Source of the DNA: a virus
Lineage: Duplodnaviria; Heunggongvirae; Uroviricota; Caudoviricetes
Length of the DNA: 11,888 nucleotides
Strand: one strand, 5' to 3'
Virus record (IMG/VR): IMGVR_UViG_2896601577_000007
Shown here: one piece after another, positions 1-11,888 of the stretch
Position numbering within the stretch: position 1 is the stretch's first letter
Layout of the letters: the number at the start of each line of letters is the position of its first letter
Program-made: the position numbers and the translations under genes
The notes under the pieces: generated by a model
Database searches by the model: none
The model's input: the letters and a program-made list of their open reading frames with translations, nothing else
What the model was told of the DNA's origin: nothing

Positions 1-519
1 TCATCGGTTCGTCTGAGAATGACGTGCAACTGCGCACGCGACACCCGGAGACAACGGCTGACTAAGCTTACTCCCCATCCCGGGCAATAAGGGCGCGTGC
101 GCTATCCACTTTTTTGCCCGTCCATATTCAACGGCTTCTTTGAGGAGTTCATTTTCCATCGTTTTCTTGCCGAGCAGGCGCTGGAGTTCTTTAATCTGCT
201 TCATGGCGGCAGCAAGTTCAGAGGCAGGAACAACCTGTTCTCCGGCGGCCACAGCAGTAAGACTTCCTTCCTGGTATTGCTTACGCCAGAGAAATAACTG
301 GCTGCTACACCATGTTGCCGGGCAACGAGGGAGACCGTCATCCCCGGTTCAAAGCTCTGCTGAACAATTGCGATCTTTTCCTGTGTGGTACGCCGTCTGC
401 GTTTCTCCGGCCCTAAGACATCAATCATCTGTACTCCAATGACTAGTCTAAAAACTAGTATTAAGACTATCACTTATTTAAGTGATACTGGTTGTCTGGA
501 GATTCAGGGGGCCAGTCTA
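1..519 (-). mobile_element. IS2 (IS3 family), partial copy: left end with terminal inverted repeat and insC/start of insD; the remainder lies beyond the window's left edge
   Basis: Reverse complement of 421..519 matches the IS2 left terminus as I recall it (TAGACTGGCCCCCTGAATCTCCAGACAACC...), ending at 519. Minus-strand ORFs carry InsC sequence ([44 protein letters not shown] and [57 protein letters not shown]) and an InsD segment ([27 protein letters not shown]). A6G slippery motif is present on the minus strand near 108..116. Confidence 0.9.
68..428 (-). pseudogene. insC: IS2 orfA (insC) remnant, reading frame broken
   Basis: The N-terminal 44 aa of InsC sit in the frame of ORF 201..473 and the remaining InsC sequence in the frame of ORF 1..252; the two frames switch near 297..300. 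ATG at 428. Confidence 0.7.
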
Positions 520-736
520 CATCCCACCATTTCAGGGCAATCAGCGCCTCAGCACGGGAAAGGGATATTCTCTGTATATCAGCATCCTCCCCACCAGCCA
601 CCCGGTATACCTCTGATAAATCACGAACATTTTTCATGTCTGCTTTCCCGGACGTTTCCATCAGTGCGTTAATATCATCCCCGTATAGCGTGATTGCGCG
701 ACGATACCAGCCAGAGAGATAACCATAGCCCGGCAT
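520..736 (-). CDS. 3' portion of the FtsH-like peptidase-domain gene, cut off by the IS2 end
   Basis: 72 codons of open frame run directly into the IS2 terminus at 519/520; the last 16 aa of the track ORF 470..736 are encoded by IS2 sequence. This frame is open upstream to 763 and overlaps the 661..1020 ORF. Confidence 0.45.
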
Positions 737-1020
737 ACCTGGTCTATCAGACGTAACCTGGTGTCATCATTCGAGAGGGTGTAAGACTTAACCTCAGCCA
801 CATTCCGTGGATAGTTGGCGTGCCATACCGCGACAGCTCCACATTCATCAACATCGCCGCTAAGGTAGGTTTTTGCCACTCGGTTATTACCCGATAACGC
901 AATTTCTACCTCCTGTATGCCGAAAAACCATGCGGCTATCGCATGACCTGCTTCATGTATTGCAAGATGTCTGGGCCAGCGATAGCTGCCGAACTCAATA
1001 ATGATGGGTTGCGTACTCAT
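661..1020 (-). CDS. Zn-metallopeptidase-like protein, FtsH/M41-type domain (HEAGH motif), possibly frameshifted
   Basis: LAIHEAGHAIAAWFFG followed by SLAGIVAQSRYTG resembles the FtsH protease-domain pattern (HEaGHA ... GGRaAE ... TG..DI). Internal ATG at 1020 is preceded by GAGGGA; the track ORF extends to 1098 without a Shine-Dalgarno sequence. Confidence 0.6.
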   Translation of the reverse strand: MSTQPIIIEFGSYRWPRHLAIHEAGHAIAAWFFGIQEVEIALSGNNRVAKTYLSGDVDECGAVAVWHANYPRNVAEVKSYTLSNDDTRLRLIDQVCRAMVISLAGIVAQSRYTGMILTH

Positions 1021-1030
1021 ATCTTCCCTC

Positions 1031-1465
1031 TCAGAATGGCGTTTCATTGTCGAATGGTGGGCGTTGGTCGTATTCATCACGGGATGGCTGCTGCGCACGT
1101 CTCAGCGCGTCCGTTGCCTGTCCCCGCTGTCCTGCCTTCCCGCCGGGGCGTACCGTTCTGGCGCTGATCACACTGTCGGCTACTACCTGATACCCCTGCT
1201 GTGTACCGCCGTCCTGCCCTGTCCACTGGTTGAGTTGCATATTGCCTGCCACGCTCACAAGGTCGCCTTTCTGGTGCTTTGCCAGCGCATCGGCCTGCTT
1301 CCCAAAAGCAATAACGCCCAGCCAGAAGGTTGACTCTCCCGCCTCTGCCGCATTACAGGGGAGAGACACCGCCAGCCGCGCCATAGCCATGTTGTTACCG
1401 TTCGTTGTGGTGCGGGTCTGGGGATCTGCCACCAGCCGCCCGTATGCTGAAATTTGTGCTGTCAT
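1031..1465 (-). CDS. ssb: Single-stranded DNA-binding protein-like (OB fold, acidic PF tail)
   Basis: 144 aa; OB-fold-like pattern (RLVADPQTR...NG...ARLAVSL...FWLGVIAFGKQADALAKHQKGDLVSVAGNMQLNQWTGQDGG..YQVVAD) and C-terminal ...PPFDNETPF similar to the SSB DDDIPF tail. GAGGGG Shine-Dalgarno sequence upstream of ATG at 1465. Confidence 0.65.
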   Translation of the reverse strand: MTAQISAYGRLVADPQTRTTTNGNNMAMARLAVSLPCNAAEAGESTFWLGVIAFGKQADALAKHQKGDLVSVAGNMQLNQWTGQDGGTQQGYQVVADSVISARTVRPGGKAGQRGQATDALRRAQQPSRDEYDQRPPFDNETPF

Positions 1466-1553
1466 TTTCCCCTCACTGGATTATTAGTTTTGCTAATGAC
1501 GATTTCTTAATGTGGGACACCTGCCGATTTTTTTTCATAGTAAGCAAAAATAG

Positions 1554-1813
1554 TGTTGTCTCTGTTGTCTTTGTTGTCTCACGGCTCTACAGGCCGCGCC
1601 ACGTCTGGGTTTTGCTGAGACAACATTTGCAATTTCGTGTTGTCTCACCCGGCATAAATGTTGTCTCACTGCCTGCCAGACTAAAAACACACTTTCGCCC
1701 TGTTGTCTCAAAATGGCTAAATGTTGTCTCGGTGTTGTCTCAGAAATTAAAATAAAATCCTTATAAATCAATCTCAATTACAAATTGAGACAACAAAGAC
1801 AACCGAGACAACA
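1554..1813. repeat. Iteron array: at least 8 direct and 3 inverted copies of TGTTGTCTC around an AT-rich core; putative origin of replication
   Basis: Direct copies at 1554, 1563 (TGTTGTCTT), 1572, 1639, 1659, 1701, 1722, 1733; inverted GAGACAACA at 1617, 1787, 1805; AT-rich stretch 1742..1790. It lies immediately 3' of the primase gene. Confidence 0.8.
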
Positions 1814-1839
1814 CTAAAACTACGCATGTGAAGAAATAA

Positions 1840-2289
1840 TTATTCTTCTGGCTGGCTGCTTTCCTCTGCCATGAAATTGAGTACATAGACGCGAATCTGT
1901 CGCCCATCCTCCCTTACTCGCCCCTGATAGCCTCGCCCGCTCGTTGGTGGTGTAAGCATTCCTGCATTCTTTAGAACTTCGGCAAACTGTTTGGTATTGA
2001 AGCCCTTTGCAATCTCCTGCTCAAACGCTGCCGGGAAGGTGTAGAAAATTATCGGGTCGCCGTCGTGGTTCCCCTTCTTCCTGTACCCGGCTAAATCACG
2101 GATGGGTAAATCGCGCGGGTCATAACCCAGCGGCGCGAATCGACTCAGCCCATAGGCATTCAAAAACGCCTCCGTCTGCTCAATAATCTGCTGGTGCTCT
2201 TTGTTCCCCGTGCCGAACTCACGCAACCACGCATTGTAGCTGTGCTGTATCGCATCACGGCACGTTTGATCATCCCAGCCAGTAACCAC
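1840..2289 (-). CDS. Primase/helicase C-terminal fragment (third frame segment)
   Basis: GTG-initiated track ORF with no convincing Shine-Dalgarno sequence; its frame is open upstream to about 2394, overlapping the end of the 2334..3890 ORF. Confidence 0.55.
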   Translation of the reverse strand: MVTGWDDQTCRDAIQHSYNAWLREFGTGNKEHQQIIEQTEAFLNAYGLSRFAPLGYDPRDLPIRDLAGYRKKGNHDGDPIIFYTFPAAFEQEIAKGFNTKQFAEVLKNAGMLTPPTSGRGYQGRVREDGRQIRVYVLNFMAEESSQPEE

Positions 2290-2333
2290 GCCACCCAGCA
2301 GTAAAGCAGCCTCCAGAATGGCGAACCTTGCCC

Positions 2334-3890
2334 CTACACGGTGAACCTGTTCCCATAGTCGGCAGGAATAAGACTGCGCCAGCGGGCTTCACAGTCACGA
2401 ACGGTATCAATGGCCTGCTGCTGGTGGCCTGCAAGCCATCTGATCCACTCCCGCCCGGCAGCGCCGTGATTGCTCTGCCACGCGGATTTTAATGCGTCTG
2501 CATGGTCTTTCCCTGTCTGGTGCTCATGAAAGCGCACCGCCTTACTTAACGGGATATTCAGCAGGCGCACCAGTTGCCCCGCTTTTGTCTTGCGTCCTGC
2601 GGAGGCAATGAACGTTTCTAAATCCATTTCCCCGGTGCTGATTGCCACGGTACGCCAGCGTTTTAGATCCCGATTTCCGCCTTCTTTCGCGCCCTGCAAT
2701 TTCCCTACGCCGTTAAACAGGGCATAGGCAGACTGAGAAACGCTTATCGGGTCTGCGCCCTGTCCGACTTCATCCAGCGGCATCAGTCCGTCATTGTGGG
2801 CGGCGGCCTCGTTTATCATCCCCAGCGCCGTCCCGTACCACGTCAGGCGCAAGGCATCAGGGTTCCCGTATAGACTGCTAGCCACGTTCTGCGTGGTTGT
2901 TTTCCCGGCGCTCGATTGCTCATAAAAATGAATCCCGAATCCGTCACGCTCTGCCACCCCGATTAATGGCGCTGCCAGTGCTGCGGCAATGCCTGTCATC
3001 ATCGCGTAGTTGCCGTATGCCAGCCGCGCGACACTGTTGCGCCAGCTTTCCGGCGTTCCTGCTACGGTATACCCGGCAGCGGCTGAACTGCGCCCGCTGA
3101 ACAAAACAGGCCGCTCAGGTGTGCCGATGATTTCCCCGTCCGGCATGATGTATGCCCCGCACTGCCAGCCTGTAGCATGAGCAACGCGCCACAATTCACG
3201 CGAGCCGCTCCGCTGTAGCCAGTCGGCAAGGATCGCCCGTAAACTGCTTTTGGTCGTGACGTTAACCCCACCAGCTTTCAGGGTGCGCCAGCCTTCACGC
3301 TCGCCAATATCAGCCAGCGGGATAGCCGCTGTTGTCGGTATGCCTGCACCGAATGCCAGCCATGAGATAATAAGATACTGATCTTTGTCGTCGCGTCCCG
3401 TGCCGATAACCTCCAACGGGGAACATAACCAGCTTTCAGCGTTGACGATCTCCCCGCTTTCCTTGTCCACCTTCGGCGTTACCCAGAAAACGCCATCTTT
3501 GCGGCTCTCAATGTGGGGTTTTAGTGGATCTTTCTCTGGATGGTCAGTTTTACCGCCCTCAATGGCTTGCAATCGCGGTTTCACGGCTTCCCCTTGAATC
3601 TGGTACATCGAATCGTTAAACGCAGCCGTAGCGACTTCCAGCCCGTTTTGCTGGCGGTAATCGTCCCAGTCGGCTTTGTAGTCTGTCGGCGGCAGCGCCA
3701 CCCAGCCAGCCACGGATAAGGCGGCTTTCTCTGCGGCATCTTTGCCCGTGTTCGCCTGGTCGTCCTGCTGGTGGTCGTTATCTGCGGCAATGATAATCTG
3801 CGTGGCTGGATATATCCGGCGCATCACTTCGGCAACGGGTAGCAGGTTGCCCGCGTCAATTGCTGCCACTGCCAGCGCGTCCGGGCGCAT
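2334..3890 (-). CDS. Primase/helicase central fragment: distal TOPRIM (DxD) plus P-loop region (DUF927-like)
   Basis: IIIAADNDHQ (TOPRIM DxD) 37 aa after the annotated Met, and a Walker-A-like SSAGKTTT. Its ATG overlaps the stop of the upstream fragment (TGATG). The frame upstream of the Met encodes LATALSVHL, which continues the TOPRIM motif. Confidence 0.85.
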   Translation of the reverse strand: MRPDALAVAAIDAGNLLPVAEVMRRIYPATQIIIAADNDHQQDDQANTGKDAAEKAALSVAGWVALPPTDYKADWDDYRQQNGLEVATAAFNDSMYQIQGEAVKPRLQAIEGGKTDHPEKDPLKPHIESRKDGVFWVTPKVDKESGEIVNAESWLCSPLEVIGTGRDDKDQYLIISWLAFGAGIPTTAAIPLADIGEREGWRTLKAGGVNVTTKSSLRAILADWLQRSGSRELWRVAHATGWQCGAYIMPDGEIIGTPERPVLFSGRSSAAAGYTVAGTPESWRNSVARLAYGNYAMMTGIAAALAAPLIGVAERDGFGIHFYEQSSAGKTTTQNVASSLYGNPDALRLTWYGTALGMINEAAAHNDGLMPLDEVGQGADPISVSQSAYALFNGVGKLQGAKEGGNRDLKRWRTVAISTGEMDLETFIASAGRKTKAGQLVRLLNIPLSKAVRFHEHQTGKDHADALKSAWQSNHGAAGREWIRWLAGHQQQAIDTVRDCEARWRSLIPADYGNRFTV

Positions 3891-4597
3891 CAGGTGAACT
3901 GAAAGGGCCGTCGCCAGCCCTCGGCAATTAAAACGCTCTGCGGCGATTCTGGCGCGTTTACGGCGTGATATGCCCCGCGCTTTGCTGAACCTGTCAGGAG
4001 TCGCTTCTCTCCCTGCGGTGTAATGGTTTGCGCTGCTGCCACTGCGCCGGATTCGTCCACCAGCTCCAGCAATAACGAACCATCCGGCATAACCGGATAG
4101 TTAAACCCGGTCAGCCCTTTTGATTGCAGGTAATCAGATTCGCCCTGTGTGGCACTCTGGCGCATTCCGGCATACAGATGGGCAAACGTAGCCCTTCGCT
4201 GCTCTGCGTCCTCTGCTGCCTGTTTCTGGCGCTCCTGCTCACGCTGCTGGCGGTCAGCTTCCAGTTGCTCTCTTCTATGGCTCGCTGCCGCCGGGTCGGT
4301 TTGCGCTGCCCGGTAATCAATACCCAGCACGTCAGCGGCAAGCTGTGCCGCCTCCGTGGTGTCGCAGTTGTTTACCCGCTTGATTAAATCCAGCCCGTCA
4401 CCAGCGCCACACTGGTTGCAGATAAAGCTACCGCGCCCGTTGTCGTCGAATCTGAAACGGTCTTTTCCACCACATGCAGGGCATGGAGAATGGCGGCGCG
4501 ATGAATCAGGCACGTCGATAGACAATTCAGCCAGCACATAAGGCCAGCGCCCTGCTGCGGCGCTGGTCACTTCGCGGATAAGGTCGATATTACGCAT
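3890..4597 (-). CDS. Primase N-terminal fragment: Zn-ribbon plus start of TOPRIM (catalytic Glu)
   Basis: CPACGGKDRFRFDDNGRGSFICNQCGAGDGLDLI is a P4 alpha-type primase zinc-binding motif; the fragment ends ...SVLIAEG then WRRPFQFT*. ATG at 4597 is preceded by AGGAGG; the track ORF extends to 4630. Confidence 0.85.
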   Translation of the reverse strand: MRNIDLIREVTSAAAGRWPYVLAELSIDVPDSSRRHSPCPACGGKDRFRFDDNGRGSFICNQCGAGDGLDLIKRVNNCDTTEAAQLAADVLGIDYRAAQTDPAAASHRREQLEADRQQREQERQKQAAEDAEQRRATFAHLYAGMRQSATQGESDYLQSKGLTGFNYPVMPDGSLLLELVDESGAVAAAQTITPQGEKRLLTGSAKRGAYHAVNAPESPQSVLIAEGWRRPFQFT

Positions 4598-4666
4598 GGT
4601 TGCCTCCTGCCACGGTCGCGCCCATATCATTAATCATGCTTTGCCATATCTCGCGCCCGATGTCAG

Positions 4667-4930
4667 TCAATCCGTCCTTAGTGACGCAACGATCAAGAAG
4701 CTCGATCCCACGATTTCCCACTGCGGGTAGCGCACTTTCATGGCTGCCAGTGCGTAGCTATCAATCAGGCTGCGAACGCCTTTTACTCCATTGACGATTT
4801 CCACACGGACGGCGAGGCCGTCCGCATCAATCATGAAATAGTCCCCGCCGCTGGTGGAAGTAATGTGGTTATACAGTGCTGCCGCATACTTATTCGCCAG
4901 CGCATTCAGTCGGAAATTTTTAGTAATCAT
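4667..4930 (-). CDS. Hypothetical protein (87 aa), last gene before the primase
   Basis: ORF with GAGGGG Shine-Dalgarno sequence 4 nt upstream of ATG 4930; 8-nt gap after the upstream gene's stop. Confidence 0.6.
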   Translation of the reverse strand: MITKNFRLNALANKYAAALYNHITSTSGGDYFMIDADGLAVRVEIVNGVKGVRSLIDSYALAAMKVRYPQWEIVGSSFLIVASLRTD

Positions 4931-4938
4931 GTCGCCCC

Positions 4939-5541
4939 TCAGTGCGCCAGCGCCATTTCAGGCCAGCCGTTTTCATTCAGTTCAGCTATAAAGCTGTTGT
5001 GAAGTTCAGCAAGCGTTTCACGACCAAATGGAGTCAGTGCTCCTTGTTCCACATCCATCATGGCTCTGTAGAAAATGATGGCGCGTTCTGTGCCAGACTC
5101 GATGCCAAAACGTTCTATCATCGCGCCCTCAATGTTGTTTGCCATAGCGAGGCGCTCTGCTACTGGATACAGCGGCATGGCGACGATGCCGTTGGAATAA
5201 ACAGCCACTTCGGAAGGATTGCCAGTATCATCAATGATGCTGACAGTGCCGTTTTCCTCTCTCATTTCCAGCATGAATACTGTTGCGATCAGCCAGCGCC
5301 ACATAATCACGTGATGCTGTGATGTGTAATCGAAATATCCCTGGTTGCCGCCACTGGCAATAGCGAGATGTATAAACATGCCTTCATCTGGTTTATCGTC
5401 ATAATCCCCGGCATCCAGACGATTTACGGCATCAATATATGAGACGGTCTCAACGCGTTCTGTCATGCCATCGTTGCTGCGGTACATGATGTTTACGCCG
5501 CCAGGCGTTGCTTCTGCATGGAACGTTAAGAAATTATTCAT
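4939..5541 (-). CDS. Hypothetical protein (200 aa)
   Basis: Internal ATG at 5541 preceded by GAGG, overlapping the upstream gene's stop by 8 nt; the track ORF extends to 5646 with no Shine-Dalgarno sequence. Confidence 0.65.
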   Translation of the reverse strand: MNNFLTFHAEATPGGVNIMYRSNDGMTERVETVSYIDAVNRLDAGDYDDKPDEGMFIHLAIASGGNQGYFDYTSQHHVIMWRWLIATVFMLEMREENGTVSIIDDTGNPSEVAVYSNGIVAMPLYPVAERLAMANNIEGAMIERFGIESGTERAIIFYRAMMDVEQGALTPFGRETLAELHNSFIAELNENGWPEMALAH

Positions 5542-5755
5542 GTTTCGCCTCGCCTGAATGATTCTGTAACTCATATTTGCCCAACAATTCGTCAGCTTCC
5601 TGAATAGCTTCTGGTACGCCATTGAGCAGTGACATAACCGCGCCAATCATTAACTTGTCTCTGTTGCTGGGGCTGGCCCCTTCAAGCCAGAACCCTAAAA
5701 CAGTCTGAACCTGTTCGATGCGACATTGCGCTTCAATGAGCTGGATGTTGGTCAT
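5534..5755 (-). CDS. Hypothetical small protein (73 aa)
   Basis: ATGA start/stop overlap with the upstream gene; GGAG 8 nt upstream. Confidence 0.6.
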   Translation of the reverse strand: MTNIQLIEAQCRIEQVQTVLGFWLEGASPSNRDKLMIGAVMSLLNGVPEAIQEADELLGKYELQNHSGEAKHE

Positions 5756-6015
5756 TTCGCACTCTCCACATCGATTAAACTGATATCTATCAGGGAGGTA
5801 ACTTTTTGTAGCCAGCTATTGATTACTGTCGCCTGTTCCCCTCCCACCGAGGGAACAATCTCATTCATCACATGAACCAGACCTGTGCGCGCTCTGGTAA
5901 GCCGTTCAGTCGCGCAATCTGCGGGAGTGAATGTGTCTGGATATGGCTCTTCGCGCCCCAGCAATGATTCAATTTCCAGCTCACACGGATGACGATAAAT
6001 TAAGTTGATATTCAT
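5752..6015 (-). CDS. Hypothetical small protein (87 aa)
   Basis: ATGA overlap with the upstream gene; GGGGGTG Shine-Dalgarno sequence upstream of ATG 6015. Confidence 0.6.
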   Translation of the reverse strand: MNINLIYRHPCELEIESLLGREEPYPDTFTPADCATERLTRARTGLVHVMNEIVPSVGGEQATVINSWLQKVTSLIDISLIDVESAK

Positions 6016-6206
6016 TTTTCACCCCCAAGAATTACCAGCTCTGCACGGGCATCGTTAACCAAAGATGAGCACGCTTTAATCGCATCCACGACATCAGCAG
6101 CGTCCATTTCTTCAGCCGAAAGACTGACAGCAACCAGGACAGCCGCTGTTTGCTCGATTAATTGAAGTGCGGACGTAAGGCGAGGGGTATTAATTGAGTT
6201 ATTCAT
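6012..6206 (-). CDS. Hypothetical small protein (64 aa)
   Basis: ATG at 6206 preceded by a G-rich Shine-Dalgarno-like run, 8-nt overlap with the upstream gene's stop; the track ORF extends to 6263. Confidence 0.55.
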   Translation of the reverse strand: MNNSINTPRLTSALQLIEQTAAVLVAVSLSAEEMDAADVVDAIKACSSLVNDARAELVILGGEK

Positions 6207-6417
6207 TGGTTGCCCCCCGTTTTCCTGACATTTCGCCACCTTCCAGCAGGAAATGAACGTCACGAACGGCGAGATCCAATATCGCGAGTAACGCCTTCAG
6301 TTTTTCGTCTCGTGAGGGAGAGTTGCTCACCAGAATGTCATTAATCACTTCTGTCAGTGTGATGATCTGGCTTGTGCGTTCGAGGGGATCCATATGCACA
6401 TCGTAGGTTTTAATCAT
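6199..6417 (-). CDS. Hypothetical small protein (72 aa)
   Basis: ATG at 6417 preceded by GGAGGTG; overlaps the stop of the first operon gene by 8 nt; the track ORF extends to 6507. Confidence 0.6.
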   Translation of the reverse strand: MIKTYDVHMDPLERTSQIITLTEVINDILVSNSPSRDEKLKALLAILDLAVRDVHFLLEGGEMSGKRGATNE

Positions 6418-6604
6418 GTGCCACCTCCATGCGGATACGACCAGCAAAAAAGCAGACGTGATCGCGCACCAGAGAACGGCGAGCATCGCGTTCAGACTCG
6501 GCAGCAATATGATGAATTTTGGCGGTAATTGTCGGGCAATCGCGGCGAACTGCGGCGATAATCCAGATAAATTGCGGTTTTTGGGTAGGGGTAGTAGCCA
6601 GCAT
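6410..6604 (-). CDS. Hypothetical small protein (64 aa), first gene of the small-gene operon
   Basis: ATG at 6604 with AAGGAGG (rc of 6613..6619) 8 nt upstream (MLATTPTQKPQFIWIIAAVRRD...). This is the 3' end of the track ORF 6410..7165, which I do not accept as a single CDS. Confidence 0.6.
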   Translation of the reverse strand: MLATTPTQKPQFIWIIAAVRRDCPTITAKIHHIAAESERDARRSLVRDHVCFFAGRIRMEVAHD

Positions 6605-6631
6605 AGCGGCAGCCTCCTTTGTGTTTAAGGA

Positions 6632-6670
6632 GTCACCGCCTGAGTTTCCACGCTCTGAAATGGCGGTGAC
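6632..6670 (-). promoter_or_regulatory. 9-bp-stem hairpin in the 5' leader, just upstream of the Shine-Dalgarno sequence of the first operon gene
   Basis: GTCACCGCC (6632..6640) and GGCGGTGAC (6662..6670) are perfect inverted repeats around a 21-nt loop; a 5-bp stem with UUCG loop on the minus-strand RNA lies at 6711..6724. Confidence 0.35.
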
Positions 6671-6793
6671 GTTAGCAGGGGTGGAAATACCGGACACAAA
6701 GGAAACCGGCCTACGCGAACGTAGCCCCACTAACGCCACCATTGATACAGTACGGACTAGGCCGCTGATTTGATGTGCGTAGTGATCGGACAC

Positions 6794-6816
6794 AAAAAAA
6801 GACGCTTTCGGCGTCT
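6794..6816 (-). terminator. Intrinsic-terminator-like hairpin followed by a U-run (minus strand)
   Basis: Minus-strand RNA reads AGACGC-CGAAA-GCGUCU followed by UUUUUU (plus-strand A-run 6794..6799). Confidence 0.5.
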
Positions 6817-7103
6817 GTGTCGCCCTGAGTGTGTTCGGGTTTCCACGCCCGGTTGCTGATTTTGCAGCAACGCTTGGACTATAACAGCTTTTCTCTGCTA
6901 GGTGGTCATACCAGATAAAACCGTAACCCTTTAAGAGTTTTTCCTGTGCACGGCTCACCATCTTTTTGTTGAGGGTAAGCGCCTCGCGTACTGGTAACGG
7001 AACTCCGGGCGCTGCGGTATCAATATCAGGTTTTATAAGGTTGTAAGGGTTAACATTTGTTAACAGGCCAGCCAGATTAAAGGCTTCTTTCTGGGCGGCA
7101 GGT

Positions 7104-7286
7104 TCATTCAGTATCACGGCGCACCTCCACGAACTCATTAACGAATCTCTCCAAAGGCTGAACACATGGCGACTGATAGCCCTCGCGGTAAAAGGTCACT
7201 CGGTTATGCTCGACGCGCTCAACGGTCACTACAGCCCCGTGCGAATCCTTGTAACGGCTTCCCGGCATCGGATTGTGGTTACGCAT
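7104..7286 (-). CDS. Hypothetical small protein (60 aa)
   Basis: GGAGG 5 nt upstream of ATG 7286; overlaps the stop of the upstream 50-aa ORF by 8 nt. Confidence 0.55.
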   Translation of the reverse strand: MRNHNPMPGSRYKDSHGAVVTVERVEHNRVTFYREGYQSPCVQPLERFVNEFVEVRRDTE

Positions 7287-7431
7287 GGTTTACCTCCAGA
7301 CGTTTAGCGAGCCAGCGTTGCGACAGGCGGGTGAGTTCTCCTTTGCGCTGCTCATATTCCATGCCCATATCAATTAACGTGATATTGGTGCTTTCGAGAT
7401 AGGCGAGGTGTTCAAGCTGTGCTGCGTTCAT
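7279..7431 (-). CDS. Hypothetical small protein (50 aa), below the ORF-track length cutoff
   Basis: Hand translation of the minus strand: MNAAQLEHLAYLESTNITLIDMGMEYEQRKGELTRLSQRWLAKRLEVNHA; its stop overlaps the 7104..7286 start region. Confidence 0.4.
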   Translation of the reverse strand: MNAAQLEHLAYLESTNITLIDMGMEYEQRKGELTRLSQRWLAKRLEVNHA

Positions 7432-7470
7432 GCTGTCCCGTGGTTCGCCAGTAATGCCATTTGCCTGCGC

Positions 7471-8088
7471 TCACTGCTTCGCCGTCATGCCACCCAGCAC
7501 GATACGGGCGATCATGTTGCTCTCGTTGCTGTAGTGGCGCTGCTGCGTCGTTTTGCCCATCTCGGCACGGGCCATATTCAGCGCATCGCACATTGGCTTA
7601 AAGTTGTTTGCGGCACTGAGACGGGCTTTTAGCTGGCGACGATAGCGGGCGGCGATTTCAGGCACGCTACGCTGTAATTCTTCCTCGCACTGGATGAAAT
7701 AACGGCGGATAGCGCGGCCCTGCTCGTTGCGTTCAACCATTGCCACTTCTTTAGCCATATCCAGCGATAGCAGGTAATCATGCTCTATTTGCTGGCGAGT
7801 TTTTGCGCTCGCCCGTTTTGGCGTGCTCAAATTTTCAACACGGATAAAATCGGTTCCGGCAATAAAACCGTACTGGTCAATTCGGCCTTTAATCCAGTTA
7901 GTAAAGTCGCGGCCCACCCCCAGCGCTTTATGCAACGCCTTAGCGCTCACAATATTGGCTTCACGCCCGCCAATGCGTCCGGCAATAACGGGAACAATAG
8001 CGGCAAAGTCGTTGCCGTTAATTACTCCCGTGTTAACGTTGGGTTGCGGGGCGGCCCCCGAACTGAATCGGCTTTTTTCGATAGTCAT
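7471..8088 (-). CDS. Phage antirepressor-like protein (AntA-type N-terminal domain)
   Basis: VSAKALHKALGVGRDFTNWIKGRIDQYGFIAGTDFI resembles the AntA/antirepressor motif. ATG 8088 is preceded by GGAG; the track ORF extends to 8148 and would overlap the upstream gene. Confidence 0.7.
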   Translation of the reverse strand: MTIEKSRFSSGAAPQPNVNTGVINGNDFAAIVPVIAGRIGGREANIVSAKALHKALGVGRDFTNWIKGRIDQYGFIAGTDFIRVENLSTPKRASAKTRQQIEHDYLLSLDMAKEVAMVERNEQGRAIRRYFIQCEEELQRSVPEIAARYRRQLKARLSAANNFKPMCDALNMARAEMGKTTQQRHYSNESNMIARIVLGGMTAKQ

Positions 8089-8101
8089 ATTTTCGGCTCC
8101 G

Positions 8102-8533
8102 TTATGCGGCGGTGAGATTGTCCGGGTATAGATTGAGAATGTCGGCAATTTCAGGCTGAGAAAGTCCCTGATAGCCGCCAGCGTCGGCGTTATGGTTCAC
8201 AAGCCGAATAACTTTTAGAACGTCACCGCGCCCGGTAAAGCGATAGCGTAAATGTGGCCCTATCCCGTCGGGGTTCTTTTCGTCTATACGCTCAAGCTGA
8301 ATATCAAGCCTGCGCTCTAACTCGCTGGCGTAGTTCCTTCCAGACGAAAGGCGGCAATAACGCAGAATGTCATTTTCTGTCCATCCCTCTATACCAGTAC
8401 GCAGCATATAGACTCTGGCACGATGCTTTTTCGGTGTGCGCTTTGGTGCTTGAAGGGATTTTGTAAGGGGCGTAACATCAGATACGCGAATATCTGAATT
8501 AGCCGCCTGTAATGGGCGGTTTTTCTTTTCCAT
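8102..8533 (-). CDS. Hypothetical protein (143 aa), translationally coupled to alpA
   Basis: Its start shares one nucleotide with the alpA stop (TGATG). Confidence 0.6.
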   Translation of the reverse strand: MEKKNRPLQAANSDIRVSDVTPLTKSLQAPKRTPKKHRARVYMLRTGIEGWTENDILRYCRLSSGRNYASELERRLDIQLERIDEKNPDGIGPHLRYRFTGRGDVLKVIRLVNHNADAGGYQGLSQPEIADILNLYPDNLTAA

Positions 8534-8736
8534 CAGGCCACCTTCCCGCGGCGTTCTGCCAGCCAGTTGTGAATCTCAACCGCATCAAACGCAGTTATTT
8601 TTTCTCCCAGCTTTACCGGACGTGGTAGTGAACCGTTTCTTACTTTACGGTCGATGGTGGATACACTAACGCCCAGCAATTCAGCCAGGCGGAAGCGTCT
8701 GATATAGCCTTTTGTAGGGATAGTGTCGATGTTCAT
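8533..8736 (-). CDS. alpA: AlpA/Vis-family helix-turn-helix transcriptional regulator
   Basis: 67 aa; RFRLAELLGVSVSTIDRKVRNGSLPRPVKLGEKITAFDAVEIHNWL is a typical AlpA (P4 Vis / CP4-57 AlpA) signature. Confidence 0.9.
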   Translation of the reverse strand: MNIDTIPTKGYIRRFRLAELLGVSVSTIDRKVRNGSLPRPVKLGEKITAFDAVEIHNWLAERRGKVA

Positions 8737-8822
8737 GATTCCCGTAACCTCTTAGCGATAGTTGTTGCTTCGTTACGGGGATTTAATGGCGTGCACGCTC
8801 AAAAAGGAATGATCGTATTTTT

Positions 8823-8860
8823 TACTATCGTGATAGTAAAATTTACTATCACCTTTTTTT
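8823..8860 (+). promoter_or_regulatory. Operator-like TACTATC half-sites (two direct, one inverted) forming a hairpin followed by T7 (plus-oriented terminator-like)
   Basis: TACTATC at 8823 and 8844, inverted GATAGTA at 8832; stem GTGATAGT/ACTATCAC (8830..8837 / 8845..8852) followed by TTTTTTT 8854..8860. It lies about 90 nt upstream of the alpA start and overlaps the stop of the 126-aa ORF. Confidence 0.4.
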
Positions 8861-9229
8861 CCCTGCCGTGGTGCGTTCTTCCGGTGTTCTGTCTGCGTCG
8901 GCTATGAGTTTCTTCAGGTAATCTATGGATGGCTCATCATAGCCGCCCCCCAAAAGCGCCCAGTGGTTTATTGTGGCGTTCGCCCATGCTTCGTTGGTTT
9001 CCTTCCCGTTCTTCCCTTTACACTCTTCTGGGTAGTGCCGCTTCACATAAATCAACGCCAAGAGGCAAATTTCGCGCTTTTGCCTGTGGCGCTCTCTGTT
9101 TCCGTGCTCAACGTTTTTAACATCCTCATAAAGAGCTTGTAAGTTTATGCGAGTTTCGGGGCTGTATATGGGCTGGTTTTTGTCCATGCATTCGCCGATA
9201 TATTCAACCCACGGCCTTGTTATGTACAA
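8849..9229 (-). CDS. Hypothetical protein (126 aa, TTG start in track); possibly the frameshifted 3' part of the IS1-disrupted cargo gene
   Basis: ORF in AT-richer DNA with no recognised motif; weak start signals; the frame is open upstream to 9346, overlapping the end of the cargo gene. Confidence 0.45.
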   Translation of the reverse strand: MYITRPWVEYIGECMDKNQPIYSPETRINLQALYEDVKNVEHGNRERHRQKREICLLALIYVKRHYPEECKGKNGKETNEAWANATINHWALLGGGYDEPSIDYLKKLIADADRTPEERTTAGKKR

Positions 9230-9234
9230 ATCCT

Positions 9235-9401
9235 CTACGGATATTTCGTGGAAGGCATGTTTTGTATAATCGAGAAAAAATAATAATTCGCACTTACGTC
9301 TAGTTCTCTTTTTCTGTGTGCGGGGCTGAATATGCGTGCGGGAGTGTCAATAGAATCAAGCCCTGCGATGTCGAGTATATAGGAGGCGTTAACATGCCAT
9401 A
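9235..9401 (-). pseudogene. 3' part of the integrase-proximal cargo gene interrupted by IS1
   Basis: Same reading frame as 10179..10473 once IS1 and one target-site duplication copy (777 nt) are removed; the reconstructed ORF is 153 aa. Confidence 0.6.
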
Positions 9402-9410
9402 GCCCAAGCA
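9402..9410. repeat. IS1 target-site duplication, left copy (GCCCAAGCA)
   Basis: Identical 9-mer directly flanks both IS1 ends. Confidence 0.85.
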
Positions 9411-9465
9411 GGTAATGCTGCCAACTTACTGATTTAGTGTATGATGGTGATTTTAAGGTGCTTGC

Positions 9466-9741
9466 GTGGCTTCCATTTCCATCAGATGTCCTTCCTGCTC
9501 CGCTACTGAAGGCGTGGTGCGTAACGGCAAAAGCACTGCCGGACATCAGCGCTATCTCTGCTCTCATTGCCGTAAAACATGGCAACTACAGTTCACTTAC
9601 ACCGCCTCTCAGCCCGGTACGCACCAGAAAATCATTGATATGGCCATGAATGGCGTCGGATGTCGCGCCAGTGCACGCATTATGGGCGTTGGCCTCAACA
9701 CGGTTTTACGTCACTTAAAAAACTCAGGCCGCAGTCGGTAA
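9466..9741 (+). CDS. insA: IS1 InsA (91 aa, GTG start)
   Basis: [66 protein letters not shown]... closely matches IS1 InsA. Confidence 0.9.
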
Positions 9742-10163
9742 CCTCGCGCATACAACCGGGCAGTGATGTGATTGTCTGCGCTGAAATGGACGAACAGTGG
9801 GGCTACGTCGGTGCTAAATCACGTCAGCGCTGGCTGTTTTACGCGTATGACAGGATACGGAGGAGGGTTGTGGCGCACGTCTTCGGTGAACGCACTCTGG
9901 CCACACTGGAGCGTCTTCTGAGCCTGCTGTCGGCCTTTGAGGTCGTGGTATGGATGACGGATGGCTGGCCGCTGTATGAATCACGCCTGAAGGGAAAGCT
10001 GCACGTTATCAGCAAGCGTTACACTCAGCGCATTGAGCGACATAATCTGAATCTGAGACAACATCTGGCAAGGCTGGGACGGAAGTCACTGTCGTTCTCA
10101 AAATCGGTGGAGCTGCATGACAAGGTCATCGGGCATTATCTGAACATAAAACACTATCAGTAA
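9660..10163 (+). CDS. insB: IS1 InsB (167 aa), transposase catalytic part
   Basis: ...[58 protein letters not shown]...[13 protein letters not shown] matches IS1 InsB with several substitutions. Confidence 0.9.
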
Positions 10164-10178
10164 GTTGGAGTCATTACC

Positions 10179-10187
10179 GCCCAAGCA
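10179..10187. repeat. IS1 target-site duplication, right copy (GCCCAAGCA)
   Basis: Identical to 9402..9410. Confidence 0.85.
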
Positions 10188-10473
10188 CATGGCAATCTAT
10201 ATGATTTACAACGCCTGCCTTAAAGCTTTTTTCGTCCTCTACTTCAGTGATTATGTCGGCAAGTAACAAGCAGTCGTCTTTGACGTCTGGGAATAAAGAG
10301 CAATTGCGATAAAGACTCGCGATGCTATGTAATGTGCCGTCGTAGCCGCAAAGGTACGCGCTCAAATATATAGATTCTGCCGCCGCCATAATCAAAAGAT
10401 CATCAATATCTATTTCTAATAATTCGGCTGCTCTGTTAAGCCTGAAAAAAGGGGCGGGTGGTAATTTTTTCAT
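10179..10473 (-). pseudogene. 5' part of the integrase-proximal cargo gene interrupted by IS1
   Basis: ATG 10473 preceded by AAGGTGA; 98 codons, then the frame runs into the IS1 right end. AT-richer than the rest of the element by eye. No recognised motif (MKKLPPAPFFRLNRAAELLEIDIDDLLIMAAAES...). Confidence 0.65.
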
Positions 10474-10505
10474 TGCGTCACCTTTTACGCTGCGCCTTAT
10501 TTTGT

Positions 10506-10561
10506 GATTGAGCCAGGCGGTAAGGCTTCCCGCTTTTCGCCCCGTCGAGCTAGGCTCAATC
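10506..10561. repeat. 9-bp inverted repeat GATTGAGCC / GGCTCAATC separated by 38 nt, between the int stop and the cargo gene start
   Basis: Perfect 9-bp arms at 10506..10514 and 10553..10561; no flanking U-run on either strand. Confidence 0.4.
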
Positions 10562-10568
10562 TATTCAG

Positions 10569-11828
10569 TTAGTTCGCCCTTCTGAGAGGCGTTACGTTGT
10601 AGTCTTTTCCGCTTTCCAGTGCCACTAGCAGATCAGCCCACTGTGCCAGTGCTGCTTTACGCTCATCAAAATACTGATGGCGGTTATAAATCCCCTCTAC
10701 GCCCTTAATGCGATGATTGAGGCATCGTTCCGCCACAACAGGATCAACACCCAACGCTGCTAAATGAGTACGTGCGGTGCGTCGAAAGTCGTGAATCGTG
10801 AAATTAGGCACATCCGGCATTTCGGCGCGAACCTTAGCCAGTGCTACGGGTAAAGTGCTTTCCTGAATATGTGGGATCATTCTGTTTTGCATCTTCCTGG
10901 CCGGAAGCACCCATGCGCTATTACATGAAAAGGTGTGTAGCTCTCTCAACCATTCAACGGCTGGGGAAGGTAGAGGTATATCAATAGGGTCTCCGTTTTT
11001 GCTGCGTTCTTCCGGCAAATGCCATACCGCACCATCTAAATCAAACTCTTCCCATCGTGCGGCGCATAATTCCATTTTGCGGACGCATAACGCTAACAGT
11101 AATTTGAACGTGATTTCGTTCTGGCGACTGAATCCCTTAGCCGTGCGCATGGCTTTGAATAGCTGGATTAACTCATCGCGGGTTAACCAGCGGTCACGGG
11201 CAGCTTCTTTCCCTCCGGCGTCTGCCACCTCAAAGGCTGAACAGGGGTTAATCTCTAGCGCGTGCCGTTTGATTCCGTAGTCGAATATGCGGCGCGTCCA
11301 TCTCAGCACGTCCGTTGCTATGGTCGGCGCTCCACGGTCAACAATACCTTTCAGCATGTCATCGATATGGCGCGGTTTCACGTCCTCTACCTTCATGCTG
11401 CCAATGCAGGGGTTTATATCTTTGTCGATACGGCGGCGGAGTATATCGGGGTGCTTCCAGCGCGGGAGGATCTGACGCTCAAAGTATTCAGCGGCAAGCT
11501 CTGAAACGCGCATAGCGTTCTTCTCTGCTTCCATCTTCGCCAGTGCTTCGGTTTTGTGCTTCTGCTTCTCTCCTGCAACGTCATAGCCCAGCGCAACGCG
11601 AGCCGATAGCTCTTTGGCTGTCTCTCTGGCCTTTGATAGTGATAGCTCGCTATACGAACCAATTAGCATGGCGCGGGACTTCCCTGCGAGTTTATAGCGG
11701 AATCTCCATGTGGGGGTTTTGTCGGCTTCACGGTAACGTAGGTATAAACCGTTACCGTCTGCCCGCCCCTCGAATCGCTCTCCGCTCTTAATCCATGCGC
11801 GGATCTGCATGTCTGTTAGTTTTGGCAT
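10569..11828 (-). CDS. int: P4-type tyrosine integrase (site-specific recombinase)
   Basis: 419 aa from MPKLTDMQIRAWIKSG...; N-terminal P4-like arm-binding region (GNGLYLRYR...WRFRYK) and C-terminal catalytic region (HDFRRTARTH...LNH...IYNRHQY). The track ORF extends 20 codons further to the window edge. Confidence 0.95.
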   Translation of the reverse strand: MPKLTDMQIRAWIKSGERFEGRADGNGLYLRYREADKTPTWRFRYKLAGKSRAMLIGSYSELSLSKARETAKELSARVALGYDVAGEKQKHKTEALAKMEAEKNAMRVSELAAEYFERQILPRWKHPDILRRRIDKDINPCIGSMKVEDVKPRHIDDMLKGIVDRGAPTIATDVLRWTRRIFDYGIKRHALEINPCSAFEVADAGGKEAARDRWLTRDELIQLFKAMRTAKGFSRQNEITFKLLLALCVRKMELCAARWEEFDLDGAVWHLPEERSKNGDPIDIPLPSPAVEWLRELHTFSCNSAWVLPARKMQNRMIPHIQESTLPVALAKVRAEMPDVPNFTIHDFRRTARTHLAALGVDPVVAERCLNHRIKGVEGIYNRHQYFDERKAALAQWADLLVALESGKDYNVTPLRRAN

Positions 11829-11858
11829 TTTGCGAATATCCAAACTTTGAATAGGGGG

Positions 11859-11882
11859 TGTACCCAAAGCAATGTACCCAAA
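11859..11882. repeat. Direct repeat TGTACCCAAA x2 (14-bp spacing) upstream of the int start
   Basis: Copies at 11859..11868 and 11873..11882, in the int 5' region at the window edge. Confidence 0.35.
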
Positions 11883-11888
11883 CCTCAT

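Follow-up and report, generated by a model that had tools for sequence, protein, structure and literature searches.

One-base-short C-runs in a satellite-like island of Shigella boydii CP026867.1: very probably consensus errors rather than gene decay

Several genes in the stretch of DNA analysed here (11,888 nt, referred to below as the window) are split by -1 frame changes, which raises the question of whether the island they belong to is a functional element that was misread during assembly or a remnant in genuine decay. The window is 100% identical to part of CP026867.1 (the 4.6-Mb chromosome of Shigella boydii, GCA_002949895.1). Judging from the alignments presented below, the frame changes are very probably consensus homopolymer errors of CP026867.1 and not decay, and the broken primase and neighbouring genes have almost certainly not decayed.

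The island and its shortened C-runs

The island contains int, alpA, antA, DUF4222, an Ash-family gene, a Zn-ribbon/Toprim/DUF927 primase, ssb and an iteron field, and its gene content suggests that it may be a satellite. In E. coli relatives it sits between yicC and dinD, and the chromosomal site is conserved. No genes for a capsid, for packaging redirection, for Psu/Delta/Sid or for helper interference were identified in this island. The features that are relevant to the frame changes are the following:

1-520, minus strand: partial IS2 comprising orfA and the beginning of orfB; identity to IS2 copies 99%; on the minus strand its terminal repeat TAGACTGGCCCCCTGAATCTC ends at 520
521-1020, minus strand: gene for a hypothetical HExxH protein (HEAGH motif), its DNA 99.7% identical to that of E. 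coli DY612 WP_095784789
1031-1465, minus strand: ssb, intact, carrying the lineage-marker SNP 1048
1555-1812, no strand assigned: iteron field and putative replication origin, ten copies of GTTGTCTC, between ssb and primase
1840-4597, minus strand: primase-helicase (Zn-ribbon, Toprim, DUF927), true product 919 aa, here 235 + 518 + 149 aa
4590-4930, minus strand: phrog_37628 gene, true product 113 aa (P0063), here called as 87 aa
10569-11888, minus strand: tyrosine integrase, intact, 439 aa, the exact protein being found on 173 contigs

Against an expectation of 0.28, the repeat GTTGTCTC matches the window 12 times, a number that was reached by no shuffle, and the field is a putative origin of replication. 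Five C-runs on the plus strand are each one C shorter than in relatives, where the length is 4-5; the last four are read as consensus errors:

79-81, plus strand: IS2 site, CCC versus CCCC, about IS2 position 443, coding-strand context CCCGGGG, private to CP026867 among 10 orthologous copies
679-682, plus strand: HExxH gene site, CCCC versus CCCCC, five Cs in the independent draft L009 and nine other assemblies
2352-2354, plus strand: primase site, CCC versus CCCC
3918-3920, plus strand: primase site, CCC versus CCCC
4707-4709, plus strand: site in the 113-aa gene, CCC versus CCCC, product cut to 87 aa

The original prediction had attributed four disruptions to one missing C each; all four exist, and adding back one C restores the frame in every case. 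It had placed the run of the HExxH gene at 677-680, which is indeed one C short but lies 2 nt further, at 679-682, and its list ended just before the fifth site of the same kind, at 4707-4709. The name peptidase that it gave to this gene rests solely on the HEAGH motif, which is present, and the protein matched no Pfam or PHROG family.

With one C added back per site, the exact 919-aa primase (P0076) and the exact 113-aa protein (P0063) are recovered, the HExxH gene, otherwise split into calls of 119 aa and 63 aa, regains a 183-aa reading frame as far as the IS2 junction, and InsC of IS2 regains its canonical C-terminus (...PLLPGDGE*). The fragments of 235, 518, 149 and 87 aa each occur on exactly one contig (4,607,924 bp) among about 15 billion proteins, and the intact versions are encoded on 29 S. 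boydii contigs (919 aa, NCBI and Logan) and on 205 contigs (113 aa).

Comparison with a same-clone draft and other S. boydii assemblies

The independent draft contig QXHH01000160.1 (L009) aligns to positions 467-9462 with 0 substitutions in 8,996 nt and 4 gaps; these gaps are precisely the missing Cs at 679-682, 2352-2354, 3918-3920 and 4707-4709, and there is no other difference. L009 breaks at the IS2 repeat, and site 79-81 lies outside its span. We take L009 to be the same clone as CP026867 because the SNP at 1048 is limited, in the ten-assembly alignment, to the source and this draft; on its sequence, QXHH01 would be the same isolate or a very close relative. Four indels against 0 substitutions has a probability of about 1e-4 if indels make up about 10% of real differences. 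At the other end, positions 10081-11888 are 100% identical to the draft LPTS01000016.1. Since 10.8 of the 11.9 kb are otherwise identical to independent drafts, the remaining ORF boundaries of the window can be trusted.

We aligned the island from ten S. boydii assemblies: CP026867, CP026797, CP026866, PTES01, AMKE01, AMKC01, AMJS01, CP049281, UAUR01 and CP001063. All five deletions are private to CP026867 (1 of 10 assemblies each). One-base deletions in other G/C runs, private or recurrent, are found in CP026797 (6), PTES01 (6) and CP026866 (1), and none are found in the island alignment for AMKE01, AMKC01, AMJS01, CP049281, UAUR01 and CP001063; the class of change thus recurs in three assemblies and is absent from six. 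The 6-base run at 6213-6218 is affected in three assemblies and the run at 8946-8951 in two. Unlike the deletions, the SNPs among the ten assemblies follow a consistent pattern of shared haplotypes. When runs of 4 or more are compared, all five events in the window fall on G/C rather than A/T runs (p=0.006), as do 18 of 18 events when the four assemblies are pooled (p=1.6e-8). The plus strand had been presented as a property of the pattern, which does not hold: the strand bias is not significant in the window (p=0.08) or pooled over the four assemblies (p=0.47), and C-runs are simply more frequent than G-runs on that strand (41 vs 25). The errors appear as missing plus-strand Cs because the genes sit on the minus strand and contain more G-runs than C-runs.

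Very probably, some short G/C homopolymers (true length 4-5) were undercalled by one base during consensus building, each undercall yielding one split gene, and in the real organism the primase gene, the 113-aa gene and, apart from the genuine IS2 interruption, the HExxH gene have unbroken frames. All five changes lie as single-base changes inside a run, and the four that L009 covers are absent from this otherwise substitution-free draft. The original prediction had leaned towards undercalling and had proposed a comparison with closely related genomes as a check; the outcome favours that reading, through L009, the fragments confined to one contig and the same error class in three other assemblies. 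Two observations count against it. Undercalling that depends on length would not usually spare the C5-C6 runs of the window, which are called correctly, and affect C4 runs, so that this pattern is somewhat unusual. The errors are also unevenly spread: all five fall within the first 4.7 kb, the remaining 7 kb has none, and the flank that was compared (about 5.9 kb) has at most one. CP026867.1 was probably built from early PacBio-type long reads without short-read polishing; a literature search for its sequencing platform returned no statement.

Alternative explanations and the genuine lesions

The alternative of genuine decay, in which five -1 deletions arose independently in G/C runs of the isolate and the primase, the 113-aa gene and the IS2 transposase are true pseudogenes, draws on the facts that IS-rich Shigella genomes accumulate real pseudogenes, that homopolymer slippage is the commonest natural indel mechanism and that this island does carry real lesions. 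It is nevertheless very unlikely. All five deletions are private, and those covered by L009 are absent from this same-clone draft with 0 substitutions over 9 kb; four or five indels without any substitution would be a very improbable form of real divergence. Private deletions of their own, in G/C runs and never in A/T runs, would also have to be assumed for each of three other assemblies (the pooled p=1.6e-8), and about 0.4 per kb, if that density extended over the whole genome, would amount to a non-viable load of roughly 600-4,500 frameshifts. The frameshift at 9275-9280, which is truly real, behaves differently: it is common to three assemblies and fits their SNP haplotype. More generally, the phylogenetically coherent sharing expected of inherited pseudogenes is seen for this frameshift, for the IS1 and IS2 insertions and for the antA TGA, and for none of the five C-run deletions. 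One might also suppose that the cultures behind the affected assemblies truly held dense -1 deletions in G/C runs, for example because the stock had at some time a G/C-tract-specific defect in a polymerase or in repair; the assembly would then be correct and the replication module inactivated by an unusual, targeted mutational process, a scenario that we consider extremely unlikely.

Recoding or phase variation, with the coding-strand G-runs acting as programmed ribosomal or transcriptional slippage sites or as contingency tracts, the gene being expressed in spite of the frameshifts and the assembly having caught one state of a mixed population, has a chance close to negligible. Homopolymer tracts do drive phase variation in some bacteria, and close to its affected run IS2 has the heptamer A AAA AAG (109-115), where programmed -1 frameshifting takes place. 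The tracts concerned are only 4-5 nt, far short of the 7 or more of typical contingency tracts, and the -1 state is the sole change and occurs in certain assemblies only, the others agreeing on one length. No slippery heptamer lies at any of the sites, the in-frame versions are what the 29 and 205 independent contigs encode, the alternative being absent from all of them, and the primase with its two frameshifts would need two recoding events.

The IS2 site has to be weighed separately. The missing C at 79-81 shifts the frame of the InsC tail and of the InsCD fusion, and the following features belong to the same element:

109-115, minus strand: slippery heptamer A AAA AAG, the natural programmed -1 site of IS2, distinct from 79-81
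298-301, plus strand: apparent loss of a CTGG unit, one CTGG where intact IS2 has CTGGCTGG; the 4-nt loss cuts InsC to 75 aa

Beyond this locus the same -1 change is limited to CP026810 and CP026872, where it is found in IS2 copies of differing background, and its 83-aa product is recorded from NCBI sources only, with none among Logan or ENA records. Of the ten orthologous copies of this IS2, the one in the window alone shows the 4-nt loss, but IS2 copies elsewhere frequently have the 4-nt-deleted allele: its 75-aa product (P0163) is encoded on 119 contigs, including S. flexneri 2457T. For IS2 only, both changes could be real alleles, acquired by gene conversion or through reads from other copies that entered the consensus during polishing, which we regard as unlikely, though deserving some weight. 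The wide and genuine distribution of the 4-nt-deleted orfA, with P0163 coming from Logan and ENA sources, and the occurrence of the position-443 deletion in four further IS2 copies speak for it. Against it, the 83-aa product comes only from CP026810, CP026867, CP026872 and an NCTC contig, the last having a different base deleted and two other homopolymer indels; the -1 occurs on backgrounds with and without the 4-nt deletion, which points to recurrence rather than descent; and the CP026872 copy also shows a C5-to-C4 loss in its terminal repeat. By analogy with the other four sites, and from its privacy to CP026867, site 79-81 would probably belong to the same class of consensus error.

Two changes within the range of the original prediction had gone unlisted there: the loss of the CTGG unit at 298-301 and the insertion of IS2 at 520/521, which cuts the HExxH gene. 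The insertion is real, since it is present in all ten (10/10) S. boydii assemblies and the draft L009 reaches into IS2, ending 54 nt inside it; it genuinely truncates the HExxH gene, of which residues 1-167 of a 213-aa protein are left. Further features concern other lesions:

7471-7473, minus strand: antA nonsense codon, TGG to TGA, product 205 aa instead of 277 aa
9275-9280, plus strand: A-run frameshift that splits a 232-aa gene, A6 versus A7 in most S. boydii copies
9411-10178, plus strand: complete IS1 (768 bp) with inverted repeats, flanked at 9402-9410 and 10179-10187 by a 9-bp target duplication GCCCAAGCA

The island thus carries four genuine lesions: IS2, IS1, the A-run frameshift and the antA nonsense codon. 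In antA, E. coli L004 has MTAKQW and the window MTAKQ*, and L009 is identical to the window there; the 205-aa product is called in 7 of the 10 S. boydii loci, a 154-aa product in CP026797, and no antA call was found in CP049281 and CP001063. A6 at 9275-9280 is common to the source, AMKC01 and L009, in agreement with their SNP haplotype. The IS1 insertion is real: it occurs in the other assemblies as well, and draft contigs stop inside IS1.

Consequences and comparison with known systems

The gene splits at 679-682, 2352-2354, 3918-3920, 4707-4709 and probably 79-81 are to be disregarded. Judged by the sequences compared here, the primase-helicase of the island is intact in S. boydii, and in the island's real state primase, ssb, iterons, integrase and AlpA are intact, with the four genuine lesions located in accessory genes. 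On either reading the island as a whole is not fully intact, and its four lesions are partly what the decay alternative had predicted. The result mainly concerns data quality: by a rough extrapolation (600-4,500), spurious frameshifts in CP026867.1 probably number on the order of a thousand, errors of this class are also seen in CP026797, CP026866 and PTES01, and pseudogene censuses or studies of Shigella 'reductive evolution' on these assemblies without polishing would overcount decay.

In its integrase, AlpA, Ash-family gene, primase-helicase and iterons the island resembles the PICI-like and P4-like satellites of Enterobacteria, whose set includes Ash/Icd-like genes and from which this copy differs by its four real lesions. 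These lesions (IS2, IS1, A7-to-A6 and the antA TGA), all common to independent assemblies, are also its likeness to Shigella reductive evolution; the five C-run deletions differ in that they occur in no other assembly and, where covered, are absent from L009. The programmed -1 frameshift at A AAA AAG is an established mechanism of the IS3 family, and intact IS2 carries the annotation 'programmed frameshift'. Site 79-81 lies in the same IS2 element and is also a -1 frame change, but programmed frameshifting acts at the slippery heptamer and leaves the DNA unchanged, whereas at 79-81 the DNA itself lacks a base that all orthologous copies have. On the coding strand this missing base lies 3' of the heptamer, at a distance of 28 nt, and its loss destroys the fusion frame instead of creating it. 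Unpolished long-read assemblies (Kastor, PMC12007338) share with CP026867.1 the single-base homopolymer deletions, the adjacent gene fragments on the same strand, the privacy to one assembly and the disappearance of the errors in short-read assemblies; gene-fragmenting errors of this kind are what Kastor and polishing with short reads address. Long-read errors are mostly homopolymer indels and such errors pseudogenise genes (PMC12007338), and in the nanopore assembly of that study deletion errors were most frequent after runs of 4-5. A/T runs were most affected in those nanopore data, whereas here only G/C runs are affected (18/18, four assemblies), which suggests a chemistry or consensus caller other than that in PMC12007338.

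Layout of the island and the shortened C-runs

Every gene in positions 1-5,000 of the window is encoded on the minus strand. The genes and elements, some of which lie further downstream, are listed below.

1-520, minus strand: IS2, partial
521-1020, minus strand: hypothetical gene with HEAGH motif
1031-1465, minus strand: ssb
1555-1812, both orientations: repeat field, ten copies of GTTGTCTC
1840-4597, minus strand: primase-helicase (Zn-ribbon/Toprim/DUF927)
4590-4930, minus strand: small gene, no assigned function
Beyond 5,000: Ash-family gene, DUF4222, antA, alpA, IS1, tyrosine integrase

Judged by its gene content, the element can be classed as a satellite-like integrative island; its counterparts in E. 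coli relatives are flanked by yicC and dinD. The sequence GTTGTCTC has 12 matches in the whole window against 0.28 expected, ten of which sit between ssb and the primase gene, and this field (1555-1812) is probably the iteron-type replication origin of the island. The draft AMKE01 misses 84 nt within the field. The gene at 521-1020 had been labelled a peptidase: the HEAGH motif is present and is the only feature that supports the label, as no match to Pfam or PHROG families was found.

The window was aligned to the E. coli relatives by BLAST, which revealed the following sites.

Runs with one missing C (positions; window vs E. coli relatives; gene or element)
79-81; CCC vs CCCC; IS2
679-682; CCCC vs CCCCC; HEAGH gene
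2352-2354; CCC vs CCCC; primase
3918-3920; CCC vs CCCC; primase
4707-4709; CCC vs CCCC; 113-aa gene cut to 87 aa

The original prediction had ascribed four disruptions to the loss of a single C from a plus-strand C-run, and the alignments agree for all four, with the amendments that the run in the HEAGH gene is at 679-682 and not at 677-680, and that a fifth site of the same type (4707-4709) had been left off. A T is found on the 5' side (plus strand) of four of the five sites; the flanks differ otherwise, and no common sequence context or methylation motif was evident around the five.

Comparison with independent assemblies

An exact-sequence look-up recovered the 235-, 518- and 149-aa primase fragments and the 87-aa fragment from one contig only, the Shigella boydii sequence CP026867.1 (GCA_002949895.1; 4,607,924 bp), which matches the window with 100% identity. 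An independent draft contig of S. boydii (QXHH01000160.1, 9,000 bp), reached through the intact ssb product, ends 54 nt into IS2 and 52 nt into IS1, as expected when short reads are assembled and contigs stop at repeats. Its alignment to window 467-9462 contains 0 mismatches and 4 gaps, these being the missing Cs at 679-682, 2352-2354, 3918-3920 and 4707-4709. The draft represents the same clone, since the SNP at 1048 is common to the source and this contig only. On the assumption, taken from bacterial mutation spectra in general, that indels make up some 10% of real differences, the probability of 4 indels and 0 substitutions in 9 kb is ~1e-4. Another draft, LPTS01000016.1, shows 100% identity with window 10081-11888. 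The run at 4935-4938 (CCCC vs CCCCC in the E. coli relatives) was considered as a sixth error and rejected: CCCC is also found in QXHH01000160.1 and in every S. boydii copy, and the run lies between genes, where it marks a true difference between lineages.

We then lengthened each of the five runs by one C and read the ORFs. The restored products included: an exact 919-aa primase, known on 29 contigs (NCBI and Logan sources); an exact 113-aa protein, known on 205 contigs; a HEAGH gene frame of 183 aa up to the IS2 junction, the product length that is also called in other assemblies; and an InsC with the canonical ending PLLPGDGE-stop.

Via an intact neighbouring gene the island was retrieved from ten S. 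boydii assemblies, and the copies were aligned with MAFFT. IS2 occupies the identical place in 10/10 copies, and all five 1-nt deletions are private to CP026867.

One-base G/C-run deletions in the ten assemblies (assembly; number; positions)
CP026867 (source); 5; 79-81, 679-682, 2352-2354, 3918-3920, 4707-4709
CP026797; 6; 8951, 8059, 6218, 6026, 1423, 511
PTES01; 6; 9161, 8951, 6218, 5672, 3976, 2209
CP026866; 1; 6218
AMKE01, AMKC01, AMJS01, CP049281, UAUR01 (NCTC), CP001063; 0 each; none

Two runs of six bases were recurrent targets (6213-6218 in three assemblies, 8946-8951 in two), and the SNPs follow a consistent haplotype pattern; eight, for example, are shared by AMKC01, CP026866 and the source. 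The quality problem reaches beyond the source assembly, because CP026797, PTES01 and CP026866 carry G/C-run deletions of their own, by which their integrase, ssb, antA and primase calls are split.

Undercalling is almost certainly the best explanation at the four sites with a direct test: short G/C homopolymers would come out one base too short at consensus calling, and genes would be split. The reading preferred in the original prediction is thus borne out, both by the draft contig of the same clone and by the comparison with closely related genomes that it had proposed as a check. What looked like a C-run 'feature' is an artefact confined to a single assembly and has no biological novelty; its practical value lies in a warning on CP026867.1 and the other affected assemblies.

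Various other differences were observed between the copies. In AMJS01 a 2-nt GG insertion at ~3700 (window-equivalent) splits the primase into 339 + 589 aa, and in CP026866 an in-frame 3-nt deletion at ~3915, adjoining the C-run at 3918, results in a 918-aa primase; either change may be real or an assembly error. CP001063 (S. boydii CDC 3083-94) has an extra 1,253-bp insertion at ~6425 in the Ash-family gene region, in which an HTH_Tnp_1 gene is called; its primase gene is without a call although no private small indels were seen.

Genuine lesions and the IS2 copy

Four lesions are common to independent assemblies: IS2, IS1, an A6 frameshift and a nonsense codon in antA. Owing to IS2 at 520/521, the HEAGH gene (213 aa when complete) has lost its final 46 codons. 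IS1 is complete (768 bp, 9411-10178), lies between the two copies of a duplicated 9-bp target, GCCCAAGCA (9402-9410 and 10179-10187), and was inserted in the gene adjoining the integrase-proximal 99-aa ORF. At 9275-9280 the window has A6 vs A7 in most S. boydii copies, which splits a 232-aa gene into ORFs 8849-9229 and 9235-9585; since AMKC01 and QXHH01 have A6 as well, this frameshift is real, unlike the C-run sites. In antA a TGG-to-TGA change at 7471-7473 (MTAKQ-stop vs MTAKQW in E. coli) leads to a truncated product. The window equals QXHH01000160.1 at this codon, and 7/10 S. boydii loci have antA called at 205 aa; antA is therefore a real pseudogene. Several accessory genes are really inactivated, while the genes for the integrase, AlpA, the Ash-family protein and the primase remain intact, as do ssb and the iterons; the element, then, is not pristine, but it is not dead either.

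The deletion at 79-81 had no same-clone draft control, since QXHH01000160.1 does not span IS2. It is private among the ten orthologous copies of this IS2, and its 83-aa product occurs in NCBI assemblies only, with no Logan or ENA source. Outside this locus, an identical -1 is present in IS2 of CP026810 and of CP026872 (two copies), in backgrounds with and without the 4-nt deletion described below and with differing SNPs; in CP026872 the terminal repeat has lost a base as well (C5 to C4). Apart from these, the 83-aa product is carried by one NCTC contig, in which a different base is deleted and two A-run insertions are found. IS2 also has a programmed -1 frameshift site, the A AAA AAG at 109-115, which is distinct from 79-81. 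We consider it quite likely that the deletion at 79-81, too, is a consensus error. At 298-301 the window copy has one CTGG unit vs two in nine orthologous copies, a private loss. The 4-nt-deleted orfA allele is common in IS2 elsewhere (119 contigs carry its 75-aa InsC product, S. flexneri 2457T among them), and the loss may be due either to gene conversion among IS elements or to import from other copies during consensus building.

Run statistics and known error profiles

The corrected window contains 41 C-, 25 G-, 38 A- and 75 T-runs of length ≥ 4. The plus-strand pattern noted in the original prediction was considered as a sign of a strand-specific process and dismissed: C-runs outnumber G-runs, the 5/5 events on C in this assembly give p=0.08, and among the 18 events pooled from four assemblies (13 in plus-strand C-runs, 5 in G-runs) p=0.47, so that the strand aspect is compatible with chance and not a property of the process. 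The confinement to G/C runs reaches significance (p=0.006 in the source assembly, 1.6e-8 pooled) and presumably fits early PacBio consensus.

The error density is 0.42 per kb (95% CI 0.14-0.98); a rough extrapolation gives 600-4,500 errors genome-wide, with an uneven density, and the ~5.9 kb of compared source flank held at most one candidate. In the source flank ligB (17819-19345 of that locus, L008) is called at 508 aa vs 560 aa in E. coli. It was considered as a further homopolymer casualty: the portion overlapping L005, which stops short of the 5' end, has no indel, and the shortness may stem from a different start codon or from one more error.

The literature search returned no paper naming CP026867, CP026810, CP026872, CP026797, CP026866, PTES01, QXHH01 or the corresponding GCA numbers, and nothing that joins Shigella boydii, PacBio, homopolymer and pseudogenes; hits came up for two adjacent accessions alone (CP026836 and CP026811, entered as probes) and were uninformative. 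Errors in long-read assemblies are mostly homopolymer indels, which pseudogenise genes, and in a profiled nanopore assembly deletions were most frequent after runs of 4-5 (PMC12007338). In those nanopore data A/T runs dominate, whereas here only G/C runs are affected.

Follow-up and report, generated by a model that had tools for sequence, protein, structure and literature searches.

Small ATP-independent HEXXH proteases encoded on mobile elements include the ImmA/IrrE-type (M78) anti-repressors of ICEs and phages and the ArdC domain of conjugative plasmids. Each of them targets a single specific regulator or defence factor, and ArdC has a link to ssDNA binding. Family M41 (MEROPS M41; PF01434) is defined by an HExxH motif plus a downstream Asp ligand (PMC5939537). 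FtsH, which belongs to this family, is the product of a housekeeping gene and combines its protease domain with AAA+ ATPase, transmembrane, and periplasmic parts. The protease domain (e.g., Aquifex 2di4 and Arabidopsis FTSH12 in 8xkv) has the HEXXH motif on its first helix, a downstream invariant Asp in a T-x-G-x-x-D-hydrophobic segment, and a C-terminal helical bundle (FtsH 548-597). Short stand-alone proteins labelled "Peptidase M41 domain-containing" are also found in phages and metagenomes (BFVD A0A6J5RJ76, 214 aa; P0088 and P0093), encoded on mobile or viral DNA beside a D5_N primase and an AlpA-like HTH protein, or beside an integrase. A search of the literature on stand-alone M41 proteins in phages and satellites, and on chromosome CP026867, returned nothing relevant.

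Here, we describe the remnant of a gene of this kind in a stretch of viral DNA of 11,888 nucleotides (record IMGVR_UViG_2896601577_000007, Caudoviricetes; referred to here as the window), the source of which is the Shigella boydii-type chromosome CP026867.1 (assembly GCA_002949895.1). We are fairly confident that the remnant is the 5' part of a soluble stand-alone M41-like peptidase gene, that an IS2 insertion is the lesion that inactivated it, and that the frame shift within it is likely a homopolymer under-call. The window gene is an ordinary IS-disrupted gene in a decaying Shigella island, and the peptidase family to which it belongs is uncharacterised.

The protein encoded by the intact gene shares the three features of the FtsH protease domain listed above, and it differs from FtsH in having just 213 residues, no AAA+ ATPase, transmembrane, or periplasmic part, and about seven additional residues between the LAG..AQ helix and the Asp segment. 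It is also too diverged for the Pfam cutoff and is encoded on a mobile island, whereas FtsH is a housekeeping protein. With the short phage and metagenome proteins it shares the size class, the catalytic residues, and the type of genomic neighborhood; however, identity to them is only 13 to 30%, and several of them pass the Pfam M41 threshold alone, which the enterobacterial family fails to do.

A peptidase gene interrupted by IS2

The gene lies on the minus strand, between an IS2 copy and the SSB gene of the island. The features of the region are as follows.

1..519, minus strand: left 519 bp of an IS2 copy, with the terminal inverted repeat ending at 519 and the 5' part of the orfA transposase gene (the window begins inside the element)
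470..472, minus strand: stop codon within IS2 that closes the read-through frame (from the sequence)
520..524, no strand assigned: 5-bp target-site repeat, GGATG when read on the coding strand; its duplicate is outside the window, past the other IS2 end
520..1020, minus strand: remnant of the stand-alone M41-like zinc peptidase gene, codons 1 to 167 of 213, with the ATG at 1020-1018 (from alignment with intact 642-bp orthologues)
638..640, minus strand: codon of D128 (in TSGKADM), situated 3' of the frame change; D128 is invariant in alignments and is predicted to be the third ligand of the zinc
661..663, minus strand: premature TGA of the shifted frame, after ...YTGMILTH (from the sequence)
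679..682, no strand assigned: run of four C residues (G4 on the coding strand), versus C5/G5 in all relatives, i.e., the 1-nt deficit and frame change at codon 114/115 (S. boydii CDC 3083-94 has the extra G, as do five outgroup loci)
943..957, minus strand: codons of the HEXXH zinc-binding and catalytic motif, H22-E23-A-G-H26 (read from the sequence)
1031..1465, minus strand: island SSB gene, the conserved upstream neighbor, separated from the peptidase gene by a 10-bp spacer (from orthologous-locus annotation and Pfam SSB labels)

The remnant is read in two overlapping frames. The minus-strand ORF 1020..661 begins with MSTQP, reads MSTQPIIIEFGSYRWPRHLAIHEAGHAIAAW, and terminates with AQSRYTGMILTH before its stop codon; the overlapping minus-strand frame 736..520 includes GDDINALMETSGKADMKNV and YGDDINALMETSGKADMKNVRDL, reaches KWWDV, and continues into IS2. 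Both frames, the former with its HEAGH motif, had been recognized in a preliminary description of this DNA and are present in the sequence. When aligned with four intact Escherichia coli orthologues, the window is exactly one G short in a coding-strand GGGGG run, and the similarity extends as far as the IS2 junction, which follows codon 167 of 213; the remnant amounts to the 5' 78% of the gene. Addition of one G results in 167 codons, the translation of which is identical to E. coli WP_095784789 at 167 of 167 positions, which implies homology and not chance resemblance. The proposal that one extra C in the C-run rejoins the frames thus agrees with the orthologue alignment, except that the run is located at 679-682 and not at 677-680, a slip of 2 nt. 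The deficit separates HEAGH from D128. An exact-sequence look-up with the 119-aa ORF identified CP026867.1 as the source.

The IS2 end was placed at 519/520 because three unrelated IS2 copies agree up to GGCCAGTCTA and differ directly after it. Positions 1 to 519 are 99% identical to standard IS2, and the full element in the source chromosome (locus L013) is 1,326 bp. It resembles IS2 (IS3 family) in its terminal sequence, which is identical to that of other IS2 copies, its 5-bp target duplication, and its size (about 1.33 kb for the described element), and it differs from the standard form in orfA, which is not intact as a result of a 4-bp deletion (297/298, in a CTGG repeat) and a 1-bp deletion (78/79, in a C-run). 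The 4-bp deletion allele also occurs in IS2 copies of other E. coli genomes, in S. boydii CDC 3083-94 the copy at this site is undeleted, and the 1-bp deletion may be another homopolymer error.

GGATG is present at both ends of the element (L013 8497-8501 and 9828-9832) and occurs only once in L001, the E. coli locus in which the gene is uninterrupted. The missing 140 bp of the peptidase gene, followed by the next gene, sit directly past the other IS2 end in the source chromosome, so that the last 46 codons are intact 1.3 kb away. In-silico repair (i.e., removal of IS2 and one GGATG and addition of one G) yielded a complete 213-codon ORF. The IS2 copy is a recent simple insertion after codon 167, with duplication of GGATG. 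Interruption of the gene by IS2 at 519/520 was inferred correctly from the window, the junction being fixed both by the IS2 copies and by the end of the orthologue similarity; as for the 3' end of the gene, which had been described as removed or displaced, the suggested inspection of the sequence beyond the other IS2 end revealed the second GGATG and the 3' gene piece, so the end was displaced and not removed.

The displaced codons include the invariant IALAKILENR helix, and the A170-R178 block past the junction is invariant in the family alignment. IS2 takes away this most conserved C-terminal block, and the gene is a pseudogene; the insertion is its real inactivating lesion.

Origin of the frame change

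A look-up with an IS1-adjacent ORF of the window hit CP001063.1, the sequence record of Shigella boydii CDC 3083-94 (PMC2974192). This strain contains the same island, with IS1 and IS2 at the same sites, at 99.8 to 99.9% identity to the window. It has GGGGG at the site of the frame change and an open frame, and the peptidase is called there as one 192-codon ORF that runs into IS2. All five of the single-base length differences between the window and CDC 3083-94 are deletions in the window within runs of 4 to 7 bases (plus coordinates ~4709, ~3920, ~2354, 679-682, and ~9280). Runs of at least 4 bases account for just 6.4% of the window. Relatives in E. coli that are ≥99% identical are likewise free of these homopolymer deletions. 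Polarized by outgroups where possible, the changes comprised 2 substitutions and 3 deletions on the window branch, versus 3 substitutions and no indel on the sister branch.

One-sided deletions confined to homopolymers are typical of consensus errors in long-read assemblies. Because the deletions in the window resemble such errors, we consider that the 1-nt deficit is probably a homopolymer under-call in the CP026867.1 assembly and not a real feature of the organism, a reading that derives from sequence comparison. The earlier statement that the gene is split by a -1 frame change therefore holds for the deposited sequence, in which the base is missing, and probably does not hold for the organism, given the unshifted frame of CDC 3083-94.

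It is rather unlikely that the deletion is a genuine mutation of the strain, either as a second hit after IS2 or as a first hit with IS2 arriving later. The base is absent from the deposited chromosome, homopolymers are favored sites of natural frameshifts too, and Shigella genomes gather pseudogenes, as exemplified by a real TGG-to-TGA change in the island primase gene of the sister strain. The GGGG allele is also present in two other public assemblies (P0021; contigs L011 and L012). We did not accept these as independent support for a real frameshift, however, as L011 has five homopolymer deletions in 2.2 kb and both supporting contigs carry the same error signature as the window. A genuine deletion is further opposed by the restriction of all five differences to homopolymers on the window side and by the GGGGG of CDC 3083-94, which has the same IS2, so that the deletion would have to postdate the insertion; if real, it would be a very recent second lesion in an already dead gene. 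As the window does hold two overlapping ORFs, these might also be taken for separate genes, or for one gene joined by programmed -1 ribosomal frameshifting. We regard the probability of this as negligible: all of the examined full-length orthologues, from about ten genera, have one open frame, contrary to the prospect raised in the preliminary description of two separate genes in the relatives; the site, ACGGGGGAT, contains no slippery heptamer; and the sister strain is unshifted.

With the under-call as the preferred reading, the island primase gene (Zn-ribbon, Toprim_3, and DUF927; 1846-4597, minus strand) may be viewed in the same manner. Two G/C runs, at ~3920 and ~2354, have each lost 1 nt, which divides the gene into three reading frames, and these breaks are probably assembly errors because both deletions are absent from CDC 3083-94 and from the E. 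coli relatives. Elsewhere in the source chromosome, near the island end, a 1-nt deletion (CC to C; L013 12842-13054 versus L001 8837-9196) shortens a 119-aa reverse-strand gene to 70 aa, which is consistent with the same pattern of error or decay. An assembly with at least five homopolymer deletions in 12 kb calls for caution regarding data quality, and genes that appear frameshifted in it should be treated as biology only when reads support them.

Relation to the FtsH protease domain

Searches with the intact protein alone gave weak matches. In the plain Pfam search that had been proposed as a check, M41 (PF01434) fell below its gathering threshold (12.3 bits versus 29.9; E = 0.15), with a match covering residues 17 to 33, i.e., the HEAGH helix only. 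The best single Pfam hit, Peptidase_M50B (PF13398; E = 0.01; 16 bits versus 26), was also below threshold and extended over about 26 residues around HEXXH. No match above threshold was obtained with PHROGs, NCBIfam, or PADLOC. A narrow profile of 17 close sequences produced only noise against the PDB (FtsH, E = 1.7), and hhalign of the narrow family profile with E. coli FtsH aligned the HEAGH helix only.

The structural comparison pointed to FtsH. The AlphaFold model of the intact protein is a single domain (pLDDT, 82; pTM, 0.83). In a Foldseek search against the PDB, hits 1 to 49 consisted of FtsH-family chains and two chains of 5iqj; the top hits were FtsH-family chains aligned over 130 to 160 residues, the exception being 5iqj, an uncharacterised Vibrio cholerae protein. 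Against viral models, the first seven hits were M41/FtsH-family or unnamed proteins, the best of which was a 214-aa phage "Peptidase M41 domain-containing protein."

When 1.84 billion representative proteins were searched with a profile, only 61 were found at E ≤ 1e-3, mostly of 190 to 230 aa, and the close family consists of 23 clusters, chiefly from Enterobacterales. In an alignment of 36 diverse members, H22, E23, H26, G105, A108, D128, and A172 were invariant. Twelve of these 36 members reached Pfam M41 by themselves (best E, 1e-13), and an AAA domain was found in none. The widened 36-member profile matched FtsH structures with E values of 2e-10 to 5e-6, and it reached bona fide AAA+M41 FtsH at about 1e-12 (among 5.8 billion sequences). 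In the profile alignment with the Aquifex aeolicus protease domain 2di4, the family segment "etsgrsDm" pairs with "ttgaenDl" of FtsH. Given this pairing and the M41 definition, D128 is predicted to be the third zinc ligand. The counterpart of the FtsH TGASNDI region is accordingly T123-S-G-K-A-D128-M, about ten residues beyond the TG-DDI arrangement to which that role had been assigned. The C-terminal helices align with FtsH 548-597 (91% probability) independently of HEXXH. Since the narrow profile and the lone sequence both fail, the link to M41 depends on the predicted fold and on the profile widened with distant relatives; fold, catalytic residues, and profile chain agree with one another, in line with the initial designation of the gene as encoding an M41/FtsH-like peptidase.

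No AAA+ ATPase module (PF00004) was matched in the 213-aa protein, and no N-terminal transmembrane anchor was detected (maximum 19-residue Kyte-Doolittle mean, 1.49; no N-terminal extension). Because ATPase and membrane anchor are both absent, the protein is not an FtsH-type enzyme. The model and the profiles suggest that it derives from the FtsH protease domain and would work like it.

It is extremely unlikely that HEAGH is a chance motif in a protein unrelated to FtsH/M41, for example, a member of another HEXXH family such as M50B or M78/ImmA. M50B does rank ahead of M41 among the subthreshold Pfam matches and is also touched by 13 of the 36 relatives. However, its match is limited to the surroundings of HEXXH, M50B proteins are polytopic with HEXXH in a membrane helix whereas the island protein has no membrane segment, and the best fold hits, apart from 5iqj, are FtsH-family chains. 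Furthermore, both the Asp segment and the C-terminal helices match FtsH independently of HEXXH. Granted an M41-like peptidase, the IS2-truncated product, with 167 native residues and 15 IS2-encoded residues after the shared junction Val, might still be a peptidase or have taken on a new role. HEAGH and D128 lie upstream of the junction, and the 192-codon ORF is called in CP001063. We nevertheless judge this very unlikely, since the 46 lost residues contain the invariant A170-R178, the most conserved block of the family, together with the three model helices that align with FtsH 548-597, and the window copy has a broken frame in addition.

Genomic context of the intact gene

Megablast of positions 520-1500 against complete E. 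coli genomes identified 26 genomes in which the SSB gene is followed by an uninterrupted 642-bp gene annotated as "hypothetical protein" (e.g., WP_095784789 in E. coli strain 19-5); the preliminary description had proposed a search for such intact homologues in related islands. Strain ECONIH4 is another in which the island gene is intact. The conserved order is primase (Zn-ribbon, Toprim, and DUF927), SSB, at times one extra gene, and then the peptidase. It was observed in E. coli, Dickeya, Serratia, Pectobacterium, and a contig labelled Pseudomonas graminis, and the units lie within islands carrying AlpA, Ant/Bro-N, and DUF4222 genes. A search for related loci in species-representative genomes recovered two loci. 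Enterobacterial islands (Enterobacterales) of the integrase-AlpA-Ant-primase(DUF927)-SSB type regularly carry the gene, located after the SSB gene; thus, the position of an M41-like peptidase beside an SSB, first regarded as unusual, is the rule for the family in several genera. The distant relatives stand beside a D5-type primase with an AlpA-like HTH protein or beside an integrase.

The next gene downstream (L013 9969-10319; L001 7084-7434) overlaps the stop codon of the peptidase gene by 4 bp. Its 116-aa product has two cysteines and an N-terminus resembling a signal peptide, and Pfam, PHROGs, NCBIfam, and PADLOC gave no match above threshold for this protein. In Dickeya, Serratia, and Pectobacterium, it is replaced by an unrelated 356-aa protein without recognisable domains. 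The neighbors of 356, 331, 173, 130, and 189 aa had weak HTH hits only and no defence-system match.

Three criteria of P4-like satellites, i.e., an integrase, AlpA, and a P4-alpha-type primase, are present in the island according to Pfam labels and annotations, and no PHROG hit to psu-, sid-, or delta-like genes was found among the ten island ORFs scanned. That the island is a phage satellite is our guess.

Remnants of the peptidase gene that are 5' truncated or fused are common in E. coli assemblies (P0020, P0025, and L011/L012), examples being a 231-aa fusion protein and a C-terminal fragment of 115 aa that occurs on about 100 contigs. Loss of the gene seems to be frequent.

Putative function of the peptidase family

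In the predicted intact protein, H22, H26, and D128 would hold Zn2+ and E23 would activate water. Such a zinc endopeptidase, because it has no ATPase of its own, would be expected to have a specific cytoplasmic target that is accessible or unfolded, and cleavage may take place when the island replication operon is expressed or the island is induced. Candidate targets include a repressor, a defence protein, and a helper-phage factor; alternatively, the protein might coassemble with host FtsH.

The M78 ImmA/IrrE and ArdC proteases may serve as a working model, by analogy, for the island peptidase. They belong to other fold families, and no M78 or ArdC match was found for the island peptidase in Pfam, PHROGs, or fold searches; moreover, no adjacent repressor gene was identified next to it, in which it differs from ImmA/IrrE.

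It is conceivable, but on present grounds doubtful, that the intact 213-aa family represents an undescribed functional class, namely, an ATP-independent homologue of the FtsH protease domain that is expressed with island replication genes. If it does, the protein could cleave a host, helper-phage, or defence protein, or it could, by docking on host FtsH rings or by mixing with them, change how FtsH substrates (e.g., phage CII-type regulators) are turned over. The family is small and sparse, comprises AAA-less FtsH-like peptidases that travel with primase-SSB modules, and bears the RefSeq label "hypothetical." If a regulator of a phage or of the host proved to be their substrate, these peptidases would constitute a new tool in the contest of satellites or islands with phages. 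The broken Shigella copy adds nothing beyond pointing to the family and is itself of little import, being a dead gene with a common insertion sequence in an IS-rich Shigella genome.

Other features of the island

The interval that separates the primase gene from the SSB gene (1554-1813) contains ten exact copies of TGTTGTCTC on both strands, versus 0.05 expected by shuffling. These repeats look like an iteron array and are probably the replication origin of the island.

At window position 3288 (L022 ~17197), the primase gene reads TGG in the window and in E. coli and TGA in CDC 3083-94. The TGA is a genuine nonsense mutation, and the gene is uncalled in the latter strain. An IS1 copy is located at ~9400-10170 (InsA/InsB ORFs, 9466-10163), between the integrase-proximal genes and alpA, in the window and in CDC 3083-94 alike. 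CDC 3083-94 has an extra IS of about 1.25 kb (L022 12809-14059; HTH_Tnp_1 transposase) in an Ash/Icd-like gene, which is absent at ~6421-6424 of the window; because this element is present in one of the two only, the strains have diverged by IS activity.

The acidic tail of SSB normally binds partner proteins. The island SSB of the sister strain and of four E. coli relatives terminates with ...FDDETPF; the window (position 1048) has ...FDNETPF, a derived change.

Follow-up and report, generated by a model that had tools for sequence, protein, structure and literature searches.

A proposed iteron-type replication origin downstream of the primase-helicase gene of a Gram-negative PICI-type satellite

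The segment at 1525-1839 is very probably the vegetative replication origin of a satellite of the Gram-negative PICI type, the kind of island found between yicC and dinD in E. coli relatives. The window, by which we mean the whole 11,888-nucleotide stretch of DNA analysed here, carries at this position a dense array of 9-bp iterons with opposed sets around an AT-rich segment, directly 3' of a primase-helicase gene. The array falls in a known class, that of PICI-type satellite origins, and leaves the understanding of how such origins work unchanged. What goes beyond annotation is the occurrence of many specificities on one scaffold, together with a candidate five-residue specificity determinant in the initiator. 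Coordinates of the features discussed below are collected in Table 1.

We determined the anatomy of the array by searching both strands for the unit TGTTGTCTC. Ten exact copies lie within 1554-1813, on the plus strand (starts 1554, 1572, 1638, 1659, 1701, 1722 and 1733) and on the minus strand (starts 1617, 1787 and 1805). A copy with one mismatch, TGTTGTCTT, starts at 1563 and brings the array to 11 matches at no more than one mismatch; a copy with two mismatches at 1796-1804 on the minus strand, seen by eye in the sequence, brings it to 12 sites. The initial annotation had described a dense 9-bp repeat array with copies in both orientations, at least eleven of them in about 260 bp. The array is confirmed, and the count stands when one mismatch is allowed (the 10 exact copies and the copy at 1563). 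Across the whole window, 13 matches at no more than one mismatch were observed against 2.35 ± 1.46 expected, and none of 200 dinucleotide shuffles reached 13. The two matches beyond the array (48-56 and 10055-10063) are at chance level, and the second of these, inside IS1, is the eleventh exact copy in the window. No second cluster of the 9-mer was found in the window at the same threshold. A literature search for the 9-mer itself gave no published match, returning unrelated primer and aptamer papers only.

The sites are regularly placed. Start-to-start spacing is 9 bp inside the triples, and the internal sites are separated by 11, 21, 42, 21 and 21 bp. These internal spacings are multiples of about one helical turn, so the internal sites line up along roughly one side of the double helix. 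A 31-nt inverted repeat (1551-1581 and 1786-1816) is made up by the two outer triples, and its arms are 97% complementary.

Table 1. Features of the proposed origin and of the surrounding island (positions in the window).
Feature	Position	Strand	Remarks
ssb (island single-strand DNA-binding protein)	1031..1465	-	PF00436, E 5.6e-17; next gene after the origin
Conserved A/T-rich flank	1525..1553		primase strand CACTATTTTTGCTTACTATGAAAAAAAA; ..TTGCTTATATATACAAAAA in relatives
Whole array	1554..1813		12 sites of TGTTGTCTC / GAGACAACA; proposed island replication origin
Distal tandem triple	1554..1580	+	starts 1554, 1563 (degenerate), 1572; other inverted-repeat arm
Conserved GC-rich block	1581..1616		..GGCCGCGCCACGTCTGGG..; separates the distal triple from the lone inverted iteron
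Lone iteron, opposite orientation	1617..1625	-	exact match
Two iterons 21 bp apart	1638..1667	+	starts 1638, 1659; auxiliary half of the long-form origin
Conserved non-iteron motif CTGCCTGCCAG	1669..1679		in the 42-bp gap; primase strand CTGGC(T/A)GGCAG
Three iterons, far side of the AT-rich segment	1701..1741	+	starts 1701, 1722, 1733
AT-rich segment, predicted DNA-unwinding element	1742..1786		45 bp, about 16% G+C by direct count; between opposed iteron sets
Primase-proximal tandem triple, 9-bp period	1787..1813	-	primase-coding strand TGTTGTCTC GGTTGTCTT TGTTGTCTC; one inverted-repeat arm
Spacer, primase stop codon to first iteron	1814..1839		conserved TCACAT core, often palindromic in relatives (e.g. 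CTCACATGTGAG)
Wing codons (beta-hairpin of the C-terminal winged helix)	1885..1923	-	QGRVREDGRQIRV; residues co-varying with iteron sequence
Primase-helicase gene	1840..4630	-	Zn ribbon, Toprim, DUF927 helicase, C-terminal winged helix; three ORFs
AlpA-family regulator	8533..8736	-	island context
Tyrosine integrase	10569..11888	-	island context

Three minus-strand sites at 1787-1813 and three plus-strand sites at 1701-1741 oppose one another around the AT-rich segment at 1742-1786. The least stable 40-bp duplex of the entire 11.9 kb lies at 1746-1785 (nearest-neighbour dG -40.3; mean -56.4, sd 4.0). The AT-rich core proposed in the initial annotation is therefore real, in base composition and as a minimum of duplex stability, but it is not central, with three sites between it and the primase gene and nine beyond it. 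Its position is kept in relatives. Outside the iterons, several iteron types have in common the CTGGC(T/A)GGCAG motif, an A/T-rich TTGCTTATATA-like element past the last triple and a spacer centred on TCACAT. The A/T-rich flank at 1525-1553 may serve the downstream operon as its promoter, or may be another site that melts easily. For the spacer that separates the stop codon from the first iteron, a DnaA box was considered and dropped because of its inconsistency: TTWTNCACA is present at 0-1 mismatch in only 20 of 45 loci. A promoter and terminator scan of 1380-1920 gave sites no more numerous than in shuffles.

The minus-strand primase gene has its stop codon at 1840-1842. With the end of the first iteron at 1813, the array starts about 27 nt past the stop, directly 3' of the gene as first annotated. 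Missed at that stage was that the initiator gene is split by two frameshifts into three ORFs, at 3890-4630 (Zn_Ribbon_Prim), 2334-3890 (Toprim_3 and DUF927) and 1840-2289. The gene is 92% identical to an intact 919-aa orthologue from E. coli TKEC21-59. WP_021548885.1, from E. coli D5 / TKEC21-59, is an intact type-A primase. Relative to the 919-aa orthologue, the gene lacks one nucleotide in each of two GGGG runs, near 3921 (codon 227) and near 2355 (codon 749). It reads as a pseudogene, and the deletions may represent real decay or homopolymer sequencing errors. In annotation, the three ORFs can be merged into a single primase-helicase pseudogene. The window's own copy of the origin is intact. 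Given the apparent pseudogene and the IS damage to the island, the origin is probably silent unless a type-A primase acts in trans or the frameshifts are sequencing errors. One IMG/VR contig combines a type-A origin with an intact 930-aa primase.

The initiator combines a DUF927 helicase with a C-terminal winged helix. Initiators of PICI/SaPI-type origins are self-loading helicases with a C-terminal winged-helix DNA-binding domain, and by analogy with them this one would be self-loading. In sequence searches its helicase region resembles SaPIbov1 Rep (8tch, E 1.8e-6) and Cch (5dgk). For the C-terminal domain, PDB sequences gave no match in either sequence or profile searches, and a fold search with a predicted structure was the informative approach. 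The AF2 model used was built with diverse C-terminal fragments and has a pLDDT of 83.7; a model built with 85-95% identical full-length proteins had a pLDDT of 42 and was discarded. Structurally, the C-terminal domain is closest to its iteron-binding counterpart in SaPIbov1 Rep. A relationship between the DNA-binding tail and P4 alpha was also considered and rejected, since hhalign of the C-terminal profile against the alpha C-terminus gave a probability of 0.2%.

The gene content and order of the window are those of a Gram-negative PICI. The island genes int, AlpA, AntA, DUF4222, ash/icd-like, primase and ssb, with the array between the last two, all lie on the minus strand, and the array occupies a 375-bp gap between the co-directional primase and ssb genes. 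The order int, alpA, (...), icd/ash, DUF4222, pri, array, ssb (and perC) is that of EcCICFT073 and EcCIRM13514. The features that mark a Gram-negative PICI are int, alpA, unidirectional transcription, pri-rep followed by ori, a size of 8-15 kb and a specific att site. The island fits this description, with size and site taken from intact relatives (about 13 kb, between yicC and dinD). We saw no capsid gene, no terS and no recognised interference gene in the window, and domain searches of the window found no parA, parB or terS and no Rep_3-family protein. An IS1 (InsA and an IS1 transposase domain) is inserted at 9466-10163 on the plus strand, between the int side and the alpA side, and an IS3-family orfA (HTH_Tnp_1) occupies the left end at 1-473 on the minus strand, where relatives have perC and more cargo. 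This insertion, together with the truncation of the left end by orfA, indicates that the island is decayed.

A copy of the array about 93% identical to that of the window occurs in 33 of 5426 E. coli genomes, in an island of about 13 kb between yicC and dinD. These copies always adjoin a gene annotated as 'TOPRIM and DUF927 domain-containing protein', and the array itself is free of annotated CDSs. No E. coli complete genome contains the window at more than 93% identity over the island, and the origin region has no match in the phage database. Several smaller features accompany the island genes. Rfam models score above the gathering threshold on the minus strand for a C4 antisense RNA (6659-6746), isrK (6795-6871) and c4-a1b1 targets (6832-6884), which make up a P4-type RNA immunity module inside or beside an ash-family ORF at 6410-7165. 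The int-alpA RNA motif (RF02996, 60.6 bits) is found at 10494-10560 on the minus strand, directly downstream of the integrase gene. The ORF that follows ssb (661-1098, minus strand) has an HEAGH motif and a sub-threshold Peptidase_M50B-like match (E 0.0056), and stands where relatives have perC.

We compared the array with the corresponding region of related islands by scanning one genome per species. This gave 66 primase-relative loci at 52-95% identity, about 60 of them usable. In 58 of these roughly 60 loci a dense array of an 8-9-mer lies within the 400 nt after the primase stop codon, directly 3' of the initiator gene as in PICIs and SaPIs. The repeat differs by lineage, with at least nine different repeat sequences across the relatives; the iteron classes are GAGACAAC, GAACCAAC (the commonest), GAACCGAC, AAACCGACC, TACCCGAC, TAACCCGT, TAACCCAC and TGGGATAA. 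No second iteron cluster was found elsewhere in the relatives' 8.7-kb loci. Two relatives, L054 and L048, have a full primase with a recognisable wing and no array within 3 kb on either side; the wing of L054 is of the GAACCGAC type.

The scaffold on which these repeats are arranged is conserved. It begins with a spacer of about 25 nt, three tandem inverted sites and an AT-rich segment of about 45 bp, followed by sites at +0, +11, +32, +74 and +95. Beyond these it continues with an inverted site, a GC-rich block and a further tandem triple, and it ends in the A/T-rich TTGCTTATATA-like element. The primase-proximal triple is in the same place in all iteron types. Origins of two of the types, A and B, align without gaps over about 330 bp, with 12 of 12 sites in register and the same two bases differing at each site, and their spacers are only 61% identical. 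In type A, invariant columns make up 97% of iteron positions and 49% of other positions; for type B the corresponding values are 62% and 10%. Judged from these alignments, the iterons are under purifying selection.

Many relatives have only the primase-proximal half of this scaffold, that is, three inverted sites, the AT-rich segment and three further sites, at about 0-160 nt past the stop, with ssb or another gene following directly (L010, L015, L019-L021, L024, L026-L032, L035, L037, L039, L046, L051 and L055). For this reason we take this half, 1701-1813 in the window, as the core origin. The gene downstream of the array varies among relatives and may be ssb, a perC-like gene or others. In E. 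coli UMNK88 (L071 2700-2900) a type-B origin ends right after a conserved CTGGCTGGCA motif and abuts P22-like DNA-ejection genes, and similarity between that island and the window stops at about 1925-1937 of the window, just before the wing codons.

Some of these islands have been deposited as circular 'plasmid' records of 17.8-21.8 kb from Klebsiella and Raoultella, with int and origin included. Three of them, CP031370.2 (19.2 kb), CP031371.2 and NZ_CP146545.1 (17.8 kb), are labelled 'non-mobilizable plasmid'. The circular records carry integrase, AlpA/AntA, the Toprim-DUF927 primase and an iteron origin, with 11 GAACCAAC sites in CP031370.2. They are consistent with episomal replication, and may be replicating episomes, excised circles or assembly artefacts.

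The repeat sequence and the initiator change together. Iteron type tracks residues 873-919 of the primase, where identity within types exceeds identity between types by 0.21-0.27, compared with no more than 0.11 elsewhere in the protein, and none of 2000 label shuffles matched this signal. Fixed differences between types A and B fall at residues 893-897 (GRV-RE in A, RKSPRI in B). A type-A and a type-B protein (L004 and L008) are 100% identical at residues ~340-690 and 57% identical in the last 40 residues. Over the roughly 60 loci, wing sequence and iteron class correspond one-to-one, and this extends to single-base changes in the iteron that go with one or two residue changes in the wing: GAACCAAC to GAACCGAC pairs with RKS..N to RKT..T, and TAACCCGT to TAACCCAC with KQH(T/A)F to KQHVF. 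The N-terminus of SSB, encoded on the other side of the array, has no association with iteron type (0.011). Because the C-terminal codons physically adjoin the array, part of the co-variation could be linkage; simple linkage is possible but argued against by the negative SSB control and by the switching of all sites in register. This comparative co-variation is the evidence for cognate specificity, and suggests that each iteron sequence is matched to its own initiator.

Gram-negative PICIs are islands of the form int-alpA-...-pri-rep-ori (Fillol-Salom et al. 2018, PMC6092414). [quoted passage not shown] In the RefSeq records of EcCICFT073 and EcCIRM13514, pri is followed by the iteron region and then by ssb and perC. 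The window resembles Gram-negative PICI origins as described there in having its array 3' of pri-rep, two opposed iteron sets, an AT-rich region and, within the family, ssb/perC next, and it has the same order of int, alpA, icd-like gene, DUF4222, pri, ori and ssb. Islands at yicC-dinD and at yicC-yicG are listed in Table S1 of PMC6092414, and the yicC-dinD site of the E. coli relatives is the one listed for EcCIRM13514. The initiators differ: those of EcCICFT073 and EcCIRM13514 are 584-607-aa proteins of the 'DNA primase family', whereas the initiator described here is a 919-aa fusion of Zn ribbon, Toprim and DUF927. The iterons differ as well, being TGTTGTCTC in the window, CTGTCTACC in EcCICFT073 and TGTTCACC in EcCIRM13514, and unlike EcCICFT073-type origins the window has a long form with 12 sites and an off-centre AT-rich segment. 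EcCIRM13514 (L069 8554-9046) uses the exact P4 type-1 repeat TGTTCACC, as does P4 crr (L072 4291-4590), and its primase shares 49% identity with P4 alpha across 477 residues. With its P4-like repeat and alpha-like primase at yicC-dinD, EcCIRM13514 indicates that the same att site hosts islands of two unrelated replicon types.

The SaPIs offer the closest parallel for the initiator. Through a C-terminal winged helix, SaPI Rep helicases bind a group of 6-12 short iterons that lies directly 3' of the rep gene (PMC9371898, PMC7581432 and Ubeda et al. 2007 as cited there). The SaPI origin, as outlined in the same sources, has an AT-rich region with at least two iterons per side in opposite orientation. 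The DUF927-containing Cch is related to SaPIbov1 Rep (PMC7581432). Like SaPIbov1 Rep (PDB 8TCH), the initiator has a DUF927-type helicase, a C-terminal winged helix and iterons downstream of its own gene, and by analogy it may load itself; the likeness comprises sequence homology of the helicase and predicted fold homology of the C-terminal domain, whose identity to the SaPI counterpart is only 11-16%. Unlike the SaPIs, the window's island has a Gram-negative host, a fused Toprim (DnaG-type) primase rather than a separate AEP primase, iterons of 9 bp rather than 5-6 bp and an AT-rich segment that is off-centre rather than roughly central.

P4 shares with the island its satellite lifestyle, a fused primase-helicase-origin-binding protein, short (8-9 bp) iterons in both orientations and, in the window, C4/isrK immunity RNAs; P4 crr, too, directly follows the primase gene on its 3' side and has tandem copies at 9-bp intervals. 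It differs in its helicase (SF3/D5-type in alpha, DUF927 here) and in its C-terminal domain, P4 being absent from the structural matches of that domain. The P4 unit is the type-1 octamer TGTTCACC, read from NC_001609, rather than TGTTGTCTC, and the P4 origin is bipartite, with ori and crr carrying the same repeats 4.5 kb apart, whereas the window and the relatives' loci have a single cluster. Iteron plasmids (pSC101, F, R6K, RK2, P1) likewise place initiator-binding repeats beside an AT-rich unwinding element and have winged-helix initiators. Their iterons are 17-22 bp and their initiators Rep_3-type, in contrast to the 9-bp unit and the initiator that is itself a primase-helicase. Iteron-plasmid Rep is not a helicase and needs DnaA and DnaB-DnaC; the window is without a convincing DnaA box. 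The initial annotation had likened the array to iteron-type origins of both the P4 ori/crr and the PICI kind. That general architecture is supported by the opposed iterons, the AT-rich melt site, the position 3' of the initiator and the PICI gene order. The closest match, however, is the PICI/SaPI Rep-type origin and not P4 ori/crr, because the helicase and the DNA-binding domain differ from those of P4 alpha.

A mechanism for initiation can be proposed on this basis. Drawing on sequence, co-variation and structural homology, we infer that the C-terminal winged helix of the island primase-helicase would read the 9-bp iteron T-GAGACAAC-A with its beta-hairpin wing. Initiators, probably as two hexamers, would assemble on the opposed sets, that is, the triple at 1787-1813 and the three sites at 1701-1741, and the 45-bp AT-rich segment between them would melt. 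The later steps are modelled on SaPI Rep and EcCICFT073. By this analogy the MCM-like DUF927 helicase would load itself, the Toprim domain would make primers for extension by host polymerase, and the SSB encoded downstream would coat single strands. The six further iterons at 1554-1667, phased at about 21 bp, would form an auxiliary half, absent from many relatives, that probably raises local initiator concentration or controls copy number. The literature searched contained no replication, binding or melting experiment on an enterobacterial Toprim-DUF927 primase or on the present element.

Other functions for the array have to be weighed against an origin. Like P4 crr, it might act in cis as an enhancer or in the control of copy number, with the true origin elsewhere in the island. 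P4 crr does lie immediately 3' of alpha and 4.5 kb from ori, and its type-1 repeats point in both directions, the tandem ones at a spacing of 9 bp; the distal half of the array (1554-1667) is without an AT-rich segment and is missing in many relatives. Against this, there is no second 9-mer cluster in the window or in the relatives' 8.7-kb loci that could serve as the separate origin, and the least stable duplex of the window lies inside the array with opposed iterons flanking it, which is the initiation design of PICIs and SaPIs. We consider a crr-like role for the whole array unlikely; as an auxiliary role limited to the distal half it is plausible. Regulatory sites are less probable again. 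The repeats could be operators that control an ssb/perC operon or terminate the primase operon, and the placement of the array in a 375-bp gap between co-directional genes, the weak promoter-like matches at 1724-1753 (+) and 1777-1749 (-) and the conserved A/T-rich TTGCTTATATA-like element after the array would all suit this. The array nevertheless follows the primase and not the variable downstream gene, which makes an operator array very unlikely. Moreover, the repeat sequence shows co-variation with the primase wing but none with SSB, twelve phased sites with an unwinding element would be an unusual operator design, and the two promoter-like matches compare with 1.0 ± 1.0 in shuffles.

PICIs can carry helper cos or pac sites (PMC6092414), and repeat arrays are typical of parS-like centromeres, which raises the question of a packaging (cos/pac) or partition (centromere-like) site. 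We regard this as highly improbable: terS, parA and parB are absent from the window, the array has no similarity to any phage record, and the cos of a helper phage would not change in step with the primase wing of the island. For a cluster formed by chance, or for an intergenic repeat that is common and dispersed in the host, the one point in favour is how short the unit is. We find this explanation barely credible given the 0 of 200 shuffles and the location of the array always beside a Toprim-DUF927 gene. The host-repeat variant is ruled out by the distribution of the 451-bp region, which occurs in 33 of 5426 E. coli genomes at a median of one place each.

Returning to the array as an origin, the co-variation leads us to a broader proposal, which we advance tentatively and with a confidence just short of even. 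Enterobacterial Toprim-DUF927 primase-helicases and their origins may form at least nine orthogonal initiator/origin pairs on one gap-free scaffold of about 330 bp, with specificity set by about five wing residues (893-897, plus ~904, on the first wing strand) and about 12 iterons switching in concert with the wing. In the switch from type A to type B, the same GA-to-AC change occurs at every site. If the proposal is true, swapping residues 893-897 would be expected to swap origin specificity, and the C-terminal domain (~771-919) would be expected to favour the iteron of its own type, TGAGACAACA versus TGAACCAACA. Recognition of DNA by the wing would then follow a readable and engineerable code, and these islands would offer a tractable case of a protein co-evolving with multi-copy binding sites, possibly because co-resident satellites need to keep their replicons free of cross-talk. 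They might also be a source of mutually orthogonal small replicons for enterobacteria.

Finally, two ORFs run across the array, at 1405-1755 on the plus strand and 1535-1777 on the minus strand, and had been suspected from the outset to be artefacts of the repeats. This suspicion is borne out. Neither has a Pfam match, no CDS is annotated at their place in RefSeq relatives, and their position, strand and presence are not conserved, so both calls can be dropped. The ORFs exist because the 9-mer contains no stop codon in any frame.

Follow-up and report, generated by a model that had tools for sequence, protein, structure and literature searches.

Why does a gene that resembles a single primase-helicase occupy three reading frames? 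The window, an 11,888-nucleotide stretch of DNA filed as virus record IMGVR_UViG_2896601577_000007, contains three consecutive minus-strand open reading frames (ORFs), each in a different frame (3890..4630, 2334..3890, and 1840..2289 in the ORF list of the window). The original prediction read the interval from 1840 to 4597 as one gene of about 920 amino acids, with a TOPRIM domain split over an ORF boundary and with one C lacking from each of two short C runs on the plus strand. Such an arrangement could reflect a real inactivation, a programmed change of frame, or an error in the record.

Results

Three ORFs, one gene

At the first junction, fragment 1 terminates in ...SVLIAEGWRRPFQFT* and the adjoining frame is translated as ...GLATALSVHLMRPDALAVAAIDAGNLLPV...IIIAADNDHQ; at the second, ...IPADYGNRFTV* lies beside ...EQVHRVGARFAILEAALLLGGVVTGWDDQ.... 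The start of fragment 1 was assigned by homology to the ATG at 4597 (MRNIDL), and the ORF itself opens at 4630. In a four-way alignment of the window with three intact 2760-nucleotide E. coli homologues, only two internal gaps were present, each of which was one G absent from a GGGG run of the coding strand, leaving GGG at window positions 3918-3920 and 2352-2354. Addition of one base per site, as had been proposed, restored an uninterrupted ORF of 919 codons, the product of which was identical to that of a 919-amino-acid ORF on draft contig QXHH01000160.1 (L016; GCA_003572325.1). As judged from these alignments, the three-ORF pattern is not due to chance because homology is collinear and continuous over both junctions (Table 1).

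Table 1. Features of the primase-helicase locus and of its repaired product
Feature	Location	Strand	Description
Primase-helicase gene, whole	1840..4597	-	919 aa when intact; two bases missing in the window's record
Fragment 1, 235 aa	3890..4597	-	Zinc ribbon and first TOPRIM strand to E226; nine out-of-frame residues, then stop
Missing base 1	CCC 3918..3920 (plus strand), GGG in gene	-	Codon 226/227; four bases in all relatives
Fragment 2, 518 aa as called	2334..3917	-	Remainder of TOPRIM (DxD 273-275) and DUF927 helicase core; Pfam Toprim_3 and DUF927
Missing base 2	CCC 2352..2354 (plus strand), GGG in gene	-	Codon 749/750; four bases in all relatives
Fragment 3, 149 aa as called	1840..2351	-	C-terminal ~170 residues
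Repeat cluster	1555..1812	both orientations	13 GAGACAAC-type repeats around an AT-rich stretch, between the primase stop codon and ssb
Zinc ribbon, Zn_Ribbon_Prim PF08273	residues 34-69		Pfam, E about 2.9e-16 to 1.3e-15
Toprim_3 PF13362	residues 222-319		Profile positions 2-93 of 95; E226, D273-N-D275
DUF927 PF06048	residues 367-645		Pfam, E 1.5e-48
Walker A, SSAGKTT	residues 562-568		Motif in DUF927 region
Walker B, LMPLDEVG	residues 605-612		Motif in DUF927 region

A megablast search of complete E. coli genomes returned 131 records, and in 50 of these the match extended over 80% or more of the query. Each full-length match listed was one gene, annotated as "TOPRIM and DUF927 domain-containing protein" or "DUF927 domain-containing protein," and was 2760 nucleotides long in the records inspected. 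The E. coli genes were 92 to 97.6% identical to the window gene at the DNA level, and no copy closer than 97.6% was found in the complete E. coli genome set, from which Shigella is excluded. Intact single ORFs of 918 to 923 amino acids were present in E. coli, S. boydii, Klebsiella, Enterobacter, Citrobacter, and Atlantibacter among the homologues examined that belong to other species or to assemblies of the short-read, draft, or Sanger type. The alignments crossed both junctions, and none of these homologues was divided into separate genes with the same breakpoints. A native arrangement with the primase and the helicase on separate genes was rejected, as the homologues are single genes. Enterobacterial members (WP_016244017.1, WP_021548885.1, and the S. 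boydii protein) are 919 amino acids long and share the domain order of the repaired product; the sole difference between the window and the S. boydii 919-amino-acid protein is the two bases missing from the window's record. We conclude that the gene belongs to a family of island replication proteins that is already known and widespread, and that its single polypeptide would be encoded in the window once a base is added at both sites.

A predicted DnaG-type primase joined to a DUF927 helicase

The repaired protein contains a CxxC...CxxC zinc ribbon (CPAC at 39-42 and CNQC at 60-63) followed by a TOPRIM domain with both the conserved glutamate and the DxD motif. As deposited, the TOPRIM glutamate and DxD lie on different ORFs, as had been noticed, with the first break falling inside Toprim_3. 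Pfam, the Walker motifs, and similarity to solved structures all indicated a DUF927 region built on a P-loop NTPase core: among solved structures, chain 8tch_A ("Pathogenicity island protein") matched residues 412-816 with an E value of 5.5e-8, and 5dgk_A ("Active helicase") matched the DUF927 region with an E value of 0.002. The second break cuts off the C-terminal ~170 residues, a region for which there was no Pfam match. Homology thus points to a DnaG-type primase (zinc ribbon plus TOPRIM) fused to a DUF927 helicase.

The original prediction had also suggested kinship with P4 alpha and DUF927 primases, of which the DUF927 part held and the P4 part, among the phage matches listed, was confined to the surroundings of the zinc ribbon. 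In a tblastn search of 50,697 phage records, no match covered 80% of the protein. Fifteen matches were listed from across the ranking, 14 of which cover 7 to 13% of the protein, and 12 of the 15 were restricted to residues ~7-97 around the zinc ribbon, including a P4-type alpha record. The others listed were a Klebsiella phage "hypothetical protein" (61% coverage, residues 350-912), a Faecalibacterium phage primase/helicase (13% coverage, residues 554-676), and a match spanning residues 33-92. Orthology to P4 alpha was rejected because, among the matches listed, the record "Alpha: putative P4-specific DNA primase" aligned with residues 8-96 only; similarity of the P4 alpha type over the full length, including the helicase and the origin-binding part, was not found among the annotated phage records listed. 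What the window protein shares with P4 alpha is its logic, as a zinc-ribbon/TOPRIM primase, a helicase, and presumed origin recognition are combined in one polypeptide of an integrase-bearing island. The helicase module differs, being DUF927 in the window protein and of another type in P4 alpha.

The DUF927 region is distantly similar to SaPIbov1 Rep and SCCmec Cch, MCM-like self-loading initiator helicases with DUF927 (PDB 8tch and 5dgk). Cch is a DUF927 protein with kinship to the SaPIbov1 initiator Rep (PMC7581432). The primases of SaPIbov1 and SaPI5 are of the archaeo-eukaryotic type (PMC7581432), unlike that of the window protein, whose helicase carries on its N-terminal side a DnaG-type primase made of zinc ribbon and TOPRIM. 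SaPI origins are iteron arrays located directly 3′ of rep and bound by the Rep C-terminal domain (PMC7581432). By analogy with SaPI Rep (PMC7581432), the region encoded by fragment 3 is probably a candidate origin-binding domain.

An island beside yicC with a candidate origin

The gene is flanked by genes for a tyrosine integrase adjoining yicC, an AlpA-type regulator, AntA, a DUF4222 protein, an Ash/Icd-like protein, and SSB, and the enterobacterial TOPRIM-DUF927 loci share this island context (int, alpA-type regulator, antA, DUF4222, Icd/Ash-like, primase, ssb). Homology suggests that the gene would encode the initiator that replicates an integrase-bearing island located beside yicC in the Shigella boydii chromosome. 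Window-wide, GAGACAAC-type repeats gave 21 matches with at most one mismatch, compared with 7.5 expected. The cluster at 1555-1812 is probably a candidate origin of island replication, and its position reproduces the SaPI layout, with an iteron array directly 3′ of the initiator gene. From homology and layout, the initiator would load itself by recognizing the downstream iterons and would then unwind DNA and prime synthesis, yielding a copy of the excised island.

The island also carries damage that is genuine. An IS1 insertion lies at ~9408-10178 within a hypothetical gene, and a copy of IS2 begins at the left end of the window. In antA, a TGA stop codon (7471-7473) replaces the TGG of E. coli, and the stop is a true lineage feature because the position is invariant among the S. 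boydii relatives aligned. We conclude that the island is partly degraded and yet most probably retains an intact replication gene.

The breaks are private to one assembly

The window's integrase matches that of S. boydii CDC 3083-94 at every residue, and 173 contigs carry this exact sequence; the island therefore lends itself to comparison among many strains that are nearly identical. The window itself corresponds exactly to part of chromosome CP026867.1 (GCA_002949895.1; 4,607,924 bp). Draft contig L016, an independent 9-kb sequence found via the window's own SSB allele and possibly derived from an isolate other than the window's strain, was compared with window positions 467-7462. There were no substitutions and four differences, all of which were a single G missing from the window in a run of four or five Gs (next to 4710, 3921, 2355, and 683), and two of the four fell in the primase-helicase gene. 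Four indels without a substitution are, on this comparison, unlike natural divergence.

Exact-sequence look-ups among ~15 billion proteins gave a similar picture. The intact 919-amino-acid primase-helicase, named as the S. boydii TOPRIM and DUF927 protein, was encoded by 29 contigs, and the 235-, 518-, and 149-amino-acid forms of the window were encoded by one contig each, its own record. The other deletions affect two neighboring genes, for which the counts were alike: the ORF upstream of the primase occurred on 205 contigs in its intact 113-amino-acid form and on one in the 87-amino-acid form of the window, and the ORF downstream of ssb occurred on 40 contigs as an intact 183-amino-acid protein and on one contig each as the window forms of 119 and 63 amino acids, again the window's own record. 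No other assembly in the protein collection encoded any fragment of the primase-helicase, and neither disabling deletion was shared with related isolates.

When six versions of the island were aligned, five private one-base homopolymer deletions were present in the window over 11.4 kb, as against just two private substitutions (at 9865 and at 1048). Four of the deletions were the single-G losses, and the fifth was a contraction of T7 to T6 at 9275-9280 (an A run on the plus strand); the contractions were also present in unrelated neighboring genes and in intergenic DNA. All sister loci had GGGG at both primase sites. A lineage-wide pseudogene in S. boydii was rejected, as the sister strains with GGGG at both sites include the nearest SNP-sharing relatives (L007 and L016). 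Private one-base deletions were absent from Sanger genome CP001063, draft AMKE01000112, two Logan short-read contigs, and L016. L006 (PTES01000002), a complete or near-complete sister chromosome of the long-read type, had five private one-base deletions in the island, at sites other than those of the window, and a sixth in common with L007. The L006 deletions include two other G4 runs of the primase gene (3973-3976 and 2206-2209), and its primase is split into 212, 576, and 107 amino acids. We conclude that the breaks are private to one assembly and fit a consensus error.

Breaks in short G runs also raise programmed ribosomal frameshifting, transcriptional slippage, or a G-run phase-variation switch, as slippage is possible in such runs in principle. 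Known contingency tracts are far longer than four bases. Moreover, homologues in short-read, draft, and Sanger assemblies and in other species have one continuous ORF of 918 to 923 amino acids, no other record shares either break, and the only other split copy seen, that of L006, is broken elsewhere. A frame change at a conserved site was not found among the homologues, and the same contraction affects unrelated neighboring genes and intergenic DNA. A programmed or switchable frame is rejected on these grounds and is almost certainly not the explanation.

Deletions of the same kind in housekeeping genes

A 10.8-kb housekeeping flank was compared among the assemblies. The flank of L011 (CP026872), a sister chromosome with a nearby accession number, contained five private one-base deletions, with waaA, mutM, and pyrE called as split or shortened, and that of L006 contained three, with mutM and the essential gene coaBC (dfp) split. 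The window's own record contained one private deletion (C5 to C4) in the flank, located in rph, which was 228 rather than 238 amino acids long. No one-base insertion was present in any assembly aligned, either in the island or in the flank. Because a split essential gene cannot be real, the deletion class is an artifact of these assemblies.

Consistent with an artifact, PMC12007338 describes homopolymer indels as the main error type of long reads, one that gives rise to spurious frameshift pseudogenes in the assemblies. The deletions described here resemble those cases in that private single-base losses from homopolymers fragment otherwise intact genes and differ from them in that the runs are short (4 to 7 bases) and the platform is assigned indirectly. 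PMC10132075 describes CP026832, whose accession falls in the same block, as PacBio data belonging to the 59 strains of Kim et al. 2018, and we infer from the block that CP026867.1 is part of this set and was sequenced by PacBio alone. A full-text literature search found no mention of CP026867.

Discussion

The three-frame split of the primase-helicase is very probably an uncorrected homopolymer consensus error in a long-read assembly, and the gene belongs to a known family. Both sites are single-base length changes inside a homopolymer, both occur in a single long-read assembly and in none of the short-read, draft, or Sanger sequences of near-identical strains, and changes of the same class are scattered over the record and its batch, including housekeeping genes. 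Comparison of assemblies points to the sequencing or consensus step as the cause, and two single-base under-calls in GGGG homopolymers of the CP026867.1 consensus would suffice to give the three-frame appearance. The real DNA most probably has GGGG at both runs and an intact gene. For a classical homopolymer error, a four-base run is short, and the Shigella island is genuinely decaying, as IS1, IS2, and the antA stop attest.

Shigella genomes hold many real pseudogenes, and the lineages are noted for their build-up. With that general background and with genuine damage elsewhere in the island (IS1 at ~9408-10178, IS2 at the start of the window, and the antA nonsense codon at 7471-7473), both deletions could instead be real and the gene a pseudogene of very recent origin, formed as the island decays and possibly in a stock that lacks mismatch repair and gains homopolymer contractions. 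Against real mutation, the broken alleles occur in one assembly and an intact, otherwise identical allele occurs on 29 contigs, and four deletions accompany zero substitutions in 7 kb relative to L016. In mutation accumulation experiments with E. coli, indels are roughly 10-fold rarer than substitutions. In addition, sister long-read records show the same signature at other positions, and in L006 it coincides with a split coaBC; every one-base event is a deletion, with no insertion. We therefore consider a recent pseudogene very unlikely. That the isolate is itself a mutator stock, for example one deficient in mismatch repair, in which real contractions recently accumulated, is slightly less probable still; were it so, the replication initiator would be inactivated and the island fixed in place.

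If, as we favor, the breaks are consensus errors, the CP026867.1 record would contain about one false frameshift per 2 to 3 kb in the stretches examined. Because the record would carry false frameshifts this often, pseudogene counts and claims of gene decay drawn from this and sister assemblies would be inflated. An intact primase-helicase would remove an apparent anomaly and add no new one. The caution is relevant to Shigella, in which pseudogene load is itself a research question.

Additional one-base deletions in the record

One-base deletions in homopolymer runs were also found in the window outside the primase-helicase gene. The run within the IS2 copy was identified by comparison with one other record, L011 (CP026872), an aligned relative. 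We conclude that the deletions listed in the table are probable additional under-calls, each a single base missing from the consensus of the same record.

Further one-base homopolymer deletions in the window
Window position	Run (window vs. comparison)	Location or effect
4707-4709	CCC vs. CCCC	113-aa ORF becomes 87-aa ORF
679-682	CCCC vs. CCCCC	183-aa ORF becomes 119 + 63 aa
9275-9280	A6 vs. A7	Between ORFs
79-81	CCC vs. CCCC	In IS2 copy (vs. L011)

The same record (L010; CP026867.1) also carried, outside the window, a private C5-to-C4 deletion at L010 position ~8210 in rph, accompanied by a product of 228 aa versus 238 aa. The rph product of L011 was likewise 228 aa, and L011 had a private deletion of its own at another site. 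The rph-1 product of E. coli K-12 has this same length. Both rph deletions are probably errors.

Other sequence differences in the island and its relatives

In the L007 record (CP026866.1), another aligned relative, the primase gene showed an apparent loss of three nucleotides (GGC) that preserved the reading frame. The gap aligned to window 3913-3915, within a few bases of the first G run, and the product was 918 aa. Elsewhere, the antA/AntB-family gene was interrupted by an early stop, a minus-strand TGA at window 7471-7473 that is TGG in E. coli L001. Because the position of the stop was invariant among the aligned S. boydii relatives, we conclude from the alignment that the antA truncation is genuine and not an assembly error.

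Insertion sequences were present in two places. One hypothetical gene, located between the integrase and the AlpA-type regulator, was interrupted by an IS1 copy (window ~9408-10178), and E. coli relatives had an intact gene of ~290 to 310 aa at that site. Within the IS1, the window had a private substitution at 9865. Window 1 to ~466 was the end of an IS2 copy, the orfA of which was split into 75 and 83 aa versus 121 aa when unsplit, by an apparent contraction of a 4-nt CAGC repeat near 305 together with the shortened C run at 79-81 (both vs. L011).

ORF and repeat array flanking ssb

Downstream of ssb, a minus-strand ORF (661-1098) encoded the motif HEAGHAIAAW (HExxH), and one member of its cluster was named "Peptidase M41 domain-containing protein." The ORF, which differed from the PerC-family gene found at the same position in E. 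coli relatives, possibly represents an island gene for a small metalloprotease-like protein. Between ssb and the primase-helicase stop, 13 8-mers of the GAGACAAC type were found at 1555-1812, in both orientations and on either side of an AT-rich stretch; 10 were exact and the rest were AAGACAAC variants. The draft genome L005 lacked 84 bp of the array (window 1563-1646). We infer that the array is probably an iteron-type replication origin of the island.

Follow-up and report, generated by a model that had tools for sequence, protein, structure and literature searches.

Gene content and translational coupling of the locus

The window analysed here, a stretch of 11,888 nucleotides of viral DNA (IMGVR_UViG_2896601577_000007), carries between positions 4667 and 6604 seven consecutive minus-strand open reading frames of 64, 72, 64, 87, 73, 200 and 87 amino acids. 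In the direction of transcription these are g1 (6410-6604), g2 (6199-6417), g3 (6012-6206), g4 (5752-6015), g5 (5534-5755), g6 (4939-5541) and g7 (4667-4930 as an uninterrupted frame). The original prediction, made from the sequence alone, described them as a translationally coupled operon of small ORFan genes, and its coordinates proved exact. The same holds for the junctions, with ATGA overlaps at both 5752-5755 and 6012-6015, and overlaps of 8 nt at 5534-5541, 6199-6206 and 6410-6417. A purine-rich, Shine-Dalgarno-like stretch likewise lies 5-12 nt 5' of each of the seven starts. The reading of these frames as seven separate genes holds for g1 to g6, but the seventh is a frameshift fragment of a gene that encodes 113 amino acids in relatives. 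The window is missing one G of a GGGG run (GGGG to GGG) near 4710, and the C-terminus of g7 is located in a further ORF at 4590-4721, giving the gene a true extent of 4590-4930 on the minus strand.

In both the corrected window and L002, a related locus that covers a whole related element, the intact g7 stop overlaps the ATG of the primase gene (4597) by 8 nt. The primase (1840-4597, minus strand), which is of the TOPRIM and DUF927 type and about 919 amino acids long in relatives, forms the downstream end of the gene string. In the window, tblastn follows it through three frames (-2, -1 and -3), one G having also been lost from GGGG runs (GGGG to GGG) near 3921 and near 2355. Because g7 and the primase are frameshifted, an upstream AntA/AntB gene carries a nonsense codon (TGA at 7471-7473), and IS1 and IS2 flank the region, this copy is decaying, and the unit in the window is probably no longer a working replicon. 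Should the three GGGG to GGG differences be sequencing errors, the string from the operon to the primase would be whole, with the AntA/AntB TGA as its one remaining defect.

The predicted coupling is borne out by conservation of the overlaps. In 19 related loci, which represent about a dozen genera, -4 or -8 overlaps occur at 78 of the 91 junctions of the equivalent chain, a count biased somewhat upward by a chain-caller that prefers starts close to the preceding stop; the overlap pattern across loci is not due to chance. On the minus strand, neither the sigma-70 scan nor the terminator scan found any candidate site between 4667 and 6604. The transcription unit exceeds these limits, beginning at or upstream of 6886 and continuing into the primase, and the icd-to-primase string should be annotated as a single unit. 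Of 5426 complete E. coli genomes, 477 cover at least 80% of the whole block.

An antisense-RNA control region upstream of g1

Directly upstream of the operon lies a control region (6605-6886) that does not appear in the original prediction. Its first feature is a putative extended -10 element, TGTTATAGT (6878-6886, minus strand), which may be the counterpart of P4 PLE and whose predicted start, at about 6871, coincides with the first base of the isrK match described below. At the equivalent position, 16 related modules, including that of P4, carry TTGCC, a 17-nt spacer, and TATGGT or TATAGT. The window retains only the -10 and the TG of this promoter; the upstream sequence has been replaced, the conserved -35 of the relatives is missing, and a strict sigma-70 scan made no call at 6878-6886. 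Use of TGTTATAGT as a promoter is inferred.

The putative start is followed by an isrK/seqA-like leader RNA with an intrinsic terminator (6795-6871, minus strand; Rfam RF01394, 72.1 bits against a GA of 50). The terminator scan places its stem at 6816-6800, followed by a T-run, and found nothing comparable inside the operon. Overlapping the leader is a match to RF03163 (c4-a1b1; 55.1 bits, 6832-6884). Within the leader, the upstream target a1 (GTGGAAA, 6846-6840) is complementary at 7 of 7 positions to the a' segment of the antisense RNA, as it is in 16 of 17 modules, with 6 of 6 in the remaining one. The b1 half of this target is degenerate in the window copy and only partly complementary.

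The antisense RNA itself is a C4/CI-type (immunity) RNA at 6659-6746 on the minus strand, matching RF01695 over its full length (positions 1-87; 80.3 bits against a GA of 45, E 7e-15). Its architecture comprises a long closing stem, two hairpins, a loop b' (nt 42-53) and a single-stranded a' (nt 60-66), and its minimum free energy fold has an energy of -38.9 kcal/mol. In 16 distinct sequences, pairing within the internal helices is kept at 99-100%, and 15 of the 27 pairs show compensatory changes.

Between the C4 RNA and g1 lies the downstream target region, equivalent to seqC or a2-b2 (6605-6652, minus strand), which contains exact complements of 10 nt and 7 nt. The a2 segment (GTGGAAA, 6651-6645) is complementary to a', while b2 (ACACAAAGGA, 6624-6615) is an exact 10-nt complement of loop b' and overlaps the Shine-Dalgarno sequence of g1 (AAGGAGG, 6619-6613). 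The C4/target duplex has an energy of -32.3 kcal/mol, which 2 of 500 shuffles reach. Furthermore, in 16 distinct modules, from P4, E. coli, Klebsiella, Kosakonia, Lonsdalea, Pluralibacter, Erwinia, Xenorhabdus and Morganella, changes on both sides occur in 8 of the 12 b'/b2 pairs and in 6 of the 7 a'/a2 pairs, the latter being 100% paired. No shuffle out of 500 reached the covariation score of the whole structure, and in slid controls pairing fell to 37-48%. An alternative hairpin, formed by 6670-6662 with 6640-6632, presents a2 in its loop; it is 97.9% paired, with compensatory changes in 5 of 9 pairs. The compensatory changes in these 16 related elements, P4 among them, therefore support pairing of b' and a' with the region of the g1 ribosome binding site. 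The region has the composition of a C4/CI module: a C4 RNA structure, an upstream a1 target in a terminator-bearing leader, and a downstream target over the ribosome binding site of the first ORF. Loop and target covary, and their sequences define immunity types by which these satellites could be classified.

An Icd/Kil-like protein nested in an eta-like ORF

The leader and the C4 RNA are both covered by an eta-like ORF (6410-7117, minus strand), which runs for 235 codons from an in-frame GTG at 7117, in a frame open to 7165, and matches Pfam Phage_ASH over residues 79-182 (83.3 bits). The 3' end of this ORF contains g1, nested in the same reading frame, an arrangement for which P4 eta/kil provides the precedent (PMC10111431). 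A frame of at least 354 nt is open through C4 in all 17 modules and is that of icd in 12 of them; the eta/kil nesting is not universal, since in the other five the long ORF is out of frame with icd. Feeding into the eta-like ORF are co-directional minus-strand genes (7104-8736), the order of which is kept in relatives: AlpA (8533-8736; Pfam Phage_AlpA), a 143-residue ORF (8102-8533), AntA/AntB (7282-8088; Pfam AntA), in which the TGA noted above is in frame, and DUF4222 (7104-7286; Pfam DUF4222), which the eta-like ORF overlaps by 14 nt.

The profile and structure searches proposed in the original prediction have yielded a named family for g1 only. This basic protein of 64 residues (pI 9.5) matches NCBIfam NF033153 over model positions 1-48 of 48 at 71.7 bits (cutoff 25). 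It shares 43% identity with the 3' end of P4 kil/eta (P4 8195-8368) and is found in all 19 surveyed chains. As judged by these matches, g1 is a member of the Icd/Kil (host cell division inhibitor Icd-like) family. For g5, g6 and g7 the same searches led to PHROG families of function unknown, and none of g2 to g7 gave a credible match in the PDB. The label ORFan does not fit these genes: besides the family match of g1, g6 and g7 have 547 and 170 homologue clusters, respectively, and g2 to g5 are present in 490 of the 5426 complete E. coli genomes (about 9%).

The g6-g7 pair at the end of the chain

Both g6 (200 residues, strongly acidic, with a net charge of about -19) and g7 occur across Enterobacterales. 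AlphaFold2 modelled g6 poorly (pLDDT 62.7) and g7 well (pLDDT 91.9), and searches of both profiles against PDB sequences found nothing credible. Paralogy of the two was considered on the strength of a BLAST E of 0.01 and a shared G-x-LT-x-x-GRE motif, yet hhalign gave a probability of only 2.3%, and the relationship is not established.

Given the location of the pair, g6 and g7, perhaps together with other small genes, might serve the primase as accessory factors in replication, such as a loader, an origin-binding protein or regulatory subunits, rather than act as effectors on the host or helper. In about 20 loci spread over many genera, the two genes lie directly 5' of the primase, and g7 is joined to the primase start by the 8-nt overlap described above. 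They also occur as a natural g6-g7 fusion (P0259), and a second protein, P0291, joins a primase zinc ribbon to a g7-like domain. In addition, P4 orf106 (DUF5375) occupies the same position, and hhalign gives it a weak match to g6 (probability 21%, E 1e-3). However, hmmscan did not recover the orf106 link, and P0291 looks like the product of a rearrangement; deepening of the DUF5375 alignment yielded only near-identical P4 copies. Moreover, the pair also exists apart from this primase (about a dozen loci in Xenorhabdus and one in Rahnella), g6 occurs alone in the early-left region of phage phiP27, beside xis and int, and both proteins are acidic, with no recognisable DNA-binding or NTPase motif. 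An accessory role at the primase is, on balance, an unlikely description of these genes. g6 and g7 form a conserved pair whose products probably work as a complex beside the primase.

A variable array of small acidic proteins

Between Icd, which comes first in the surveyed loci, and g6 (plus g7), which comes last, lie members of about 15 small families in shuffled order, most of them acidic. In the window this array consists of g2 to g5, which like g6 are all acidic. The first member, g2 (72 residues, family F7), has homologues of 38-48% identity in Pluralibacter, Symbiopectobacterium and Buttiauxella, and found no match in Pfam, NCBIfam, PHROG, PADLOC or the PDB. For g3 (64 residues, family F10) there is a homologue of 59% identity in Enterobacter adelaidei and no PDB sequence match; assignments as TY-Chap1 (17 bits against a cutoff of 27) or as a CARF protein (PADLOC model, E 0.004 over 53 residues) were sub-threshold only and were rejected. 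One of the commoner array members, g4 (87 residues, family F3), has homologues of 48-54% identity in Kosakonia, Lonsdalea and Enterobacter. A PDB match of g4 to a designed Kelch protein (7ong), in which no single stretch passes alone, was treated as an artefact. Finally, g5 (73 residues, family F2) matches phrog_20558 (E 2.9e-9; function unknown) and has homologues of 38-49% identity in 8 genera; a word-index search for g5 homologues returned close relatives only. Family F2 belongs to a small superfamily with F14 and F8 (hhalign 86.6% for F2-F14 and 69% for F8-F14). Taken as a whole, the fold and profile searches of Pfam, NCBIfam, PHROGs, PADLOC and the PDB gave no functional assignment for g2 to g5.

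The contrast in charge between the basic g1 and the acidic g2 to g6, together with the description of P4 Kil as a cell-killing function (PMC10111431), would be consistent with a toxin-antidote or abortive-infection module, in which one or more downstream acidic proteins would counteract an Icd/Kil-like toxin and the operon would serve the satellite as an anti-phage defence; defence genes are frequent in satellites, and defence hotspots in P4 have been named (PMC9122126, PMC13586616). Yet PADLOC returned no significant match, its best being the CARF hit to g3. Furthermore, the gene that directly follows icd varies between elements, being drawn from families F7, F4, F3, F2, F6, F8 or F16, which is unlike the fixed pair that a toxin and its antidote would form. 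Such a module is accordingly regarded as improbable. That some of the small ORFs are non-genic, their frames being held open by chance or by RNA constraint in a long pre-primase leader, is less credible still: they are short, without family annotation, and in E. coli g2 to g5 are so nearly invariant (all copies at least 97% identical) that dN/dS against close relatives is uninformative, the substitutions being too few, but g2 to g7 each have protein-level homologues of similar length and 26-60% identity in other genera, their Shine-Dalgarno-bearing starts and -4 and -8 overlaps are kept across the 19 loci, g5, g6 and g7 match PHROGs, and the g7 model is a confident one.

It is proposed that g2 to g5 belong to a cassette array of small acidic proteins whose members can replace one another. 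As effectors of takeover, derepression or counter-defence, they would most likely bind proteins of the host or of the helper phage. A broader reading is offered tentatively. The stretch from icd to g6-g7 could be a cassette-exchange hot spot, in which satellites shuffle about 15 families of mostly acidic proteins of 55-100 residues that are released together by one antisense-RNA switch. At least some of these proteins might be new inhibitors directed at the helper phage or host, whose proteins they would target as derepressors, takeover factors or anti-defence proteins, and g6-g7 might be a new two-protein module, with a g7 fold that is without a solved relative and is also a domain of Bro-network (ORF6N) antirepressor-like proteins.

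Relationship to P4, P1 and Gram-negative PICIs

The P4 left operon comprises PLE, seqA, cI (CI RNA), seqC, kil/eta, epsilon, orf151, orf106 and alpha, and the window follows the same order of promoter, seqA-like leader with terminator, CI/C4 RNA, target covering a ribosome binding site, Kil/Icd within an eta-like ORF, small coupled genes and primase. The Rfam C4 and isrK models match P4 at its CI and seqA positions, as they do in the window, and P4 likewise has 8-nt overlaps (cI/epsilon and epsilon/orf151). By tblastn, P4 Int and Vis/AlpA are 26% and 35% identical to their counterparts, and alpha residues 5-311 are 33-39% identical to the N-terminal 311 residues of the primase; the element thus shares with strictly P4-like satellites an integrase, AlpA/Vis and an alpha-type primase, the last frameshifted in the window. 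The analogy to the early operon of P4-like satellites, with its kil/eta/epsilon-type genes, was therefore well drawn as to position, for which the C4 and isrK models, g1, Phage_ASH and the primase N-terminus all speak. It does not extend to g2 to g7, for which tblastn and hhalign detected no relationship to P4 epsilon, orf151 or orf106 except the weak g6-orf106 lead. There are further differences from P4: the primase of intact relatives, named a TOPRIM and DUF927 protein in RefSeq, is about 140 residues longer than alpha; AntA/AntB and DUF4222 are placed between alpA and the eta-like ORF; and loop and target are of different sequence, implying another immunity specificity.

With the P4 proteins as queries, tblastn (E at most 1e-3) detected no sid, delta, psu, cII, gop or beta in the window, in the intact relative L001 (NZ_CM139237) or in L002, so that by the set of sid, delta, psu and epsilon the element falls outside the strict P4-like class, an absence that is firm only for the relatives, as IS2 cuts the window. 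Because sid, delta and psu are missing, the element is, to judge from its gene content, PICI-like rather than strictly P4-like. Gram-negative PICIs are organised into Integration, Bro, Replication and Late zones (PMC10111431, PMC13612085), and C4 and isrK matches in them have been noted alongside a summary of P4 CI, seqA, eta and kil (PMC10111431). The gene order here (int, AlpA, AntA/AntB, DUF4222, eta-like/Icd, small genes, primase and SSB) agrees with theirs: an inward-facing int with alpA is followed by a Bro zone, in which AntA/AntB and a Phage_ASH gene carrying C4/isrK are found, and by primase and SSB (Pfam Phage_AlpA, AntA, Phage_ASH and SSB). Published PICIs count AntA/AntB, Icd and PerC as accessory genes, and L002 also has PerC. 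By contrast, the small-gene array between icd and primase is absent from the descriptions of Gram-negative PICIs in PMC10111431 and PMC13612085. The window shows no late or packaging zone, but it is cut off by IS2 some 0.6 kb beyond SSB; downstream of SSB, L002 has only PerC and hypothetical proteins.

The control region also resembles the immI region (c4, icd, ant) of P1 and P7, in which the a' and b' of a C4-family RNA are complementary to a1/b1 upstream and to a2/b2 downstream, over the ribosome binding site of the Icd ORF. In P1 c4-icd-ant, translational repression leads to Rho-dependent termination, and the downstream genes need icd translation. Unlike in P1 and P7, the genes after icd are here not an antirepressor, AntA/AntB lying upstream instead, and the host element, with its P4-type integrase, is an integrated satellite rather than a plasmid prophage; the likeness is drawn through the Rfam and NF033153 models. 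A third relative is the isrK-orf45-anrP-isrJ region of Salmonella Gifsy-1 (PMC4825925), which has an IsrK-type leader with a terminator and a small ORF whose translation the next gene needs; IsrK is a structural homologue of P4 seqA, and translation downstream is AUGA-coupled (PMC4825925). However, IsrK of Gifsy-1 is a trans-acting activator of translation, whereas the leader in the window is paired with a C4 RNA and an Icd-like ORF, matching the repressive logic of P4 and P1, and the downstream genes of Gifsy-1 differ from those here.

The operon is a counterpart of the P4 left operon and of P1 immI, and its type is already known. We consider it likely that this is the early operon of a satellite prophage, related to P4 and like the PICIs of Gram-negative bacteria, and that it is gated by a cis-encoded antisense RNA of the C4/CI type.

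A proposed mechanism of control

In the quiescent state, TGTTATAGT (6886-6878) would act as a weak constitutive promoter for the leader transcript, which would either stop at the isrK/seqA terminator (6816-6800) or be processed to the C4-like RNA of about 88 nt (6746-6659). The a' and b' segments of this RNA would pair with a1 in the leader and with a2/b2 before g1, thereby masking the g1 Shine-Dalgarno sequence. Because each gene starts within or beside the preceding stop codon, an untranslated g1 would leave g2 to g7 and the primase without ribosome loading, and the untranslated RNA would be expected to end prematurely through Rho-dependent polarity. Alternatively, transcription from further upstream, through alpA, the 143-residue ORF, AntA/AntB and DUF4222, would bring in ribosomes that read the eta-like ORF (7117-6410). 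Its translation would open the RNA structures and allow expression of the coupled string as far as the primase and SSB, with g1 being expected to inhibit host cell division. Given the disabling mutations in this copy, the mechanism may describe intact relatives rather than the locus in the window.

The locus thus links a well-understood RNA switch, that of P4 CI and P1 c4, to unstudied small proteins carried by about a tenth of complete E. coli genomes and by many Enterobacterales; should the array proteins act on helper phages or host defences, new factors in phage-host interaction would be available from a compact source. There is also a point of annotation, in that calls of "ash family protein" sit over the immunity RNA region.

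The small genes form a coupled string

Seven consecutive minus-strand ORFs upstream of the primase gene, numbered g1 to g7 in transcription order, are present exactly where the original prediction had placed them: g1 at 6410-6604 (64 aa), g2 at 6199-6417 (72 aa), g3 at 6012-6206 (64 aa), g4 at 5752-6015 (87 aa), g5 at 5534-5755 (73 aa), g6 at 4939-5541 (200 aa) and g7, as found in the window, at 4667-4930 (87 aa). The predicted start/stop overlaps were likewise confirmed, both those of the ATGA type (5752-5755 and 6012-6015) and those of 8 nt (5534-5541, 6199-6206 and 6410-6417), and each ATG is indeed preceded by a purine-rich, Shine-Dalgarno-like stretch. A scan of the minus strand within 4667-6604 found no promoter-like or terminator-like site.

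The 87-aa g7 exists as an ORF, but it is not the full gene. Intact g7 in two related E. coli loci encodes 113 aa (L001, 8924-9265; L002, 8471-8812), and a GGGG run near 4710 is one G short in the window, so that the ORF runs to its stop in the wrong frame and the real C-terminus is encoded by the ORF at 4590-4721. Correction brings the TAA (4590-4592) into an 8-nt overlap with the primase ATG (4597-4595), and the coupled string therefore runs on into the primase. Across the icd-to-g7 chains of 19 loci (icd being the g1-like gene), nearly every junction is -4 or -8, a count on which the chain caller's preference for starts giving such junctions bears.

A C4-like RNA is matched to the g1 ribosome binding site

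Rfam models reveal a control region that immediately precedes g1 on the same strand and was absent from the original prediction. It comprises a C4 antisense RNA (6659-6746, minus; 80.3 bits, GA 45), an isrK RNA (6795-6871, minus; 72.1 bits, GA 50) and a c4-a1b1 target motif (6832-6884, minus; 55.1 bits), and an intrinsic terminator (stem 6816-6800, then a T-run) closes the isrK match. The C4 and isrK models also match phage P4, at 8420-8507 and 8615-8692; according to published work, they pick up sequences related to the CI immunity RNA and to seqA, its target (PMC10111431, PMC4825925).

Loop nucleotides 44-53 of the window's C4-like RNA are the exact complement of 6624-6615, which overlaps the g1 Shine-Dalgarno sequence AAGGAGG (6619-6613), and single-stranded nucleotides 60-66 are the complement of GTGGAAA, which occurs at 6651-6645 and again at 6846-6840. 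The predicted duplexes have energies of -32.3 and -31.6 kcal/mol, values that 2 and 4 of 500 shuffles, respectively, attained. In 16 related loci including P4, a TTGCC-17 nt-TATGGT/TATAGT promoter precedes the leader. In the window (6878-6940, minus), the sequence upstream of the -10 element, including the -35, has been replaced, and the putative promoter element TGTTATAGT (6886-6878, minus) alone is kept, which suggests a recombination breakpoint inside the leader promoter.

A covariance model built on the stretch from C4 to the g1 ATG retrieved 17 such modules from P4, the window, E. coli relatives and eight other genera; of these, 16 are distinct. The alignment followed the C4 structure but took no account of the trans pairs, which therefore provide a fair test. 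Changes on both sides occur in 15 of 27 pairs of the internal C4 helices (99-100% of cells paired), in 8 of 12 pairs between loop segment b' and its downstream target b2 (88% paired), and in 6 of 7 pairs between a' and a2 (100% paired). None of 500 column shuffles equalled the covariation score of the whole structure, and sliding the partners by 1-3 columns reduced pairing to 37-48%. An alternative hairpin, formed by the C4 3' strand and downstream sequence with a2 in its loop, is 97.9% paired, with compensatory changes in 5 of 9 pairs. In every one of the 17 modules the upstream target a1 is a full complement of a'. The second upstream target, b1, is found 16 nt beyond a1 in most of them, and is degenerate in the window and in L014, a related locus of the same specificity. 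A matched loop and target in each element is the pattern that should be expected of immunity specificity.

A long reading frame overlies the RNAs

As in the eta/kil arrangement of P4, the short g1 is nested in frame at the 3' end of a long ORF. This eta-like ORF is open to 7165, has an in-frame GTG at 7117 with a 14-nt overlap with the DUF4222 gene, and spans the leader and the C4 RNA. Its Pfam Phage_ASH match (83.3 bits, aa 79-182) coincides with the RNA region (6572-6883, minus). All 17 modules keep a frame of at least 354 nt open through C4, which is the icd frame in 12 and a different one in 5; where it is out of the icd frame, the RefSeq 'ash family protein' ends at the g2 stop, as in L001 (10536-11603). 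What the Phage_ASH domain represents is the isrK/seqA, C4 and seqC RNA region in conceptual translation. In RefSeq, CDS annotated as 'ash family protein', and long ones annotated as 'Icd-like', cover these RNAs. The conservation of this 'protein family' may be driven largely by RNA constraints.

Proposed gating of the early operon

We consider it probable that the early operon as a whole is gated by the antisense RNA. In the resting prophage, the leader transcript from the putative promoter would terminate or be processed to the C4-like RNA, which would mask the g1 ribosome binding site. Each downstream cistron would need ribosomes from the preceding one, so that g2 through the primase would go untranslated and the naked RNA would be terminated, presumably through Rho polarity by analogy with P1 and P4. 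RNA polymerase and ribosomes arriving from alpA, AntA/AntB, DUF4222 and the eta-like ORF would override the block. Of the products so released, g1 would be a division inhibitor, judging by its family, g2-g5 may be a variable set of small acidic binders, and the g6-g7 pair, encoded next to the primase, would accompany them.

Neither the regulatory design nor the class of element is new, and C4 and isrK matches in Gram-negative PICIs are in print (PMC10111431). The additions made here are covariation that explicitly supports pairing of loop and RBS in 16 elements, an account of the cassette array running from icd to g6/g7, the link between g6 and g7, and the defects of this copy.

A cassette array between Icd and the g6-g7 pair

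Icd comes first in every one of the 19 chains, and the content after it is shuffled: between Icd and g6 lie one to seven genes from approximately 15 families, mostly of 55-100 aa, and the g5 family is related to two other families (hhalign 86.6% and 69%). In 18 of 19 chains g6 is last, and g7 starts 10-16 nt after it.

A g7 profile search of 1.8 billion representatives gave only 59 relatives. The homologues include composite proteins: P0259 (336 aa), a natural fusion of full g6 and g7 that matches g6 at E 2e-35; P0286 (314 aa), an ORF6N (Bro-network) protein whose C-terminal domain is g7-like; P0291 (190 aa), a primase zinc ribbon joined to a g7-like domain; and P0282 (142 aa), a g6-N/g7-C hybrid. 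Some of these may be rearrangement or assembly products. In phiP27, Stx and Klebsiella phages, g6 homologues also lie in the early-left region, and residues 131-186 of g6 are weakly similar (hhalign 21%, E 1e-3) to P4 ORF106 (DUF5375; 6984-7304 in P4), which precedes the primase as the g6 region does. PF17345 was precomputed on 2 of 120 g6 homologues, and hmmscan did not reproduce the ORF106 similarity. In one Rahnella locus and about a dozen loci of Xenorhabdus, the g6-g7 pair is present but this primase is not. An accessory role of g6 and g7 in replication is a possible but rather unlikely alternative.

The many Xenorhabdus loci (L017-L029) carry the pair at times twice per genome. In one that was read closely (L021, 6532-8345), it lies behind an ORF of ~286 aa with an antirepressor-like N-terminal sequence, and there is no TOPRIM/DUF927 primase.

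The seven genes are not ORFans

The original prediction took all seven genes for ORFans, a status that none retains: the block recurs in E. coli, g1 belongs to a named family, and g5, g6 and g7 have matches among PHROG families without an assigned function. Of 5426 complete E. coli genomes, 568 match the g1-g7 block, mostly at 95-99% identity, and in 477 at least 80% of the block is covered; g2-g5 were found in 490 of the 5426, always at 97% identity or more. Homologue clusters number 547 for g6, in Enterobacteriaceae, and 170 for frameshift-corrected g7, in Enterobacterales, reaching Yersinia and Xenorhabdus.

Profile and structure searches, proposed as a check, named a family for g1 only (NCBIfam NF033153, 'host cell division inhibitor Icd-like'; 71.7 bits vs cutoff 25) and gave no function for g2-g7; no family, defence-system, PDB or fold match supplies one for the small genes. 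A toxin-antidote or defence module is improbable, and that some of the small ORFs are non-genes is hardly credible. Proteins g2-g6 are all acidic (pI 4.2-5.0), with a net charge of about -19 for g6, and these unexplored small proteins have some value as a lead. A variant within the g2-g5 block in E. coli records H9 and H40 (RefSeq, UniRef) and P0312, a 117-aa g5 relative, bear the name 'nicotinic acetylcholine receptor subunit beta', evidently a mis-annotation.

The satellite element and its probable decay

The gene order of the element is int (10569-11888), int-alpA RNA, IS1, AlpA (8533-8736), a 143-aa ORF, AntA/AntB, DUF4222, the eta-like ORF with Icd, g2-g7, primase and SSB (1031-1465). The int-alpA RNA (10494-10560, minus; Rfam RF02996, 60.6 bits), just downstream of the integrase gene, is also present in L002. 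The order is repeated in E. coli relatives, Kosakonia, Klebsiella, Lonsdalea, Pluralibacter, Tatumella, Enterobacter, Morganella, Providencia and others. This architecture appears to fit both the four-zone scheme of Gram-negative PICIs (PMC10111431) and the Enterobacter PICIs listed with 'Integrase, AlpA, primase + AntA/AntB, Icd, PerC' (PMC13612085). Among P4 proteins, Int, Vis and alpha (over its N-terminal 311 aa) have homologues in the element; no homologue of P4 sid, delta, psu, epsilon, orf151, orf106, cII, gop or beta was detected in it. The window is mosaic, with 97% identity to L001 over 4603-6617 only and about 94% to L002 on the primase side. Downstream of SSB, a 145-aa ORF (661-1098, minus) carries a HEAGH motif and a sub-threshold Peptidase_M50B match (16.8 bits vs cutoff 26).

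The primase is read in three frames because of two further GGGG to GGG differences, near 3921 and 2355. All three minus-strand frameshifts relative to L002 (about 4710, 3921 and 2355; one in g7, two in the primase) are thus of the same kind, a uniformity that could reflect homopolymer sequencing error rather than mutation; the sequence itself does not distinguish such error from slippage mutation. The AntA/AntB gene (7282-8088) is split by an in-frame TGA at 7471-7473 into ORFs at 7471-8148 and 7279-7431, a nonsense change that cannot be a homopolymer artefact. An IS1 copy (about 9400-10200, plus; insA/insB ORFs 9466-9741 and 9660-10163) lies between int/int-alpA RNA and alpA, and IS2 orfA remnants, themselves frameshifted, occupy 1-473 at the opposite end of the window. 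Given the AntA/AntB stop codon and these flanking IS1 and IS2 sequences, real decay of the element is likely.

Follow-up and report, generated by a model that had tools for sequence, protein, structure and literature searches.

A probable P4-type immunity region of a satellite prophage, with antisense RNA and targets inside a long reading frame that appears to be kept open

Can a stretch of DNA be a structured RNA leader and a reading frame simultaneously? The locus considered here raises this question. The window, an 11,888-nucleotide stretch of DNA from a virus of the Caudoviricetes (IMG/VR record IMGVR_UViG_2896601577_000007), carries on its minus strand an ORF of 756 nt (6410..7165, 251 aa) that was recovered in our analysis. 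The initial annotation, made from the letters alone, had taken it for what is probably a structured non-coding leader and not one gene. Half of this proposal holds, since the region does contain structured RNAs and displays no synonymous bias across its RNA part. The other half does not: the ORF is the counterpart of P4 eta, a kil gene is nested in it and its frame is maintained. The region is therefore both things at once, in the manner published for P4 eta. It probably represents the immunity (lysogeny-maintenance) region of a satellite prophage, P4-like or PICI-like, with the same construction as in phage P4. An antisense RNA of a known kind and the two sites that it targets lie within a long frame, which is kept open yet is not conserved as protein. 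The region adds no new kind of system. Its features are collected in Table 1.

Table 1. Features of the immunity region and of the gene preceding it (window coordinates)
Feature	Position	Strand	Details
kil/icd-like gene	6410..6604	-	64 aa + stop; own Shine-Dalgarno AAGGAGG 6619..6613
b2 target ACACAAAGGAGG	6613..6624	-	includes the Shine-Dalgarno of the 64-aa gene; counterpart of P4 seqC / P1 b2
a2-presenting hairpin	6632..6670	-	a2 GUGGAAA 6651..6645; 9-bp stem GUCACCGCC / GGCGGUGAC
C4 / P4-CI-type antisense RNA	6659..6746	-	RF01695, 80.3 bits, model 1-87 of 87
isrK-type short RNA	6795..6871	-	RF01394, 72.1 bits, model 1-77 of 77
a1b1 target motif	6832..6884	-	RF03163 c4-a1b1, 55.1 bits; counterpart of P4 seqA
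Putative internal constitutive promoter	6878..6886	-	extended -10 TGtTATAGT; counterpart of P4 PLE / PisrK
Long eta-like ORF	6410..7117	-	235 aa from GTG 7117; ends at the stop of the 64-aa gene
DUF4222 gene	7104..7286	-	Pfam DUF4222, 80.9 bits; upstream of the long ORF

A P4/P1-type immunity RNA had been predicted at this position and a search of the minus strand with Rfam covariance models proposed. This search returned three matches above the gathering score (E-values 7e-15, 3e-14 and 7e-12), namely C4, isrK and c4-a1b1 (thresholds of 45, 50 and 46.7 bits respectively), and P4 itself is arranged alike. The C4 match is composed of a 17-bp basal stem, a UUCG hairpin (6724..6711, already noticed in the initial annotation), a second hairpin whose loop forms the b' segment (6705..6694) and a single-stranded a' segment (6688..6681). 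Its fold covaries across 42 loci, where 99.3% of the cells are paired and 17 of the 27 pairs have changed on both sides; none of 500 shuffles scored as high and slid controls were 33-53% paired. Each of 100 related loci (100/100) contains a single copy, with a conserved 3' end (..CACC(G/A)CCA). P1 C4 and P4 CI are reported to be excised from a longer precursor by RNase P and 3' trimming.

The isrK-type RNA includes two hairpins, the b1 site and an intrinsic terminator (stem 6816..6800, T-run to 6795). The latter is the terminator-like hairpin that had been pointed out previously, and it is the only terminator-like site (6816..6795) found by a terminator scan of 6300..7500. Covariation is again observed (93.8% of cells paired in 40 loci, 8 pairs changed on both sides, 0/500 shuffles as high). 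The a1b1 motif ends 86 nt ahead of the C4 start. It exposes a1 (GUGGAAA, 6846..6840) in a hairpin loop, b1 being located at 6832..6823. The third hairpin of the initial annotation, with its 9-bp stem, presents a2. Across 42 loci it is conserved and shows covariation, with 96% of cells paired and changes on both sides of 7 pairs (0/500 shuffles as high in percentage paired). The 3' strand of the C4 basal stem doubles as the 5' arm of this hairpin, so that the hairpin and the basal 7 bp of C4 are in competition.

The putative promoter was deduced by aligning P4 and 33 distinct loci over the 50 nt that precede isrK. Its -10 TATAGT (6883..6878), preceded by TG, occupies a conserved position directly upstream of isrK and places the probable start point near 6871, the first base of the isrK model. 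Most loci and P4 exhibit TTGCCx-18 nt-TATGGT/TATAGT, whereas the window lineage retains only TATAGT and the upstream TG, without the -35 box that nearly all relatives carry. A strict consensus promoter scan of 6300..7500 returned no promoter.

The antisense segments and their targets are complementary. The a' segment forms a 7-bp duplex with a1 (-8.9 kcal/mol) and also pairs with a2 over 7 nt. The b' segment forms a 12-bp duplex with b2 (-15.0 kcal/mol) that covers AAGGAGG, while its pairing with b1 is weak in the window (an interrupted 4+4 duplex, -8.1 kcal/mol). These pairings of a'/b' with a1/b1 and a2/b2 recur at fixed positions in the 42 loci, which include 12 variants of a', 26 of b' and 31 combinations. 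Although b2 is hypervariable among loci, it is complementary to its cognate b' throughout, cognate duplexes having a mean length of 10.2 nt versus 5.4 nt for non-cognate ones. The a1b1 sites co-vary with the C4 segments in 41 loci, and between the window and one related locus (L103) a1, a' and a2 have switched in coordination.

The 64-aa gene is nested at the end of the long ORF. As had been noted, it possesses its own AAGGAGG and an ATG at 6604 and is in frame with the long ORF. It shows 44% identity with P4 Kil (E 4e-11), and the NCBIfam profile NF033153 (phage_ICD_like, cut-off 25 bits) matches it with 68 bits over residues 199-246 of the long ORF. The long ORF itself traverses all the RNA elements of the region. 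The open frame begins at 7195 and a GTG ahead of 7117 gives the 251-aa form. The GTG at 7117 is in frame and preceded by GGAGG (7128..7124) with a spacer of 6 nt; 99% identical database proteins begin at this position (235 aa, P0002), as do the PGAP starts in two related loci (L002 and L104), where the DUF4222 stop is overlapped by 14 nt. The last 14 nt of the DUF4222 gene likewise overlap the GTG 7117 start in the window, so that translational coupling between the two genes is possible. The first in-frame ATG is not at 6961, as was initially stated, since another is present at 7138..7136.

The long ORF and P4 Eta are collinear (38% identity, E 9e-21). Pfam PF10554 (Phage_ASH, gathering threshold 26 bits) matches residues 95-198 of the 251-aa form with 83.1 bits and residues 37-161 of P4 Eta with 82.2 bits. 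Database homologues are 234-305 aa long and are named Icd-like or ash family. Public naming of this ORF is inconsistent, with 'Icd-like', 'ash family', 'frameshifted pseudogene' and, once, 'fructokinase'. No relatives of the N-terminal part (7117..6887) were found among viral contigs. Between the window and L103, about 150 nt of this part are identical and 12 changes are located further 5', without codon-position bias.

The resemblance to P4 extends to the whole layout. In P4, C4 (8507..8420) and isrK (8692..8615) lie inside eta, and the three elements follow the same order. The distance from the C4 start to the kil ATG is 142 nt in both, a 65-aa Kil is nested at the end of eta, and the long ORF begins ahead of the internal promoter, overlaps the preceding gene and is followed by a primase operon. 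The island context agrees, with a P4-type integrase, AlpA and a primase: small ORFs are located downstream of the 64-aa gene, together with same-strand ORFs matching Zn_Ribbon_Prim, Toprim_3 and DUF927 that correspond to the P4 alpha-type primase. This primase is intact in a relative (L001) but split into at least two ORFs in the window, where an IS1 is also inserted adjoining the integrase gene. The element thus looks decayed, and the immunity switch may no longer control anything. There are other differences from P4. The upstream genes are antA and the DUF4222 gene in the window, but ORF88/vis in P4; the isrK-to-C4 spacer is 125 nt as opposed to 185 nt; and the window has no -35 box, a degenerate b1 and an unrelated N-terminal part of the ORF. 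The specificity segments a'/b' are ATTTCCAC / TTTCCTTTGTGT in the window and ATTCTCAC / TATCCTGTGAAG in P4, and because they differ the two elements are, judging from these sequences, presumably hetero-immune.

For P4, PMC10111431 relates, after Forti et al. 1999, that a constitutive promoter, CI and seqA all lie inside eta, that Kil is a truncated form of Eta, and that full Eta is made only from transcripts of the late promoter upstream, its translation preventing termination. Pairing of P4 CI with seqA and seqC is described in PMC4825925.

If the window ORF had arisen accidentally within a purely non-coding leader and were never translated upstream of the ATG at 6604, its frame should be of no consequence. 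Some observations agree with such an accident. In the ORF frame pN/pS reaches 1.10 over the C4 block and 1.43 over the a1b1 block (0.68-0.89 in the other frames), so that the synonymous-biased substitution by which the initial annotation would have recognised a conserved protein was not seen across the RNA part; PGAP at times labels the ORF a frameshifted or incomplete pseudogene; and one locus (L080) carries stops in frame. However, L080 is the only one: the ORF frame runs stop-free through the RNAs in 41 of 42 diverse loci, related to one another and hence not independent events, whereas the other two frames contain 1-8 stops. Two variable segments include no stops in 748 and 758 ORF-phase codons (some 1500 in all), against 24-51 per segment in the other phases. 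The isrK-to-C4 distance changes by multiples of three only, the sole exception being a locus with a broken ORF; this spacing was taken from the Rfam coordinates of 41 loci and P4, as the motif-based isrK start across 103 loci was imprecise. Moreover, in some loci a 1-nt shift brings the long ORF and the 64-aa gene into different frames; in each of these (17/17) the alternative frame stays open over the length of the gene, as against 6/25 of the remaining loci (stops counted on ungapped sequence). Together with the P4 genetics outlined in PMC10111431, these observations make an accidental frame quite unlikely. The opposite explanation, in which Ash/Eta is a functional protein domain (a regulator of the 'Bro network', as it is handled in PMC10111431) that merely shares its DNA with the RNAs, draws on the Phage_ASH score, on the wide annotation of the ORF as a protein and on the conservation of the first ~30 aa among homologues. 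Yet what Phage_ASH matches, in the window (6883..6572) as in P4 (8704..8330), is exactly the stretch of a1b1-C4-a2b2 plus the first kil codons. The pN/pS values gave no sign of purifying selection on amino acids over the C4 and a1b1 part, and the behaviour of a protein domain was not observed for Phage_ASH there, while the nested 64-aa gene has a pN/pS of 0.33 (41 sequences). The encoded peptide is altered by the compensatory changes in the stems and by the hypervariable a/b sites, and the downstream partner of the ORF is not the same in in-frame and offset loci. A functional Ash domain is in our opinion unlikely.

Two further possibilities concern the circuit. A short RNA (6871..6795) that acts in trans, as a regulator beyond a passive target, could pair with the read-through transcript or with C4 and turn on translation of the downstream small gene, as demonstrated for IsrK-orf45-anrP of Salmonella Gifsy-1 (PMC4825925). 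The strong isrK family match, the strong terminator and the complementarity of a1/b1 to C4 speak for it, but the pairing of b1 is weak in the window and what follows is a kil/icd-like gene and then replication genes as in P4, with no antirepressor. Such activation is compatible with the P4-type reading and not exclusive of it; we consider it a possibility on the doubtful side. A circuit of the P1/P7 immI type, where C4 represses icd and so silences a coupled downstream antirepressor gene, is suggested by the fact that the C4 and a1b1 families were defined on P1/P7 and by the AntA-domain gene of the island. A DNA search of a phage collection gave ~70% matches only, to P1-like phages (RCS47 and D6, over the C4-icd stretch) and to lambdoid Rha/antirepressor regions, and none to P4. 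However, antA (7471..8148) is located upstream of the RNA region and not downstream of icd, the genes downstream are small ORFs and a P4-type primase, and the nested long ORF and gene order agree with P4. Since the antirepressor gene is absent downstream, immI was rejected as the best fit and appears very unlikely.

The P4-type reading can be formulated as a model, in which RNA processing, Rho-dependent termination and anti-termination by translation would operate by analogy with P4, P1 and Gifsy-1. In the immune state, the constitutive promoter within the long ORF would start an RNA near 6871. Many transcripts would end at the intrinsic terminator, giving a 77-nt isrK/seqA-type RNA with a1 and b1, while read-through transcripts would hold the C4/CI RNA, which would be excised and accumulate. 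Its a' segment and b' loop would then pair with a2 and b2 and, as b2 holds the Shine-Dalgarno of the kil/icd-like gene, this would block translation. The untranslated RNA would be terminated, presumably by Rho, and the downstream replication genes would stay silent. C4 may also pair with the upstream a1/b1, for feedback or titration. Since the start of the long ORF precedes the internal promoter in every locus, ribosomes could enter this ORF only on RNAs initiated further upstream. Upon induction, ribosomes travelling along it would unfold the terminator, disrupt the RNA pairings and exclude Rho, which would render expression insensitive to immunity. For this the openness of the frame would matter and not the encoded peptide.

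The long frame thus appears to be selected for openness, as in P4 eta, with the RNA dictating its sequence: it is stop-free in nearly all loci, its indels preserve the frame and its start precedes the promoter, yet pN/pS is close to or above one. The 'Ash' family (PF10554, proteins of 230-300 aa) may be no ordinary protein domain, and its conservation may come entirely from the seqA/isrK-C4-seqC RNAs. The stop-free frame may exist solely for upstream-derived ribosomes to pass through and override the RNA-based immunity; its exit may be either kil or, once shifted by 1 nt, the overlapping frame followed by the next gene. The specificity of immunity may reside in a modular two-site code (a x b), of which enterobacterial satellites have evolved at least 31 combinations. 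Taken jointly, these proposals have in our estimation an even chance of being correct.

Other known systems share parts of this organisation. The c4 system of P1/P7 (RF01695, RF03163; a1b1/a2b2, icd, immI operon) has the same RNA fold, two short antisense segments and duplicated targets, of which the downstream one covers the ribosome-binding site of an Icd-like gene. It differs in its downstream antirepressor gene, which has no counterpart downstream in the window, and in residing on a P1-like plasmid prophage and not on a satellite-type island. Gifsy-1 IsrK-orf45-anrP (RF01394; STnc1160) likewise combines a short terminated RNA, a read-through transcript and a processed stable RNA downstream. 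Terminator read-through at isrK is reported in PMC4825925, which also regards IsrK and the SeqA of P4-like phages as structural homologues and describes a Gifsy-1 ORF overlapping the stable RNA with conserved nucleotides and variable amino acids, a parallel to the pN/pS near one in the window. There, however, the antirepressor-like AnrP is controlled and the short RNA was shown to activate, whereas the window gene is kil/icd-like. Gram-negative PICIs and EcCIMP1-like islands of E. coli have the same integrase-AlpA-antirepressor-'Ash family protein'-primase layout, and E. coli MP1 shares 99% identity with the 3' part of the query (icd region). A copy of the island at 97% identity is present in NZ_CM148361.1, from E. 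coli. The window copy departs from these islands by its IS1 insertion and its split primase. In such islands the Ash family protein is conserved (PMC11773190), and hits to C4 and isrK have been listed in Gram-negative PICIs (PMC10111431). Both studies treat Ash as a protein, without analysis of RNA-target co-variation or of frame behaviour.

The RNAs that determine immunity in these elements are unannotated in public genomes. Recognition of the P4-type eta/kil and C4 layout explains the conservation of the ORF and means that the a'/b' sequences predict which satellites are hetero-immune. An open frame without amino-acid selection, with in-frame and offset exits, provides a clean natural example of a reading frame that is apparently kept for the transit of ribosomes and not for its product.

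This region of the window belongs to the P4-type immunity system and to three curated Rfam families, all matched on the minus strand above their gathering scores (see the table). The 251-aa minus-strand ORF 6410..7165 (the long ORF) and all the structures listed in the initial annotation are present in the sequence, and its suggestion of a regulatory RNA was borne out when the Rfam search was run. The terminator it described is the 3' hairpin of the isrK match, and a scan of 6300..7500 identified just this one terminator-like site. The 9-bp-stem hairpin and the C4 basal stem have one strand in common, the 5' arm of the former and the 3' strand of the latter, so that the hairpin competes with the lowest 7 bp of C4 as long as the transcript is unprocessed. 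This hairpin, covarying and conserved in 42 loci, and the C4 basal stem are mutually exclusive folds in the precursor.

Features of the immunity region and of the surrounding island, with predicted antisense duplexes
Feature	Coordinates	Strand	Details
C4 antisense RNA (RF01695)	6746..6659	-	Rfam, 80.3 bits (gathering score 45)
isrK (RF01394)	6871..6795	-	Rfam, 72.1 bits (gathering score 50)
c4-a1b1, C4 target motif (RF03163)	6884..6832	-	Rfam, 55.1 bits (gathering score 46.7)
GC-rich hairpin then T-run	6816..6795	-	terminator-like
UUCG-loop hairpin	6724..6711	-	hairpin 1 of C4
9-bp-stem hairpin	6670..6632	-	tip presents a2
AAGGAGG	6619..6613	-	followed by ATG 6604 of the 64-aa gene, same frame as the long ORF
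N-terminal part of long ORF	7117..6885	-	78 codons
b' (UUUCCUUUGUGU, loop of C4 hairpin 2) with b2 (ACACAAAGGAGG)	6705..6694 with 6624..6613		12 bp, -15.0 kcal/mol
a' (AUUUCCAC) with a2 (GUGGAAA)	6688..6681 with 6651..6645		7 bp, -8.9 kcal/mol
a' with a1 (second isrK hairpin loop)	a1: 6846..6840		7 bp, -8.9 kcal/mol
b' with b1	b1: 6832..6823		interrupted 4+4, -8.1 kcal/mol
int-alpA RNA (RF02996)	10494..10560	-	Rfam, 60.6 bits; immediately downstream of integrase gene
IS1 copy	9437..10163	+	InsA-like ORF 9466..9741; DDE_Tnp_IS1 ORF 9660..10163
Split primase	1840..4630	-	3890..4630 Zn_Ribbon_Prim; 2334..3890 Toprim_3 + DUF927; 1840..2289

Two single-stranded segments of C4, a' and b', are complementary to upstream (a1, b1) and downstream (a2, b2) targets. 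The b2 target includes the Shine-Dalgarno sequence of the 64-aa gene, which the b'-b2 duplex would occlude. Pairing with b1 is weak in the window copy. The antisense segments and their targets covary: 42 loci carry 26 b' loops and 12 a' segments in 31 combinations, and in each of them the cognate targets are matched at fixed positions. Mean pairing length is 10.2 nt for cognate against 5.4 nt for non-cognate b'-b2, and 8.3 nt against 4.6 nt for b'-b1; the a'-a1 and a'-a2 pairings are always 7 nt long. Nowhere in the region is variation greater than in the stretch directly 5' of the Shine-Dalgarno sequence. E. coli X14-3 (L103:1426-2196), 91% identical to the window, shares its b', while a1, a' and a2 differ together (GUGGAAA to UUGGAAC). 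The shared b' and this joint switch suggest that the two antisense sites act separately, as independent specificity modules.

The 99 loci compared were gathered solely by searching for relatives of the 64-aa protein, so that neither the condition of the long ORF nor that of the RNAs biases the sample. Two more near-identical E. coli copies (L001 and L002) were searched along with them. Clustered at 90% identity, the sequences upstream of the small gene form 32 groups. Rfam detected C4 in 40 of 40 representatives and isrK in 39 of 40, and a covariance model built from the representatives found a single C4 in 100 of 100 loci, in each case shortly before the small gene. The loci are kin to one another, and counts made over them are not independent. 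The C4 fold has 99.3% of cells paired and 17 of 27 pairs changed on both sides, compared with 33-53% paired in controls in which the 3' partner was slid by 1-3 columns. The corresponding values are 93.8% and 8 of 18 for the isrK hairpins and 96% and 7 of 12 for the hairpin 6670..6632. None of 500 shuffles scored as high in any of the three cases (for the last, in percentage paired).

These three elements recur, identically ordered, in satellite phage P4 (NC_001609): C4 (8507..8420), isrK (8692..8615) and a1b1 (8705..8653; 44.1 bits, slightly below the gathering score). The trio lies inside a 214-aa ORF (8812..8168) that ends in the 65 codons of kil, and the distance from C4 start to small-gene ATG is 142 nt in P4 and in the window alike. 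The 64-aa protein, likewise nested at the end of the long ORF, matches NCBIfam phage_ICD_like and P4 Kil (44% identity, E 4e-11). From the a1b1 motif onwards, the long ORF aligns collinearly with P4 Eta over all of its remaining length (38% identity, E 9e-21). The gene neighbourhood fits a P4-like or PICI-like satellite, with AlpA, AntA and DUF4222 genes upstream and a Zn-ribbon/Toprim/DUF927 primase and SSB downstream. The island also has an arm-type tyrosine integrase and an int-alpA RNA, a motif also seen in loci L047 and L098, and a 97%-identical copy adjoins tRNA-Thr and proA in an E. coli chromosome. Matches to C4 and isrK are already on record for Gram-negative PICIs (PMC10111431).

The IS1 copy separates the integrase side of the window element from its alpA side and is absent in L001 and L002. 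In L001 the primase is a single 920-aa gene; the Toprim_3 match of the window ORF 2334..3890 begins at profile position 19. The window element is probably replication-defective, and the switch may be a relic because of the IS1 insertion and the split primase. Overlapping ORFs at the window edge (1..473) resemble IS transposase fragments, for example a minus-strand coiled-coil orfA-like peptide.

The first in-frame ATG of the long ORF lies at 7138 rather than at 6961 as initially annotated. An in-frame GTG at 7117 is preceded, six bases upstream, by GGAGG. Database proteins that are 99% identical (235 aa, P0002) begin at this position, and in related loci of E. coli PGAP selects the corresponding start, which overlaps the upstream DUF4222 stop by 14 nt. 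Six long-ORF homologues (P0020, P0027, P0039, P0044, P0060, P0093) agree in their initial ~30 aa and in the translated RNA region, with unrelated inserts of about 30-100 aa between the two. In P0011 and L103 an AntA N-terminus is fused directly to the long ORF, antA and DUF4222 being missing. Immediately before the start of isrK, most loci, like P4, have TTGCCx, 18 nt, TATGGT or TATAGT; in the window, in L009 and in the relatives of both, TATAGT (6883..6878 in the window) is retained with TG before it (6886..6885) and without a -35 box. A strict consensus promoter scan found nothing. We infer that transcription from this putative internal promoter starts near 6871.

The initial annotation regarded the long ORF as a non-coding leader and not one gene. 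The non-coding side of this view agrees with the RNA structure and with the lack of amino-acid selection in the RNA part: in the ORF frame, C4 has a pN/pS of 1.10 and a1b1 one of 1.43, values that do not fall below those of the other frames (0.68-0.89), against 0.33 for the nested small gene. The Pfam Phage_ASH match covers exactly the RNA region (aa 95-198, nt 6883..6572 in the window; aa 37-161, nt 8704..8330 in P4 Eta). The denial of a gene is not supported, since the frame is maintained across loci. Taken relative to C4, the frame open in the window is open from a point upstream of isrK as far as the small-gene ATG in 41 of 42 loci, and the other two frames contain 1-8 stops each over the same stretch. 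In two freely varying segments without an Rfam model, no stop occurs among 748 ORF-phase codons (isrK-to-C4 spacer; 32 and 24 in the other phases) or among 758 (C4 end to ATG; 28 and 51). The isrK-to-C4 distances (98, 101, 125, 128, 131 and 140 nt; 185 nt in P4) are all 2 modulo 3, the sole exception (L080, 139 nt) being the one locus with a broken ORF. The ORF start is always upstream of the internal promoter.

The C4-to-ATG distance shifts by single nucleotides (138-145). In offset loci, where this shift takes the long ORF out of frame with the small gene, the +1 frame across the small gene is open past its stop (17/17 representatives, against 6/25 in-frame ones; Fisher p = 5e-7) and the long ORF continues into the next gene. 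Such fusion through the +1 frame concerns 56 of 103 sequences, the other 47 being in frame; L080 alone has a clear ORF break and two more are cut by contig ends. In the window itself the +1 frame to the 64-aa gene (6199..6624, minus strand) stays open through the entire gene and on into the following ORF (6199..6507). In L096 (2136-3557), probably a rearranged or degenerate copy, the long ORF extends over 474 codons, and its terminal fragment matches Phage_integrase.

The simplest reading is that selection keeps the frame translatable, its sequence being fixed by the RNA. The behaviour of the window frame agrees with published P4 eta. Passages of PMC10111431 citing Forti et al. 1999 describe eta as holding a constitutive internal promoter, CI and seqA, and Kil as its truncated product; full-length Eta is made only from the upstream late promoter, translationally coupled to the preceding gene, and its translation prevents termination. 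At the Gifsy-1 isrK locus an overlapping ORF has a conserved nucleotide and a variable amino-acid sequence, and P4 SeqA is a structural homologue of IsrK (PMC4825925). The region is annotated inconsistently between genomes: in L001 (6684-7438), the 97%-identical copy, two 1-nt indels surround the 64-aa gene start and PGAP calls the entire ORF a frameshifted Icd-like pseudogene, and L002 carries an incomplete 'ash family protein' and a separate Icd-like gene.

By analogy with P4, P1 and Gifsy-1, C4 would be excised from its precursor, a step in which RNase P would take part, and an untranslated kil would lead to Rho-dependent termination. The a1/b1 targets and the short terminated RNA may provide feedback or titration, and ribosomes on the long ORF, on transcripts from upstream, would override immunity. 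What is new in this copy is its own a'/b' specificity; the kind of system is not. The only novelty beyond it lies in two comparative points, both seemingly unstated in the literature examined: conservation of Phage_ASH appears to be RNA-driven, yet the frame is kept open, and the in-frame and offset exits of the ORF both appear to be common.

Follow-up and report, generated by a model that had tools for sequence, protein, structure and literature searches.

In P4, the PLL promoter precedes vis, a homologue of alpA; P2 Cox or P4 Delta activates this promoter, and Vis represses it. In lambda, OR1 and OR2 at PRM are tandem operators beside a weak promoter, and the Stl proteins of the SaPIs are master repressors. 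Fold-back inhibition of transposase translation in IS10/Tn10 was reportedly described by Davis, Simons and Kleckner in 1985.

The layout of P4 has been summarised (PMC10111431), and Stl master repressors are introduced in PMC6092414. Until induction by a helper phage, the alpA promoters of Gram-negative phage-inducible chromosomal islands (PICIs) stay silent; the search for the inducer continues (PMC6092414, PMC11773190). In EcCICFT073 and EcCIMP1, alpA is the master switch and its promoter is the induction point; no defined cis elements were found for either in the accessible literature (PMC6092414, PMC11773190).

The satellite and its exchangeable upstream cassette

The stretch of DNA analysed here, referred to as the window, is 11,888 bp long and, judged by its Pfam and Rfam content, is a Gram-negative PICI-type phage satellite. 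Its int, alpA and primase genes are co-oriented and a Bro/immunity-RNA zone lies between them, in agreement with the four-zone layout of Gram-negative PICIs (PMC10111431). The island order is int, a gene here called X (broken by IS1), alpA, antA, the C4/isrK RNAs, primase and SSB, and every gene around the region discussed below is on the minus strand. The main features are as follows:

10569-11888, minus strand: tyrosine integrase, int (Pfam)
10494-10560, minus strand: int-alpA RNA (Rfam RF02996, 60.6 bits), directly after int
8849..10473, minus strand: gene X, broken; 282 aa in the intact relative L131/P0005
9411-10178: IS1 insertion in X, with the 9-bp target duplication TGCTTGGGC
9275-9280: -1 frameshift of X in a T run (T6; T7 in the intact relative)
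8533..8736, minus strand: alpA, 67 aa, the regulated gene (Pfam Phage_AlpA / HTH_17)
downstream of AlpA, minus strand: Ash (Pfam)
7471-8148, minus strand: AntA/Bro-type protein (Pfam)
6659-6884: isrK, a1b1 target and C4 immunity-type RNAs (Rfam)
3890-4630, minus strand: split primase, Zn-ribbon part (Pfam)
2334-3890, minus strand: split primase, Toprim/DUF927 part (Pfam)
1031-1465, minus strand: SSB (Pfam)

The 124 bp at 8737-8860 are, on balance, believed to be the cis-regulatory region of alpA, the master switch of the satellite. Scanning against Rfam at E<=1 gave no family matching 8737-8860, the int-alpA RNA being located elsewhere in the window, and by eye no complementarity was seen between that RNA and the alpA leader.

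Elements of the same kind are found in EcCICFT073 and EcCIMP1, which share co-oriented int and alpA, the Bro/immunity-RNA zone and the primase, and the proposed alpA promoter of the window (PalpA) would be the functional counterpart of theirs, which respond to the helper and are autoactivated by AlpA (PMC6092414, PMC11773190). However, EcCICFT073 (L265, 8161-8525) holds another alpA allele without X, the leader stem or the dyads described below, and its int-alpA spacer carries six 10-bp-phased ACAAC repeats. Its alpA region was accordingly set aside as an experimental anchor, being non-homologous with a different allele and no X; CP4-57 of K-12 was also set aside, as yfjH lies on the other strand. 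PLL-vis of P4 would be a further counterpart of PalpA. P4 resembles the window in that the alpA/vis promoter opens the lytic operon under helper control with a CI/C4-type immunity RNA downstream, but differs in that PLL is divergent from Psid, int is not adjacent, the Cox boxes are direct repeats, and neither X nor such dyads are present.

A set of 139 related alpA loci was gathered from E. coli genomes, one-per-species genomes, viral contigs and metagenomes. The alpA family to which they belong is defined by the AlpA motif ...GEKITAFDAVEI... and is represented in Escherichia, Shigella, Enterobacter, Leclercia, Citrobacter, Tatumella and Erwinia. One relative (L131) is an otherwise collinear copy of the window, 97-99.7% identical, in which X is intact.

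X itself gave no match to Pfam, NCBIfam, PHROGs or PDB sequences, and its nearest named protein is from Shigella boydii. Word-indexed protein searches returned only 4 and 6 relatives; thus, the structure models of X rest on very shallow alignments. The AlphaFold models, built from 5-6 sequences only, display two folded parts. In the window X is dead, yet the sites described below are intact.

As read from comparison of these loci, the upstream part is a swappable cassette in which the promoter and two dyads are joined to the C-terminal domain of X. The last ~90 codons of X travel with the dyads as one cassette, which ends on the right at the 5' arm of the stem in the alpA leader: the window type and the L003/L004 type break at -43, and with a query starting from 8690, 114 E. 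coli genomes match only its first 88-90 bases. On the left, the boundary can fall within X, where the last ~100 codons begin. Two loci (L259 and L217) show 100% identity between the start codon of X and ~-440 and are then unrelated until ~-40. Dyad type accordingly tracks the C-terminal class of X rather than its N-terminal HTH-like motif. Two cassette types are without X, and these carry 3-4 direct repeats in place of the two dyads. Adjacency on the DNA may be all that links the X C-terminus to the dyads.

The tandem dyads and their candidate reader

The region between X and alpA holds the following features, of which the promoter elements and the start are predicted:

8851-8849, minus strand: stop codon (TGA) of X, inside O2
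8832..8850: O2, the distal perfect 19-bp palindrome GATAGTA-AAATT-TACTATC, which contains the X stop codon
8811..8829: O1, the proximal 19-bp palindrome GATCGTA-TTTTT-TACTATC, with one mismatch, 1 bp from the proposed -35
8804..8809, minus strand: proposed PalpA -35, TTCCTT
8781..8786, minus strand: proposed PalpA -10, TTAAAT, one base upstream of the stem 5' arm
8774, minus strand: predicted alpA start (A), 7 nt after the -10 and within the 5' arm
8772..8779, minus strand: 5' arm of the leader stem, CCCGUAAC in RNA
8753-8748, minus strand: alpA Shine-Dalgarno sequence AAGAGG, at the 3' end of the stem loop, its last G being the first base of the 3' arm
8741..8748, minus strand: 3' arm of the stem, GUUACGGG, flanked by the Shine-Dalgarno sequence and the alpA ATG
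8736-8734, minus strand: alpA ATG

The original prediction drew attention to three TACTATC half-sites, and these are found exactly where it placed them, at 8823-8829 (plus), 8832-8838 (minus) and 8844-8850 (plus). They are the only three copies in the 11,888 bp, where 0.65 would be expected, and all fall within 28 bp. A fourth half-site that had been missed, GATCGTA at 8811-8817, carries one mismatch, and the four combine into two tandem 19-bp palindromes of the form GATnGTA-N5-TACnATC with centres 21 bp apart. At up to 3 mismatches, 0.18 occurrences of GATAGTA-N5-TACTATC are expected in the window and two are found (with 0 and 1 mismatch); none of 200 shuffles gave two. Repeat searching also recovered a 20-nt direct repeat at 21-bp spacing. 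In addition it gave a perfect inverted repeat of 11 nt at 8830-8840/8842-8852, together with an outer dyad of 29 nt at 8801-8829/8832-8860.

The motifs are conserved in related elements. In seven window-type cassettes, one of them from a Tatumella whose AlpA is 62% identical, the half-sites are kept with the consensus GATnnTA, the two middle positions being variable, and the A/T-rich spacers of 4-5 nt between half-sites and the period of 21-22 bp are retained. Where these seven cassettes are invariant, it is chiefly at the half-sites and at the proposed -35 and -10; the 17-nt promoter spacer differs among them. The same layout also recurs with other sequences in many relatives of the alpA family, as a pair of repeats spaced by ~21 bp that abuts the predicted -35. 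Among 52 distinct cassettes tested at p<=0.05, for which ~2.6 would be expected by chance in each test, 20 have significant direct repetition at 18-25 nt (the mode being exactly 21) and 28 have significant dyads. The repeats are specific to the cassette: the half-site GGTAGAGT is used twice in L224, once per site, as GGTAGAGT-N6-ACTCTACC repeated; others hold CGGAATTAT-G-ATAATTCCG followed by GGGAGTT..AACTCC, GTGAG..CTCAC twice, or TCGCAACGAAAA..TTTTCGTTGCGA. In each of these the proximal repeat adjoins the predicted -35.

One half-site serving both repeats, a spacing of whole helical turns and the position argue that the dyads are sites for a protein, as a hairpin function does not explain these properties. 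The operator reading of the original prediction is therefore strengthened: the tandem palindromes lie two helical turns apart and are conserved while the promoter spacer is not, and their layout is rebuilt from other sequences in many relatives. O1 and O2 are probably protein-binding sites. In their arrangement they resemble lambda OR1 and OR2 at PRM, likewise two palindromes of one half-site family, the nearer of which abuts the -35 of a weak promoter (a predicted one in the window). They differ in that the sites are spaced by 21 bp (24 in lambda) and the proximal centre would be at ~-46 (-42 in lambda), and in that there is neither a divergent promoter nor a third site. If transcription starts at 8774, the centres of O1 and O2 are at ~-46 and ~-67. 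This geometry, together with the poor -35 (TTCCTT), leans towards O1 and O2 acting by activation rather than repression.

Several candidate readers were considered. AlpA appears not to be the reader, as identical or nearly identical AlpA proteins accompany unrelated dyads: the same protein (WP_001090781.1) is found behind window-type dyads in L002 and unrelated ones in L004, and L005 and L006, whose AlpAs share 96% identity with the window's, have yet other dyads. The N-terminal HTH of X was set aside likewise, as identical N-termini occur with different dyads (L259/L217; L006/L225). For an operator shared with a helper phage, BLAST of 8790-8870 against 50,697 phage records gave chance matches only, and the exact GATAGTA-N5-TACTATC in viral contigs gave at least 120 loci with chance-like scatter, none of those listed having a second full site 21 bp away. 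A LexA box does not fit either; the L003-type sites are CTG-N8-CAG and not CTG-N10-CAG, the window sites are without CTG..CAG, and PICI induction is SOS-independent (PMC6092414). The P2 Ogr / P4 Delta box, TGT-N12-ACA, is absent from the region when read by eye.

X, through its C-terminal domain, is the leading candidate because the dyads, the promoter and this domain form one exchangeable cassette, although its identification as the reader is doubtful and a helper-phage protein is the main alternative. Should X read the dyads, it would be similar to Stl in being an island-encoded regulator beside int with a DNA-binding part and a variable, possibly phage-sensing part, governing the lytic operon of the island. 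It differs from Stl in having no sequence or family match, in being co-oriented with the operon rather than divergent, and in being dispensable for maintenance in the window.

In the alternative, a helper-phage protein or AlpA, and not an island protein such as X, reads the dyads, cassette diversity being adaptation to different helpers; it is rather unlikely, yet it is the most serious of the competing explanations. The dyads would then be the cis element by which the helper switches on alpA, in the way that P2 Cox switches on the P4 PLL promoter. The alpA promoters of Gram-negative PICIs are indeed induced by helpers and not by SOS, and the AlpA of EcCICFT073 activates its own promoter (PMC6092414, PMC11773190). 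Sites centred at ~-46 and ~-67 would be well placed for an activator, and the window has retained its sites with X inactivated. Against AlpA stand the unrelated dyads found with identical or 96%-identical proteins, and against a helper protein the chance-like results from phage records and viral contigs; moreover, cassettes without X carry direct repeats instead of dyads.

The proposed promoter and the terminator-like hairpin

The promoter was searched for in 39 distinct upstream cassettes anchored on the 5' arm. Beside the arm lies a hexamer TWnAAT, whose last position is T in 31/39 and whose preceding two positions are A in 27/39 and 23/39. Agreement with TTGACA is best when exactly 17 bp separate it from this hexamer, with a mean of 2.54 compared to ~1.5 elsewhere, and 10/39 cassettes score at least 4/6 to TTGACA at that spacing; examples are ATGACA-17-CATGAT and TTCACA-17-TTAAAT. 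In the seven window-type cassettes ATTCA(C) and TTAAAT are kept, while the 17-18 nt between them keep their length only, which is the usual footprint of a promoter. Relatives with the same cassette type have TTCACT, TTCACA or TTCAAA at the -35 position. The window's own -35, TTCCTT, holds only 2/6 consensus matches, and the proposed -10 has T instead of the near-invariant A at position 2, in the window and in ~46% of cassettes. A sigma-70 consensus scan of 8400-9300 found no promoter on either strand. PalpA is, with fair confidence, predicted to be a weak sigma-70-type promoter at this position with a 17-bp spacer.

A different arrangement, in which the dyads are a classical repressor operator over the real alpA promoter and every alpA mRNA carries the stem, which would restrain translation constitutively or conditionally, is considered unlikely. 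That promoter would have its -35 (TTTACT, 8840-8835) in O2 and its -10 (TACGAT, 8817-8812) in O1, with a start at ~8805. Both hexamers match at 4/6 and stand 17 bp apart, A2 and T6 of the -10 are canonical, and TACnnT recurs in the proximal half-site of all window-type cassettes; a strongly conserved stem would also be easiest to grasp if it were in the main mRNA. However, the conservation of TACnnT is uninformative, as it follows from the half-site consensus GTA/TAC, and the -35 at that place is poor in L253, L149 and Tatumella. The TWnAAT hexamer one base from the arm and the peak of -35 matching at 17 bp, both seen across unrelated cassettes, would be left unexplained. Both this promoter and the favoured PalpA fall below the threshold of the sigma-70 scan.

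An RNA role for the dyad region was also considered. The plus-strand stem followed by T7 (8854-8860) in the original prediction is present and is detected by a terminator scan; the stem, 8830-8852, has 10 pairs of which 3 are G-C, is followed by CTTTTTTT, and has a dG of -10.8 kcal/mol. The suggestion that it ends a short antisense transcript is rejected, since the T7 run reads on the minus strand as AAA AAA, the Lys-Lys codons of the X C-terminus (...TTAGKKR), it is not conserved, and no plus-strand promoter-like site was found in 8400-9300. At the position of the T run, relatives have TTTCTTCTTT, CACTTTGCC, CCCTTACC or unrelated sequence, so that it is interrupted or absent in every one of them.

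More broadly, the AU-rich dyad region might be an intrinsic, possibly bidirectional terminator or 3' stabiliser of the int-X transcript, of an antisense transcript, or of both, although this is improbable. Besides the T7 stem, 8801-8860 folds on both strands as a long AU-rich hairpin between A and U runs (-17.9 and -15.9 kcal/mol, z about -5), and the L003, L004 and L142-type cassettes carry canonical GC-rich minus-strand terminators at the dyad position. Yet the stems are almost purely A-U, the T7 run is accounted for by X codons, and L001-type copies have 1-2 mismatches per 7-bp stem; hairpins would also need no fourfold reuse of a half-site, no retention of GAT..TA, no A/T-rich loops and no 21-bp period. 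Some termination of int-X transcripts at 8801-8860 may be kept as a weaker reading beside the protein-binding one.

The leader stem and the proposed mechanism

The hairpin that had been predicted in the alpA leader exists, its arms lying one base to the left of where they had been placed: CCCGTAAC is at 8741-8748 and GTTACGGG at 8772-8779. Folded as minus-strand RNA, the stem has an energy of -14.0 kcal/mol (z = -3.2), whereas an RNA that begins at 8774 shows no structure and has an open centroid. With AAGAGG at the 3' end of the loop, the Shine-Dalgarno sequence of the window adjoins the stem and is unpaired but for its last G.

Covariation was assessed in 47 distinct leaders over the 8-bp stem. 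Pairing is found in 91.7% of cells, both sides have changed in 22 cells, and 4/8 pairs covary; none of 500 shuffles was as good, and slid controls were 27-40% paired. The arms CCCGTAAC/GTTACGGG are replaced in a compensated manner by CCCATAAC/GTTATGGG, CTCGTAAC/GTTACGAG, CCTGTAAC/GTTACAGG and CCCCTAAC/GTTAGGGG, and in one sub-family the stem is extended to GUAACUUC/GGAGUUAC so that the whole Shine-Dalgarno sequence (GGAG) is paired. G.U intermediates are seen, L208 having G.U where L259 has A-U; wobble counts, tried as a guide to the strand of the stem, lean modestly to the sense strand, with 15 G.U against 9 A.C. The stem is inherited with alpA and not with the upstream cassette.

Compensated arms behind near-identical AlpA proteins, the G.U intermediates and the sub-family covering the Shine-Dalgarno sequence point to pairing in RNA rather than to a palindrome in DNA. 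It is very unlikely that the repeat works instead as a split palindromic binding site that spans the start, 31 bp separating its half-sites, and that serves, for instance, AlpA autoregulation, for although it is inherited with alpA, the favoured promoter leaves the 5' arm outside the mRNA and coordinated arm changes would preserve a DNA palindrome too, near-identical AlpAs stand behind CCCGTAAC/GTTACGGG and behind the compensated CTCGTAAC/GTTACGAG, G.U intermediates occur, and pairing over GGAG is sensible only for RNA.

The RNA stem is likely, from its covariation, to control alpA translation. The translational control element of the original prediction is thereby supported, with the correction that the most likely promoter starts inside the 5' arm, so that mainly read-through transcripts would be affected. 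About two-thirds of that earlier interpretation stands, with the operator and translational control upheld and the antisense terminator lost.

Taken together, the following mechanism is proposed. A dimeric protein would bind O2 and O1, two helical turns apart, with the proximal site touching the -35, and the bound protein would govern entry of RNA polymerase at PalpA (-35 at 8809-8804, 17-bp spacer, -10 at 8786-8781, start at ~A8774). The leader stem (8779-8772/8748-8741) would bury the stretch between the Shine-Dalgarno sequence and the AUG. As the predicted start is inside the 5' arm, the stem would form only in transcripts entering from upstream; alpA mRNA made from PalpA would be without the 5' arm and hence open, while int-X read-through transcripts would hold both arms and be translationally silenced in the manner of IS10.

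Such fold-back logic at alpA is a tentative proposal, its chances close to even. As in IS10, a stem over the ribosome-binding region has its 5' arm upstream of the gene's own start, so that only outside transcripts would be silenced. The window differs from IS10 in that the protected gene is the regulator of a satellite, the outside transcription would come from its own int-X operon, and the start is a predicted one.

The composite of operators, weak promoter, fold-back stem and exchangeable cassette, with X as the leading candidate, is marginally favoured as a whole. Each mechanism is of a known kind, namely tandem operators by a weak promoter and a ribosome-binding-site stem with fold-back logic. 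No description of this combination before a PICI master switch, of the cassette structure or of the X family was found in the literature searched. In a bolder and unlikely version, X would be the helper-sensing master regulator of this large satellite family, with a winged HTH at its N-terminus, a hypervariable sensor in the middle and, at the C-terminus, a winged-helix domain that can be swapped. This last domain would read the dyads just after the stop codon of X and switch the alpA promoter on or off, the fold-back stem and a portable specificity cassette completing the system.

Published work has established that the alpA promoter answers to helper and to AlpA, and how a helper switches on Gram-negative PICIs is open (PMC6092414). 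For one widespread alpA family, the present analysis offers concrete cis elements: a predicted promoter, the two dyads that abut its -35, and a covarying stem over the ribosome-binding region. It names X as a candidate regulator, and puts forward a design rule in which a swappable cassette is joined to insulation of the master switch from read-through. If true, this would explain the silence of the island despite int, X and alpA being co-transcribable. If X does read the dyads, its C-terminal domain, the dyads and the promoter would form a specificity unit that is exchanged among satellites.

Gene X and its family

The minus-strand gene between int and alpA, gene X, carries two separate lesions in the window, the first of which is a mobile element with its target duplication.

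9411-10178: complete IS1 (768 bp) within gene X, 99.6% identical to IS1F
9402-9410 and 10179-10187: 9-bp target duplication TGCTTGGGC flanking IS1

Comparison with the window identified L131 as a collinear relative without the IS1 copy, and this intact copy of X also reveals the second lesion, a -1 frameshift in a homopolymer (9275-9280, minus strand) that reads T6 in the window as opposed to T7 in L131. Gene X is therefore doubly inactivated by the insertion and the frameshift; the tandem palindromes upstream of alpA (the dyads, putative protein sites) lie downstream of it and are intact.

Across loci L001-L263, X proteins are about 210-335 aa in length and share the N-terminal motif IPxLEYCxLxRAAxLLxCxxxDLxH, followed by a hypervariable middle and one of about eight or nine alternative C-terminal classes. 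Searches of Pfam, NCBIfam and PHROGs gave no match for these proteins.

RNA motifs and a second terminator-like site

Covariance matches and one terminator-like site were found elsewhere in the window.

10494-10560, minus strand: int-alpA RNA motif (Rfam RF02996), 60.6 bits, E 8e-11
6659-6884, minus strand: matches to the isrK, c4-a1b1 target and C4 antisense RNA models
8501-8530, plus strand: second terminator-like site, AGCCGCCTGTAATGGGCGGTT then TTTCTTTTCC

The int-alpA motif occupies the gap that follows the stop codon of int and precedes the start codon of X; it does not adjoin alpA. The isrK, c4-a1b1 target and C4 matches all fall inside the 'Ash' ORF (6410-7165), which is a mechanical call; together they make up an RNA immunity module of the P1/P4 type, situated downstream of both alpA and antA, and the true ash start codon is probably located after the C4 RNA. 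The terminator-like site lies within the first codons of a 143-aa ORF overlapping the alpA stop codon and is G+C-rich, unlike the dyad stem.

Leader and upstream architecture in relatives

In one sub-family (L228, L174, L145, L182, L156 and others) the predicted stem in the alpA leader is longer towards the loop, with GUAACUUC pairing with GGAGUUAC, and the Shine-Dalgarno sequence is thus wholly base-paired. Leaders from Tatumella and Erwinia (L008/L183, L009) hold an additional inner hairpin, GCCGC-AUAUC-GCGGC, in the loop of the conserved stem.

Four relatives (L143, L248, L156 and L246) have no gene X and carry int directly upstream; in place of the two dyads they have three to four direct repeats of TTTCAATAGATT or TTTCAATGGAAAT with a period of 19-21 bp, at about -130 to -60 from alpA in L143 and L248. 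The cis architecture of EcCICFT073, a PICI studied experimentally, differs from that of the window family: its int-alpA spacer (L265 8185-8250, E. coli CFT073) holds six decamers ending ACAAC(G/A), in 10-bp phasing downstream of int, and GACACAA repeats are found close to alpA.

Mosaic breakpoints upstream of alpA

A sharp mosaic breakpoint is seen at about 8779/8780: identity to the window stands at 95-99% in 114 E. coli genomes over the stretch that runs from alpA up to the 5' arm of the leader stem, and the sequence further upstream is unrelated. A second breakpoint lies inside X where the C-terminal domain begins, at about -440 from the alpA ATG (L259 and L217). The cassette being exchanged is the X C-terminal domain together with the dyads and the predicted promoter.

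Follow-up and report, generated by a model that had tools for sequence, protein, structure and literature searches.

Known IS1 elements and the copy in the window

On insertion, elements of the IS1 family duplicate 9 bp of their target, occasionally 8 bp, and the product of their insA gene is known as the IS1 repressor. Two copies of E. coli K-12 MG1655, IS1F and IS1A, served here as isoform references. According to the literature, −1 ribosomal frameshifting takes place at an A6C motif of IS1, and K-12 strains that keep non-consensus IS1 copies only, IS1F included, show almost no IS1 transposition (PMC12428005). In Shigella chromosomes IS1 is the most numerous IS, each lineage having amplified its own resident variant (PMC7373316).

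The whole stretch of DNA that we analysed, 11,888 nucleotides and hereafter “the window”, carries a complete IS1 copy of 768 bp on the plus strand at 9411–10178. It closely resembles IS1F of K-12 (NC_000913.3 4518472–4519239): both are 768 bp long and agree at 762 of 768 bases (6 mismatches, 99.22% identity), with identical terminal repeats, the same insA/insB layout and the A6C motif at element position 307. They differ in coding content. The insB of K-12 IS1F is interrupted by a W-to-stop change and annotated as a pseudogene, whereas that of the window copy is open; besides the stop, the insB frames differ by two further residues (R/T and S/L) and the InsA proteins by two (H34P and T52K in K-12). 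This stop codon may contribute to the rare transposition of IS1F in K-12.

The “consensus” IS1, i.e. IS1A/IS1E, which is near IS1R of plasmid R100, shares with the window copy its length, architecture, 9-bp duplication, protein domains, and the frameshift motif with its position. Its sequence is nevertheless further away: IS1A differs at 69 of 768 bases (91.02% identity), at 15 of the 232 residues of InsAB' (93.5% identity) and at one base in each of the two inverted repeats. The first-pass annotation of this DNA had described the element as a variant of the common IS1, quoting the motif DRIRRRVV against DSLRKTVV; the base and residue counts against IS1A agree with that description, and the motif was quoted correctly.

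Structure and coding capacity of the element

The limits of the element were read from the window sequence and with a repeat finder. Its terminal inverted repeats are 23 nt long and pair at 20 of 23 positions (87% complementary): IRL at 9411–9433 (plus strand; GGTAATGCTGCCAACTTACTGAT) and IRR at 10156–10178 (plus strand; from the repeat finder), each identical to its K-12 IS1F counterpart. The sequence at 9411–10178 has the defining IS1 features, namely a length close to 768 bp and, at both ends, imperfect inverted repeats of about 23 bp starting with GGTRATG.

The insA gene (9466–9741, plus strand) has a GTG start and encodes 91 aa with a zinc-ribbon and a helix-turn-helix, matching the Pfam families PF03811 (E = 2.7e-18) and PF12759 (E = 1.8e-27). 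The insB frame (9660–10163, plus strand; 504 nt) is open, lies in the −1 frame relative to insA and matches the IS1 DDE catalytic domain PF03400 over 131 of 131 profile positions (E = 1.3e-73). The slippery heptamer AAAAAAC, at 9717–9723 on the plus strand, is at element position 307, where IS1A and IS1F have it too; it is a frameshift site predicted from the sequence. A −1 shift made there in silico joins insA and insB into a stop-free InsAB' of 232 aa, which scores 246 bits against the IS1 transposase equivalog NF033558 of NCBIfam (cut-off 100). For all four profiles (PF03811, PF12759, PF03400 and NF033558) the scores are far past the cut-offs. The frameshift site, announced as intact in the earlier annotation, is thus present with an open InsAB' behind it, and the element at 9411–10178 is a structurally intact and apparently functional IS1. 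In sister loci an “InsB” of 97 aa is found; we considered it as a mutation and rejected this, the short product reflecting the start chosen by the gene caller, while in the window no stop interrupts the frame of 504 nt.

From established IS1 biology, InsA would act as a repressor by binding and competing at the terminal repeats, and a rare −1 frameshift at A6C would fuse insA to insB to give the DDE transposase InsAB'. This enzyme would cut the target with a stagger of 9 bp, the repair of which would yield the duplication.

Target-site duplication and empty site

The element is bordered by two copies of GCCCAAGCA, at 9402–9410 on the left and at 10179–10187 on the right. Their starts are 777 bases apart and both directly abut the inverted repeats. 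At two fixed positions a match of 9/9 is expected by chance with a frequency of 0.25^9 = 3.8e-6. The repeat finder also returned an unrelated 9-bp repeat, ACATGGCAA, within the same 1-kb stretch. Since a 9-bp repeat within 1 kb is therefore not rare, the weight lies on the exact position of the repeat at the ends of the element and on the empty site.

When the IS and one copy of the repeat are removed, a reading frame on the minus strand becomes continuous over the join. With the repaired protein of 282 aa as query we recovered P0001, a protein of 282 aa that is 99% identical over its full length and is encoded on contig L016. This contig carries the island uninterrupted, with the same gene order, namely yicC, integrase, 282-aa gene, alpA and antA. 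Window 8401–9410 aligns to L016 1152–2162 (99.8% identity) and window 10179–11888 to L016 2154–3863 (99.6% identity). The two flank alignments share exactly 9 bp of L016, in which GCCCAAGCA occurs once, where the flanks meet: the insertion junction reads ...CATAGCCCAAGCAGGTAATGCTGCC and the empty site ...CATAGCCCAAGCACATGGCAATC. A single GCCCAAGCA at the join in L016 means that the duplication is a true 9-bp target duplication and the insertion a simple one. On this alignment, the window copy is the product of one simple transposition into GCCCAAGCA that was not followed by rearrangement.

These results bear out what had been proposed for 9402–10187, namely a 768-bp element with identical 9-bp flanks that arrived by simple transposition and was not rearranged later. 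The latter part holds for this genome, not for every carrier. The empty target site that was to be sought in related strains exists, in L016, with flanks 99.6–99.8% identical. Complete E. coli genomes gave no close empty site in a megablast search with the IS-free target gene as query; the yicC islands of E. coli have an uninterrupted allele of about 82–85% DNA and 55–57% protein identity, in which the site is too divergent to decide.

Taken as a whole, the locus is almost certainly an intact IS1 of the IS1F type, inserted once and simply at GCCCAAGCA in an island gene of Shigella boydii, inherited since then, and of a type that multiplied in the lineage. The element inserted within the 282-aa gene and duplicated 9 bp; lying on the opposite strand, it truncates the product to 98 native residues. 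Copies of this sequence type have increased in number in the lineage, which also has IS1A-type copies. This is an ordinary, textbook insertion of a known isoform. Its import beyond annotation is small, but it is a clean example of IS1 insertion for which the occupied and the empty site are both available, together with the duplication.

Identical copies and recent activity

The exact InsB sequence of the window occurs at ten places in one assembly, GCA_900457245.1. Nine of these ten copies, among them the one at the same island site, are identical to the window element at 768 of 768 bases. Among all the loci compared, copies identical over 768/768 bases are those of L012, L017–L020 and L022–L026, the loci L017–L026 being those of GCA_900457245.1. 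This assembly contains 11 complete IS1F-type copies; four have a perfect 9-bp duplication, including the copy at the island site, and seven have no target duplication, which indicates that recombination or deletion between IS copies is frequent. The genes struck by IS1F-type copies in GCA_900457245.1 include eutB/eutC, an alpha-amylase gene, elaD and a bglG-like gene.

Identical copies at distinct sites, with duplications of their own, imply that exactly this sequence transposed recently. The copy might instead look intact while being an inactive relic left by an ancestor, as K-12 IS1F is. The very low transposition of K-12 strains having only non-consensus IS1 (PMC12428005) would agree with this, as would the age of the insertion, old enough to be shared among many strains; moreover, a transposase acting in trans could have mobilised any one of the copies. 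We nevertheless hold a relic to be unlikely, because the 232-aa InsAB' is open here whereas insB of K-12 IS1F has a stop, and because one genome has at least nine base-identical copies, each at a site of its own, of which three carry fresh 9-bp duplications.

Recent transposition of an intact element, our preferred reading, resembles the IS1 expansions described in Shigella by Hawkey et al. 2020 (PMC7373316): here too the identical copies of one sequence type are numerous, and several of them are devoid of a duplication. The S. boydii populations differ in being outside that study. The intact IS1F type of Shigella would fit the known lineage-specific expansion of IS1 in this genus without altering it. 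Thus the IS1F type is represented in K-12 by a dead pseudogene copy and in Shigella by intact and numerous identical copies.

Other IS1 copies in the sister loci share 98.6% identity with IS1A and about 91% with the window element. Within the loci fetched, subfamilies of the IS1F and IS1A types thus coexist in S. boydii assemblies.

The disrupted gene

The gene hit by the element encodes 282 aa and is on the minus strand; its neighbours are the island integrase with the int-alpA RNA on one side and alpA on the other. The intact allele is P0001 of L016. The insertion is near codon 96, and the orientation of IS1 is opposite to that of the gene. The 5' part of the gene (10174–10473, minus strand) is now a chimeric ORF of 99 aa, composed of 98 native residues to which the IS1 end adds a single amino acid and a stop codon. 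The 3' part extends over 8849–9401 (minus strand) and has in addition lost one base from an A-run near 9280, in this assembly only. In L003 (10928–11626) and L006 (12343–13041), where the A-run is intact, a chimeric ORF of 232 aa is predicted to run from the left IS1 end into the 3' part of the gene.

We considered whether the deletion near 9280 is a second real lesion, a sign of pseudogene decay, and do not favour this, as it is one of five homopolymer deletions private to this assembly. These 1-base deletions, at 682, 2354, 3920, 4709 and 9280, are defined against at least 5 sister loci; four are in C-runs and the fifth is in an A-run. They break the gene of the TOPRIM/DUF927 primase into separate ORFs (2334–3890 and 3890–4630) and frameshift the IS1-disrupted gene. 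An error in a long-read consensus is more likely than real decay to account for all five.

The 282-aa protein has no match in Pfam, NCBIfam or PHROGs, and PADLOC returned a single non-significant match (E = 0.016). Its AlphaFold model, built on an alignment of five sequences, is of low confidence (mean pLDDT 60), and a Foldseek search of the PDB with this model gave nothing at E ≤ 0.001. Relative to the allele of E. coli 042 (L001 9450–10295), the gene (8849–10473 in the window) retains about 90–100% DNA identity in its 5' leader, first codons and 3' third, while its centre is highly divergent; the overall protein identity is 55–57%. The gene is a mosaic, a pattern that suggests cassette-like replacement or diversifying selection.

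That the knock-out by IS1 was selected, and is not neutral, seems to us distinctly improbable. If it were so, the loss of the gene, or the 777 bp of polar IS1 now standing between alpA and the int-alpA leader, could immobilise the island or silence a function that it encodes in S. boydii. A polar effect of IS1 on alpA is here a conjecture drawn from classical IS1 biology.

Host and inheritance of the insertion

The window matches CP026867.1 (GCA_002949895.1) at 100% identity across the 11.7 kb that could be compared, which identifies the host as Shigella boydii. The exact chimeric ORF of 99 aa was found in 70 blocks of the assembly collection, and its source names are those of Shigella only, S. 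boydii in nearly every case. For the intact allele of 282 aa the source names are mostly S. flexneri, one variant of it being on 729 contigs. In the available records the insertion is therefore a candidate presence/absence marker, separating the S. boydii carriers of the yicC island from carriers of the intact gene, which are mostly S. flexneri. All of the integrase-bearing loci fetched (8/8) have the same insertion. They include CP001063, the genome of S. boydii CDC 3083-94 (PMC2974192). It looks like one event inherited within an S. boydii lineage.

A single base of the IS varies among carriers. The G at 9865 of the window, which specifies the last R of DRIRRRVV (R134), is also present in L004, L012 and L026; in L003, L006, L007, L010 and L013, which have the same insertion, a C at 9865 gives T, as in K-12 IS1F. 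Among the loci compared, 9865 G is apparently a variant of a sub-lineage. The difference could result either from a later substitution or from gene conversion by the many G-bearing copies of the genome.

IS1 prefers certain target regions, and the variation at 9865 could be taken to mean that a hot spot was struck repeatedly and independently. Such repeated strikes are very improbable: position, orientation and 9-bp duplication are alike in every locus examined, the flanks are 99.5–100% identical, and a later mutation or gene conversion explains position 9865 more simply.

Two sister strains have a modified locus. In L009 (11711–13231; CP026762.1) a truncated IS1A-type copy directly abuts the IS1F-type copy, and the island beyond has given way to unrelated chromosomal DNA, the corA region. 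In L012 (11711–13431; CP026872.1) an IS1A-type copy is 185 bp off and much of the island is missing. Both are IS1-mediated rearrangements that came after the insertion.

Isoform assignment

A search of complete E. coli genomes returned as top copy one that is 99.9% identical to the element, and of the 9598 E. coli records with a match, 3868 have a best match of 99% identity or more. The NCBI annotation of the E. coli copies that are 99.2–99.6% identical is “IS1-like element IS1F family transposase”, and the matches annotated as IS1A-family or IS1B-family are only 90.8–91.5% identical. By these comparisons the element belongs to the long-named IS1F type (sequence type IV of K-12), which is already known and confers on it no status of new isoform. 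Among the further named IS1 entries (IS1N, IS1S, IS1SD, IS1X1–5 and others) one could be closer than IS1F, for instance IS1N or IS1X2. We found in the literature no usable statement on the relationship of IS1N to IS1F in Shigella.

The divergence of 9% from IS1A, with its 15 changed residues of 232 in InsAB', and the presence of R134, unlike K-12 IS1F and the five sister copies, might be taken for the marks of a previously undescribed isoform. This is hardly credible and is refuted by K-12 IS1F itself, 99.2% identical with the same terminal repeats; the 99.9% copy of E. coli, the 3868 records and the copies identical at 768/768 bases in other public assemblies also speak against it.

Finally, a chance origin of the 9-bp repeat at the flanks, or its origin as the relic of a recombination between two IS1 copies, can be dismissed: the second repeat in the same 1 kb, and the 7 of 11 duplication-free copies of GCA_900457245.1 in a lineage where inter-copy recombination is common, would make it conceivable, but GCCCAAGCA exactly abuts both ends of the element and L016, with the 9 bp once and the gene continuous, refutes it.

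Island context

The island is a prophage- or satellite-like element integrated next to yicC, which it adjoins in the sister loci. It encodes a tyrosine integrase of 439 aa (10569–11888, minus strand) and an AlpA-type regulator/excisionase (PF05930; phrog_66), and its content also comprises AntA, Ash, the TOPRIM/DUF927 primase, an SSB and a C4/isrK antisense-RNA module. In a search of a phage collection the window had no match except for an IS2 fragment at its left end. This fragment (window 1–524) is part of an IS2 copy, 98.9% identical to the IS2 of Stx phage records, so the left side of the island is IS-interrupted too.

The int-alpA RNA motif (Rfam RF02996; 10494–10560, minus strand) scores 60.6 bits for a gathering score of 35.8 and is directly upstream of the disrupted gene, between the stop codon of the integrase gene and the start of the disrupted gene. 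It is parted from alpA by the 282-aa gene, and now also by IS1. An antisense immunity module of the P1/P7 type is found at 6659–6884 (minus strand), with the C4 RNA (RF01695, 80 bits), isrK (RF01394) and the a1/b1 target (RF03163).
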